A DNA stretch of 48,034 nt, taken from the IMG/VR virus record IMGVR_UViG_3300005611_000048, positions 1-48,034 of that record. One strand, given 5' to 3'. The stretch is from a virus (Duplodnaviria > Caudoviricetes). Each line of letters starts with the position of its first letter. Position 1 is the stretch's first letter. Under the pieces are notes generated by a model. That model had not been told where the DNA came from. It saw only the letters and a list, made by a program, of their open reading frames with translations, and did not search any database. The translations under genes and the position numbers were made by a program. Positions 1 through 48,034 of the stretch are shown piece by piece.

Positions 1-144
1 GTTCCGAGTACGCTTTCGGCAAGTGCCGACTCCCCTATTATTGTTAATAAAGGGGCGGCTTTAAATGTCATTGAAAATCATCCGGCCAGTGGTGGCGGCG
101 GTGCAGATGTAGGTATCCTTTCAAACTCAATTATAACACAATAA
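1..144 (+). CDS. 3' end of a gene truncated by the window start (hypothetical, possibly virion protein)
   Basis: Frame 1 is open from base 1 to TAA at 142-144 (VPSTLSASADSPIIVNKGAALNVIENHPASGGGGADVGILSNSIITQ*), followed by an RBS and the next gene at 159. Confidence 0.55.
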   Translation, partial: VPSTLSASADSPIIVNKGAALNVIENHPASGGGGADVGILSNSIITQ

Positions 145-158
145 GGTAATTTTAAATC

Positions 159-464
159 ATGACACAAGAAATCTTTAATGATACTAGTGCCGCTCAAGAT
201 GTTTATGTTTGGGTGAGAAGCTCTGAAGCTACAGTAGGCTTATACTCAAATGGTGTAAACACTATCCCTATTAAACATTTTGACGGTAACGATTACGACA
301 GGACTTACCTATCTGGAGGCTCTGTTGTACAAGTAGACTCTAGTAATAGCCAAGCCTTTATAAGAGGGCCGGGTAAATTTAAGATAGAGAAGCCCATTAA
401 CACGCCTCTACACGTAGCACTACCTACTGATGCTAACGTAAAGGTTAGCCTAGAAGCTCTTTAA
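159..464 (+). CDS. hypothetical protein
   Basis: 101 aa ORF with AAGGT RBS, translationally coupled (TAATG) to the next gene. Confidence 0.75.
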   Translation: MTQEIFNDTSAAQDVYVWVRSSEATVGLYSNGVNTIPIKHFDGNDYDRTYLSGGSVVQVDSSNSQAFIRGPGKFKIEKPINTPLHVALPTDANVKVSLEAL

Positions 465-742
465 TGACTAAGAAGAGGGACTACAAGCGAGAATACGCTT
501 TACAAGGAGCCTCTCCTAAGCAAAAGAAGGATAGAGCCGCACGTAATAAGGCACGTAGACAAGCTATTAAGGCTGGAAAAGTCAGTAAGGGTGATGGTAA
601 GGACATAGGACATAAGAAAGCCCTCAAGTCTGGGGGTTCTCGTTCTACTTCTAACACCAAAGTCCAATCCAGAAAGACAAACCGTAGTCACGGTGGAAAG
701 ATAGGAAATAAGGCAGGTAAAGCTAAAGGTGGCAGAAAATAA
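464..742 (+). CDS. small basic HNH-like protein upstream of terminase
   Basis: RAARNKARR...KGDGKDIGHKKALKSGGS..SN...SRKTNRSH resembles packaging-associated mini-HNH proteins; overlaps the terminase start. Confidence 0.65.
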   Translation: MTKKRDYKREYALQGASPKQKKDRAARNKARRQAIKAGKVSKGDGKDIGHKKALKSGGSRSTSNTKVQSRKTNRSHGGKIGNKAGKAKGGRK

Positions 743-2291
743 AGTAAAGTTCTGCGGGGAAGTGGTAGAGGGTTTTACTCAAGCATACTTAATGAGTAAG
801 TTTGATGACCCTGTACCTACCCCTGAATTTCATAGGGAACTATGGGATCTATTTTGTGACCCTCATCCACGAGTAGCAATAGCTGCTCCACGAGGTCACG
901 CTAAGAGTACCGCGGGTACACACAGTTTTGGACTAGCAGCATTATGTTTTAGACAGAGATCTCATATACTGATTGTATCGGATACTGAGTCACAGGCTGT
1001 AGACTTCTTACGTGATATACGTAACGAGTTAGTAGAAAATGAATTGCTTATAGAGCATTTCGGCATTGAAGGTCTTACCAAAGATAATGAAAAAGAGATT
1101 ATAGGTAGGTTCAAAGACGGTGCATATTTTAGGGTAATCGCCAAAGGCTCCGAACAGAAGATGCGGGGTATTAAGTGGCGTAACAAACGTCCCGACCTAA
1201 TCCTTGGTGACGATCTAGAGAATGATGAGATCGTTATGAATGATGAACGTAGGGCTAAGTTTGAGCTATGGTTTCTCAAAGCACTATTACCTTGTGTTAG
1301 TAAGCGGGGAGTAGTAAGGGTTGTAGGTACTATACTTCACCTTGACTCTATGTTAGAGAATAGGATGCCCCCTTTAAATCATCCTTGTACTAAAACAGAT
1401 GGTTTAAGAGAGTGGTGGGACGAGGAAGCTTATAAAGAGTATTGTAAGGAGCTGAAAAAGGACTATAAGCCTAGAGCTTGGAAGTCATTTCGTTACCGAG
1501 CACATACAAGCCCTAATGATTTTAGTCAGATACTATGGCCAGAACAGTTTAATAAGGAAAGGTTAACTCGCACAAGAAACGAATATATTGAACAGGGTTT
1601 CCCAGAAGGCTACTCTCAAGAGTATCTAAACTATCCCATAGATGATGAGAATGCTTACTTTAAAGCAGCAGACTTTAAACCTATACCTGATGACTTAAGG
1701 GATACACCTTTAACTATGTATGGTGCTGCTGATTTAGCAATATCGGTAAAGGATTCTAGAGCATACACGGTACTTGTAGCAGCAGGAATGGATGCTAGAG
1801 GGTATCTACACGTAAAGGATGTTTTACGTTTTAGGGGTGATGCTAGAGAGATCTTAGATAGGATGTTTGCATTCCATGAACAACATGACTTTGATCTATT
1901 CTTTGTAGAACAAGAAAACATTGCTAGAACTCTAGATGCTTTGATTAAAGAAGAAGAGGTTGAGAGAGGTGTCTATTTACCAATAGAACCTATGACCGCT
2001 TCTCAGGATAAGATTAAACGGGCTAGACCTTTACAGGCTAGACTACGTTCACACAAGATCTTATTTGATCAAGACACTGGATGGTATGCAGATCTATATA
2101 ATGAGATGACGCAGTTTCCCCGCGGTAAGTATATGGATCAGGTGGATAGTTTAGCTTGGATTCCGTTAGGTCTAGAGAAAATAATTAACGCTCCTACTCA
2201 ACAAGAATACGCTGATATGCTTTACGAGGAGGAATACGAGGAGAGTATGAATTATCAAGAGCTTGGTGCTAGTTCAGTTACAGGATATTAA
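729..2291 (+). CDS. terL: terminase large subunit
   Basis: Walker A APRGHAKST, Walker B LILGDDLE, coupling motif VVGT, nuclease acidic motifs AADLA and FPRGKYMDQVDSL. Confidence 0.95.
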   Translation: MAENKVKFCGEVVEGFTQAYLMSKFDDPVPTPEFHRELWDLFCDPHPRVAIAAPRGHAKSTAGTHSFGLAALCFRQRSHILIVSDTESQAVDFLRDIRNELVENELLIEHFGIEGLTKDNEKEIIGRFKDGAYFRVIAKGSEQKMRGIKWRNKRPDLILGDDLENDEIVMNDERRAKFELWFLKALLPCVSKRGVVRVVGTILHLDSMLENRMPPLNHPCTKTDGLREWWDEEAYKEYCKELKKDYKPRAWKSFRYRAHTSPNDFSQILWPEQFNKERLTRTRNEYIEQGFPEGYSQEYLNYPIDDENAYFKAADFKPIPDDLRDTPLTMYGAADLAISVKDSRAYTVLVAAGMDARGYLHVKDVLRFRGDAREILDRMFAFHEQHDFDLFFVEQENIARTLDALIKEEEVERGVYLPIEPMTASQDKIKRARPLQARLRSHKILFDQDTGWYADLYNEMTQFPRGKYMDQVDSLAWIPLGLEKIINAPTQQEYADMLYEEEYEESMNYQELGASSVTGY

Positions 2292-2293
2292 TA

Positions 2294-4297
2294 ATGGTAG
2301 ATGAATATAAGGTAACAGATCAAGAAATCTTTAGTCTGACGAACTTAGCTGAGATCCTTGATGAGGATACCGTAAAGACTTTAGGTAAGGATCTACTACA
2401 CCTAATTGAAGGGGATATAGAGTCCCGTAAAGGATGGCTATCTAGAATGGATGCCGCTATGCGTTTAGCGGTTCAAGTAGTGGAGAAGAAGAACACACCT
2501 TGGGAGAATGCTTCCAATGTTAAAGTTCCGGTAGTAACCAATGCTTGTATACAGTTCCAATCTCGTGCTCTTACGGCATTAGTAGACTCTTCTCAGCCAG
2601 TACGGTGTAAGGTTCTAGGTAAGGATAAGTCTCAAAGCAAACTAGCTAGAGCTATCCGAGTACAGAATTATATGTCTTGGCAGTTATTGCATGACATGGA
2701 GGAGTGGGAAGACGACATGGATCGTCTTTTATTTGTTCTTGCTATGTTAGGTGTTTGCTACAAGAAGACTCACTATAGTCCTCACCTTAAACGTATTGTA
2801 TCGGATATTATCTTACCTCAAGATCTAATCATAAACTACGATGCTAAGAATTTTTATGAAGCACGTAAGACTGAAAGGATTGAAGTAAGTAAGAATGAAG
2901 TATTCGAGCTTAAGGCTGAAGGTCTTTGGTTAGATGTAGATGTAGAGTTCGAGAGACCTGCTAATGATCCCAACAAGGAGCGGGATAACGCTAAAGGTCT
3001 AGTACAGACTCAAAACGTAGAAGATACTCCTATGTATGGTTATGAGTGTCACTGTCTGGTTGATCTAGATAGTGATGGCTACAAAGAGCCTTACGTAGTG
3101 ACTATGGATAACAAAGGTACAATTGTAAGGATTACTCCTCGCTTTGAAGAAGAGGATATTATAACTGATGATAAGGGTAATCTAATTAAGATTGAAGCTG
3201 AGAATTACTTTACTCAGTATATCTTTATTCCTGATCCTCACTCATCTGTATCTGGTATTGGTTATGGTGTATTACTTGGCCCTAATAATGAAGCCGTAAA
3301 CACAATGATTAACCAACTAATAGATGCCTCCACTAAGTCAGTAATGGGTGGTGGATTTATTGGTAGAGGTGCTAGACTTAAAGGTGGAAGGTTGAAGCTG
3401 GCTATGGGTCAATACACTCATGTACCAGTATCAGGAGATGACTTACGTAAGAATATAGTTGATGCTCCAGTACCTAAACCAGATCCTACTATGTTTCAGC
3501 TTGCAGTATTCTTAATGAATCAGGCTGAGAGTACAGGTAGTCTTACTGATATGATGCAGGGTCAAAACCCCGGACAGAATCAGAAGGTTGGTACTACAAT
3601 GGCTGTCCTTGAAGAAGGTATGAAGGTTTATCAGTCTATACATCGACGACTTCATAGGGCATTCTCTAGAGAGCTTGTACAACTATACAAGCTAAACAGG
3701 ATGTTCTTCAACGAGCAAGAGTATAACGCTTTACTTGATGAAGTACCTTCAGAAGAAGAGATACAACAAGTAATCGCTCAAAATGGTGGTAACGAGCAGC
3801 AGCTTCAAATGGCTCTGGAGAAGCGTCAAGCTATGTTAGAGGCTGGAGAGAAGGACTTTGCAGAGGAAGGGTTAGATATTATACCTAACTCAGATCCTAA
3901 GTCAGTATCTCAATCACTACAACTTATTAAATCACAAAGCCTATTAGAAAAGATGATGATCTTAGGCTTGAATAGACAGGAAGTTGCAAAACGTGTGTTA
4001 GCAGCAGAACAGCATCAGGATGTAGAAGCCCTAATGCAGCCTAACCCAGAACCACCTTCAATAGAGCAACTAGAGTACCAGTTAGCTGTTATGAAAGAGA
4101 TGAGGGAAGGTGTTACTGCTTATACCAATAACATCAAAACAATCGCAGAGGCCGAGGCTATAGAACCCGGTCGCCAGTTAGAAGCTTACAAAGCTACTAT
4201 GGATCAGATTAATAAGCAACTAGATAGAGAGCAAAATGAAAAGACTCAACAACAAGCACCTGTACAACCTAATAACAGGGGCAATGGAATCAGCTAG
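2294..4297 (+). CDS. portal protein
   Basis: 667 aa directly after terL; PWENASNV, DLDSDGYKEPYVVT and GIGYG motifs typical of podovirus portals; Q-rich coiled-coil C-terminus. Confidence 0.88.
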   Translation: MVDEYKVTDQEIFSLTNLAEILDEDTVKTLGKDLLHLIEGDIESRKGWLSRMDAAMRLAVQVVEKKNTPWENASNVKVPVVTNACIQFQSRALTALVDSSQPVRCKVLGKDKSQSKLARAIRVQNYMSWQLLHDMEEWEDDMDRLLFVLAMLGVCYKKTHYSPHLKRIVSDIILPQDLIINYDAKNFYEARKTERIEVSKNEVFELKAEGLWLDVDVEFERPANDPNKERDNAKGLVQTQNVEDTPMYGYECHCLVDLDSDGYKEPYVVTMDNKGTIVRITPRFEEEDIITDDKGNLIKIEAENYFTQYIFIPDPHSSVSGIGYGVLLGPNNEAVNTMINQLIDASTKSVMGGGFIGRGARLKGGRLKLAMGQYTHVPVSGDDLRKNIVDAPVPKPDPTMFQLAVFLMNQAESTGSLTDMMQGQNPGQNQKVGTTMAVLEEGMKVYQSIHRRLHRAFSRELVQLYKLNRMFFNEQEYNALLDEVPSEEEIQQVIAQNGGNEQQLQMALEKRQAMLEAGEKDFAEEGLDIIPNSDPKSVSQSLQLIKSQSLLEKMMILGLNRQEVAKRVLAAEQHQDVEALMQPNPEPPSIEQLEYQLAVMKEMREGVTAYTNNIKTIAEAEAIEPGRQLEAYKATMDQINKQLDREQNEKTQQQAPVQPNNRGNGIS

Positions 4298-4562
4298 GCT
4301 AGAAGCTGATGACTTAGACAATGCTATTAGTAAAGAAGACCGTAAGTTATGGTATAACTCCAAGCTTACACAACAATTGTTAGCGCATTTACGTTTAGAG
4401 TATTTCGACGTACTTTCACAAGTAGCGGTAGGAGACTTTAATACGGTAGATGAACTTGCAATACAACACTCGCAGCAAAAGGCGGTGTTGGAACAACTAG
4501 AAAATGTAGTAGACTTCATAGAGGAAACAAAACTAGACCATGACAATAAACTGGAAGCCTAA
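4284..4562 (+). CDS. hypothetical protein (head module)
   Basis: ORF 4236..4562; the likelier start is ATG 4284 after AGGGG; lies between portal and GroES. Confidence 0.65.
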   Translation: MESARLEADDLDNAISKEDRKLWYNSKLTQQLLAHLRLEYFDVLSQVAVGDFNTVDELAIQHSQQKAVLEQLENVVDFIEETKLDHDNKLEA

Positions 4563-4857
4563 AGGTTATCGAGTAGTAATAAAACCTAAAGACGTTGAAG
4601 AGGTTGATGAGAAGTCAGGTATTATACTTAAGACTAGGGTTGATAATCTTGACAAAGCCAAGGAAATTGTAGGGGTTGTTCTAGCCGTATCAGATATGGC
4701 ATGGCAATGGACAGACTCCAAAGAGCCTTGGGCTAAGGTAGGTGATACCGTAGCATTTGTACAATATAGTGGAAAGGTTTTAGAAGACCCTAAAACTGGA
4801 GAAACTTATACAATCATCAACGACGAAAACATAGTAGCGGTGCTAGACGATGAGTAA
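4540..4857 (+). CDS. groES: co-chaperonin GroES (Cpn10)-like protein
   Basis: KPKGYRVVIKP, mobile loop SGIIL, GVVLAV, KVGDTV.F.QYSG, YTIINDENIVAVL. Confidence 0.9.
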   Translation: MTINWKPKGYRVVIKPKDVEEVDEKSGIILKTRVDNLDKAKEIVGVVLAVSDMAWQWTDSKEPWAKVGDTVAFVQYSGKVLEDPKTGETYTIINDENIVAVLDDE

Positions 4858-5635
4858 AGAACACGAACAACAAGAAGATAAGGCTCGTGCAAACGGGTGG
4901 AAGCCTTTAGAAGAGTTTGATGGTAATAAGGATGATTGGATCTCTGCCAAAGAGTTTAATACTCGTGGTAATCTGATCGCCCAGATTCAAACTGCTAAAA
5001 GCCAAAGCTCTGCACTAAAGTCTGAGATCGACGAAATGAAAGGGACTTTTAAGGAATTCCAAAAATTCCATGAGCAAGCCCTTGAGAACGAAAGAAAAGA
5101 AGCTAAAAAGGAGTTGATGGCAGAGAAAGCTGCCGCACTTAAAGATAATAATACGGATCGCGTGGTAGAGATTGATGAGGACTTAGCTCTTATCCGAGAT
5201 GAGGAGAAGAAAGCTAAAGCTGAAAAACAAGAGAAGCCACAAAAAACTTCAGAAGATCCGGCTGTGCAAAAGTTCGCTCAAGCACATCCAGAGTTTGAAG
5301 AAGATCCCGTTCTACAAGGAGCATTTGCCTCCGTTGTTCAAAAGAATAGAGCACTAGATCCTAGTAAGTCTCCAGCAGAAATCTTGCAAGAGTCCTATGA
5401 CGAACTAGTGGAACTGAAACCCCAACTATTTGACTTTGAGGAAGAAGAGGAAAAGCCTAAGAGACAATCTAAGGTTTCTTCTTATGGTAAAAGGACTTCT
5501 AAAAGTTCGAGTGGTAAGGCAACCGCCGCTGACCTAGACGACTATGCTCGTGAGGTTGGTACAAAGTTTGTTAAGATGGGGTTGATTAAAGACCTAGACA
5601 CTTACGCACAGCAACTAGCGGCTGACGAAGGATAG
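4850..5635 (+). CDS. putative capsid scaffolding protein
   Basis: Charged coiled-coil protein (ARANGWKP.EEF.G...W...KEF N-terminus) upstream of the capsid genes. Confidence 0.65.
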   Translation: MSKEHEQQEDKARANGWKPLEEFDGNKDDWISAKEFNTRGNLIAQIQTAKSQSSALKSEIDEMKGTFKEFQKFHEQALENERKEAKKELMAEKAAALKDNNTDRVVEIDEDLALIRDEEKKAKAEKQEKPQKTSEDPAVQKFAQAHPEFEEDPVLQGAFASVVQKNRALDPSKSPAEILQESYDELVELKPQLFDFEEEEEKPKRQSKVSSYGKRTSKSSSGKATAADLDDYAREVGTKFVKMGLIKDLDTYAQQLAADEG

Positions 5636-5640
5636 AGTAT

Positions 5641-6153
5641 ATGAATACAAAACAGAAAGCACCAAGTATGAAAGAAGCCGGAGCTAATAAGTTGGCTCCA
5701 AAAGCTATGCCTAGTACAACTAAGCGTGTATCACTAGAAGACCAAGAAGATCGGTTTGATATTATTGACCGTGATAACCTAGATACTGACTTCCACTACC
5801 ACTGGGTCTATGACGCAGCAGGTGTTGAGGGGGCTAAGATCGAGGTACTAAAGCAACGTGGATATATGTTTGTACAACAAAACGAGGTAGAAGTAGCCAA
5901 GGCACACGTATTTGATACTCCCGATGACGGAACTATTATTCGTAAGCCTAGCGGTTCATCCGGTGGCTATCTATATTTAATGAAACAACCAATGGAGTTT
6001 TACTTAGAAGATAAAGAGTACAAGGCGAAAAAGGCTAAAGCAGCCGTATCCCGTGTATATGAAAATGATGAGTTAGAAGAGTTGAAGGAAGGACTCGGAG
6101 AAGGGAATGTAACTCAGACTGTTCAAAAATCTTCAGATGTAGGCTTCGGTTAA
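5641..6153 (+). CDS. hypothetical head-module protein
   Basis: 170 aa ORF in the head operon; FHYHWV...GY.FV...LYLMKQP pattern. Confidence 0.7.
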   Translation: MNTKQKAPSMKEAGANKLAPKAMPSTTKRVSLEDQEDRFDIIDRDNLDTDFHYHWVYDAAGVEGAKIEVLKQRGYMFVQQNEVEVAKAHVFDTPDDGTIIRKPSGSSGGYLYLMKQPMEFYLEDKEYKAKKAKAAVSRVYENDELEELKEGLGEGNVTQTVQKSSDVGFG

Positions 6154-6173
6154 TATAATTTTTGAGGTAATTT

Positions 6174-6791
6174 ATGGCTAATGTTGATAATCCTCGCGGA
6201 TTTAAGCCTGTAAAGACACTCTCTGGAGCACCGATTTCCGGTAAGATTAAGAGCTTCCCTGTAAGTTCTTCTTATGCTGGTACTTTGGCGGTAGGTGATG
6301 CTGTATTGCTTAACGCTGGTAATGTGCAACGAGCTGTGTCTGGTTCTGACGTTTTAGGTGTTGTAGCCTATATCGGTTCAGGTACTAGTAATACGACTTT
6401 CGGTGAAGCTGAAAGTTTTGATCCTACAGATCTAACTGATCCCGGCATTCTTCCCGGCTCAACTGGTGGTGTTGTAGGCGTTGTTCTGGCTAATGATGTT
6501 GTGTTTGAGGCTCAGACTGATGACTCTTCTACTGCTCCTGTTGTAGGCGCTGGTCTTGACTTGGTAGCGACTGCTGCTGTTGCAGGCACTAATACACAGT
6601 CAGTAATGGAAGTGGATCACGATGGATCTCCTGCCGCTAATTCTGGTGCTGGTGATGCTAAAGTCTTTGAAGTTCCAGAGTTTAACTCTGAGAACCTTAA
6701 AGCTACAGCTCCGACTAACAAGAATGATGGCACTAGTGCTAATGCAGCAGTACATGTTGTATTTACTAGCCCAACATTCGCGCAGGTATAA
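6174..6791 (+). CDS. putative capsid decoration/minor capsid protein
   Basis: MANVDNPRGFKPV N-terminus, G/A/V/S/T-rich, strong GAGGT RBS, immediately before the MCP. Confidence 0.65.
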   Translation: MANVDNPRGFKPVKTLSGAPISGKIKSFPVSSSYAGTLAVGDAVLLNAGNVQRAVSGSDVLGVVAYIGSGTSNTTFGEAESFDPTDLTDPGILPGSTGGVVGVVLANDVVFEAQTDDSSTAPVVGAGLDLVATAAVAGTNTQSVMEVDHDGSPAANSGAGDAKVFEVPEFNSENLKATAPTNKNDGTSANAAVHVVFTSPTFAQV

Positions 6792-6804
6792 GGAGTAATA
6801 ATTA

Positions 6805-7743
6805 ATGACTATTAATCGTAGTAATTTTGCTAAGCTCCTGTATCCCGGTCTATCCGAGGTATGGGGTGCTAAATATAACGAGTATGCTCCTCAGTACAAG
6901 GACTTGTATGATGAGAAGAGTTCTGCTCGTGCATACGAAGAAGATATGCAACGAATCACTTTCGGCCTTGCACAACGTAAGAAAGAAGGCGAATCACTTG
7001 CATACGATGATCAGCGACAAGGTTATGTAACCCGCTACTCACACATTTCATACGCTCTAGGCTTTATCATCACTCGTGAGATGATGGATGATGACCTTTA
7101 CGGTGAGATTGGTAGTGAAGGTGCAGCTGCCCTCGCATGGTCTATGCGACAAACGAAGGATGTTGAAGGTGCAGATCTGTACAACAATGCATTCCTTGCA
7201 GGATCTAATGGTGCTGATGGTCGCCCTATGTGTGATGCTGCTAACGAGCATTACTCTGGAGGTACTTGGAGTAACTATGTAAACGCTGACCTCTCTGAGG
7301 GTGCGTTGGAATCTGCATGTATTCAAATGTCGAAATGGACTGATGATCGTGGTAAGCGTATCGTTGTTCAACCTGATAAGATTGTAGTTCCAGCAGATCT
7401 TGAGTTTGACATTGCTCGACTCATGAAGTCTGTAGGACGTACTGCTGCTGGCGTAGCTAGTGCAACATCTGATGCAGGTACGGATGCAAACGATATTAAC
7501 GCAATTACTACCTTGGGTAAATTCCCCGGTGGTTACTGTGTTAACAACTACTTCACGAATGCAACAGACTGGTTCATCCGTAATAAGGGTGTACAGAAAG
7601 GTCTTACTTGCTACAACCGTGTAGGTGTTGAGTTTGCACCTGATAATGACTTTGACACTAAGAACGCTAAGTTCTCTGCCTATGAGCGTTACTCTTTTGG
7701 GTACTCTGATAAGCGAGCTATCTTTGGTGGCGAAGGTTCATAA
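6805..7743 (+). CDS. major capsid protein
   Basis: 312 aa, AAGGAG RBS, motifs KLLYPGL, YALGFIITREMMDDDLY and DFDTKNAKFSAYERYSFGYSD.RAIFG; followed by a terminator. Confidence 0.9.
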   Translation: MTINRSNFAKLLYPGLSEVWGAKYNEYAPQYKDLYDEKSSARAYEEDMQRITFGLAQRKKEGESLAYDDQRQGYVTRYSHISYALGFIITREMMDDDLYGEIGSEGAAALAWSMRQTKDVEGADLYNNAFLAGSNGADGRPMCDAANEHYSGGTWSNYVNADLSEGALESACIQMSKWTDDRGKRIVVQPDKIVVPADLEFDIARLMKSVGRTAAGVASATSDAGTDANDINAITTLGKFPGGYCVNNYFTNATDWFIRNKGVQKGLTCYNRVGVEFAPDNDFDTKNAKFSAYERYSFGYSDKRAIFGGEGS

Positions 7744-7750
7744 CCAAGAT

Positions 7751-7780
7751 GGGGGAGGGGTCATCTCTCCCCCTCTTTTT
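7751..7780 (+). terminator. intrinsic terminator after the MCP
   Basis: GGGGGAGGGG-TCA-TCTCTCCCCC stem followed by TCTTTTT. Confidence 0.8.
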
Positions 7781-7795
7781 AATTAAGGAGGAGTA

Positions 7796-8131
7796 ATGGA
7801 TAAGGCACGTAGTAGTAACTTTAGAGCACCTCCTAACTCAGCTAAAGGTAAACATACCAAAGCACCCGGATATAAGCCGGGAGATCATTGGGTAGTGTGT
7901 GACCGTAGTGGAGCACATATCCTAGCAAGTGAGGCAAGGAAAACTTGGGATGGTCTTTTAGTAGCCCCTAGTGATTGGGAGCCTAGACACGAGCAAGACT
8001 TTGTTAGAGGTAGGTCTGATAATACCTCAGTAGAAGACCCAAGACCACAGCCCAAAGACAAATTTATTGAGGTTACGTATACCGCAGATGCGGAAGCGTT
8101 ACCTACATCAACTTTTGGAGATTTAGAATAA
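7796..8131 (+). CDS. conserved hypothetical virion-module protein
   Basis: AAGGAGG RBS; CDRSG...RKTWDGLLV...DWEPRHEQDF pattern. Confidence 0.7.
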   Translation: MDKARSSNFRAPPNSAKGKHTKAPGYKPGDHWVVCDRSGAHILASEARKTWDGLLVAPSDWEPRHEQDFVRGRSDNTSVEDPRPQPKDKFIEVTYTADAEALPTSTFGDLE

Positions 8132-9189
8132 TGGCCTTTTCTGGATCAAATAACTTCAGTGCTACTGCTACAGATATAGTAACTATAGCGTTACGTAAAT
8201 GTGGCGTATTAGGAGAAGGTCAAACTGCAAGTCTAGCTCAAGTAGAGGAATACCTCCTTGAACTTAACATGCTTCTACATAATATGCAAGTAGATGGTAT
8301 GAGTCTCTGGACTGTAGAAGATGTTTACTTATGGCCTTACCTAGAACTAAATGATTATAAGTTTAACGATATAGTAGAAGAGACTAACTTTGGAGCTACT
8401 GAAGAATCTTCACAACGTATAAGGTATAGATTTACTAAAGAGGCTGGTTACTTTAAGACTGAAACTGCATCTGCCGCTGCTGATAATATAGTAATACCTG
8501 ACAAGGTAGTAGAGCTTATTTCAGGAGATGGTGTGCCGGGGGAGGTTATGGCTCCCGGAGATATATTAGCTTGGAAGGATTCTAACAAGCAGTTAAAGTG
8601 GGAGACAATCCAAAGTGTTACTAATATAAGTGGACTTACTGTAGCTGTAGTTAATTCAGGGGTTAGCGGAGTAACTTCGGTTCCAGTAGGGCAAGAGATT
8701 TGGTTTTATAGAAACCTTTATAATAAGAATCCTAAATCTATATTAGAGGCTTATTGTGTAACTGATTCAGAGACAGGTAACAACGTACCTTTAGATATTA
8801 TATCTAGGCAAGGTTATGATAGTCTAAGCTCTTTTAATAACAAAGGAACTGCTAATCAAATCTACGTAGACGAGACTTTACCTAACACCTCAATTAGTAT
8901 TTGGCCTCAAGTGGATGATGAATCAAAGTATATTAAGATGCGGGTACAAAGTCCTGTAGATGATCTTGATACTAGTGGTGATACTATTTACGTAGAGCCT
9001 GAATGGTATATGGCCGTAGCTTTAAAGCTTGCTGAACTAATGGCTCCTGATTGCGGAGTTCCTATAAACCAGCAGTACAGGCTTAGAGATATGGCTGAGA
9101 TGTATTACCAGAAGGCTTTGGACAGTGATGTTGAACATGGTACATCTATACAGTTTGTACCTGAAAATCAGGCTGGAAGGAATTTCTAA
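8131..9189 (+). CDS. head-tail adaptor (P22 gp4/tail tubular A-like) with internal insertion
   Basis: N-terminal DIVTIALRKCGVLGEG...LNMLL and C-terminal PEWYMAVALKLAELMAP helices; located after the MCP. Confidence 0.65.
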   Translation: MAFSGSNNFSATATDIVTIALRKCGVLGEGQTASLAQVEEYLLELNMLLHNMQVDGMSLWTVEDVYLWPYLELNDYKFNDIVEETNFGATEESSQRIRYRFTKEAGYFKTETASAAADNIVIPDKVVELISGDGVPGEVMAPGDILAWKDSNKQLKWETIQSVTNISGLTVAVVNSGVSGVTSVPVGQEIWFYRNLYNKNPKSILEAYCVTDSETGNNVPLDIISRQGYDSLSSFNNKGTANQIYVDETLPNTSISIWPQVDDESKYIKMRVQSPVDDLDTSGDTIYVEPEWYMAVALKLAELMAPDCGVPINQQYRLRDMAEMYYQKALDSDVEHGTSIQFVPENQAGRNF

Positions 9190-10787
9190 TGGGTTTAGAA
9201 GATATTTCATTATTTACCTCTACCTCACAAGAGGGGGCAGAGTCTCCAAATACAAAGGATGGCCCTTTAGTACGTAATGGAGTCTTCGACACTTATGCAG
9301 GTGGAGAGAGGGGTTATGTTACTCAGAGACCCTCTCTTACAGTAGTTAATAACACTACCTCAGATATAAGTATTGGTAGAGGTATGATCTACTGGCCAGC
9401 AGTCGCTACTACTGGTACTGATGGACTGTACTTTGCCGTTAATAATGATATTTATAGAGGTGTAGTGGAGGCTACTAGTGTTATAGCTAGTAACTTATTA
9501 GACTCAGCGACAGATTATAATAGGGTTTACTTTATAGACTGTGATACGCATCTAGTCATTATAGATCCCTCGGCTAATAAAGGCTACTACATAGCTTCTG
9601 GAGCACCTACAACAGTTACACAGATAACCTCCACTAACTTCCCCGGACAGTCAGGAAGACCTAATGTAAAGCTTGCGGGTGGTGGAGTATATTTAGGAGG
9701 GTTTTTATTTCTTCTAGGTGAGGATGGTATAATCTACAACTCCAATATCAATGATATATTAACTTGGGGCTCAGCAGATCTAATCTCTACCGAACTTTCA
9801 GAGGATGCAGGAGTATATCTAGCACAGCATTACGATAATATTATAGCTTTAGGTTCTGAGACTTGTCAGACTTTCTATAATGCTGGTAATGTGAATGGGT
9901 CACCTCTGGCTTCAAGAACAGATATGTCTATAACTTATGGCTGTGTAGATCATAATGCTGTAGCAGTCTCAGGAGATCTTATACATTTTATAGGTGGGTC
10001 GGGTGCAGACTATGGATCTGTATGGACTATAGATAACTTTAAGCCTACTAAGATAGCAGATGATAGGCTATCTGAAAAGTTAGTTACTGCTTTAAATGTT
10101 GATAACACTATTATCTACTGTAGCTATGTGAAATATAACAATCATGCTCTAGTAGGTATTACTATAGATAATAGGCAGAACTTCTCTGGCCCTACTGAGT
10201 CGGTTAGCTTCTTTATAGATATTAACTTAAAGAAGATCTATGAGTTTGATTCAACTATAGGAACCTTTATAGGCTTCCCTATAATTGACTCATCTGCCCA
10301 AGGTAGAATAGATACATCATACCCTTATATGCTATTCTCTTCCGGTGAGGTTGGATTCTTTAGACCTCGTAACTCAGTAGAAGACTTGCAAAGTATTGAA
10401 TCCTCTATCTATGAAAGTGGTATATATTTAGAGGGTATCTACGAGGAGTTCTCTGCATCAGGTGAAAGTCCTATTGAAATGTCTATAACTCTTCCTCCAC
10501 ACGATGAAGGGACTCTAACTAATAAGTTTATGAGTTGGCTACGTATAGGTGGTAATACTGAAGTACAGAGCTATACAGCTAACCCTAATACATCTTTAGA
10601 GATTAGCTATAGTGATGATGAGGGTCAGACCTTCTCAACACCTAGAGAATACTTACTTAATAACACTACTAAAATGTCTCGCTTAGGCAAGTTTGTACGT
10701 AGGATATTTAACTTTAAGTATTCAGGTAAAGCTAAACTAAAGTTAGAAAAAGTACAAGTCTATACGAGTAAATCAAACCATGTCTAA
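9189..10787 (+). CDS. tail hub/nozzle protein (P22 gp10/tail tubular B-like)
   Basis: 532 aa beta-rich; C-terminal ISYSDDEGQTFS..R....SRLGKFVRRIF motif. Confidence 0.75.
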   Translation: MGLEDISLFTSTSQEGAESPNTKDGPLVRNGVFDTYAGGERGYVTQRPSLTVVNNTTSDISIGRGMIYWPAVATTGTDGLYFAVNNDIYRGVVEATSVIASNLLDSATDYNRVYFIDCDTHLVIIDPSANKGYYIASGAPTTVTQITSTNFPGQSGRPNVKLAGGGVYLGGFLFLLGEDGIIYNSNINDILTWGSADLISTELSEDAGVYLAQHYDNIIALGSETCQTFYNAGNVNGSPLASRTDMSITYGCVDHNAVAVSGDLIHFIGGSGADYGSVWTIDNFKPTKIADDRLSEKLVTALNVDNTIIYCSYVKYNNHALVGITIDNRQNFSGPTESVSFFIDINLKKIYEFDSTIGTFIGFPIIDSSAQGRIDTSYPYMLFSSGEVGFFRPRNSVEDLQSIESSIYESGIYLEGIYEEFSASGESPIEMSITLPPHDEGTLTNKFMSWLRIGGNTEVQSYTANPNTSLEISYSDDEGQTFSTPREYLLNNTTKMSRLGKFVRRIFNFKYSGKAKLKLEKVQVYTSKSNHV

Positions 10788-11040
10788 TAAGCTATTAACA
10801 CCTCCAACACCCACAGGAAATGTACAGTTAGATAATTGGTTAAGGCTTGTATACGATCAACTAAATTCTTTAGGTCAGCCTGTAAAGGCAGAGAGTAGAA
10901 CTAGTCTACCTACAGCTTCAGACTATGGTAATACAGATCGTACATTTTTAATCTATGTACACGATGCCGTAGGTGGGGCTGCCTTAGCCTACAGTGACGG
11001 AACTTCTTGGATAAGCACTAAAACAGGAGCGGCGGTATAA
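10780..11040 (+). CDS. small tail protein
   Basis: LPTAS...LIYVHDAVGGAALAYSDGTSW motif; in the tail operon. Confidence 0.65.
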   Translation: MSNKLLTPPTPTGNVQLDNWLRLVYDQLNSLGQPVKAESRTSLPTASDYGNTDRTFLIYVHDAVGGAALAYSDGTSWISTKTGAAV

Positions 11041-11651
11041 TGCCTACTAAGCCTACATTTTTAACGACCATTACCGAGAGGGCTGCTAAGGGTAGTGCTC
11101 TTAATACAACAGAGAATGATGATAACATTCAGGCTATAAAGGATGGTTATGCTCCTATAGGGAGTATAGTCTTATTTCCTTTACCTGAATCATTTATACC
11201 TGACGACTATCTTCCTTGTGATGGTAGAGCTATTAGTAGATCAGCTCCATATGATGACCTATTCAATGTATTAGGTACTTATTACGGCTCAGGTAATGGT
11301 TCAACAACCTTTAACTTACCTGATATGAGAGGTCTAGTCCCTCGTATGGTAACTACTACTACTGAAGGTTCTAGGTCAGATGGCTATGAAGATCCCAACG
11401 AGAGTAGTAGGGTTATCACAGGTCTCACAGGAGCTACTACAGCAGATCCCGGCTCTATACAGCTTGATGATATAAAAGAACATGCTCACCCTGAAACTAG
11501 ATTATCAGGAAGTGCTCCACTTATCAACTTCGATGTATTTGGTGGTAACGTAGATGCAGGACGAGTAGACTCAGGCTTATTTGGTAATGATGAGACTAGA
11601 ATGAAGAATATCTATATGATATATATGATTAAAGCTAGAGGAGGTCTATAA
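11040..11651 (+). CDS. tail-collar domain protein (short fibre)
   Basis: PIGSIVLF...PDDYLPCDGRAISR..YDDLF.VLGTYYG.GNGSTTFNLPDMRG collar signature; ETRMKNI..IYMIKA end. Confidence 0.88.
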   Translation: MPTKPTFLTTITERAAKGSALNTTENDDNIQAIKDGYAPIGSIVLFPLPESFIPDDYLPCDGRAISRSAPYDDLFNVLGTYYGSGNGSTTFNLPDMRGLVPRMVTTTTEGSRSDGYEDPNESSRVITGLTGATTADPGSIQLDDIKEHAHPETRLSGSAPLINFDVFGGNVDAGRVDSGLFGNDETRMKNIYMIYMIKARGGL

Positions 11652-12262
11652 TGGGTCTTGGGTCTTCACTTGGATCTGCATTTGGTGGGAGTGGTGCTAA
11701 GAAGGCTGCTAAATATAATAAGAAGGAGTGGGAGCGTTATAGGGTTCGTAACAAGCAGCATTATGAGGCAATCTCTCCTTGGGCTACTAAAGAGTACGAA
11801 GATGGTACAGGAGTCCATAAAGCCTCAGATACTCTATATGATCTAATGTTTGGGGGTGGTGATTATGAACTATCCCCTGCTGGTAAGTTTGCAGAGGAGC
11901 AAGGCATCAAAGCCATACAGCGTGGTGCTAGTGCAAGAGGTATGAATCAGTCAGGCAATGTTATGTTCGATGTTGCAGGATTTGTTACTGGTAATGCTCA
12001 GCAAGATTACTGGCAGTATATGTCGTCACTAATGGAACTTTCTGGTGCTAACACTTCAGCAATGAGTGCTGCATCAGCTAATTATCAATCTGGTGATATT
12101 GCATCAGTAGAAGGTAAGAACGCTGCTAGGATGGGAGTGGCTGCTGGTAGATCTATGCAATTTGCAGGAGCCGGTGCTGCCTTTGATCAAGTAGCTAGTG
12201 CTACCTACGCTGGAGCTACAGGGGGTGGTAATGGAACCTTCTTCTCCTCTCTATTTGGGTAA
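11651..12262 (+). CDS. putative DNA ejection/pilot protein (P22 gp7-like)
   Basis: G/A/S-rich termini, SPAGKFAEEQGIKAIQRGASARG..SGN motif; first of three ejection-type genes. Confidence 0.65.
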   Translation: MGLGSSLGSAFGGSGAKKAAKYNKKEWERYRVRNKQHYEAISPWATKEYEDGTGVHKASDTLYDLMFGGGDYELSPAGKFAEEQGIKAIQRGASARGMNQSGNVMFDVAGFVTGNAQQDYWQYMSSLMELSGANTSAMSAASANYQSGDIASVEGKNAARMGVAAGRSMQFAGAGAAFDQVASATYAGATGGGNGTFFSSLFG

Positions 12263-12268
12263 AATATA

Positions 12269-13825
12269 ATGAGTACTTATGATCCCTTTGCAGCATTTAC
12301 TACTACTGCACAAGCATTACAAAATATAAATGCCTCACAAGAGGATGTTAAGGCTTCTAAGCTAAGCCGTAGGCGTGGTGAAGTTGCCTTGAAAGGTGAG
12401 AAGCGTAGAGAAGAGTCTGGTTACAATGAAAAGCTAGAAGAATATTCTTTAGATATAGGGTCAGCTAAGGCTGCTCAATCTAGGATTTTGGAATCCATTT
12501 ATACAGACCCAACTTATCAAGAACTAGCTAAACAATCTGAACTTAGTGGTGTAGTAAGTAGCATAGCAACCAACGAGCTTTCTACTAATGCAGTCTTTCA
12601 ACAAATGGCTTTTTCTGAAATACAAAAGGCTAAGGCTTTAGGTACTCCTGAAGCTGTAAGAGATGCTTTATCTAATATAGGGGATCTAGAAGATAAGTTT
12701 GGAGATCCGTTTACCGAAGAGGATAAGGCAGCTCTAGCCGAGGCTGGCCCTGATGAGCTTGCTACTCTACTGAAAGGTTATGATACATGGTCTACTTCAT
12801 CTCTAAAAGTATTTCAAGAGATGGGTATGCTACAGAAAGAGAGCCAATTGGCTAGAGAAGAGGCTGCATATCAGTCTGCACTAGATACTGTCAGAGATAC
12901 AAATAAGTCTAATACTGACGCTGCTAACCGAGAGCCTGATCTAAAGAGTGTTATAGATCGTAATGGCAAGGTTGTTGGTAGTGCTATGGTTCAGAATGGT
13001 AACGTCTTAGGTTACAATATTGGAAAGCAGACTCAGCTAGGTGATATTCCAGAGGGACTCATTCTAGGAGGTGAGTATACTCCCGGTAATACAGACACTC
13101 CTGCGGGTGCTGGCCGGAGGGCTATGAAGCCTGAAGATATTGTTAAAGGTGTTAGGCAGATTAGGAACCAGCTAAGTACTACACTCCGTACAGCGAGTAT
13201 TATAATGAATCCTGAACTGGAGAAGGTAGTAGGTACAATACAAGGGCCGTTTGGTAAAGCCTTTCCTATCTTAGAGAACTTGATTCTTAATGATGCAGAT
13301 GAGGCTACAAAGGCTGCTCTTATGAAGCAGACACTAGATAATGTGTTAGCTGTAGCTCGGTCTTTAGCACCTGTTAACGATAAGGACGTTGAGATACTGA
13401 AAGAAGAGTATATGAGCAGAGAACTTACCGGCCCTGCTACTCGTATGCTTTGGTTGAAGGAGATGATCCCTTCTATGCTAGATAAAATTGAAAATTATCA
13501 CTTAGCTAACGTAGACGATCCCGGATCTCCCTTAGCATCTACTCCAGAGCTTGCCGGTGCTTACAGAGCAGAAGCGGCTGCTAGATTCTTTGAACTATTT
13601 GTATCACAACCTCACACTTCCGAAGAACTTATTGGTGCGGTTAATAACTGGTTTCCTACCGATCAGCAAGTACCTCAAGGTACTGGAGAATATGTATCTT
13701 TTGCTAATGGTAAGGTAATGCCTTTATCGACAGCTCACGCTTTAGCCTATAAAGAAGGTTTCTTTGAGAATGGTAGGATTAAGATGGAAGAGTTCATGGC
13801 GGAAACTAATTTGAGAATGCACTAA
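12269..13825 (+). CDS. putative internal virion/ejection protein
   Basis: 518 aa helical protein in the ejection-gene position. Confidence 0.6.
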   Translation: MSTYDPFAAFTTTAQALQNINASQEDVKASKLSRRRGEVALKGEKRREESGYNEKLEEYSLDIGSAKAAQSRILESIYTDPTYQELAKQSELSGVVSSIATNELSTNAVFQQMAFSEIQKAKALGTPEAVRDALSNIGDLEDKFGDPFTEEDKAALAEAGPDELATLLKGYDTWSTSSLKVFQEMGMLQKESQLAREEAAYQSALDTVRDTNKSNTDAANREPDLKSVIDRNGKVVGSAMVQNGNVLGYNIGKQTQLGDIPEGLILGGEYTPGNTDTPAGAGRRAMKPEDIVKGVRQIRNQLSTTLRTASIIMNPELEKVVGTIQGPFGKAFPILENLILNDADEATKAALMKQTLDNVLAVARSLAPVNDKDVEILKEEYMSRELTGPATRMLWLKEMIPSMLDKIENYHLANVDDPGSPLASTPELAGAYRAEAAARFFELFVSQPHTSEELIGAVNNWFPTDQQVPQGTGEYVSFANGKVMPLSTAHALAYKEGFFENGRIKMEEFMAETNLRMH

Positions 13826-16623
13826 TGGATGAAAAGTCTTTACAAGAGGTTAGGAGTAAGTACGCCGCATTCGGCTTACCAGACTCACAGAAGCCCTCTA
13901 CAATGAAAGGTGGGAACTTAACCCAAACCATAGCTGATATGAATTATGCTAATAGGGGTTATAATGACCCTCTTGTGGAGGACTTAGAAACTCATCAGAG
14001 ATCCGTAGGTATACTGGATCACCTTAACATGGCAGGTGTAGCCGTTAACCGCGGTATGCATGGGTGGATATTCGACACCTTACACTACTTAAAAGTAGGT
14101 CACAGGGTCGCTGCTAACAAGAAAAGGGTTGAACTCTTAGAGGCTGGATACTCCACTGATCAAGTATTAGAGATGATGGGGCCAACACAGGATGAGAACC
14201 CAGAGCAGTTTACTGAGAAGCACTCTAACATCTATAGCTACGAGAATCTAACTGAAGACTATCGTAAGAAGTCGAGACCTATACAAGCTGGTATAGAGTT
14301 TGCAGGTGGTGGCTTTGGTATAAGTGCTATAGGTCGTGCTGCTACTAAGAAGTTTACTAAGGAAATGTCTGAAGAGGCTCTTAAGAGATCTCACAAGATA
14401 GATAATACCCTTAATACTGCTTCAGGTCTTGGTGCTGCTGCCGCATCCTATGCATCAGGCGGTAACGAGGTAGCGGAGCTTTTAGGTGGTGTTGCGGCTC
14501 CGGGAGTATACTTAACTAAGCACTTAACTACTGCTGTAGGTAAAGGTCTAAGTAACTTCAATAAGAAGTTCAGTAAGCCAGCAATGGAGAAAGTATCCGT
14601 TAAGGCTATCCTTCAACACGCACACGATCCTGAAAAGGCTATCCTAGAACTAGAGAGAGCTATAGCTTCTAATAAAACTGGATCTCTTGGTCAGTTGACA
14701 GGGGATAAAGGTATTCTCGGTATAGAGAAGAAGATGCAGGAAGGTAACTCTGAGTTTGCAGGTCTTATTAAGAATCTAGACGGTGAAACTCTTAAAGAGG
14801 TTACTACACTACTGTCACGCCTTAGAGGCGAAGTGGATAATGTAGAGGCTCTTACTCATGAGTACTTTAAGGCTGTTGCTGAGAACGGCTCTAGTATGAT
14901 CAGGAATGAGATCGATGAGGTAGCTAAAAGCTATAGATCTACTCTAGAGGTTATTGGGGAGGGGGATAAGGAGCTTGCTAGTGTTAGGCTGTTTGATGAC
15001 CTAAACAAAACTTATGATAACGTACTAGCTATTGAGAAGGAGTTGTGGGAGTCTCTACCAGACGTAGAGGTAGATGTAGGGGATACTTTCGATTACTTCA
15101 ACGAATATCAAAAGTTAGTCCTTGATACAGCTATTGAGCAGTCGCCTAAAGTACGAGCACCTTTCAAAGATGCTGTTAGAGTACTAGAGGATCTAAGCGA
15201 GACAGGTATTGTCAATGTCAAGGAGATTGTTAAGCTACGTTCAGATGTTCTAGCTACACTTAGATGGATAGGTAAGACTGACTCCAAGATACCTCCTGCT
15301 TCTAAAGCTTATGGTAGTGCTCTACAAAAGACTCTTCGTAAAGTACTTAATGAAGCTGGAAGTATATCCCCTAGATATGCTGCTGCGGCAGCTTATACAA
15401 AAGAGATGCACGAGGTCTTTGATCCTTTACTCTTTCAAGGTAAGGCTGTTGATGCTGCTGAGTTTGGTTCTAGAGTCATGGCTCCGGGCAATAAAGGAGC
15501 TAAGCAGTTAGACTCTATGGCTTGGGCTTACGGCTATGATCAAGGTCTAGTTGGAGGTGTTGAAGATGTAATTAAAGCTAACTTCGTTGACTCCGCGGTA
15601 AGGTTTGCAGATGATGGGTCTCGTACACTGGATGTTGTAGCTGCTCAACGGTTTGCTACTAAACATGCTGGTAGCCTACGCAGGTATCCTCAGATACAAG
15701 CTGCTATTGCTAAATCTATCACTGAAGGTAAAGTTCTTAAAGAACTGGATACTGAGCTAAAGTCTACCGTATCAGAGATACAAAAGGCTAGGTATAGTCT
15801 CTATACTGAATACAGTGATCCTAGAAGGGCTTTAGAAAAGCTAGTACTAAGTCCAACCATTAAGAACCCTCAAGCTAACGCTAAGGAGCTTATGGATCTA
15901 GCTAAGAAAGACCCTACTGGTGATGCTGTGCTAGGTCTTAAGCGTACTGCTATTGATGTACTTGCTAACGGTATCCTTAAAGAGTCTTATGATGGATCTA
16001 AATTCCTAAGTAAAGCTTATCGTGATGCATGGACTAGATCTAAGCCAGTAATAGATGAGTTCTTCAAAGATGATCCTCAATCCAAAGAGGTTCTAAAGGT
16101 AGTATTTGATGACTTAGAGAAACTAGCTACTCGGTCTACTGCTGATAATGTTAACATTGGTTTTGATAAGAGTGTTATCATCAGTGCGGTGGGCGCTATT
16201 GCGGGTGCAAGGGTAGGTGCTAAGATAGGTACTACACCTCTTATTGCAGCAGGTATCGGTAGACGTATCGCAGTTAAAGTACTTGATACTGTTCCTAATG
16301 ATAAGCGTATGGCTCTGCTAGAGGACATGCTTATTAATCCTAATAAGTTCAAGAGTGTTTATGATGAGTTAGGTGGGGATGCTATTCAAGAGGCTGACTT
16401 GCCTCGTTTATGGAATGGATGGTTAGCTTTGGCGGGAATCAGGCAGACTGATTTGATATTGGAGAATCAGGTTGATGAGGAACGTAGGAAGGCTGAGTAT
16501 GATAAGAACACTGTTCTTGATATAGAGGCTTTTGAAGCTGTCCGTAGAGGACGGGCTAACGTAGAACCTCCTAAATCTAGAAGTGATAAGGTTAAGAATT
16601 ATCTTGACAGTATACGTAGATAA
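13825..16623 (+). CDS. large internal virion/ejection protein
   Basis: 932 aa helical protein with G/A-rich hydrophobic segments; last gene of the structural arm. Confidence 0.65.
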   Translation: MDEKSLQEVRSKYAAFGLPDSQKPSTMKGGNLTQTIADMNYANRGYNDPLVEDLETHQRSVGILDHLNMAGVAVNRGMHGWIFDTLHYLKVGHRVAANKKRVELLEAGYSTDQVLEMMGPTQDENPEQFTEKHSNIYSYENLTEDYRKKSRPIQAGIEFAGGGFGISAIGRAATKKFTKEMSEEALKRSHKIDNTLNTASGLGAAAASYASGGNEVAELLGGVAAPGVYLTKHLTTAVGKGLSNFNKKFSKPAMEKVSVKAILQHAHDPEKAILELERAIASNKTGSLGQLTGDKGILGIEKKMQEGNSEFAGLIKNLDGETLKEVTTLLSRLRGEVDNVEALTHEYFKAVAENGSSMIRNEIDEVAKSYRSTLEVIGEGDKELASVRLFDDLNKTYDNVLAIEKELWESLPDVEVDVGDTFDYFNEYQKLVLDTAIEQSPKVRAPFKDAVRVLEDLSETGIVNVKEIVKLRSDVLATLRWIGKTDSKIPPASKAYGSALQKTLRKVLNEAGSISPRYAAAAAYTKEMHEVFDPLLFQGKAVDAAEFGSRVMAPGNKGAKQLDSMAWAYGYDQGLVGGVEDVIKANFVDSAVRFADDGSRTLDVVAAQRFATKHAGSLRRYPQIQAAIAKSITEGKVLKELDTELKSTVSEIQKARYSLYTEYSDPRRALEKLVLSPTIKNPQANAKELMDLAKKDPTGDAVLGLKRTAIDVLANGILKESYDGSKFLSKAYRDAWTRSKPVIDEFFKDDPQSKEVLKVVFDDLEKLATRSTADNVNIGFDKSVIISAVGAIAGARVGAKIGTTPLIAAGIGRRIAVKVLDTVPNDKRMALLEDMLINPNKFKSVYDELGGDAIQEADLPRLWNGWLALAGIRQTDLILENQVDEERRKAEYDKNTVLDIEAFEAVRRGRANVEPPKSRSDKVKNYLDSIRR

Positions 16624-16660
16624 AAAGAAACCCCCTTCCTTTCGGTTGGGGGTTTTTTAT
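16622..16660. terminator. bidirectional intrinsic terminator between the convergent arms
   Basis: AAAAAGAAACCCCC-TTCCTTTCGGTT-GGGGGTTTTTTAT: stem flanked by A and T tracts. Confidence 0.88.
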
Positions 16661-16677
16661 TATGTGCTTATTTTTAT

Positions 16678-18591
16678 TTAGAGTTCACAAGATGTTCCAT
16701 GACAAGCAAGTTCTTGCGATCCCACTGTCATATCCTCCGCTTCATAAACAGATAACTCTTCCCAATTAAGTGAGTCAGGCATCTCTGCTTTTAAAGTCTC
16801 ATAGGTATCCTTATCAATAGCTTCATAAGGAGCTTGTGCATAGATATGATCTGATTTAGGTAGGAAGCTAATCCCTGAACACTTGTCCATGTTATCCCAC
16901 AACCATTGCATACCTACTAAGAACTCAGTATCATCGTAGTAGATGGTTACTGATGGCTTATGTTCACACCAATGATCTTGGTAAGTTTCCCATAAGTCTA
17001 GTTGGCTTCTAATGTCCAACTCATTTGCTCGCACACCTTCCGGTGATTTAACAGGGAAGGAGAATACTACATTCTCTGAGTTCATAACATCGACCTCTCC
17101 CGGAACCCCTTGATCTAAGAGGAAGTTGGTTAGAGGATCTTTCTTATCATTACGTACTCGTCGGATATAGTAATCACTGAACCTTGCATGAATACCTGAA
17201 GCACTGTCTACAAGTTGAGATACAGTACCAGAGGGCTTAACGCAAGTAATAGCAGTAGAAGGATTAACACCCAATCGCTCGGCCCATTCTTTGTTGGTTT
17301 CAATAGAAATACCTTTTAAGTGCTCTAATATCTCCGGTAAAGACTTCGGCATATTAGGGTGATCAAACCAAGTACCTCCTTCCTCCCTACCACTTAAGAT
17401 AGGGTGATCCATGATACCTGTAAAGGATACTCCAAGCAAGCTCTCTTCTGCTGTATTCCTTTCCCAGATAGGTCTTACAAACCTAAAATTAGTTAACGTA
17501 CTTTGTAGAGTACCCAAGATCGTAGTTTGTCTAACCTTTCGTTCAAGATCTTCAAGTGTATCCGTTGGTCGTACAACGACTTCTGAGAGGTTGCAGACTT
17601 GACAAGATCGTAATATAATCTCGCTACAAGGATTCGTTCCAAAGGCATGGTCTGTATCCCGTCTTCCAGATCTTGCAGCTTGCTTAACGCTTGCTGCTCT
17701 AGAGAATATACCTCGTTCTCCAGCCTTTGAGTCGTACAAAGCCTTAATCTCATTGAGGAAAGTAGCGAACTCAGGCTGCTCTGCATATACAGCAGAGTTA
17801 TTCGCCAGTGCTCTTTGAGGGTGATCCTCCCACCATTGACCTTGTTTAGCATTACGCATTCTGTCATCAGATAGATTAGACAAAGATATAAGGGCACTAC
17901 GTCTTACTCCTCCGACAACAACTATGTCAGCTATTTTGCATACGAGATCGTGACACTCGATAGAGGTAAGTTTCCTTCCAGCGGCGTTACGGAACAATCT
18001 AATGGTAAAGTCGAACAACTGTCTAAGAGGCTCTGGGCCACTCGATCTGCCACCAAAAGTTTTAAGGGGTGCTCCAGCGGGACGGAGTTTTGACAGATCA
18101 TATTGAGGTACTTGTCCAGAGTACAACATAGCAACCAGTTCTTTGAATGACTTCGCCCACCCAACCTTACTATCGGGTACTGAGATTGTAGTATCTGTTT
18201 CAAAAAAGTCGTGTGATACTTCGGGTAACTGATTGATGTACTGTCGCTCAACACTAAAGCCTACCCCCGTCCCACACATTAAAACATAAAGAACCTCACA
18301 GAAAGCCCTATGATCATCAATAGCGATAAAGGCACAGTTAAACCCTGCCATGTTATCACGATCTAGAGCTTTACCAGCAGTCATAAGGCAGCGCATAGAG
18401 GGCATTACTTCAAGATTATATATAGCATTAAATAGTTCTACACTATAATCCGTACTGTCTAGTATGTCATACTTACTAGCAAAGAAGTTTATATACCTAC
18501 TTACTGTCTCATCCCAAGTCTCTCGCCTACTCTCTTCAGGTAACCATCTAGCATACCGTGATTTATGAATGTACTCTTGATATAGATCCAA
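16678..18591 (-). CDS. nrdJ: class II (adenosylcobalamin-dependent) ribonucleotide reductase
   Basis: VMPSMR, FNC, GTGVGFSV, VVVGGVRRSALI, GTNPCSEI, CNLSEV, TCVKPSGT and C-terminal CHGTSCEL; no beta-subunit gene present. Confidence 0.93.
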   Translation of the reverse strand: MDLYQEYIHKSRYARWLPEESRRETWDETVSRYINFFASKYDILDSTDYSVELFNAIYNLEVMPSMRCLMTAGKALDRDNMAGFNCAFIAIDDHRAFCEVLYVLMCGTGVGFSVERQYINQLPEVSHDFFETDTTISVPDSKVGWAKSFKELVAMLYSGQVPQYDLSKLRPAGAPLKTFGGRSSGPEPLRQLFDFTIRLFRNAAGRKLTSIECHDLVCKIADIVVVGGVRRSALISLSNLSDDRMRNAKQGQWWEDHPQRALANNSAVYAEQPEFATFLNEIKALYDSKAGERGIFSRAASVKQAARSGRRDTDHAFGTNPCSEIILRSCQVCNLSEVVVRPTDTLEDLERKVRQTTILGTLQSTLTNFRFVRPIWERNTAEESLLGVSFTGIMDHPILSGREEGGTWFDHPNMPKSLPEILEHLKGISIETNKEWAERLGVNPSTAITCVKPSGTVSQLVDSASGIHARFSDYYIRRVRNDKKDPLTNFLLDQGVPGEVDVMNSENVVFSFPVKSPEGVRANELDIRSQLDLWETYQDHWCEHKPSVTIYYDDTEFLVGMQWLWDNMDKCSGISFLPKSDHIYAQAPYEAIDKDTYETLKAEMPDSLNWEELSVYEAEDMTVGSQELACHGTSCEL

Positions 18592-18593
18592 TC

Positions 18594-18794
18594 CTAAGTC
18601 TCCAGTAGTGTTGCTAGGTTACCGGCAATCTTAGTAGCTCTGTCAGCTTCCTCTCCTAATATTTTAGAGTCGGCTTCAAGTTTCTTACTAAGCTCGGCCA
18701 AACGTGTACCGTTTTCATTTAGCCTGTTTGCCTCTGCATCCAAGGCGCTGATTGTCTTTTTAAATTGATTTAATATCTTATCTACTTTATTCAT
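18594..18794 (-). CDS. hypothetical coiled-coil protein
   Basis: 66 aa, tightly packed in the operon. Confidence 0.65.
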   Translation of the reverse strand: MNKVDKILNQFKKTISALDAEANRLNENGTRLAELSKKLEADSKILGEEADRATKIAGNLATLLET

Positions 18795-19117
18795 TATCGG
18801 TTATCCCCGCTACCTTGAAGCTTTCCACGATTTCTCCGGTCTTCCAATTTTGTAAGGTTATAACTAGCGACTTCTTCCAAGGAAAACCCTGCTGCATCAA
18901 TTTCACCAACAAGATACCAGAGTCTATCCCCAAATTCCCCAAGTACGGTGTCTTTGGAGGGAACTGTCCCGTCACGCAACAATCTCTTACTGAGACCAGC
19001 CATTTCTCCAAGTTCTTCAACGCTCCCGTGTCGCATGTGGTCGGCCCTGAGATGGGGATCTTTATCTCTGGTAAGGTCAAACTTCATTGCCTCCTGCTGG
19101 TAAACATTTAATAACAC
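18794..19117 (-). CDS. MazG-like nucleotide pyrophosphohydrolase
   Basis: YQQEA...GSVEELGE..G..KRLLRDG...GEFGDRLWYL...LEEVA..NL.KL..R..RGKLQGSGDNR. Confidence 0.9.
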   Translation of the reverse strand: MLLNVYQQEAMKFDLTRDKDPHLRADHMRHGSVEELGEMAGLSKRLLRDGTVPSKDTVLGEFGDRLWYLVGEIDAAGFSLEEVASYNLTKLEDRRNRGKLQGSGDNR

Positions 19118-19449
19118 TATACTACCTCTTCAAATCGTTGGGTGTACTGTTCAGGAGACATAGCATATACATACTCATCTTCTATAACAACGTAATCTCC
19201 TCGGTTGAGGAGTTTTCGTGTCGTGTACTGAGATGAGAACTTAATCTCACCGAACACACCATCAATTTCATTATCTTCTTCTTCTACATAGTCTAGGTAT
19301 GCTAGATCTACACCATTCTTAGTAGAGTGGATTGTACTTACAGAGCCCCTAGAGTCTTTTAAGAACTCCTTTAGCTCATCATTAATCTCTTCAAATACCA
19401 TAGCCTTGATGACTGGCTCACGTGTCTTTCGCTTTAGTGTAATACTCAT
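19117..19449 (-). CDS. hypothetical protein
   Basis: 110 aa coupled ORF; GDYVV......Y....E.Y...FEEV end. Confidence 0.7.
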   Translation of the reverse strand: MSITLKRKTREPVIKAMVFEEINDELKEFLKDSRGSVSTIHSTKNGVDLAYLDYVEEEDNEIDGVFGEIKFSSQYTTRKLLNRGDYVVIEDEYVYAMSPEQYTQRFEEVV

Positions 19450-19871
19450 TTAAAAAGCTTCCTCCAATAAATTAAATCTATATCATCCCCTACGTACTGT
19501 CCAGAAGCCTCCTCTGGTGGAGTGCAATGCTTGAACCCGCAACTAATAAGGGAGTTTGCTGATGCGTGATTTCCGTTAACCGTATAAGTGTATACCTCTT
19601 TAACGCCTAACTTTTTCGCATAATCTAACCTCTTCTTAATGAGCTTCTTCTGTAGTCCATGACCTCTGTAGTCAGGTAGTACTCCACAAGTAGAGAACCA
19701 CGCCATATCATCTATAACTCTCATAGCTGCTACAGCAATGGACTCTCCCTCGTAGTAAGCTACCCACCACTCTCGGTCTTCAATGTCTAGTATAGGTAAA
19801 CCATCTGCACTATTCAAGATCTCTTGTACAGGGTTTATAGCTTTCCTATTCTTTGTCTTTACTATTCTCAT
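19446..19871 (-). CDS. GNAT family N-acetyltransferase
   Basis: Motif A GVLPDYRGHGLQKKLI and motif B NHASANSLISCGF. Confidence 0.88.
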   Translation of the reverse strand: MRIVKTKNRKAINPVQEILNSADGLPILDIEDREWWVAYYEGESIAVAAMRVIDDMAWFSTCGVLPDYRGHGLQKKLIKKRLDYAKKLGVKEVYTYTVNGNHASANSLISCGFKHCTPPEEASGQYVGDDIDLIYWRKLFK

Positions 19872-19874
19872 AGA

Positions 19875-20057
19875 TCATAACTCAAACCTATCTGGGGTGT
19901 AAGGCAGACAAGTTACTAACTTCTTACCAGCATAGGTCTGGTCAAGGTAGTCTATAAGTAACTCTTTAGCACTTTCACACCCTAACTTAGTATTAAAAGA
20001 TTGCGCTTTCATCTCACTTATATCAAATAAGATATACACCAGAAGCCATTTCGTCAT
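19875..20057 (-). CDS. hypothetical protein
   Basis: 60 aa, overlaps the upstream stop; F.TK..CE.A pattern. Confidence 0.55.
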   Translation of the reverse strand: MTKWLLVYILFDISEMKAQSFNTKLGCESAKELLIDYLDQTYAGKKLVTCLPYTPDRFEL

Positions 20058-20776
20058 CTAACCTCCGTCTTTCCAATACGTTTACCATCGCTTGACCATG
20101 CTCCACATCCATTACAGCGGTATCTTTGGTATCTTCCAACTCTTGTATCTCTATAGCCTCGTTTAACAATGTTATGAGACCCACAGTTAGGGCAGACATG
20201 ATCACTACCATCAGTAAACAATCCATGATTAGGATGTTGCGTGATCCACGGTAATAACTTTTCATAAAGTCTTTCCAGTAGCTCAACGTCTTCAAGATTA
20301 TAAACCTCCATTATCTTCTGTGAATCTTTATCACCAGCCATACAGCCTGTCCATAAAGGCATACCTGCATGTTGTACCTTCTGTCCTATATTAAGTTCCT
20401 GAGCAACATAATCTAACTTTTTGCTTGGGAATCTAAACTTACGTGCTACCTGTAACAAGTCTATCTCTTTATAGGGTGCAGGGGGTGGTAAGTCATGAGT
20501 TATGAACTCCCTATTTAGCATAGGTATATCAAACTTCTTACCATTGTAGTGTACAACTACGTCAGCCTCATCTAAGAGAGTATGAATCTCTTTTATAAAG
20601 TTCTTATTTCTCCACTCTGCATCAAAGAAGATCTCATCCGAACCATGCCACTTAGCTGCCCAACAAGCTGTATAACCTGCCTCTACAATCTGGTTAATGG
20701 CTATATTCTGCTTCCATAATCCCCAGACATACGCCTTGTTAGGGTAGGTCTCTATATCGGTATGAAGTATTTTCAT
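20054..20776 (-). CDS. DnaQ/RNase H-fold 3'-5' exonuclease with C-terminal zinc ribbon
   Basis: DIET, HYNGKKFDIP, IDL, KLDYV, YNLEDV; CPNC...RYRCNGC. Confidence 0.85.
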   Translation of the reverse strand: MKILHTDIETYPNKAYVWGLWKQNIAINQIVEAGYTACWAAKWHGSDEIFFDAEWRNKNFIKEIHTLLDEADVVVHYNGKKFDIPMLNREFITHDLPPPAPYKEIDLLQVARKFRFPSKKLDYVAQELNIGQKVQHAGMPLWTGCMAGDKDSQKIMEVYNLEDVELLERLYEKLLPWITQHPNHGLFTDGSDHVCPNCGSHNIVKRGYRDTRVGRYQRYRCNGCGAWSSDGKRIGKTEVR

Positions 20777-20790
20777 ACAAGCTCCTCCTG

Positions 20791-21330
20791 TTAATACTGT
20801 GAAGTATTCTCATCTATTTGGTGCTCAATGGCAAGGAGGTGTTTAGCTTGCATCTTAGCATCATCTAAAGCGTTATGTTTAGTTCCTTCAAAACTTTCTT
20901 TCTTGACTCCGGGGTACATCTCTTTCAGTGTACGATAGCAGCGATCTTTCCAAAACTCCCAAGAGAGTCCTAACTGCCTATAAGCGTCTGCTAGTATAGC
21001 GTTATCAAAAGAAGTGCCATTTGCCCAAAGCTCTGTAGCTCCAACTTCTAAAGTTAAGAATTTATCAAAGCCTTCTATAGCCTCTTTAAATTTTATCCTT
21101 TTGAAAGAGTTTAAGTGTTCTCTAGCAGAGTCTTCTTGTCGCATCCACCATAAGATAGTGTTAGCATCTATATGCCTGCCATTTATCTGATTATCCACTA
21201 AACAGATTTCAGTATAGAATTTCTTTTGAGATCCATCTGGTTCAGGGTCTATAACTACCGCTCCTATAGCAGTAATGGCTGCGTTTGAGTTTAGCCCCAT
21301 AGTTTCTAAATCTATCATTACTCTAGTCAT
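20791..21330 (-). CDS. DEDDh 3'-5' exonuclease (Rv2179c/DUF5051-like)
   Basis: VMIDLETMG, TILWW, WANG.SFDNAIL, RCYRT, HNALDDA. Confidence 0.88.
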   Translation of the reverse strand: MTRVMIDLETMGLNSNAAITAIGAVVIDPEPDGSQKKFYTEICLVDNQINGRHIDANTILWWMRQEDSAREHLNSFKRIKFKEAIEGFDKFLTLEVGATELWANGTSFDNAILADAYRQLGLSWEFWKDRCYRTLKEMYPGVKKESFEGTKHNALDDAKMQAKHLLAIEHQIDENTSQY

Positions 21331-21590
21331 AAATCTATCGGATTCGTTTGAAACCGTTTATCCCTCCTATCCTGCTTAACAACTCCCCACTCACCTTTAT
21401 TGAATACCCTTATATTACCTGTAGGTGTAACCATGATCTCTAAGGGCCTTCCTTTGGTCTTCGGGGTCTCTATAGCTATACAGACGTTACCTGTATGCTT
21501 GTCTGACCAATAACGTGAAACTTTAGCAGCACCATAATTAAATCCAAAGTCATGCTCGGACATTGCTATATGGTGATACTTCTTATTCAT
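21327..21590 (-). CDS. hypothetical protein
   Basis: 87 aa coupled ORF. Confidence 0.6.
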   Translation of the reverse strand: MNKKYHHIAMSEHDFGFNYGAAKVSRYWSDKHTGNVCIAIETPKTKGRPLEIMVTPTGNIRVFNKGEWGVVKQDRRDKRFQTNPIDL

Positions 21591-21778
21591 CAGTAATCCT
21601 CAATAGGGGAGAAGGTCTCTAGATCTACACCAGCTAGATAGATATTGTTTATAATATCTCCCATCTCAGTATGGGTAAATAATGCATGTGCGTTACCGCA
21701 GGATGGACAGCTACGATGCTCTAGCTCGTTCTCTGTCTCAATCTCAAATCCACATTGAAAGCATTTATACTCACTCAT
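21590..21778 (-). CDS. small zinc-ribbon protein
   Basis: YKCFQCG...CPSCG. Confidence 0.65.
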   Translation of the reverse strand: MSEYKCFQCGFEIETENELEHRSCPSCGNAHALFTHTEMGDIINNIYLAGVDLETFSPIEDY

Positions 21779-22133
21779 CTTTACCGTTTATCTCCTGATC
21801 CTTACTTTCCTTCCTCTTACGGTCATCTACTAGAGTACCCTCTATATTACTATCTATAAGTAAAGCACAACAGGCTCTTATGTGATGTAAGTGAGATACT
21901 CCTGATTCTGGATCAATATCCTCACAATAGAGAAAGTATGCAAGAAAGTGCCTTAAGATAGCTGCCTCATAGGTAGAGGCTAATATAGGCTCCTCTCTCC
22001 AATTCCTTTCACCATACTTAGAGGCTCCTAGTGCGTGTACTACGGCATCCCCTTCTAGGCAGGATAATACTAGCTTTTCAAGAGGTGCTTTACCATCTTT
22101 TAATGCTTGTATCAATTTAGGATTCCTATTCAC
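21771..22133 (-). CDS. dATP/dGTP diphosphohydrolase-like protein (DUF5664 type)
   Basis: GASKYGERNW...AAILRH...EDIDPESGVSHLHH. Confidence 0.85.
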   Translation of the reverse strand: MNRNPKLIQALKDGKAPLEKLVLSCLEGDAVVHALGASKYGERNWREEPILASTYEAAILRHFLAYFLYCEDIDPESGVSHLHHIRACCALLIDSNIEGTLVDDRKRKESKDQEINGKDE

Positions 22134-22599
22134 TTAATGTCACCTCCAGTACATTCAATTTCTTTTCTTTGTATAGTGTAGTGATTGCAGGGTTATCTTC
22201 AAATACACCCACAATCTTAAAGGACTTCTGTAAACGCTCAAGCTCTGAGATCTTCCATCCAGCTTGAAAAGGGGCTACGTCTTCATCTTTTAATACCTCT
22301 TGTTGCTTGACATGCTCATTAGGCATCATCAATAACATATCAGTATCAGGTTTAAAGTCTAGCTTCTGTTTAAGCCATATGTAAGTTATCTGTCTTAGGA
22401 ACTGAGGTCTAGCTGTAAGTATGATACGTTCCATGTCTTCGTGACGTTGCCATAACTCTTTCATGAACTTGTTAGGTTCACGTACAGCAGCTTCCTTAGC
22501 AAAGGTCTTCCAATTCCAATTATCTTGACCTACATCCACCCAGAACTTATTGGAAACTAATGTTCCATCTAAATCAAATATTAATGCTTCTGGTTTCAT
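22126..22599 (-). CDS. HAD-family phosphatase (polynucleotide 3'-phosphatase-like)
   Basis: IFDLDGTL, ILTARP, conserved K, FEDN. Confidence 0.82.
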   Translation of the reverse strand: MKPEALIFDLDGTLVSNKFWVDVGQDNWNWKTFAKEAAVREPNKFMKELWQRHEDMERIILTARPQFLRQITYIWLKQKLDFKPDTDMLLMMPNEHVKQQEVLKDEDVAPFQAGWKISELERLQKSFKIVGVFEDNPAITTLYKEKKLNVLEVTLSE

Positions 22600-22847
22600 T
22601 TAATGTAAGCCTCTCTTATCTTCTTATTTGTAGAATACACAGAGTCATGGTCTGCATTATATTGAGATAAGTTTTTTGGAACCTCTTTAAATATACGAAC
22701 ATACCAATCGTGATGACCATCTTTATCATTTTCAGCATACTTATCTGCTTGCCGTTTAGCTTCTTCTAGGTCAGACCCTATCCAGAAAACTCCGTGTAAA
22801 TACTTGGCATCCTTTTCTACAATATAAATAGTTTCTTCACTCTCCAT
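22596..22847 (-). CDS. hypothetical protein
   Basis: 83 aa coupled ORF. Confidence 0.6.
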   Translation of the reverse strand: MESEETIYIVEKDAKYLHGVFWIGSDLEEAKRQADKYAENDKDGHHDWYVRIFKEVPKNLSQYNADHDSVYSTNKKIREAYIK

Positions 22848-23313
22848 CTAACCATTCCTCCGGTATAACATTACCAACTGCACACTTGATACCATGTGCC
22901 TCACACCAAGTAACATAGTTCTTTTTCTTACCTATTGGTTCTCCTCTCTTAGGTGCTTTACCTAGCCAGTTGTTAGACTTAAACAACAAACGGAGATCCA
23001 TATCTGGGTACTGTTCCTTCATAGCAGCGTGTTTCTTTCTCTCCTCTGCTGTGAATCTACCCTTGGCCTCTACGATTAAACCATCTTGAAAGAAGAAGTC
23101 TGGAGTGTATGTTCGTTCTAAGGTGGACGGTGAACTGCCACACTCAGGACACACACTTCTCGGTATAGTTATAGTATACTTAAATGACTGCGCCTCATAA
23201 GCGAAAGGTATTCCCTTTTTTATCAAGTCATTCCCGATAGTTTTCTCAAACCCAGACTTAAAATCGAAATGCTCTACCCTGAAACTGTTTTTACTTTTTC
23301 TTCTTCTTGGCAT
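22837..23313 (-). CDS. endonuclease I-like Holliday junction resolvase (T7 gp3 family)
   Basis: FKSGFEK, YE, YTPDF, IVEAKGRF, YVTWCE..GI, IPEEWL; small CxxC insertion. Confidence 0.88.
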   Translation of the reverse strand: MPRRRKSKNSFRVEHFDFKSGFEKTIGNDLIKKGIPFAYEAQSFKYTITIPRSVCPECGSSPSTLERTYTPDFFFQDGLIVEAKGRFTAEERKKHAAMKEQYPDMDLRLLFKSNNWLGKAPKRGEPIGKKKNYVTWCEAHGIKCAVGNVIPEEWLDGE

Positions 23314-24119
23314 CTAGCTTCAATAACCTCCTTACGTTTAGTGTAATCATCACCTTCACTACGGAGTAAGTACACTAGTCTAGCCATTAAGACCATTCTT
23401 TCGTAATCCCCTCCGTAGGCATCGAGCGCAATAGTGAAGAGGTCTTTTGCACTTCTCGCAGGAGCAAGTAGTTGTGCTGCTGTTTTAACTCCAATACCCT
23501 TGACTCCCGGAATATCGTCTCCAGAATCTCCGGCGATGATTTGTGTATAGAGGTTAAAGTCTCCATCTTTCTTACTAATCGTGCATGTTTCTTTTTTAAC
23601 AGGGTTGTAGTGAAAACCTCTAACCTGTAGGAGATCCTTATCTTCACCAACAATACACGTAGTTTTAGTCTGTGCCATTGCAACTGCATCATCTTCCTCA
23701 TAACCAAATACATGCTCCACTTCGTAGTTATGTCTAAGCCACTCTATAGCGTGTTCTTGGTAGTAAGGTCTAGGCTTACCTTCACGAGACTTCTTATAGT
23801 CAGGGTAAAGGTCATTCCTAAAGTTACCTGATGATCCAAGAAATAGTCTAGGTGTTGACACACCTCCACAGACTTTAAAGATCTCGTCAAAAGCCTTTTC
23901 AAGGTTGTGATAAAGTACACTCTCATCTTCCCTAACGTGAACCTCATCTACGATCTCAGCCCCTTCGTTCTCCTTTACGAACTTCTTGGCGTTCATCTTG
24001 CCTCGTATTTCCTTCTGTTCATCCTCATAGAGTACAGTGAATAAATCATACTCTAATGCTGCTGGCCATTTATACTTAAATACACCACAGTCAATCAAAG
24101 GTGTTAGGACTCTACTCAT
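23274..24119 (-). CDS. 5'-3' exonuclease (T7 gp6/FEN family)
   Basis: NFR..LYPDYK.SR, EEDDAV, EDKDLLQ, GDSGDDIPGVKGIGVKTA. Confidence 0.9.
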   Translation of the reverse strand: MSRVLTPLIDCGVFKYKWPAALEYDLFTVLYEDEQKEIRGKMNAKKFVKENEGAEIVDEVHVREDESVLYHNLEKAFDEIFKVCGGVSTPRLFLGSSGNFRNDLYPDYKKSREGKPRPYYQEHAIEWLRHNYEVEHVFGYEEDDAVAMAQTKTTCIVGEDKDLLQVRGFHYNPVKKETCTISKKDGDFNLYTQIIAGDSGDDIPGVKGIGVKTAAQLLAPARSAKDLFTIALDAYGGDYERMVLMARLVYLLRSEGDDYTKRKEVIEARCQEEEKVKTVSG

Positions 24120-24481
24120 TAATGCTTAGTATCCGTGAAGTCTATTACTTGTAGATTAGGTGAGGGCTTCTTGTCTTTAATCATAGCTTTAACTATATCT
24201 AAAGATTGAATCTCTCGTCCCTGTATAACCAGAGCATCAGATAGATTCTTAGTTAAACCCATCTCTACTTTAGTTATAGTATTCTTTATGACGTACATAA
24301 AGGTTTTAGATTCTTCTACTTGAGGCTGATCAACTTCGTAAGACTCACTCTCTATATCTTCAGGGTCGTCAGGAAATTGATTCAAGTTAAAGAAGCTAAG
24401 GACTTGGGTAGGGATCTCCCTTACGAAGATACCCACACCCTTGTCCTCAACTACTAGGAGATCTTTAATCCCAATCTTCAT
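24119..24481 (-). CDS. hypothetical protein
   Basis: 120 aa coupled ORF. Confidence 0.6.
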   Translation of the reverse strand: MKIGIKDLLVVEDKGVGIFVREIPTQVLSFFNLNQFPDDPEDIESESYEVDQPQVEESKTFMYVIKNTITKVEMGLTKNLSDALVIQGREIQSLDIVKAMIKDKKPSPNLQVIDFTDTKH

Positions 24482-25097
24482 CGTCTTCTAAGTCATCGAA
24501 GCCAGTAGTAGCTTCAGCTTCCGCAGCTTTAGGCTGTTCTACCTTCTCAATCTCAGGTACATCATCCTCTGCCTCTTCTAGTTGAGGTTTACCATCTTCC
24601 AACTCTTTATTCTTGATGAGTAGGTCGTTATAGACGCTATCACGCAGCTCTCGGAAGTACCCTTCTAGTTTTACTACGTGATTCTTTGGAACCTTTCCTA
24701 GATCCATTGCACCTACAGCTAGAGATGCTGATAGTAGTTGTGCTGCTACGTTACCCGCATTCTGGTACATAATAAGGGGTTGAGTGATCTTAACATCACG
24801 TTCTTCCTTCTTAGCCCAATAATCATCCTTAACGCCACCACTTTTAAAGGTTTTCTTAGGGTAAGACTTGTTTGAGGTTTGAGGAGCTTCACCCTTCTTG
24901 ACTTGGATTGTACTTGCTACAGCTTGCCAGTAACCCTTATCATTCTGGGTTGCATCAAAGCGTACCTGATCACCCTTCTCAATATTCTTTGAGTTGGACT
25001 TGCCAATACCGTACCACGTACCGTCTACTAGGATTCCGAAGTAGCCTGTTTTTTGTTTATTGACTGCTTCGGCGTAGCCTTGGATTTGTTGTGTCAT
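24465..25097 (-). CDS. putative single-stranded DNA-binding protein
   Basis: OB-fold-like aromatic N-terminus, acidic tail ending DDLEDDEDWD, located between polymerase and exonuclease. Confidence 0.65.
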   Translation of the reverse strand: MTQQIQGYAEAVNKQKTGYFGILVDGTWYGIGKSNSKNIEKGDQVRFDATQNDKGYWQAVASTIQVKKGEAPQTSNKSYPKKTFKSGGVKDDYWAKKEERDVKITQPLIMYQNAGNVAAQLLSASLAVGAMDLGKVPKNHVVKLEGYFRELRDSVYNDLLIKNKELEDGKPQLEEAEDDVPEIEKVEQPKAAEAEATTGFDDLEDDEDWD

Positions 25098-25166
25098 GTA
25101 TCTTATATCTCCGTGAAATATATTTCTTTCAATTTATATGCAGTTCTATAGTTTGCATACCCCTAC

Positions 25167-25194
25167 TTAGACAGCTAAAGTGCCTAAAAGTTCC
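25167..25194 (-). promoter_or_regulatory. sigmaE/AlgU-type (ECF) promoter upstream of SSB
   Basis: Minus strand GGAACT-tttaggcactttagct(16)-GTCTAA in an intergenic gap, correctly oriented. Confidence 0.72.
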
Positions 25195-25195
25195 A

Positions 25196-27073
25196 TTACA
25201 ATTGTGTTAAGTACTTCTCTTCCCAATAGTCTGTAGTTCCCCAATGAGTGCCTACTTCTGATTCAGTCTCCATAGGTACTACGAAATCATAATCATATAG
25301 CTTTTTAAAGAGCATCATAGCATCCACTGTAAGCCCATGTGAGGCTAGTTTAGGTATAATCTCAGTCTCGTCTGGATGAACCTCGGATTCCACTGAGTCA
25401 TGCACTGTGTTGACAAGGAAGGACTTTAGATTCAGAGATCTCATCCTATGCCACATACAAGTGACCATGAAAGGAGTACCTTCTGCTGTAGCACCATTCT
25501 GACAGAAATAGTTACATATCTCATTAGAGTGGGTAGCAAATGATCCATCATGATTCCACTTAGCATAAGGCCAGTAGAATACTAATCCAGTGAAGATTCT
25601 GAGCTGCTTATCGGTTACAACTTGAGCAATCATCTCTTCCTGTAGTTCACCTATCTGCTCATGCTTATCTATAAACGCTGTATAGTATGCCCTCTGCTTA
25701 GGTGTACCTGATCTACCGTAGTAAAGAGGCTTAAAGGTATCTGATTTAGCTTCAGTCCTTAGAGCCTTCTTCTCAGCAGATCCGTCAGGTAGTGAGTCAT
25801 ACTCATCAAACAAGGTTGAAGCTGTAAGATAGTGTACATCCTCTCCTGCCTCTATAGCGGCCATACCATTAGCATCACGAGCATGGTTGACATAGAACCT
25901 GTACTCGAACTGAGCTACATCATCCTCCTCAAAGATCCACCCATCATGTCTAGCTTTGAATAGTGGCTTGAACTCCCTGTTCATGTTCTGGTACTGGATT
26001 GCATACTTCTTACCAGTACTAGTAAGTCTATGAGTAGCTGCTATGGTCTGATTTAGATTGGCATAGAGAACTCCATCCTCTTTAGCACAGTCATAGAGCT
26101 TCTTAAGCCAAGTAACACGAGTATCCATCTTAGCACGATTCTTAAATACTTCGATGAACTCTCTCTGCTTCTTGTTCTTTGGTTTAAGTTTAGCTATGGT
26201 ATCCTTATCTGACTTAGGTACACCATCAGGCCACTCTTCGGAAATCTTATTAACTAAAGGTTTACCGCGATGATCTGTAGGTATCTTAAAGCCAAGATCT
26301 ACATAGATAGCTTGAGCCATCTGTTTAGGAGACTTAGGATTAACATTGCCTAGAAGCTTATTAAAGCGAGTATTCCACTCGTGCAGTTCGTCACACTCCC
26401 GAAGGTACAATGTCTTAACACGCTCTAGATCTGGAACCATGCCCCGCATTTCAATATCCGCTAAGACAGGAGTAAATAAACACCTAGCATACATTACATT
26501 GAGTAATCCATGCTTAACGTGATACGCTCGTTGTCTTAGGAATAACTCCTCTGAAGCATCAACATCTATCCAGCAATACTTAAGAAGGTATCTCTCATCT
26601 ATGTTAGAAGGACATACCCCATCTTTGATTAAGCCGGATACAAGGGAGTCTTTGAGGAAAGGTATACCCCAACGCTTGAGACAAGCATCAAGATTAAACT
26701 TCCATTTACGATTACCTGCTATGATGTAGTCTGCAATCTGGGTACAGAATATAGGCTTAGCACCAATATCGAATCCACAACGGTCTAGCCATTGCAATTC
26801 AAACTTAGCATTATGAGCTACGATGAACTCACAGTTGTACAAGTCTTCAAGTAACTCACCAACATCAAAGACACCACCGAATACATGCTTCTTGGTACGG
26901 TGACCACCTTTAACGACAGTCCAGCATGACAGTACTAAGCTGTTCTCTTCGTAAGCGGCAAAGCCTTTCTCGTAGTTTGTAGTCTCGAAGTCAAGTACAA
27001 CGTAATCATCTTTAAGGTATATTGTAGGGTCAGGGTTCTCTATGTAATAAGGGAGTTGCCCTAGACTTGTCAA
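25196..27073 (-). CDS. DNA polymerase family A with 3'-5' exonuclease domain
   Basis: Exo motifs LDFET, AHNAKFE and Y..ID; polymerase motifs THRLTS, QYQN, DVAQFEYR (A), RTEAKSDTFKPLY (B), VHDS (C). Confidence 0.93.
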   Translation of the reverse strand: MTSLGQLPYYIENPDPTIYLKDDYVVLDFETTNYEKGFAAYEENSLVLSCWTVVKGGHRTKKHVFGGVFDVGELLEDLYNCEFIVAHNAKFELQWLDRCGFDIGAKPIFCTQIADYIIAGNRKWKFNLDACLKRWGIPFLKDSLVSGLIKDGVCPSNIDERYLLKYCWIDVDASEELFLRQRAYHVKHGLLNVMYARCLFTPVLADIEMRGMVPDLERVKTLYLRECDELHEWNTRFNKLLGNVNPKSPKQMAQAIYVDLGFKIPTDHRGKPLVNKISEEWPDGVPKSDKDTIAKLKPKNKKQREFIEVFKNRAKMDTRVTWLKKLYDCAKEDGVLYANLNQTIAATHRLTSTGKKYAIQYQNMNREFKPLFKARHDGWIFEEDDVAQFEYRFYVNHARDANGMAAIEAGEDVHYLTASTLFDEYDSLPDGSAEKKALRTEAKSDTFKPLYYGRSGTPKQRAYYTAFIDKHEQIGELQEEMIAQVVTDKQLRIFTGLVFYWPYAKWNHDGSFATHSNEICNYFCQNGATAEGTPFMVTCMWHRMRSLNLKSFLVNTVHDSVESEVHPDETEIIPKLASHGLTVDAMMLFKKLYDYDFVVPMETESEVGTHWGTTDYWEEKYLTQL

Positions 27074-27759
27074 ATAAGATCTCCTATGTAGTAACCTTTA
27101 AACTGAGAGAGGAACTCATCAGTATGGATACCTTCATTATACTGCACCCAGAGGTATATGTCAAGGTCTGGATGTGTTTTACGTATAATATCATACAACA
27201 TTTGTACTGTAGCACCACCTCCTAGAATATCATCTATCAAGACTATAGCGGTAGTGTCTGGAGCAAGACTATTCATAGATAGATCTACACGCAAGACCTT
27301 ACCATTAACCCTAACCTTCTTAGCACAAGGTAGAGTGCCTAGAGTAAACTTTTCTACTGAGGCATCACAACCTATATACTGTATACTATTACCAGAGGTT
27401 ATACCTAAACTATTCTCTATAGTAAAAGCAGATATAAGGGCAGATTTAATCTTATCCGTAGACTCGTGCTGTATCTGGAAACAGGTTATATCCAGTAAGT
27501 GTAAGAGTTGGTATATGTTAGCTACAGGGTAAAGATCCTTATCCCCTCTAAGGTGTTCTACATATCCTGATACATTAACAGGGAACTTATTGATAAAGTT
27601 ACGTTGTAACCCAAGCCAAGAGTTAAAAGCTAGTAGAGATACAAAGGTCTTACTGTCTATAGTGTCTACGTGCAAAACACCTTGTTCAAGTATAGAGGGA
27701 AAGTTAGATGTATCTAACTCCCCTTGCCCCCTCTTGTAGTATTTAAAAGTTTCAAACAT
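27070..27759 (-). CDS. divergent PRPP-synthetase-like protein (candidate ADPR-PP synthetase, NARP1 Adps-like)
   Basis: PRTase loop IVLIDDILGGGATV; degenerate PRS motifs HLRGDK, CDASV and CAKKVR; coupled to a NAMPT-like gene. Confidence 0.7.
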   Translation of the reverse strand: MFETFKYYKRGQGELDTSNFPSILEQGVLHVDTIDSKTFVSLLAFNSWLGLQRNFINKFPVNVSGYVEHLRGDKDLYPVANIYQLLHLLDITCFQIQHESTDKIKSALISAFTIENSLGITSGNSIQYIGCDASVEKFTLGTLPCAKKVRVNGKVLRVDLSMNSLAPDTTAIVLIDDILGGGATVQMLYDIIRKTHPDLDIYLWVQYNEGIHTDEFLSQFKGYYIGDLI

Positions 27760-29084
27760 TAGTATACCTGTTTAAGTTCAGGGTTAGTATTAGGTGTAAA
27801 CCTTCCGGTTAAAGACTTCTTACCACTATCAGTCTTAGGATCTTTCTGGATGTTAACCCACTCTCCATTACGCTCAACTGCCGTAGCTTTAAAAGCTAGT
27901 CCTAGCTCGTCCCTAGTCATGAGCTGATAAGTGTATGCACCTACTCCAAATACGATGTTAAGAGGAGAGTATCCTTTGCTAACCATTGTACTCAACATCT
28001 TATCAATGGTCTGCTGTGTCATACCATCTCCGTATATAAGTCCTATATGACTATCCAATACCTTAAGACCTTTAGAGTCTAAAGTATGTCCGAAGATGCT
28101 ATCAAGAATCTCTAGAGAAGATTCATGTCCCTCATCATCACCACAGATAATCTTAACTGGATCTCCTGAGTCAGGTCTAATCACTACCTTTCCATCACGA
28201 GCCATAATCTTATCTTTTAATTGCGGTAAAATATTCTTGAGAACATTAAAATAGTCCCAAGCATCAGACACAAGACTAACAATGCCTGTAGGGTATAGGT
28301 CGATAATCCTATCATAAGTGTCAAGTTCTGAGTCTGAACCCCCGGCGCACATGACACTGTGCTCAGTAGCAGGGACAGAGAAGCCAGTAACCTCTCCATA
28401 ATAATACTCCATATTCATAATAGCTGGTATAGTGTCAGAACCTTTGAACTGTGACAAGTGACCACAGCCTATAACTGCTGCTGCATCGTCACCAGCCATA
28501 CCTCTATAGGAGAAGTCATGACACATAAAATCAATAGCTTCTTTCTCTTCAGGGGTATAACCTTCAAAGTAACCTTCAATAGTGTTACGGATGTTCCATG
28601 CCCTGTTAGCAGCCGTAGTAACTCCCCACACGTTAGATAGTAATGAGGTTTCGATAAAAGAAGTTAACCAAGCAAACTCGTCAATAGTATTCTCTACAGT
28701 CAATAAAGGAGTCTGTAAATTGCATACCGACCGCTCCTCTACTGAATGAATAATTAAAGGTAGCTGACGTTCTTCCCATAAATCTCTCCAATGATTTATA
28801 GAGTTATCACCACCTAGACGTTCATCTAAAAAGTCTTTATAAGCTTCTAACTCCTCTTCCATCTGGTAGTGGGTTAAACTAAAGAACCAATCACTAAAGG
28901 AGTCTAACTTAGCTAAGTATAACTCTAGTCCAAACCAAAAGAACTTCTCTTGGTCAATGTACTCATTATAGTTTACAGATCTTGCGGTAAGTACACTATG
29001 CACCTTAGTAACATCTTTAGGGTATTGCTCTTTATGAGATACCTTATAAAAGTCTGCGGCGTACATAAGTTTATGGGGTGTCAT
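27759..29084 (-). CDS. nicotinamide phosphoribosyltransferase-like protein (candidate NARP1 Namat)
   Basis: DFYKVSH..QYP, HDFSYRG, GSDT, SVPATEHSVM, SLVSDAWD, VIRPDSGDP, IYGDG, FGVG..TYQ..TRD, KDPKTD.GKKS. Confidence 0.92.
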   Translation of the reverse strand: MTPHKLMYAADFYKVSHKEQYPKDVTKVHSVLTARSVNYNEYIDQEKFFWFGLELYLAKLDSFSDWFFSLTHYQMEEELEAYKDFLDERLGGDNSINHWRDLWEERQLPLIIHSVEERSVCNLQTPLLTVENTIDEFAWLTSFIETSLLSNVWGVTTAANRAWNIRNTIEGYFEGYTPEEKEAIDFMCHDFSYRGMAGDDAAAVIGCGHLSQFKGSDTIPAIMNMEYYYGEVTGFSVPATEHSVMCAGGSDSELDTYDRIIDLYPTGIVSLVSDAWDYFNVLKNILPQLKDKIMARDGKVVIRPDSGDPVKIICGDDEGHESSLEILDSIFGHTLDSKGLKVLDSHIGLIYGDGMTQQTIDKMLSTMVSKGYSPLNIVFGVGAYTYQLMTRDELGLAFKATAVERNGEWVNIQKDPKTDSGKKSLTGRFTPNTNPELKQVY

Positions 29085-29205
29085 CTATATCCTCCTCTGG
29101 GATGAAGTTACTGGTTTGGGATTCTTTAGGAAGTAAAGCGTATGCAGCTATAACAACAGAAAATATAACTACAAATAAAAAGAAGTTATCACTAATAGTT
29201 TCCAT
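29071..29205 (-). CDS. small membrane protein (not in ORF track)
   Basis: 44 aa METISDNFFLFVVIFSVVIAAYALLPK...; fills the gap between flanking genes. Confidence 0.45.
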   Translation of the reverse strand: METISDNFFLFVVIFSVVIAAYALLPKESQTSNFIPEEDIDDTP

Positions 29206-29344
29206 CTTTCTTAGCCTCCTTCTTTTTGTCTTTGTGTACTAAGGTTTTACCGTGATCCGGTGTACTCTTACGTACTTTGAATATACGATCAAACTCATCA
29301 TCAAACTTAGACTTAGCTATTTGAGATGGTCTACGTTTACTACC
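29192..29344 (-). CDS. small basic hypothetical protein
   Basis: Core of ORF 29192..29398 (SKGSKRRP...FDDEFDRIF pattern common in phages); start position approximate. Confidence 0.55.
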   Translation of the reverse strand, partial: GSKRRPSQIAKSKFDDEFDRIFKVRKSTPDHGKTLVHKDKKKEAKKDGNY

Positions 29345-29552
29345 CTTGCTCATTAGTATCCACCATCTCATCAACATCATAAACATATACCTGTCCACTA
29401 TCTTCTATAGGGGTCATAATATCTACGAGGTCTGTTATGGTATCTCGTGCTATATAACCTGCCGAATCTATATCTTCAGCATCTAGAGTAACCTTATAAA
29501 ACTCAGCACTCTTTATCGTAACTTCAAACTTAGGCATAAGGTGCATATCCAT
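29340..29552 (-). CDS. hypothetical protein
   Basis: 70 aa acidic ORF in the operon. Confidence 0.55.
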   Translation of the reverse strand: MDMHLMPKFEVTIKSAEFYKVTLDAEDIDSAGYIARDTITDLVDIMTPIEDSGQVYVYDVDEMVDTNEQG

Positions 29553-29832
29553 TTATAAAATTCTTTATTAAAGTTTCTTTAGGGCCGCGTTGGTCACCGC
29601 TTTGCATATACTCATAAATAGCTGCTTCAAGCTGCTTAAAAGTATAAGGAGGTTTCTTTGACTTAAAAGGTAATAGACACTTAGGTATCTCTAAGCCTTC
29701 TTTTTCAAACAAATTCAATAGCTCGTAAGGATCAGCATCCGAATGGCTGGCCTCACCTCTAGCTATGATCTCCACCTCTTCTAAATGCTTTATGTCATAT
29801 AAAAGATCAAATACATATGGTAACTTATCCAT
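29530..29832 (-). CDS. hypothetical protein
   Basis: 100 aa ORF coupled to the helicase stop. Confidence 0.6.
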   Translation of the reverse strand: MDKLPYVFDLLYDIKHLEEVEIIARGEASHSDADPYELLNLFEKEGLEIPKCLLPFKSKKPPYTFKQLEAAIYEYMQSGDQRGPKETLIKNFINGYAPYA

Positions 29833-31013
29833 TACATTAAACTCCTCGTATCAAAGTCTATCTTAACCTTTAAAGGTTCCTTAACTCCACTCAACTTATT
29901 CTTTGGAAAGGTAAGCATACGTTCACCACGTTGCTCCATATCATGATTAAACCCTACCATAATCTGAAGATCAATCGTAGCTTGGTAGCCTGTATTACTT
30001 CCATCAATATCATTGAGATCTAGTATAGGCTTGTGGTGACCTGAATCACCTACCTGAGTAATAGTAACTGCTAATAGGGAGTACTTCTTAGCTATGTTAC
30101 GTATAAACTGACCACCTACCTCAAGCTTAGTTGTAAGGTTGTGATCTTTACCTGTATGTACATTACGTATCTGATCAATGATTACTACATCAGGTCTAAT
30201 CTGCTCTACAATCTCATTTATCTCAGATAGAGATCCCGGAGATGCTTCAACAAAGTAAAGGTTACTCCAATTCTTTCTCTCTAAGACCTTCATAGCTTTT
30301 TCGTAGTTCCTTGCTATGGTAGCCTCATCCTTACGTAGTATACGTTGACAGAACCTTACCAACATATCATCTTTAGGGTCTTCGTTACCTAAGTACATAA
30401 CCCTTAAACCCTGCTCAAGGAAGGTAGCTAGGAACTCACCTCCGAAAGTAGACTTACCACCATCAGGGCGGGCTGCTATAGATATATGGTGGCCTCTAAG
30501 AGGGCCGCGCTTTAAGTGATCTTGTATAACCTTCGGGAGTTTAAGACGATTCTCGTCACTGGTGCTTCTTAGGATCTCCTCTAAAGATACGTTGTTATAT
30601 ACTTGAGCTACTTCTTTAGTTGCTCCATCTCTATTGGATATGGCTTGGTATCGTGCGATAGATGCTACAAGTTCTTTACTGTTACCTGACTCTAGAGCAT
30701 CCTTCATACGATCAGATGCACGATCAAGTTGTAAGGCTACAACTTCTTTAGCTACGTTGGGAGGGCTTACTTCTACTTCAGCCTGTAATGCTGCTTCAAA
30801 GATTGTTGCATGGTTAGGATAATCCCTCTGGAGACCAGATAGGAGTAACTCCTTATCCACATTAGCAGCTAATTGATCTGCTGCGTAGTAATCTTGTATA
30901 CCTTTAAAGATTATATTACCCTTATCTGAAAGAGTACTTGAATCTATTAAAGCATTTACAGTAATAAAACAATCTCTAGAAGAACAACAAGCGTTAATTA
31001 TCTTGTTTTCCAA
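29832..31013 (-). CDS. replicative DnaB-like (SF4) helicase
   Basis: Walker A ARPDGGKST, NED, Walker B VIIDQI, ITQ, KNKLSG arginine-finger region. Confidence 0.88.
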   Translation of the reverse strand: MENKIINACCSSRDCFITVNALIDSSTLSDKGNIIFKGIQDYYAADQLAANVDKELLLSGLQRDYPNHATIFEAALQAEVEVSPPNVAKEVVALQLDRASDRMKDALESGNSKELVASIARYQAISNRDGATKEVAQVYNNVSLEEILRSTSDENRLKLPKVIQDHLKRGPLRGHHISIAARPDGGKSTFGGEFLATFLEQGLRVMYLGNEDPKDDMLVRFCQRILRKDEATIARNYEKAMKVLERKNWSNLYFVEASPGSLSEINEIVEQIRPDVVIIDQIRNVHTGKDHNLTTKLEVGGQFIRNIAKKYSLLAVTITQVGDSGHHKPILDLNDIDGSNTGYQATIDLQIMVGFNHDMEQRGERMLTFPKNKLSGVKEPLKVKIDFDTRSLM

Positions 31014-31022
31014 ACTAACCTC

Positions 31023-31487
31023 TTAGTTAAATATCAGTTCAGGGAATTTTCTACATATCTTAGCTATGTCTTTAAAGCTAACACCGTCATCGTTTAGTAT
31101 TGTAAGATCCACACCATAGCCCTCAATACCAAGAACCATCTCTCTATATGACTCAAGTAAGGCTACTGTTGTTTCTGTTTCTAAAGTATTCAGAAATTCT
31201 AAAAATTGTGTAATGTTATACTTATTTAGAGCTATAACTCCCGTAGTAGATTTTAACTTTAAATCATCGTTAACACCTCTATAAGTATCAGGACTAAGAG
31301 TTTGCTCTAAGGTTACATCCCACTCATGCGGCTCTAGTACAACACTAGGATGTAGCATACAGGCTATACCTAGACAACAAAAGCCCTTAGATTCCTGACC
31401 ATATAGCTCGGCAGGATGTTGCTTATAACCTCCACTATCAAGAGCTTCCAACCACTCAAGCTGAAACTCATTAAACTCATAGCTCAT
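31023..31487 (-). CDS. hypothetical protein, paralogue of 38450..38869
   Basis: WLEALDSGGYKQ...GFCCLGIAC...LNDD..SF.DIA. Confidence 0.75.
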   Translation of the reverse strand: MSYEFNEFQLEWLEALDSGGYKQHPAELYGQESKGFCCLGIACMLHPSVVLEPHEWDVTLEQTLSPDTYRGVNDDLKLKSTTGVIALNKYNITQFLEFLNTLETETTVALLESYREMVLGIEGYGVDLTILNDDGVSFKDIAKICRKFPELIFN

Positions 31488-31672
31488 CGTTTTCTCCTAA
31501 ACAGTTTAAAGATAATAAGACCTGATACATAGAGTAGCAGGGAGGAAGGTATAGGTACTGAAGTTATAATAGGTTGAGCTATTACCGAAGGATCACAATG
31601 CTTAATTACATTATCAATAAAGCATATGGATATAGGGTCAGGGTTAACTACAAAGAGGTCTAAGGTATTCAT
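31484..31672 (-). CDS. small protein with PEP-CTERM/VPLPA-CTERM-like sorting signal
   Basis: C-terminus VPIPSS-LLLYVSGLIIFKLF-RRKR: motif, TM helix, basic cluster. Confidence 0.7.
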   Translation of the reverse strand: MNTLDLFVVNPDPISICFIDNVIKHCDPSVIAQPIITSVPIPSSLLLYVSGLIIFKLFRRKR

Positions 31673-32568
31673 GATAAGAAAGAGTCTATAGGGTATGATC
31701 CGTCCATAGCGGCTTGAGGATTACCCCATTGATCCATAAGCTGCAAATTTAAGTTCTGCTGACCACCTGCAAATACCGCTACCCATTCAAACCCGTGATC
31801 CTCACACATCTTGAGCATAGTATCCATCTCAGACTTAGTAGGCATTCTCCAGTAATTATCTCTTACTGGTAAATCTCCTTGACCAAAGCCTTGTAGTATA
31901 GGTACAGCACCACTACCTCCTCGGTAGTATAGCTCCTCAAGAAAATCTGTAAAATCTAGGTTCATCTTATCCTTGTAGATACGATCAATATGACCTATAT
32001 GCCTACGCAAAGGATAGTGTCTAGCAGCTATATAATCGGGCTGAAGCATATCAACCACAAAATCACAGTAGTCAGTACGATAGTCTGGATTATTATCGTA
32101 AGGATCTGTTTTTGCATTAGTAAAAGCTTCTCCTATTAATGCGGTCATTATAGGTAGATGCTTTGTTATCTCATGACCTCTTAGAAAATTATACTGAGTT
32201 AATGCTTGCTGTGTAGCAAAGTAAGTTTTAGGCTCATCTTTAACTAATAATCTAGTGGTAACAGGATCTTGATAAAGAAACTCATACGTAGTAGGGTGTG
32301 ACCATCCTCCTTGATCAGGGAGTTTGGCATGATACCATAACTCTATAGATTGAGATCTTAGATGCTCTAGAAAGAACATAGGGATTGTAGTATCCATAAA
32401 ATTCCAGCTACGAGGACGAGCTTTATAGGCATCGAAACTATAATCTTTTAACTTATCAAGTATAGTACTGTGATAGCTTAGTATATCTTGATTACCAAGG
32501 TCTTTGTTGAAACGATGACCAAAGGCATCTTTTATAAAATCAAATTTGTAGTAAAGACATACCTTCAT
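31669..32568 (-). CDS. hypothetical protein, possible glycoside-hydrolase-like barrel
   Basis: ORF 31669..32613; likelier start 32568 (MKVCLYY, AAGGAG RBS); HYP...PILQGFG...RMPT.SE pattern. Confidence 0.5.
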   Translation of the reverse strand: MKVCLYYKFDFIKDAFGHRFNKDLGNQDILSYHSTILDKLKDYSFDAYKARPRSWNFMDTTIPMFFLEHLRSQSIELWYHAKLPDQGGWSHPTTYEFLYQDPVTTRLLVKDEPKTYFATQQALTQYNFLRGHEITKHLPIMTALIGEAFTNAKTDPYDNNPDYRTDYCDFVVDMLQPDYIAARHYPLRRHIGHIDRIYKDKMNLDFTDFLEELYYRGGSGAVPILQGFGQGDLPVRDNYWRMPTKSEMDTMLKMCEDHGFEWVAVFAGGQQNLNLQLMDQWGNPQAAMDGSYPIDSFLS

Positions 32569-33376
32569 TGATCTGCTCCTTAGTGCAGTCTTTAGGATCT
32601 TTAGGTAAAGCAAGAACCTTAGAGTTAATAAACAGGCTCAAATCTTTCTCCATCCTTCTAGCTATAGACTGAGCATCAGGATCTAAAGCTAGTACAACAG
32701 TCTCTATCCACTCGGCTTCCTTGAGATACTCTGCAAACCATTCTATGTTCAAGGATGTACCATTTAATGCCATTGCAGACTTATTCATACAAGCTAACTT
32801 AATCGCATCCATGCACCCTTCTACTATAAATAGCTCCTTGCTACGTCCTACGTTAGGGAAGTAGTAGTATGGTATACCTTGTATATGTGGGTAGAGCTTA
32901 CTCTTACGTCTTTCTTTTGGTTTGTGGTTAATAGACTTTCTACAAGTACCTATTAGTTTACCTTCACGGTAGATAGGGAAGTGTAGGAACTTAAGTCCTG
33001 AGAAGTCTTCTAGTTCAAAGGTAACACCTTCTTGAGTGAATACTTCAATATCTTCATCAGAGAAGTTATACTTAGCTTTGAGTGTAGACCATATAGGTGT
33101 CTGTTCATCTAGAGGCCAAGCCTCACCTTCAAAGTACTTAGGTTTAAATACTTTCTTCTGGTTATGTGATCCAGACTTTAGTGCAGAGTTAGATACAATC
33201 CTACCCTTGGTATTACATGAAGCTCTCTTACATTGGTACAGTAGTCTGTCACCATCACGAGTAAGGATAAAAGTCTCTTCATGAGCTGCGGTGCAGTTAG
33301 GGCATACTGTTCTTAAGGTTTGACCATCTTCGAGGCTTAAACCTAAAAGACGTATCTCGTTTCGTAGACTTGTCAT
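32540..33376 (-). CDS. DNA primase (Zn finger + TOPRIM)
   Basis: CPNC...C.RASC zinc-binding domain; IVEGCMDAIKL, ALNGT, LALDPDA, DPKD. Confidence 0.9.
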   Translation of the reverse strand: MTSLRNEIRLLGLSLEDGQTLRTVCPNCTAAHEETFILTRDGDRLLYQCKRASCNTKGRIVSNSALKSGSHNQKKVFKPKYFEGEAWPLDEQTPIWSTLKAKYNFSDEDIEVFTQEGVTFELEDFSGLKFLHFPIYREGKLIGTCRKSINHKPKERRKSKLYPHIQGIPYYYFPNVGRSKELFIVEGCMDAIKLACMNKSAMALNGTSLNIEWFAEYLKEAEWIETVVLALDPDAQSIARRMEKDLSLFINSKVLALPKDPKDCTKEQINEGMSLLQI

Positions 33377-33379
33377 ACA

Positions 33380-33631
33380 TTAAACTGCATCCATAGAACA
33401 TCTAACGGGATCACCTTCAGGAGTTAAGGCTAGAGCTAGACTAGTACTCCCTGCTATATATCCATACCCGTCTATACAGTACCGATACCAAGAGCTAGGC
33501 ATTGGCTCATATACTGCCTCAGACTTATCTACTTCTTCGGTCTCCTTTACTTCGTGTGCATAGCTAAGATAGACAATAATAGTTATCATATATATTAAAA
33601 CAAATATACTAACTCTCATATTAAACCTCAA
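33380..33631 (-). CDS. hypothetical membrane-anchored protein
   Basis: N-terminal hydrophobic helix; CIDG..Y...G.PVRC pattern. Confidence 0.6.
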   Translation of the reverse strand: MRFNMRVSIFVLIYMITIIVYLSYAHEVKETEEVDKSEAVYEPMPSSWYRYCIDGYGYIAGSTSLALALTPEGDPVRCSMDAV

Positions 33632-33860
33632 AATTTAGTTCAGATGGTTCACCTTCTCCATCGTAGTCTGTAGAGTGCTGATAGTACTCACAGTCCAAAG
33701 GATCATCAATAATACATTCAACTTCATTTGTTGTTAGGTTAACCCTTGCTCCGCAACGAGTGCAGGTAATACATTCTGCATCGTCTAGTGATACAGTAAG
33801 GTCTGTATCTAATACGTCAATGTAATCTCTTTCTTTCATAGAAAAAATAATATACCTCAA
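33621..33860 (-). CDS. hypothetical Cys-rich protein
   Basis: CxxC plus further cysteines; acidic. Confidence 0.55.
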   Translation of the reverse strand: MRYIIFSMKERDYIDVLDTDLTVSLDDAECITCTRCGARVNLTTNEVECIIDDPLDCEYYQHSTDYDGEGEPSELNFEV

Positions 33861-33954
33861 AGATTAAAAATTAATATTTACTTTATAAAATCTCAGCTTT
33901 TTGGATAGCTGAGATATAAAGATTATTATATATACATTAAATTAATAAGTATTG

Positions 33955-33982
33955 TTAGACACCGAAAACAGCGTTTAGTTCC
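33955..33982 (-). promoter_or_regulatory. sigmaE/AlgU-type (ECF) promoter upstream of the primase/helicase/polymerase block
   Basis: Minus strand GGAACT-aaacgctgttttcggt(16)-GTCTAA, intergenic. Confidence 0.72.
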
Positions 33983-34169
33983 ATTACATTTCTGTAATAT
34001 AGGGAATACTGTGTATTATTTACACTTCTGTCAGTTAGTACAGCTATTTGCCAATTCGATCATTCCAGCTTGTTATCCCAATCGCCCACGCCAAACAAGA
34101 CAGCGGAAGCCCGATAATAAAAATCCATCCAATTATTTGCGTATAATCCATAACGTACATTATTGAAAC

Positions 34170-35234
34170 TTAGGCTTGGTAAGAAACATCAGCCATTAGA
34201 GAAGTCCAGTACTCTACCTCAATACTTGCAGTAATGGGACTAGTAAAGGAGGCTCTATTACGATTACTCTTAACAAATATATCTATTTGGTCTGTGTGAG
34301 GATTATGTTCAGCAAAGAACTCTATGTTACTTGTCTTATGCTTAAAGAACATTCGGTCATTAACCCATGAGAGAGTCTTATAATCTTGATGGTAGGTAAG
34401 ATTATCCTGCTCATCAAAATCCCAGACCTGATCATCTAAAGTATCACCAAGACCTGCCAAAAGAGGGTATCCTGTATCGTCATCTATCGAAGATTGTGCT
34501 GCAATCTGACTAGATAGTGATTGAAAGTCTGAGGTAACAGGTAAGTGTCTAAGATTACCTTTGGTAATATACTTAGGTTTAGGCTTAGATACACTCTGTT
34601 CTAGTAAGAGATCAATCTCATTGTACATAGCTTCAAACTGAGGCTTATCAATAAAGTAATCCAGTACTTCATGTACAATGCCATGCTTCATAGAGTAGAA
34701 GTCAATCTTAACTCGACCACTACTGTTAACAATGCCTCGAACATAATAGTCCATATTATCACGTACTTCTGAGATAAGGTCAGCAATCATATCTTCATCA
34801 GTACCAGAAGGTGTAACCCCTAGACTACCGGGATGTAAGTGGAACCAAGCATTAAATAACTCACCTTCATTACGACTCTTAACGTAATCAGCCTTACATA
34901 ATGCTAGGGATATTTTATCAATTTCAGTAGTAGTAGGAGTACATACCTGCTTAGGTATCCAGAACTTATCTATGTAGACTTGGTTAGTCTCTTCGTTGTA
35001 GGTGGTAGCCATGTACCAACCCACCTCATCTTTTCTATCTAGACCTATAATATGACTTACCATCTCCCAAGCTTCTTCAGAGAATACAGCTACAGGAGGT
35101 TTAGTAGCAGGCTTCCTAAGATCTGTTAAAGGAGAAGTCTTAGGAGTAAGAGAGTTAGAAGAGACTTCGTAGGAAGCTTCGGGCGCAGTAACAACAGGCT
35201 TGTTATTCTGCTTATTGGATCTTTTCTTGGCCAT
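34170..35234 (-). CDS. JAB/JAMM (MPN+) metallo-isopeptidase domain protein
   Basis: DEVGW ... IPKQ ... WFHLHPGSLGVTPSGTDE = E...HxH...SxxD zinc motif; extra C-terminal region. Confidence 0.85.
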   Translation of the reverse strand: MAKKRSNKQNNKPVVTAPEASYEVSSNSLTPKTSPLTDLRKPATKPPVAVFSEEAWEMVSHIIGLDRKDEVGWYMATTYNEETNQVYIDKFWIPKQVCTPTTTEIDKISLALCKADYVKSRNEGELFNAWFHLHPGSLGVTPSGTDEDMIADLISEVRDNMDYYVRGIVNSSGRVKIDFYSMKHGIVHEVLDYFIDKPQFEAMYNEIDLLLEQSVSKPKPKYITKGNLRHLPVTSDFQSLSSQIAAQSSIDDDTGYPLLAGLGDTLDDQVWDFDEQDNLTYHQDYKTLSWVNDRMFFKHKTSNIEFFAEHNPHTDQIDIFVKSNRNRASFTSPITASIEVEYWTSLMADVSYQA

Positions 35235-35239
35235 AAGGA

Positions 35240-35929
35240 TTATTTCTCCATTAAGTGCATGAACATAGGTTTAGTGATATAGTGGTGTTTAAAGGGAGCT
35301 TGATAACCTTTCATAAGGTTCATCATTTGTTGTACGGCTATTGATGACAGTACATTAACAACGGGGTTAATAGTCTGTGAAGTACCACACGCTGTACCAG
35401 TATCAACTTCTTCTACCTCGAAGAGTGTGTCCTTATATCTATCCGTAGTATCTCCTATGAGATCAGAGAAGGTGTAAACAAAGCCATAACCAAACCCAAC
35501 CCTAACATCAATAAAGAAGGCTGGATTATATTGATGATCATTAACAAATTTAGCGCGAGTATCTATACCGTCTACAGCTAAGAATACAATTACAGGTTTA
35601 TTGTCATACTCCCTGCCGAGGCTAAGAGTTTCTAGCTTAAGGTTATGGAATTTCCAGCTATCCTTAGATATACCCGTCTTATCTTCACATAGCTCCCGCA
35701 TAGCATCAGCCTTATACATACCAATATGTCTTTGGTAGAAAGCTTGATTACCTATGTTATGCTCCTCAACCTTATCGAAGTCATAAGCCACAATATCTCT
35801 AGGATGCATACCCAAGGATACTAAGTTCTCAATAACTTTAGAACCAACTGCCCCAAGACCTACAACAACTACAGAAGGAGCCTTATCAGGATTGAATGCT
35901 AGGATAGATCTAGAAATATCTATAGCCAT
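35240..35929 (-). CDS. E1-like ThiF/MoeB-family adenylyltransferase
   Basis: VVVGLGAVGS, DFDKVEEHNIGNQ, IGMYKA, LAVDG..TR, IDVRVG and putative catalytic Cys in GTACG. Confidence 0.92.
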   Translation of the reverse strand: MAIDISRSILAFNPDKAPSVVVVGLGAVGSKVIENLVSLGMHPRDIVAYDFDKVEEHNIGNQAFYQRHIGMYKADAMRELCEDKTGISKDSWKFHNLKLETLSLGREYDNKPVIVFLAVDGIDTRAKFVNDHQYNPAFFIDVRVGFGYGFVYTFSDLIGDTTDRYKDTLFEVEEVDTGTACGTSQTINPVVNVLSSIAVQQMMNLMKGYQAPFKHHYITKPMFMHLMEK

Positions 35930-36873
35930 TGTAGTACCTCATTATGTTTTACAATATTATCTCTCATAATAACATCTCCTTTAGTCTTTAGGTGATGCTC
36001 TATGCTAGGCATAGCCTCTCTCATATAGCCTGTCTCTTTACCCCAATCATCATTTGAATTAAAAGAGGTCATGTACTTGTAGAGTAAAGCCCAAAAGAGA
36101 GTATAATTGCCCGCCTTTAAAGCTATATTTATTGAGTTTTTAGTTAACCCTCCTAGACATAACGCATTTCCAGTATAAATCTCACCATCGCGCCTTGCAC
36201 TACCTACTCTATCATAATATAGTCTTGGATGTGCAAGAACTCCCTCAGATATATGAGGATGAGGTTTGCATAGATACAAGTCTCTAGACCACACGAAAAG
36301 CTCTAAAGACCCTCCACTTGTAGTAGTATTTCCTACCTCTATCTGCCATTTCCAAGGAGGTAGTATTAAGGGACTTTGAATATGCTCAATATCCCTACAT
36401 ACCATACTACGAGTAAGGAATGTTATTAATAGCTTATCATTTGTAATTTTCCAAGAAGCTCTACGTATGTAGTTAAACCTTTTAGAAGCTTTTACAAATG
36501 CATCAGGGTTTATAATAGTGTTAAGGTCTGAGCTACAGTAAGCCTCTAAAGGGAAATTACCATATAGCTTAGCTTTATAATTAGCTAGTATAGCTCTAGA
36601 ATCTCTTAAAGAATATAAGTTATTCCTTATACTATAGCTTATTTTACTGATAAAATCAAGCTTTGAGTTTACATAGTAATTTACATTACTATGAAACCCT
36701 CCTTTAGCAGTATTTAGTCTATATACTTCCATATAAGCTAAAGATCTTTTCTTATAAGAAGATTTAATTCTATCTTTAAGACTCTCTACTCTCCGAGAGT
36801 AGTGGTTATACTCAGACACCATAGCAGAGTAACTAGAATTTAATTTAATAATCTCGAATAAAGTATCAGGCAT
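35920..36873 (-). CDS. putative prokaryotic E2-like conjugating enzyme with N-terminal coiled coil
   Basis: Beta strands, then PHPHI...HPR...ALCLG (E2 HPx...C pattern), then helices ending FNSNDDWG; lies between Ubl and E1. Confidence 0.65.
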   Translation of the reverse strand: MPDTLFEIIKLNSSYSAMVSEYNHYSRRVESLKDRIKSSYKKRSLAYMEVYRLNTAKGGFHSNVNYYVNSKLDFISKISYSIRNNLYSLRDSRAILANYKAKLYGNFPLEAYCSSDLNTIINPDAFVKASKRFNYIRRASWKITNDKLLITFLTRSMVCRDIEHIQSPLILPPWKWQIEVGNTTTSGGSLELFVWSRDLYLCKPHPHISEGVLAHPRLYYDRVGSARRDGEIYTGNALCLGGLTKNSINIALKAGNYTLFWALLYKYMTSFNSNDDWGKETGYMREAMPSIEHHLKTKGDVIMRDNIVKHNEVLQWL

Positions 36874-36900
36874 ATTATAAACCTCTGCAAAATAATATAT

Positions 36901-36938
36901 TTTAGAATACCCTCTCCAGAGGAAAGGGCATCTTTAAA
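36901..36938 (-). promoter_or_regulatory. RNA hairpin between the Ubl and E2-like genes
   Basis: Minus strand GATGCCCTTTCC-TCT-GGAGAGGGTATT, a 12 bp stem with G-U pairs and no clean U tract. Confidence 0.55.
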
Positions 36939-36950
36939 ACATACTAAGTA

Positions 36951-37184
36951 TTAAGCACCTTGTACGTTTTTGTTACCTGCTTCAACAGCGATACCACCCG
37001 AAGAACCAACAGCAGTTTCAGCTAGGTTAGTACCTTCAGGAACAACAAAGTTGTCAGGGTTAAGTCCAGCATCTTCCAACGCTGTACGTACAATACAACC
37101 TACTGCAACTTCAATGGTCTTTTCTGAGCCATCCGCTTTGATGACAGTAAGTGTAGCTTTCTTTGACATATCTAATTGTGACAT
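36951..37184 (-). CDS. ubiquitin-like (beta-grasp) protein
   Basis: 77 aa; strand-strand-helix start (ATLTVIKADG-EKTIEV-AVG-IVRTALEDAGLN), tail NKNVQGA with penultimate Gly; strong GAGGAG RBS; heads an E2-E1-JAB cluster. Confidence 0.75.
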   Translation of the reverse strand: MSQLDMSKKATLTVIKADGSEKTIEVAVGCIVRTALEDAGLNPDNFVVPEGTNLAETAVGSSGGIAVEAGNKNVQGA

Positions 37185-37237
37185 TTAAAACTCCTCATAT
37201 ATGAGATTAAAAAGTTAAGTTAAAGTGTAAGAATTAT

Positions 37238-37453
37238 TTAATGTTGTTTCTTACTTATACCACGTTTGCGCGGTTCACCAACAGCAGTACCCCTCATCTT
37301 TGGATGAAAGATATTGTTACGATCTGGAATTATACGCTTGATTTTACTCTTTGCAATAACTCCAGTAGCAGTTTGGTAATATTCCTTACCATTGTGCTTT
37401 ACTGATTTAAGAAGGGGGATAGTCTCCCCTGTGTGCTTTAGAACTCCAAGCAT
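37238..37453 (-). CDS. hypothetical basic protein
   Basis: 71 aa, AAGGAG RBS. Confidence 0.6.
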   Translation of the reverse strand: MLGVLKHTGETIPLLKSVKHNGKEYYQTATGVIAKSKIKRIIPDRNNIFHPKMRGTAVGEPRKRGISKKQH

Positions 37454-37465
37454 AAAGTCTCCTTA

Positions 37466-37759
37466 TTATGAAGTTTCCTCAACTGGAAAGAGTGCAGAGA
37501 AGATAGCCTTAGCCTCTTCCACAGCATTTTCCGCTAATGCTACCTGACGCTTAGCATTCAAGATAGCCGTTATATCAATAGACTTTCTACCCACTACTTG
37601 TTGAAGGATTTGTTGACGCTCAAGTAGTTCAAGCTCAAGTGTAGAAATAGACTGCTCTGTACGTTTTTGGCTTACAAGTAGATTACCCTCTACTTCAGCC
37701 GCCGCTACAGACTCATCGCCTTCTAGTACAGATTTGTAAGTTGGGATGGTTACGTTCAT
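37466..37759 (-). CDS. hypothetical coiled-coil protein
   Basis: 97 aa, coupled to the upstream gene. Confidence 0.65.
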   Translation of the reverse strand: MNVTIPTYKSVLEGDESVAAAEVEGNLLVSQKRTEQSISTLELELLERQQILQQVVGRKSIDITAILNAKRQVALAENAVEEAKAIFSALFPVEETS

Positions 37760-38244
37760 GATGATGTGCTCCGTTGTGAAATGATTAAGTAAAGTTGCTT
37801 CTCTTCAGAAGGTGTGAGCATTGACCTTTTAAGACTTGGTAGTGGAATCTCACCACATGGATTAATTCTTAACCCTTGTATATCTTTCTTAGAGTAAAGG
37901 TTAAACATTGCAAGAGCATCTACATGAGAGTCATGTTCAGTAAGATCATCAGCCAATATATAACCTTTATCTGGATTAGCAGGAAGTACTTTGTGCTCTC
38001 TAACTACTGCATCCTCTACAGCTCTTCCATCACCCTTTACAGATTCTAACCAGTGGGCTACGAAGCAATACCCCTTTATCTTATAACGAGTTCCATGTGA
38101 ATCGTTGGATTTTACCTCTTCAATAATGTACTCTTTACCAGCCATTCTAATCATAGATTTAGTAACTGTAAAATTAGCCGTTCTATGTGACTGTGAGAGG
38201 TTAGGTATAACCTTAACTAGTTGTCCCTTTTTAAAATAAGACAT
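37756..38244 (-). CDS. hypothetical protein (SH3-like N-terminus, NPCGEI motif)
   Basis: FKKGQLVKV...AGKEYII; GAGGT RBS. Confidence 0.7.
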   Translation of the reverse strand: MSYFKKGQLVKVIPNLSQSHRTANFTVTKSMIRMAGKEYIIEEVKSNDSHGTRYKIKGYCFVAHWLESVKGDGRAVEDAVVREHKVLPANPDKGYILADDLTEHDSHVDALAMFNLYSKKDIQGLRINPCGEIPLPSLKRSMLTPSEEKQLYLIISQRSTSS

Positions 38245-38253
38245 AACAAACCT

Positions 38254-38463
38254 CTAATCTCTTAAATCAAAAGCGTAATCCCTGCCCTCTATTAAGCCAT
38301 AGAATTGAGGATAGTGGGATACAGGTGCATTTTCTTGAGGAGGTAAGCCCGATTCACCATAGGCTAGAGTAGTAACCTCGTTACCCTCTTGAAGGAATGC
38401 CGCAGTCTGAGCCTCGATGACAGTACTTAACTCTACTTTATCAGGATCTCTAGTTGGATACAT
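38254..38463 (-). CDS. SutA RNAP-binding-domain-like protein
   Basis: IEAQTAAFLQEGNEVTTL.YGESG resembles the SutA core (helix ending F-L-x-x-G-G-x-V). Confidence 0.55.
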   Translation of the reverse strand: MYPTRDPDKVELSTVIEAQTAAFLQEGNEVTTLAYGESGLPPQENAPVSHYPQFYGLIEGRDYAFDLRD

Positions 38464-38869
38464 AAGGAATCTCTATCTCATGGTTAATTAAAAGGTAAGC
38501 TATCTGATCAAAGGTAAGCTTATACTTATCGTTTAGATCTGCGAGTCCTACACGATCTTCTGCGAGAACATCATTAGATTTAATATAAAATATTAAATTC
38601 TCTGGAAGAATCTCACTAGTACCTGATACAAGGAATATAGGGTCTAGCATTCCTCCGGGCATTAATTGAGTATTTATAACCTCTGAACCCTGTGTATACT
38701 CAAGTACACCTAAGCAGCAGAAACCTCTTCGACCTTTAAGCATACCTCTACATTGCTCATAATCACCACTGGCTAAATCCTCTGCCCACTGTTCAAGTGT
38801 AGCAGCATTTCTTTTATCTTCAAGTACATGACGGTGATCATCACATATCTGCACACTAATCTTTCTCAT
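38450..38869 (-). CDS. hypothetical protein, paralogue of 31023..31487
   Basis: WAEDLASGDYEQ...GFCCLGVL...LADLND...TFDQIA. Confidence 0.75.
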   Translation of the reverse strand: MRKISVQICDDHRHVLEDKRNAATLEQWAEDLASGDYEQCRGMLKGRRGFCCLGVLEYTQGSEVINTQLMPGGMLDPIFLVSGTSEILPENLIFYIKSNDVLAEDRVGLADLNDKYKLTFDQIAYLLINHEIEIPYVSN

Positions 38870-38987
38870 TCTAAACCTCTCAGCTTTCTAGTCCAACTAA
38901 CAAATTCAATTAATAAGATTATAACCCACATCAGGATGTTTGTAAACATTTAAACCTCAAGCACGTTGAACTAGAGTTTTCATAATA

Positions 38988-39161
38988 TTACCAGCTTACG
39001 CCAAACCAAAGACCTACGCCATGTATAACGCCAACAGGTGCAATAAAAGCTCCAGCTATGAGAAGTAGATACTTAGCCGTTAGTAGGCAATGGATTATAT
39101 GAGTTAACCATGCAGCTACAATAGATAAGCCTAGTAACAAAATAAATATAAATCTTTTCAT
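38988..39161 (-). CDS. small integral membrane protein (not in ORF track)
   Basis: 57 aa MKRFIFILLLGLSIVAAWLTHIIHC...IAPVGVIHGVGLWFGVSW; AAGGT RBS. Confidence 0.65.
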   Translation of the reverse strand: MKRFIFILLLGLSIVAAWLTHIIHCLLTAKYLLLIAGAFIAPVGVIHGVGLWFGVSW

Positions 39162-39178
39162 GATTAAATACCTTATAT

Positions 39179-39202
39179 AAAGAAAAAGCCCCCGAAGGGG
39201 CT
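39179..39202 (-). terminator. intrinsic terminator
   Basis: Minus strand AGCCCC-TTCG-GGGGCT followed by TTTTCTTT. Confidence 0.85.
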
Positions 39203-39238
39203 ATAAAGACCCACTAGGTTGTGGGAGTGCGAGGTAAT

Positions 39239-39457
39239 TTAGTGGCGGCGATAGGTGCCTTTGGATAATTCGTGGTTAATAGTAGGAACCTTATGGGTAG
39301 TGCCATCAGGCATAGGAGTGGATACAAGCTCGATGACTTTAGATACATGAAAGTATTTACCCTTAAGGTATACTTTCTTCGCTTTGTTGCGTAGAGTACG
39401 ACGATGACAGTACTTCTCGTAGCTCTCGTTAGGTTGACGCTCTAATACATTACTCAT
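39239..39457 (-). CDS. hypothetical protein
   Basis: 72 aa, GAGGTG RBS. Confidence 0.65.
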   Translation of the reverse strand: MSNVLERQPNESYEKYCHRRTLRNKAKKVYLKGKYFHVSKVIELVSTPMPDGTTHKVPTINHELSKGTYRRH

Positions 39458-39894
39458 GTGTTCACCTCTTTAAGTTTCATAGTTAATAGCTTAACCTCTT
39501 TCTCGGCTTTAGCTAATTGGTCTTCAATTTCCTTAGCTTTAATCTGTTGCTCTGTTAGTTGTGGTTTGATACGGTACTCATTTGCGGTATTCCATTCAGG
39601 GTATGGTAGATGCCTCCACTTAAGAGTCCCTGCACGCTGCTTACACTCTATATCAGCACCATCAGCCCATGCCTTGATAAGATCAGCATGTTTATGAGGC
39701 GGGTTAGGGTAGTAGGTATATATTTTAAACCTATTACTGTTAAATGTCCCAGTAACACCATCATCTCTCTTAACTATAATCTTAGAACCCCCTGTATTTA
39801 CATCTAAAACCTTATATGTTTTACCTTGAGTAAGCCAAGTAGGATAAGCAGAGTCAAGATATACAACCACATCTCCAGCTTTAAAGTCACTCAT
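39454..39894 (-). CDS. hypothetical protein
   Basis: ORF 39454..39945; likelier start 39894 (MSDFKAGD, GGAG RBS); HKHADLIKAWADGA..E....W......P.W....EYRIKP pattern. Confidence 0.7.
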   Translation of the reverse strand: MSDFKAGDVVVYLDSAYPTWLTQGKTYKVLDVNTGGSKIIVKRDDGVTGTFNSNRFKIYTYYPNPPHKHADLIKAWADGADIECKQRAGTLKWRHLPYPEWNTANEYRIKPQLTEQQIKAKEIEDQLAKAEKEVKLLTMKLKEVNT

Positions 39895-39965
39895 AAGAAA
39901 CTCTCCCATATAATATAGCCTATAAACGCGGCTAAAGAAATACAAATAATAAATGTTAACATGAA

Positions 39966-40175
39966 TTAACCTCTAAACTTTTTACGTAGAAATAGCATTA
40001 ACTGTATTAATATTACAATAGGCCATCCTATAATAATCCATATTGTAATAACTACTAGACCGAATTGACCTGCTAAATTAGAAGTCAGCTCCTCTTGTAA
40101 TGACTCATCCATGTAGTATAGATACATAGACGCTACTAATACACCACTTACTAGATACCATTCAAAGAAGTTCAT
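39966..40175 (-). CDS. hypothetical membrane protein
   Basis: Two hydrophobic helices with a WP motif. Confidence 0.6.
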   Translation of the reverse strand: MNFFEWYLVSGVLVASMYLYYMDESLQEELTSNLAGQFGLVVITIWIIIGWPIVILIQLMLFLRKKFRG

Positions 40176-40179
40176 AAAG

Positions 40180-40368
40180 TTATAGACCTGCTATCTGTGA
40201 GTTTAGTATATCTATTGAATAACGGTAAGATTCTCGTTGATTCTCAAGAATGTTAAGCTCATCAGAGCTAAGACTTCCTTTAACAATACACTCGGTTAAC
40301 TTTTCTACTGCATCGAGTAAGTACTCACGCTTAACAATAAGATCAACTTTCTTTGGAGAAATGCCCAT
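40180..40368 (-). CDS. hypothetical protein
   Basis: 62 aa in the early gene array. Confidence 0.55.
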   Translation of the reverse strand: MGISPKKVDLIVKREYLLDAVEKLTECIVKGSLSSDELNILENQRESYRYSIDILNSQIAGL

Positions 40369-40381
40369 GATGACAGTACCT

Positions 40382-40840
40382 CTATGCTTGCTCTAACTTA
40401 TTAAGTAACCTGTTATATGCCTCTACATCTTTACCATTAGGTTGATGTACAGTTTTAAATTCGTAATGACGCTTGAAGTGTTTAACATCTGAGGCAGCCA
40501 CCCTTTCAGGTGTCAATTTGTTACACACTAAGTACCTAGTAACTAAGTTAATGCCTGATTCATGATACCACTGTCCCTCATACTGCTCTACATACTCTTC
40601 AAAGTATACAGATATTATTTCAGGAGCAGCTTCTATGCTATCAATAAACTTCTTGACACCAGCTAAACTTTTATCTACTACTTCTACCGTACTCTCCTTA
40701 ACATTAACATAAAGGAATGAGCCATAGCTTTGAGGTATAGGAGTACCGTTAACAAAAGATCTCTCCTTATCATAACGTAACTTCTCACGTTCAAGGTAGT
40801 GGTTATATAGTAGCTGTTCTTGGTGTTCAGTTAGTTTCAT
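40382..40840 (-). CDS. hypothetical protein
   Basis: 152 aa in the early gene array. Confidence 0.65.
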   Translation of the reverse strand: MKLTEHQEQLLYNHYLEREKLRYDKERSFVNGTPIPQSYGSFLYVNVKESTVEVVDKSLAGVKKFIDSIEAAPEIISVYFEEYVEQYEGQWYHESGINLVTRYLVCNKLTPERVAASDVKHFKRHYEFKTVHQPNGKDVEAYNRLLNKLEQA

Positions 40841-40842
40841 GT

Positions 40843-41052
40843 TTAAAGGTTAACTATTGTGGTCATGATAGAGTCAAGCTGCTGTTTTAACTCCTGTAGT
40901 TTAGGCTCAATTAAATCATACTCTTCATTTAGAAAGTCGATAGGGTGTAGACTCTCTAACATCTTATCATGGGTGTCACGCATAGTAGAGTAGATAGCCC
41001 CTAACTTAGCCATAGTTTCAAAATGTGTTACTTCCTTATCATCATATGTCAT
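40843..41052 (-). CDS. hypothetical protein
   Basis: 69 aa, GAGGTGG RBS. Confidence 0.6.
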   Translation of the reverse strand: MTYDDKEVTHFETMAKLGAIYSTMRDTHDKMLESLHPIDFLNEEYDLIEPKLQELKQQLDSIMTTIVNL

Positions 41053-41069
41053 AGTACCACCTCATAAAG

Positions 41070-41360
41070 TTATACTAAGCCGAGTGCTTGCGCTCTCTTG
41101 TAGGTTTCTGCGTACTCTGGAAGATGTGCCCTAGCATGTTCAGTTAGTTCACCGCTCTTATAATCACCAGCCTCATTGCCATAAACAATAGCAGCGGATA
41201 CTCCGTGAGATGGATGCACATATACACCTAGATCAAACAAGTATTCTTTACCTGTTATGTCATCAGTGTACTCATAGCTACCTAGGTATACGCAGTAATC
41301 CCACATCCACTCTCGCGCACTAGGATAATTAAGTTTGACGTTATGTAATAACATACACAA
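41070..41360 (-). CDS. hypothetical protein
   Basis: 96 aa, GAGGT RBS; C.YLG...DL...YGNEAGDYKSG pattern. Confidence 0.65.
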   Translation of the reverse strand: MCMLLHNVKLNYPSAREWMWDYCVYLGSYEYTDDITGKEYLFDLGVYVHPSHGVSAAIVYGNEAGDYKSGELTEHARAHLPEYAETYKRAQALGLV

Positions 41361-41383
41361 TTACCTCATAATAAATATTATAA

Positions 41384-41405
41384 AGCCTACCCCGAAGGGT
41401 AGACT
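41384..41405 (-). terminator. UUCG hairpin (weak terminator or stabiliser)
   Basis: Minus strand AGTCTACCC-TTCG-GGGTAGGCT followed by TTATAAT. Confidence 0.6.
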
Positions 41406-41420
41406 CTAAATACCTACTAC

Positions 41421-42128
41421 CTAGAACTGACCGGCTGCTGCCATAGGTGCTGATTCCATTGCTCCAGCTTCACGAGCTTTGTCATTCCAAAACTTAGTGT
41501 AATCATCTAAGCTACAAGCACCTTGACTGATACAGAAATTAGCAAACGTATCGATAGTTTCCTGCGTAGGAACTGTATCTTCATCGGTGTGAGAATGGAA
41601 TAACTTAACTTGATTCCAAAGAGTAGACTTCAAACCTTTACGGAAATCTTTAGCCTTTGGTTTCTTAGCAACATCCTTTTGAGTAAAGGATAGGATAGCA
41701 TCACGACACGCTACTACTGCATCATCCGTAGATGTTAGTATATCAGTGTGACGTTTAGCTTCTTTAGTAACGTAAAACTTTTGTTCATCTAGCTTCCAGC
41801 CGGTGATAACACCGACATTCTTAAAGAATTCTAGAATAGAATCAGAGTTTACGTTATCAGGAAGGTTTAGGTACAGCTCGTCATCATTCCCTTTAGTATA
41901 CATAAGGTTTTCTAGTGCTGATTTATCCCCATACATATGCATGTGAATAGCCGCACGTTTCGCACCTTCTGCAAACCAAGTGTTACCCTTGACCCAATTA
42001 GACATTGCTTGCTTGCCACAGTGCCGGATTCTCTTAAGGTTTGACGTTTCGGTTTCATCGAGTAGCATTTCTGCTGTCAATTCAACCGCGTTAGCTGCAA
42101 TAGATAATACTGATTTCATAATGTTCAC
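41421..42128 (-). CDS. hypothetical early protein
   Basis: 235 aa ORF with a long structured 5' region and a 3' hairpin. Confidence 0.75.
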   Translation of the reverse strand: MNIMKSVLSIAANAVELTAEMLLDETETSNLKRIRHCGKQAMSNWVKGNTWFAEGAKRAAIHMHMYGDKSALENLMYTKGNDDELYLNLPDNVNSDSILEFFKNVGVITGWKLDEQKFYVTKEAKRHTDILTSTDDAVVACRDAILSFTQKDVAKKPKAKDFRKGLKSTLWNQVKLFHSHTDEDTVPTQETIDTFANFCISQGACSLDDYTKFWNDKAREAGAMESAPMAAAGQF

Positions 42129-42658
42129 CGTTAGCTTGGTTTTTATAGCGGGACTGCCGCTACCACAGTGATAGAAAGTCTATCCGATAAGGTACGATGA
42201 AATACCCTATAAGATAGACTCTCACAATATGATGTTTAAGAATACGTTAGTATCAATAGGCTACTCCCAATAGATTGCTAGTCGATTGTCCAGCAAAATA
42301 GCCTATTTTTATGATGACATTTATCGAGACCCACTACCAGACCGCCCGCAGCGCCGATTACATCTGCTATATAATAGACTTACAATGTTCTAGTCTTTAG
42401 TGCAAAGTAAAGATTAACTTTTGTTAACTTTAGTATTGCTCTGCTTCTTGCTTGGTGATAAGTAACGCTATCCAATTAGACCATGCTTTCAGTGCATGAA
42501 ATAAAGCCACTAGATAGACTTCACCCACTTGCTCACTTGTAAAACTGGTTCCGGCACTTGCGAGCTATTACATAGTTACCTATGTAAGCCGGTATAACTT
42601 TCTAACAATTTCAGTATATACACTCTAAGAAGAATGTATATAGTGAATATGTCACAAT

Positions 42659-42901
42659 TTAGATCTGAGAATCAGTTGCTCCCATTGTAAAGCATTGACC
42701 TGCCTTTTGCCTTGGGTCGATGCCGTCAGCACTCCGCGAAAAGTTTTTACGCTTCCCGACTGAGTTACCGCGTTCAATCCATGCAGTAGCGTAGGCTAGG
42801 TCATGCTCAGCTTGGCGCGCATTATCCGCCTCTGCAAACTTCTGCATATAGCGGCGAGCGTTACGCTCTGCGTTACGTTGTAACCTTCTTTTACTTGGCA
42901 T
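42659..42901 (-). CDS. hypothetical early protein
   Basis: 80 aa basic ORF with GGAGG upstream. Confidence 0.6.
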   Translation of the reverse strand: MPSKRRLQRNAERNARRYMQKFAEADNARQAEHDLAYATAWIERGNSVGKRKNFSRSADGIDPRQKAGQCFTMGATDSQI

Positions 42902-43053
42902 TGTTAAGCTTTAACCTCCGCAATTGTTCTCTGGAAAAAGATATATAACGCTTGTACTCCTTAGTATCCTTTTTAATCACTAAGGAAATATACGCCATTC
43001 TGCGGTAGAATCCAATCAAACCAATTAGATGGATTTTCATGGAATTACTCATA
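42891..43053 (-). CDS. hypothetical early protein
   Basis: ORF 42891..43094; likelier start at MSNSM after GAGG. Confidence 0.5.
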
Positions 43054-43142
43054 AAAGAATCCTCAAAAAAGCTCGCTGTTAAAATCGCGCACAATGAGCT
43101 AGACGCGGATGATTTAAGTAATCATCAAACTATGTAAACAAG

Positions 43143-43151
43143 AATATAGCA
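43143..43151 (-). promoter_or_regulatory. possible extended -10 sigma70 promoter for the early arm
   Basis: Minus strand TG-C-TATATT about 90 nt upstream of the first early ORF; no good -35. Confidence 0.4.
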
Positions 43152-43423
43152 AAATCGGAGACTGTCATTGTCATTTAGTGACAACATGCAAATTAATTTA
43201 AAATAAATAAAACTCGAATTTTGCCTATATAGAAACAAGAACAGACCCCTTTTTACTACCAGAACTAAACCAATAAAGCAATAGTAAATAATACACTTGA
43301 CACTCTGTAAAGCCGTATAAGCGATAAGAATAAAAGCCATACAAACGTATTACCCTATAGTCTAAAAGCTCACAGAAGGCCGTACAATTCGATGCATTGA
43401 TATATAAAGGAAAAATAGTGAGG

Positions 43424-43670
43424 TGGCACGCATTATGCTACTAGCAATAACTAGGCCAATAGATAGAACAGAACATTAATCTTTGTTCACATTGGAGTAT
43501 GCAAGTATCATGCCAAGTTATCAGGTTATCACATTACAGATACGTAATAATATGAAAGCAATAAGTATGCCAAGTTTACGAGAATGTGAATTGTTGGGGG
43601 GTTTGTTGTATTTACTTGCATTTTACATTCACATATGCTTACAGATAAAATCTATGCATATCTCATGCCA
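43424..43670. promoter_or_regulatory. cluster of five sigma54 (-24/-12)-type sites
   Basis: TGGC-N8-TGC(A/T) with exact GG-N10-GC spacing at 43424-43439 (+) and at 43443-43458, 43500-43515, 43557-43572 and 43655-43670 (-). Confidence 0.7.
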
Positions 43671-44058
43671 ATTATTCATGATGAAACATTAATTATATTT
43701 AATTTGACATTTGATGCGGAATGTGGTAGGGGTGGGGGGTAAAAAAGAGGATATTCGTATGTAGGGGTGTACCCACCCTGCTATATTTTATGCGGATTTC
43801 AGGTCATTTTGATCTGTATATGATTCATACAGGAGTAATATGGGTTATATATAGTTAAATCCCACCCTAAACATCCGACTTATACTCCACCAAGATGAAC
43901 CAATCTCTTTGGATGAGAGTTGGCTTGTACGAGTGGAGGTTCGGAGTGTTTTCTCCCTCCCTATCGAAATTATCCAAAGATTTCGGTAGTGTATGGGGGT
44001 ACAAAGTGAAGATATTTGTAATATATTTCATATTTTTTATAGTTTTTCGTGTTTTTGG

Positions 44059-44087
44059 GGAACTAAAGAGGTCTTTTTGGTGTCTAA
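44059..44087 (+). promoter_or_regulatory. sigmaE/AlgU-type (ECF) promoter at the head of the + strand (late) arm
   Basis: GGAACT-aaagaggtctttttggt(17)-GTCTAA. Confidence 0.68.
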
Positions 44088-44306
44088 GTAATAAAACTTT
44101 CTTAGAGTTAGGAAAGTTAAAGATTTTACTTGTTTTTATCTTTGACTTTTCTAAGTCTTACTACGAAAAAAGCTCTACGCTTTTGAGTAGCTACGAGCTT
44201 TCTAAGTAATTAGAAAGGTTGTAGGAAAGTTACTACGAGAAGTTAATTATCTACTCTTCGAGTAGTATAGGAATTCCTTAAAAATAAACATATAGGTTTA
44301 CTGACT

Positions 44307-44678
44307 ATGAAGAAAAGTATACTAATAGGTTTACTCTGGTTATTTGGTAGTGCAGGTGTACTTGCAGATAGAGATGTGAACATTGTATGGGATGATATTC
44401 CTTGTCCTGCTTCTTGTGGTTCTGTCACAGGTTGGAAAATAGAGATTACTACTCCCTCTGGAGTTGAAGTCGTAGATTCTAAAGATCTTCCTGATCCCTT
44501 GAACACTACGTACCTTGCTCAAGATATAACCCTTGGATTCAGTGAACAGGTCTGTGCTAGAGTGTTGGGCTATAATGCCGCGGGTGATGGGCCTTGGTCA
44601 GATCCCGGATGTGCAACCACTTCCGCACAAGAAGTACCCGGTCAAACTTCACTCACAGTAACTATTCCAAACAATTAG
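44307..44678 (+). CDS. exported fibronectin type III/Ig-like domain protein
   Basis: Signal peptide MKKSILIGLLWLFGSAGVLA; V.WD...GWKI...ARVLGYNAAGDGPWS FN3 pattern; four cysteines. Confidence 0.72.
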   Translation: MKKSILIGLLWLFGSAGVLADRDVNIVWDDIPCPASCGSVTGWKIEITTPSGVEVVDSKDLPDPLNTTYLAQDITLGFSEQVCARVLGYNAAGDGPWSDPGCATTSAQEVPGQTSLTVTIPNN

Positions 44679-44681
44679 AAT

Positions 44682-44755
44682 ATTCGGGGCAGCTATGGTA
44701 GCGGTCGGGCCTCCAAAACCTTGACGAGTGAGTTCGATTCTCACCCCGTTTGCCA
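44682..44755 (+). tRNA. degenerate tRNA-Trp (anticodon CCA), possibly a pseudo-tRNA
   Basis: Perfect T arm GTGAG-TTCGATT-CTCAC, anticodon loop CTCCAAA, discriminator G plus encoded CCA; mismatches in the acceptor and anticodon stems. Confidence 0.6.
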
Positions 44756-44768
44756 AATAGAGAGTTTT

Positions 44769-44978
44769 ATGAAATCCACAGATATAATGAAATGGGACTT
44801 CTATAACCTAAGACTACCTCCTGAAGAGATAAAGGAGTGGGAAGAGAGTATCGCAGAGTCTAGAATTATATTCGAGAGTCTATGGAAAAACATCCAAAAA
44901 ACACAAGATAGAATAATCAAAGAGTGTATAGATGAGCAAAGAACTACTTTCGGAAGAGGAACTGAAGGAGCTGTATGA
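44769..44978 (+). CDS. hypothetical protein
   Basis: ORF 44721..44978; start moved to ATG 44769, downstream of the tRNA-like element. Confidence 0.5.
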   Translation: MKSTDIMKWDFYNLRLPPEEIKEWEESIAESRIIFESLWKNIQKTQDRIIKECIDEQRTTFGRGTEGAV

Positions 44979-45564
44979 TCCGAGATCAGTATGCACTCCT
45001 GAAGAGAGACTAGAAGCAGTAGCCAATCATATCCTGAAAGGGATGACCATCAAAGATGCGGCTAACCAAGTTCCGAACCCTGACCTAACCCCTTCGGTTA
45101 TGTACCAGTGGAAACGGAAGAAGTGGTATCCAAAGCTAGTCCAGAAGTTAAGGGGAATCCAAGACGAAGAATTAACGTCTAAAGCTATCCCCATTATGAA
45201 GACAGCCCTTGATCAGATTAATGATAGGGTTTTATACGGTGATGAAAAGGTCACTAAGGACGGAGAAAGAATCCGTCAGAAGGTGTCCGCACGAGATCTA
45301 ACTCACGTAGTAGCTACCCTACAGGATATGCGACCTAAGTGGGAAGAAGCGGATAACCAGAGAAATAAGGAAGAGGGTGAGATTAAGGATACTTTGCAGG
45401 ATATAGCGGGTATGCTTATGAAGACCGTCAAAGAGGCTAGAGGTGGCGTAACCATTCACGACCACACAGACGAAAAAGATATAACGGATGTAATATCCGA
45501 AGACGAGGTTCCAGATAATGACGCAGATGTTCAAGGACATGGAGCCATATATACTACCCCGTGA
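44932..45564 (+). CDS. putative terminase small subunit / HTH DNA-binding protein
   Basis: N-terminal HTH (GMTIKDAA...PSVMYQWKRKKW), then helices with DRVLYGD...VSARDL; acidic tail. Confidence 0.6.
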   Translation: MSKELLSEEELKELYDPRSVCTPEERLEAVANHILKGMTIKDAANQVPNPDLTPSVMYQWKRKKWYPKLVQKLRGIQDEELTSKAIPIMKTALDQINDRVLYGDEKVTKDGERIRQKVSARDLTHVVATLQDMRPKWEEADNQRNKEEGEIKDTLQDIAGMLMKTVKEARGGVTIHDHTDEKDITDVISEDEVPDNDADVQGHGAIYTTP

Positions 45565-45629
45565 TACTTATCGTAGATGCTCTCGATATAGTATGCAACC
45601 GTTACTAACTTACGATTCCAAGGTGGATT

Positions 45630-45767
45630 ATGGCAGACAAAGAGAAGAAAACAAAGAAGAAGAAGGAAATCCCTTTAGGGGATGGGATGGCGGAGAAAGC
45701 CCGGAACAAGTTACGCAGACGGGACGAACAGCTTAAAGCTCAGCTCAAGAAAGCTAAAGGCTACTAA
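45630..45767 (+). CDS. small basic protein (not in ORF track)
   Basis: 45 aa MADKEKKTKKKKEIPLGDGMAEKARNKLRRRDEQLK...; AAGGTGG RBS and TAATG coupling to the next gene. Confidence 0.6.
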   Translation: MADKEKKTKKKKEIPLGDGMAEKARNKLRRRDEQLKAQLKKAKGY

Positions 45768-46111
45768 TGTTAATTGACTATAAGCAGTTAGAGTACTTAC
45801 ACCCTAAACTAAGACAACTCCTTGAGTGGTTAGAGTTTGAAACGGGAGTACACTTCGTAAATACCTCGAACTATCGTATCGGGGATAACGGGGTACACGG
45901 TACTTTACCATGCAGAGGTTGGGATCTACGATGCCGTAACCGTAAACTAGGACAATGTATTGTTGACATAGTTAATGAGTATTGGGTATACGATCCTAGT
46001 AGACCTGCCCTACTGTGTGCTATTGCTCATGGTCAAGGGGCTAACTACCACATCCACTTACAAGTAACAGACAAGACAATCGAATCAAGGGTAGACAGAC
46101 CAAATGCTTAA
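45767..46111 (+). CDS. peptidase M15-like zinc peptidase (putative endolysin)
   Basis: LHPKL...TSNYR....VH.....GWDLR...HIHLQ gives H, D and H zinc ligands. Confidence 0.7.
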   Translation: MLIDYKQLEYLHPKLRQLLEWLEFETGVHFVNTSNYRIGDNGVHGTLPCRGWDLRCRNRKLGQCIVDIVNEYWVYDPSRPALLCAIAHGQGANYHIHLQVTDKTIESRVDRPNA

Positions 46112-46565
46112 GAAACTAATTATCTCCACACTTATTCTCACATCCCTTGCAGGTTGTGGATCAATCCCCCAGAAACTAGCTAATGCCATTACTCCAGATA
46201 ATATTGAGCGTACAGAGCTTTTGATTAAAGTAGCTGCTTCACAGTATATCCAAGCTGGTGAACCTGAAGAATTCGCACAACGAGCTAAGGATACTCAGGA
46301 GCAAGTGCAAAGTTTTCTCGATGGTCTCGAAGCCGCAGAAAGCACACCTATTGCTTTACTCGAAGGGGAATTTAAAGATCAGATTAAATTTTCAAGCCTT
46401 ACAATTGCAGATCAAATTCTTGTACAAGCTTTGATTGATAACGTAGTAACTCAGTTAGAATTAGGTCAAGACAATGCTATCCTAAAGCCTGACACTACTG
46501 TTGCCATCAAACAAATCCTTAACATTGTACTTGAGACAGCAACCCTTTACGCAGTAGGTGCATAA
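46104..46565 (+). CDS. lipoprotein (lysis module)
   Basis: Signal peptide with lipobox LAGC. Confidence 0.72.
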   Translation: MLKKLIISTLILTSLAGCGSIPQKLANAITPDNIERTELLIKVAASQYIQAGEPEEFAQRAKDTQEQVQSFLDGLEAAESTPIALLEGEFKDQIKFSSLTIADQILVQALIDNVVTQLELGQDNAILKPDTTVAIKQILNIVLETATLYAVGA

Positions 46566-46984
46566 TGCCTTTCCTGACTACCCCTCCATTCCGTCCCGGA
46601 TTAACTAAGGAACAATGGAATAAGGATATGTTGGAAAGCACATTGAAGTATAAGAGTGACAGATACCATCGGGTGATTAAAGTACCCGGTGGTTTCATCA
46701 CAGACTATGCTTCGATACCTAGAGCATTCCAAGTATTCATTCCTAAAGTAGCGAGACACCGCTATGCCGCGGTAGTCCATGATTGGCTATACAATAAAAA
46801 CAACCCTTACAAAGGGATTACCAGAGCACAAGCAGATCTAATCTTTCTAGATGCTATGAAGGATTTAGGTGTAACAGCTTGGATGCGTTGGTCAATGTAT
46901 ACAGCAGTAAGAACATTTGGATGGGCTTTGTATAAAGGCGGTATCCAGAACCCAAGGACTAAGTACAAGCACAAAAGGAAGTGA
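46565..46984 (+). CDS. DUF1353 family protein
   Basis: VPGGFITDYASIP, AAVVHDWLY, RAQADLIFLDAM, MYTAVRTFG. Confidence 0.85.
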   Translation: MPFLTTPPFRPGLTKEQWNKDMLESTLKYKSDRYHRVIKVPGGFITDYASIPRAFQVFIPKVARHRYAAVVHDWLYNKNNPYKGITRAQADLIFLDAMKDLGVTAWMRWSMYTAVRTFGWALYKGGIQNPRTKYKHKRK

Positions 46985-46985
46985 T

Positions 46986-47420
46986 ATGATGGCGTTTAAG
47001 GATGGTGTTGATTTTATTAAGTGGTTAAAGTCTGTAGGTGTCCCCGGATGCATTATAGTTGCGATCCTATTTAGTGTAGGATCTTTTGGGTTATCTTATT
47101 ACCAAGATACTAAATTAAGGGATTACGTAGATTCTAATTACATAACAGCAGCAGTAGCACAAGAGGCTGTAGATCAAGCAGAAGAAAACGCTAAAGCGAT
47201 AGGTGCGGTAGCTGATGCTGTAAAGAGAGTGGAAATATCAGGAGAAAAGGTTGAGATACGAAGACTTCACAGATTATATTGTTTAGCTGTAAAGGATAAC
47301 AATAGTGAAGTTAGGGACTCCCTTAATGCTGATATTGATGACCATCAGAAGTACTATAAAAAATTAACTAATAACGGGAGACTACCTTTACAGCCTTGCG
47401 ATATTATAACTAATTCATAA
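46986..47420 (+). CDS. membrane-anchored coiled-coil protein (holin/spanin candidate)
   Basis: ORF 46917..47420; likelier start at MMAFKD after AAGGA (approximate); one TM helix, then a coiled coil with two cysteines. Confidence 0.55.
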   Translation: MMAFKDGVDFIKWLKSVGVPGCIIVAILFSVGSFGLSYYQDTKLRDYVDSNYITAAVAQEAVDQAEENAKAIGAVADAVKRVEISGEKVEIRRLHRLYCLAVKDNNSEVRDSLNADIDDHQKYYKKLTNNGRLPLQPCDIITNS

Positions 47421-47421
47421 T

Positions 47422-47826
47422 ATGGAAAATCCTTTAGAGGTATTTACTAAGTTAATTACAGATACCGGAGGCTATGTTAATCCCTCACTTCTTTTGCTTG
47501 TGGGTGATGATGCTTTACATGGTGAAGTGAGCCTTGCGGGGGTGCCTGATGATGAGCTTGCGCTTAGAGTTCCCCTATCACTGCAAGAGACGCCTAATAA
47601 AGAGGGGGCTTGGACAGAGTTTTGTAGAAGTCTTGGCCAAGAAATTGATGCTAAGTGGTGGGCAACCAGAGAACCAGTGATGCCGCTATTGGCCGCTGTC
47701 AATCACAATGACTCTAGCAAGGGACGGATGACTTATGCGCTAGACTTTGTTGAACTTTATGGATCTGAGACTTGTTATACCAAGAAGCCGTTACGACTAA
47801 AAAAAATTTGGGGAATTGAAAGCTGA
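47422..47826 (+). CDS. hypothetical protein
   Basis: 134 aa ORF, coupled (TGATG) to the next gene. Confidence 0.6.
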   Translation: MENPLEVFTKLITDTGGYVNPSLLLLVGDDALHGEVSLAGVPDDELALRVPLSLQETPNKEGAWTEFCRSLGQEIDAKWWATREPVMPLLAAVNHNDSSKGRMTYALDFVELYGSETCYTKKPLRLKKIWGIES

Positions 47827-48034
47827 TGCCAATCACTGTAGCAAGCACCTTACAGAAAAAAGACCGGGGCGGTATCGATCACGCTAAGGTGCTGATTGTT
47901 TATGACACCGCTGATGGTACGGGCGCAGACTCACAATTTGATATTGCTAACACTTACCACAGTGCTTGGGAGCTAACACTTGCGCCTTACGGTGTAGACC
48001 TTTCGGCCACTAATGCTGACAGCAATGCAAGTAT
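47826..48034 (+). CDS. 5' end of a gene truncated by the window end
   Basis: ATG at 47826 stays open to the end (MPITVASTLQKKDRGGIDHAKVLIVYDTADGTGADSQFDIANTYHSAWELTLAPYGVDLSATNADSNAS...). Confidence 0.65.
   Translation, partial: MPITVASTLQKKDRGGIDHAKVLIVYDTADGTGADSQFDIANTYHSAWELTLAPYGVDLSATNADSNAS

Follow-up and report, generated by a model that had tools for sequence, protein, structure and literature searches.

Ubiquitin-like conjugation in bacteria has so far been shown as a host function only, and one stretch of phage DNA (IMG/VR virus record IMGVR_UViG_3300005611_000048, positions 1 to 48,034; here called the window, 48,034 nucleotides in full) raises the question of whether a virus can own such a system. 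A preliminary description made from the letters of the window pointed to adjacent genes for a ubiquitin-like protein (Ubl), an E2-like protein, an E1 and a JAB peptidase, and knew of no characterised phage-encoded counterpart. That statement holds for the literature searched, which took in few subscription papers and no bioRxiv supplements and yielded no description of a phage-encoded Ubl-E1-E2-JAB system. Bil, Bub and CBASS-type systems are treated as host-encoded in the accessible text of their reports (PMC11601596, PMC11601603, PMC10557695, PMC10097602); Bil comprises bacterial antiphage ubiquitination operons with BilA as Ubl, BilB as E2, BilC as JAB and BilD as E1 (PMC10557695, PMC11601596, PMC11601603, in part). 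For phages, the available part of Iyer 2006 notes only tail-assembly Ubl and JAB (PMC1779556), and term searches of PMC7886860, PMC6235969 and PMC11360552, main texts only, found no mention of a ubiquitin-like system. If true, covalent protein tagging by machinery of the phage's own would join the routes of viral takeover in bacteria.

Locus and phage context

The window derives from a tailed phage, with terminase, capsid, head-tail connector and tail collar genes, and is filed as a virus record estimated to be 62% complete. The minus strand carries genes for polymerase A, ribonucleotide reductase, primase and helicase, the plus strand those for terminase, capsid and connectors. The four genes were reported as contiguous and co-oriented at 34170..37184, and they do occupy this span, all read from the minus strand, with Ubl first and then E2-like, E1 and JAB (Table 1). 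The Ubl and E2-like genes are 77 bp apart, the E2-like and E1 genes overlap by 10 bp, and 5 bp separate E1 from JAB; each of the four is preceded by a purine-rich leader, the next gene comes 309 bp after JAB, and primase and helicase lie 0.8-4 kb downstream of the cassette. A metagenome contig (L057) is identical to the window over 8,181 bp and a related strain from a marine metagenome run (X1) has the same four genes in the same order at ~91-92% identity, so the cassette sequence is solid. Among the changes listed between the window and the X1 strain (40 of 281 in total), 25 of 38 in the JAB gene are at third positions. Pfam, NCBIfam, PHROGs and PADLOC gave no relevant family match for the Ubl, E2-like protein or JAB and recognised only the E1, so the identities of the other three rest on profile, motif and fold tests.

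Table 1. Features of the four-gene cassette in the window
Feature	Position	Strand	Description
Ubl gene	36951..37184	-	77 aa, single beta-grasp; predicted precursor, Gly76 (36957-36959) capped by Ala77
E2-like gene	35920..36873	-	317 aa; family without Pfam or NCBIfam model
UBC-like domain of E2-like protein	35974..36552	-	residues 108-300; HPH 205-207, Cys239 (36157-36159)
E2-like N-terminal extension	36553..36873	-	residues 1-107, predicted coiled coil
Minimal E1, ThiF/MoeB-type adenylase	35240..35929	-	229 aa; single Cys181 (35387-35389) at crossover-loop position; without zinc CxxC pairs
JAB/JAMM metallopeptidase	34170..35234	-	354 aa; catalytic domain ~residues 45-215 (34590-35102) and variable C-terminal tail

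E1 and JAB

The E1 had been read as a ThiF-family adenylase from its GxGxxG, D.D.VE.HN (here YDFDKVEEHN) and TACG motifs, the last holding Cys181, and Pfam ThiF confirms this (65.8 bits, E 4e-18, residues 19-217 of 229). Gly24/26/29, Asp50, Asp52, Lys73, Asp120, Arg143 and Cys181 are invariant (50/50), and the best solved-structure match of the E1 profile is UBA5 (E 4e-15). CxxC is absent from 64 of 67 family E1s, the window E1 has two Cys only, and the PADLOC E1-E2 models cover only its ATP-binding part. In the peptidase, the JAMM signature E...HxH...SxxD noted earlier is in place as Glu70, His132, His134, Ser143 and Asp146, of which the last four are invariant (9/9); H-x-H..S-x-x-D occurs in 80/80 JAB profile hits, and the upstream Glu pattern in 61/66. 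The JAB profile matches Rpn11 (E 5e-7), CSN5 and JAMM1, and comparison with a Prok-JAB cluster gives an Atlas TM of 0.79.

E2-like protein

The HPH...LCLG motif noted in the 317-aa protein is present within a UBC fold, and its Cys, whose conservation was the point to check, is invariant in 49/49. A leave-out E2 profile matches the window protein at E 1.3e-7 (next unrelated ORF 0.28), with a score of 29.4 bits vs a shuffle maximum of 5.3, and His..Cys-x-Gly is kept in all 149 E2 profile hits (137 by pattern, 12 by eye). This uncatalogued E2 family, for which no database model exists, is a large one: at 50% identity and E<=0.001 it numbers 4,585 representatives, with lengths from 132 to more than 1,600 aa and Cys-rich tails in some members. 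In the predicted structure of the window protein the loop ahead of Cys239 has pLDDT <50. The N-terminal extension, with hydrophobic residues at 8/8 a/d heptad positions from residue 8, is a candidate target-binding or dimer arm. None of the 49 E2 domains matches Prok-E2_D; the nearest named Atlas cluster, which serves as a lead only, has Prok-E2_D in 39% of its members (score 0.85), and the protein may be a distant relative of Prok-E2_D.

Ubl and its predicted maturation

The 77-aa protein ends in NKNVQGA as reported; it is small, has the beta-grasp fold and offers a Gly near its C terminus that could be activated. Our classification of 33 distinct Ubl tails, one of them ambiguous, gave 19 with Gly and a variable cap (KG-N, RG-SW, GG-DQ, IQG-EKR and the VQG-A of the window), 2 that end in Gly, and 12 with Ala at or near the end, all 12 from one gut clade with the Ala terminal or before a short cap. 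Two loci (L064, L013) encode tandem Ubls in which every repeat ends in KG then N, resembling a polyubiquitin precursor and implying that a peptidase is needed. In a quick tree, with the careful search unfinished and the window E1 on a long branch, the window E1 joins those of L001 and L013 with a support of 92, and other KG-N loci in a looser grouping (80). Given the capped-Gly tails, the KG-N tandem repeats and this grouping with the KG-N clade, Gly76 is likely the residue that is activated. Direct activation of Ala77 is possible, because Ala-ended tags occur in the family and, in the available text, in CBASS (PMC10097602), but it is less likely. In E. aridi BilA the JAB cuts between Gly97 and Ala98, with conjugation via E1 and E2 cysteines (PMC10557695, in part); by analogy, this cut is an exact precedent for the predicted trimming between Gly76 and Ala77.

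Distribution and gene order

Searches with the E1 retrieved 55 viral loci and 36 metagenome loci, several of the latter repeating viral ones. The four genes co-occur elsewhere in phages, all being found in 40 of the 41 viral loci whose sequence reaches 4.1 kb or more upstream of E1 (14 viral loci that fall short were left out); no Ubl was detected in the single exception, L001. Because the Ubl, E2, JAB and E1 profiles were trained on the counted loci, with a separate profile needed for crAss-type Ubls, 40/41 is a measure of co-location and not of independent detection. An E2-profile ORF lies no more than 1.5 kb upstream of JAB in 57/57 loci. The survey of gene order proposed earlier shows E2-JAB-E1 to be conserved in 64 of the 66 loci with all three genes, but the window itself, together with its identical copy, deviates with E2-E1-JAB.

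Most genes around the cassette belong to replication and recombination, and such genes adjoin it in several distinct clades, examples being ERF and a DnaB-like helicase (L039/L045) or DnaB and primase (L014), and an integrase adjoins the cassette in L004. In bacteria, a pattern scan of 185,579 genomes returned two loci, neither with the cassette, and the more sensitive E2 profile matched 2/401 genomes in one phylum and 4/400 in one class. Four of these six genomes have all four genes (with E2 and E1 broken in one), another has three genes on a 3.2-kb contig, and the last has none. The four-gene module is thus rare yet present in bacteria, where some copies adjoin recombinase, reverse transcriptase or Gam genes. 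The module is real, conserved, mostly phage-borne and ubiquitin-like.

Cultured phages

Among cultured phages, E1s of the relatives retrieve crAss001, DAC15, DAC17, Fpv phages and Xanthomonas jumbo phages. In crAss001 a block of gp79-gp78-gp77-gp76 comes after primase, in the same four positions next to primase as the Ubl/E2/JAB/E1 cassette, and similar blocks are found in Fpv3 (beside primase) and bajarodcaudo virus 1. The family profiles match gp76 (E1, E 2e-27) and gp77 (JAB, E 5e-17). In gp79, KIKSG is followed by a tail, and the KSG motif with a tail recurs in seven other crAss-type proteins, the crAss-type Ubl tails being 140-200 aa long. Profiles built without crAss-type rows recovered neither the crAss-type E2 (gp78) nor the crAss-type Ubl, so the E2 status of gp78 rests on its position and its HSH..PCTG motif. 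For beta-group crAss-like phages, the available part of PMC7886860 (Supplementary Fig. 2B) shows four conserved genes next to primase, labelled 'ThiF family', 'MPN, metalloprotease' and, for two of them, 'uncharacterized'; the E1-MPN pair was therefore already on record in that supplement, without a ubiquitin-like reading. In a report whose available text does not name gp76 or gp77, the replication genes of crAss001 belong to the middle class, with onset at 10-30 minutes (PMC8375218); the timing of cassette expression is read here from its position beside replication genes. The Xanthomonas jumbo phage PhiXhv-12 carries a small protein ending in KASGG, an 892-aa HPH..LCLG protein that outscores 100/100 shuffles at 2.9 bits only, and an E1, and no JAB was found within 12.5 kb.

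Comparison with known systems

According to the accessible parts of the Bil reports cited above, Bil resembles the cassette in dividing these roles among four unfused genes, in its E1 and E2 cysteines, in working without an E3, and in a Ubl whose Gly is conserved and whose cap is not (Gly-Ala both in E. aridi and in the window). It differs in that BilD has IAD, AAD and CYS domains with a four-Cys zinc site whereas the window E1 is one 229-aa ThiF domain without CxxC, in that the window E2 lacks a database model and carries a long and variable arm at its N terminus, and in that Bil is a host defence whereas the cassette sits in the replication arm of a phage. An assignment to Bil was rejected on the E1, with its single ThiF domain and two Cys only.

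Beside Ubl, E2 and JAB, a PRTRC set holds ParB and an extra helical gene. ParB and this fifth helical gene are absent from the window, and ParB is 1 of 147 neighbour proteins (L074). By the NCBIfam cut-off the cassette is not PRTRC/class 6d: the E1 scores 43.9 bits vs 144.75 for TIGR03736 and its relatives, where listed, 32-43, and the other PRTRC models match neither the window proteins (E<=1) nor 35 related Ubl, E2 and JAB proteins (E<=0.01). PRTRC, or operon class 6d, is alike in that a stand-alone Ubl, E2-like protein, JAB and E1 lie on mobile DNA, their function being untested in the available text of that study (Iyer, Burroughs and Aravind 2006, PMC1779556). Type II CBASS, in the part of its report available (PMC10097602), has Cap2 as an E2-E1 fusion and a cyclase as substrate, unlike the separate E2 and E1 of the window; it was rejected on this point and on the absence of a nucleotidyl cyclase from the window and of a cyclase or effector near the cassette. 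Bub operons (class 6E; PMC11601596, in part) likewise have a JAB-processed Ubl precursor with E1 and E2-like domains, but use Tyr/Ser oxyesters, gene fusions and a BubE protease, whereas the window keeps Cys and separate genes. Bub was rejected, with invariant Cys in both enzymes and no BubE/DUF6527 match in the window or among neighbours.

Proposed mechanism and alternatives

Direct observation covers the four genes with their folds or motifs, conserved catalytic residues and co-occurrence, and the earlier proposal of a phage-owned tagging module draws support from the joint presence of the genes (40/41) and the retained E1 Cys (50/50) and E2 Cys (49/49). We consider it reasonably probable that the module attaches its own small tag to proteins of the infected cell during the DNA-replication phase. 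The JAB would remove Ala77 and expose Gly76, which the minimal E1, as a homodimer, would adenylate with ATP before the tag moves to a thioester on Cys181. The tag would then be handed to Cys239 of the E2-like protein, which, without a separate E3, would link the tag by isopeptide bonds to lysines in proteins of the host or the phage, its variable N-terminal arm probably steering the choice of target; the JAB may remove the tag as well. The likely purpose would be to reshape or disable proteins that matter to phage replication.

The cassette could instead be a Bil-like weapon of the phage or its integrated form against competing phages, for instance by tagging their virion proteins, in line with the antiphage role of the characterised bacterial relatives Bil and CBASS (PMC11601596, PMC11601603, in part), with the copies in bacterial genomes, some by recombinase, reverse transcriptase or Gam genes, and with the integrase beside L004. 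We regard this as unlikely: in related phages the cassette is at a fixed site in the replication block and is not patchy cargo (partly from labels in the available Yutin 2021 Supplementary Fig. 2B), its Ubl, E2 and JAB match no PADLOC model, and the E2 profile finds matches in only 6/801 sampled genomes. Mainly counter-defensive action, in which the JAB strips host Bil/CBASS conjugates or Ubl, E1 and E2 drain the host cascade, fits reports, available in part, that Cap3 and BilC act on conjugates by cleaving them and are able to dampen the systems they belong to (PMC10097602, PMC10557695, PMC11601596). Such a decoy would not require all four genes with intact sites in 40/41 loci, and the Xanthomonas jumbo phage keeps Ubl, E2-like protein and E1 without a JAB in 12.5 kb, which argues for the ligase arm as the core; of the alternatives weighed here this has the slimmest chance.

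The Ubl might also be a sulfur carrier of the ThiS/MoaD/TtuB type, its thiocarboxylate feeding cofactor, tRNA or DNA thio-modification and the JAB only maturing it. The best NCBIfam scores of the E1 are to ThiF models, Ubls of the relatives match ThiS and SAMP2, and public records label the relatives' E1 'thiamine biosynthesis protein'. E1s of sulfur transfer also have a conserved Cys. All NCBIfam scores of the E1 are, however, far below cut-off (adenyl_thiF 49.5 vs 275 bits), and a sulfur relay has no need of the partner that is always there, an E2-fold protein whose Cys is invariant. The preliminary description had remarked that sulfur-pathway partner genes are missing, and indeed 64 scanned window ORFs (of a record estimated to be 62% complete) and 147 neighbour proteins from 320 neighbour clusters include no member of the rhodanese, desulfurase, thiouridylase, ThiG or MoaE families, partners from the host being conceivable. 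Sulfur relay is disfavoured because these families were not found while the E2-fold partner is constant, and we hold it to be quite improbable. Within a conjugation cascade, the acceptor could be a lipid, nucleic acid or small amine (cf. Atg8) and not a protein lysine, or the loaded E2 could be the product. This is suggested by an E1 of the minimal UBA5/Atg7-like type, by the lack of an E3, and by a reverse transcriptase gene after E1 in 22 gut-clade loci, although this gene is limited to that one clade and missing from the window. The same caveat is voiced for CBASS in the available text (PMC10097602), but Bil and Cap2, the closest tested Cys-based E1/E2 systems, modify lysines (PMC10557695, PMC10097602, in part), and a non-lysine acceptor seems very improbable.

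More tentatively, and with rather less confidence than in a tagging role for the window module itself, many unrelated tailed phages, including cultured crAss-like phages of the gut, might have a ubiquitin-type ligation pathway of their own as a fixed part of replication. It would use polyubiquitin-like precursors, Ala-ended tags and an E2 class, so far uncatalogued, with a swappable N-terminal arm for the choice of host targets, and would be an offensive viral counterpart of the Bil/CBASS conjugation of bacteria. If the phage-owned reading is true, the 'thiamine biosynthesis protein' label that this E1 widely carries would be a misreading. The idea can already be put to the test in culturable phages, as crAss001 and Fpv3 hold a similarly arranged block, and the window version is compact (77, 317, 229 and 354 aa) and so handy for reconstitution.

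A reverse transcriptase gene, with a Pfam RVT_1 match and a YADD motif, lies approximately 0.2-1.3 kb after E1 in 22 loci of the gut clade (duplicates among them), and is retained in bacterial copies of the cassette; no such gene is present in the window. Ubl architecture also varies among related loci (Table). The tandem Ubls of L064, L013 and L022 resemble polyubiquitin precursors. Because the C-terminus K-x-[DNQ]-N-A of several gut-clade Ubls has no Gly, the terminal Ala itself is suggested to be the residue activated. Proteins beginning with a Ubl domain are 185-206 aa in length, with C-terminal parts that are uncharacterised.

In the three-gene cassette of the Xanthomonas phage PhiXhv-12, the small protein terminates KASGG and the E2-like protein is 892 aa with a Cys-rich tail, and no JAB was found within 12.5 kb. 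The bacterial copy in L110 looks like a prophage-like island in decay; genes for a Mu Gam-like protein and for an ATP-dependent DNA ligase adjoin it. For the tandem pair in L036, the profile of the cassette's E2-like family scores the first gene only.

Table. Locations of cassette variants and of other window genes (L handles, other viral, metagenome or bacterial loci carrying related genes)
Feature	Location	Strand	Remarks
Reverse transcriptase after E1	L002, L003, L015-L034		example L019:7295-8449
Reverse transcriptase, further loci	L106:9578-10717; L109:11955-12869
Tandem two-domain Ubls	L064:1000-1416; L013 and L022:6806-7252		each repeat terminates KG then N
Gut-clade Ubls without Gly	L002:2552-2779, L015, L016, L019, L023, L025, L033		C-terminus K-x-[DNQ]-N-A
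Ubl domain at N-terminal start of longer protein	L026:2540-3160, L029:3043-3648, L109:7881-8492, L063:5706-6263
Three-gene cassette, PhiXhv-12	L095:2736-6612		small protein, E2-like, E1
Bacterial cassette copy	L110:4765-10611		E2 and E1 each broken across ORFs
Two tandem genes in E2 position	L036:2916-4232 and 4142-5407		weak mutual similarity, E 5e-4
GroES-like co-chaperonin	window 4540-4857	(+)	Pfam Cpn10, E 3e-11; within head gene block
Nicotinamide phosphoribosyltransferase, then 229-aa ORF	window 27070-29084	(-)
Two ORFs with common motifs	window 31023-31487 and 38450-38869	(-)	GFCCLG and C-terminal LND..F..IA pattern
314-aa ORF	window 31669-32613	(-)	between primase and helicase
69-aa ORF	window 38254-38463	(-)	weak SutA RNA-polymerase-binding domain match; 1 kb upstream of Ubl

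Near the cassette, the 69-aa ORF is a possible transcription modulator, judged from a SutA domain match (E 2e-5) of 24.3 bits, below the 29.3 cut-off; given SutA's taxonomic range, this match hints at a gammaproteobacterial host. The 314-aa ORF has no Pfam or PHROG match. The two ORFs with common motifs, the second of which weakly matches phrog_18067, are probable paralogues of uncharacterised function. The 229-aa ORF has no Pfam match and contains the phosphoribosyltransferase-like motif VLIDDILGGGAT; with the adjacent nicotinamide phosphoribosyltransferase it likely forms an NAD-salvage pair.
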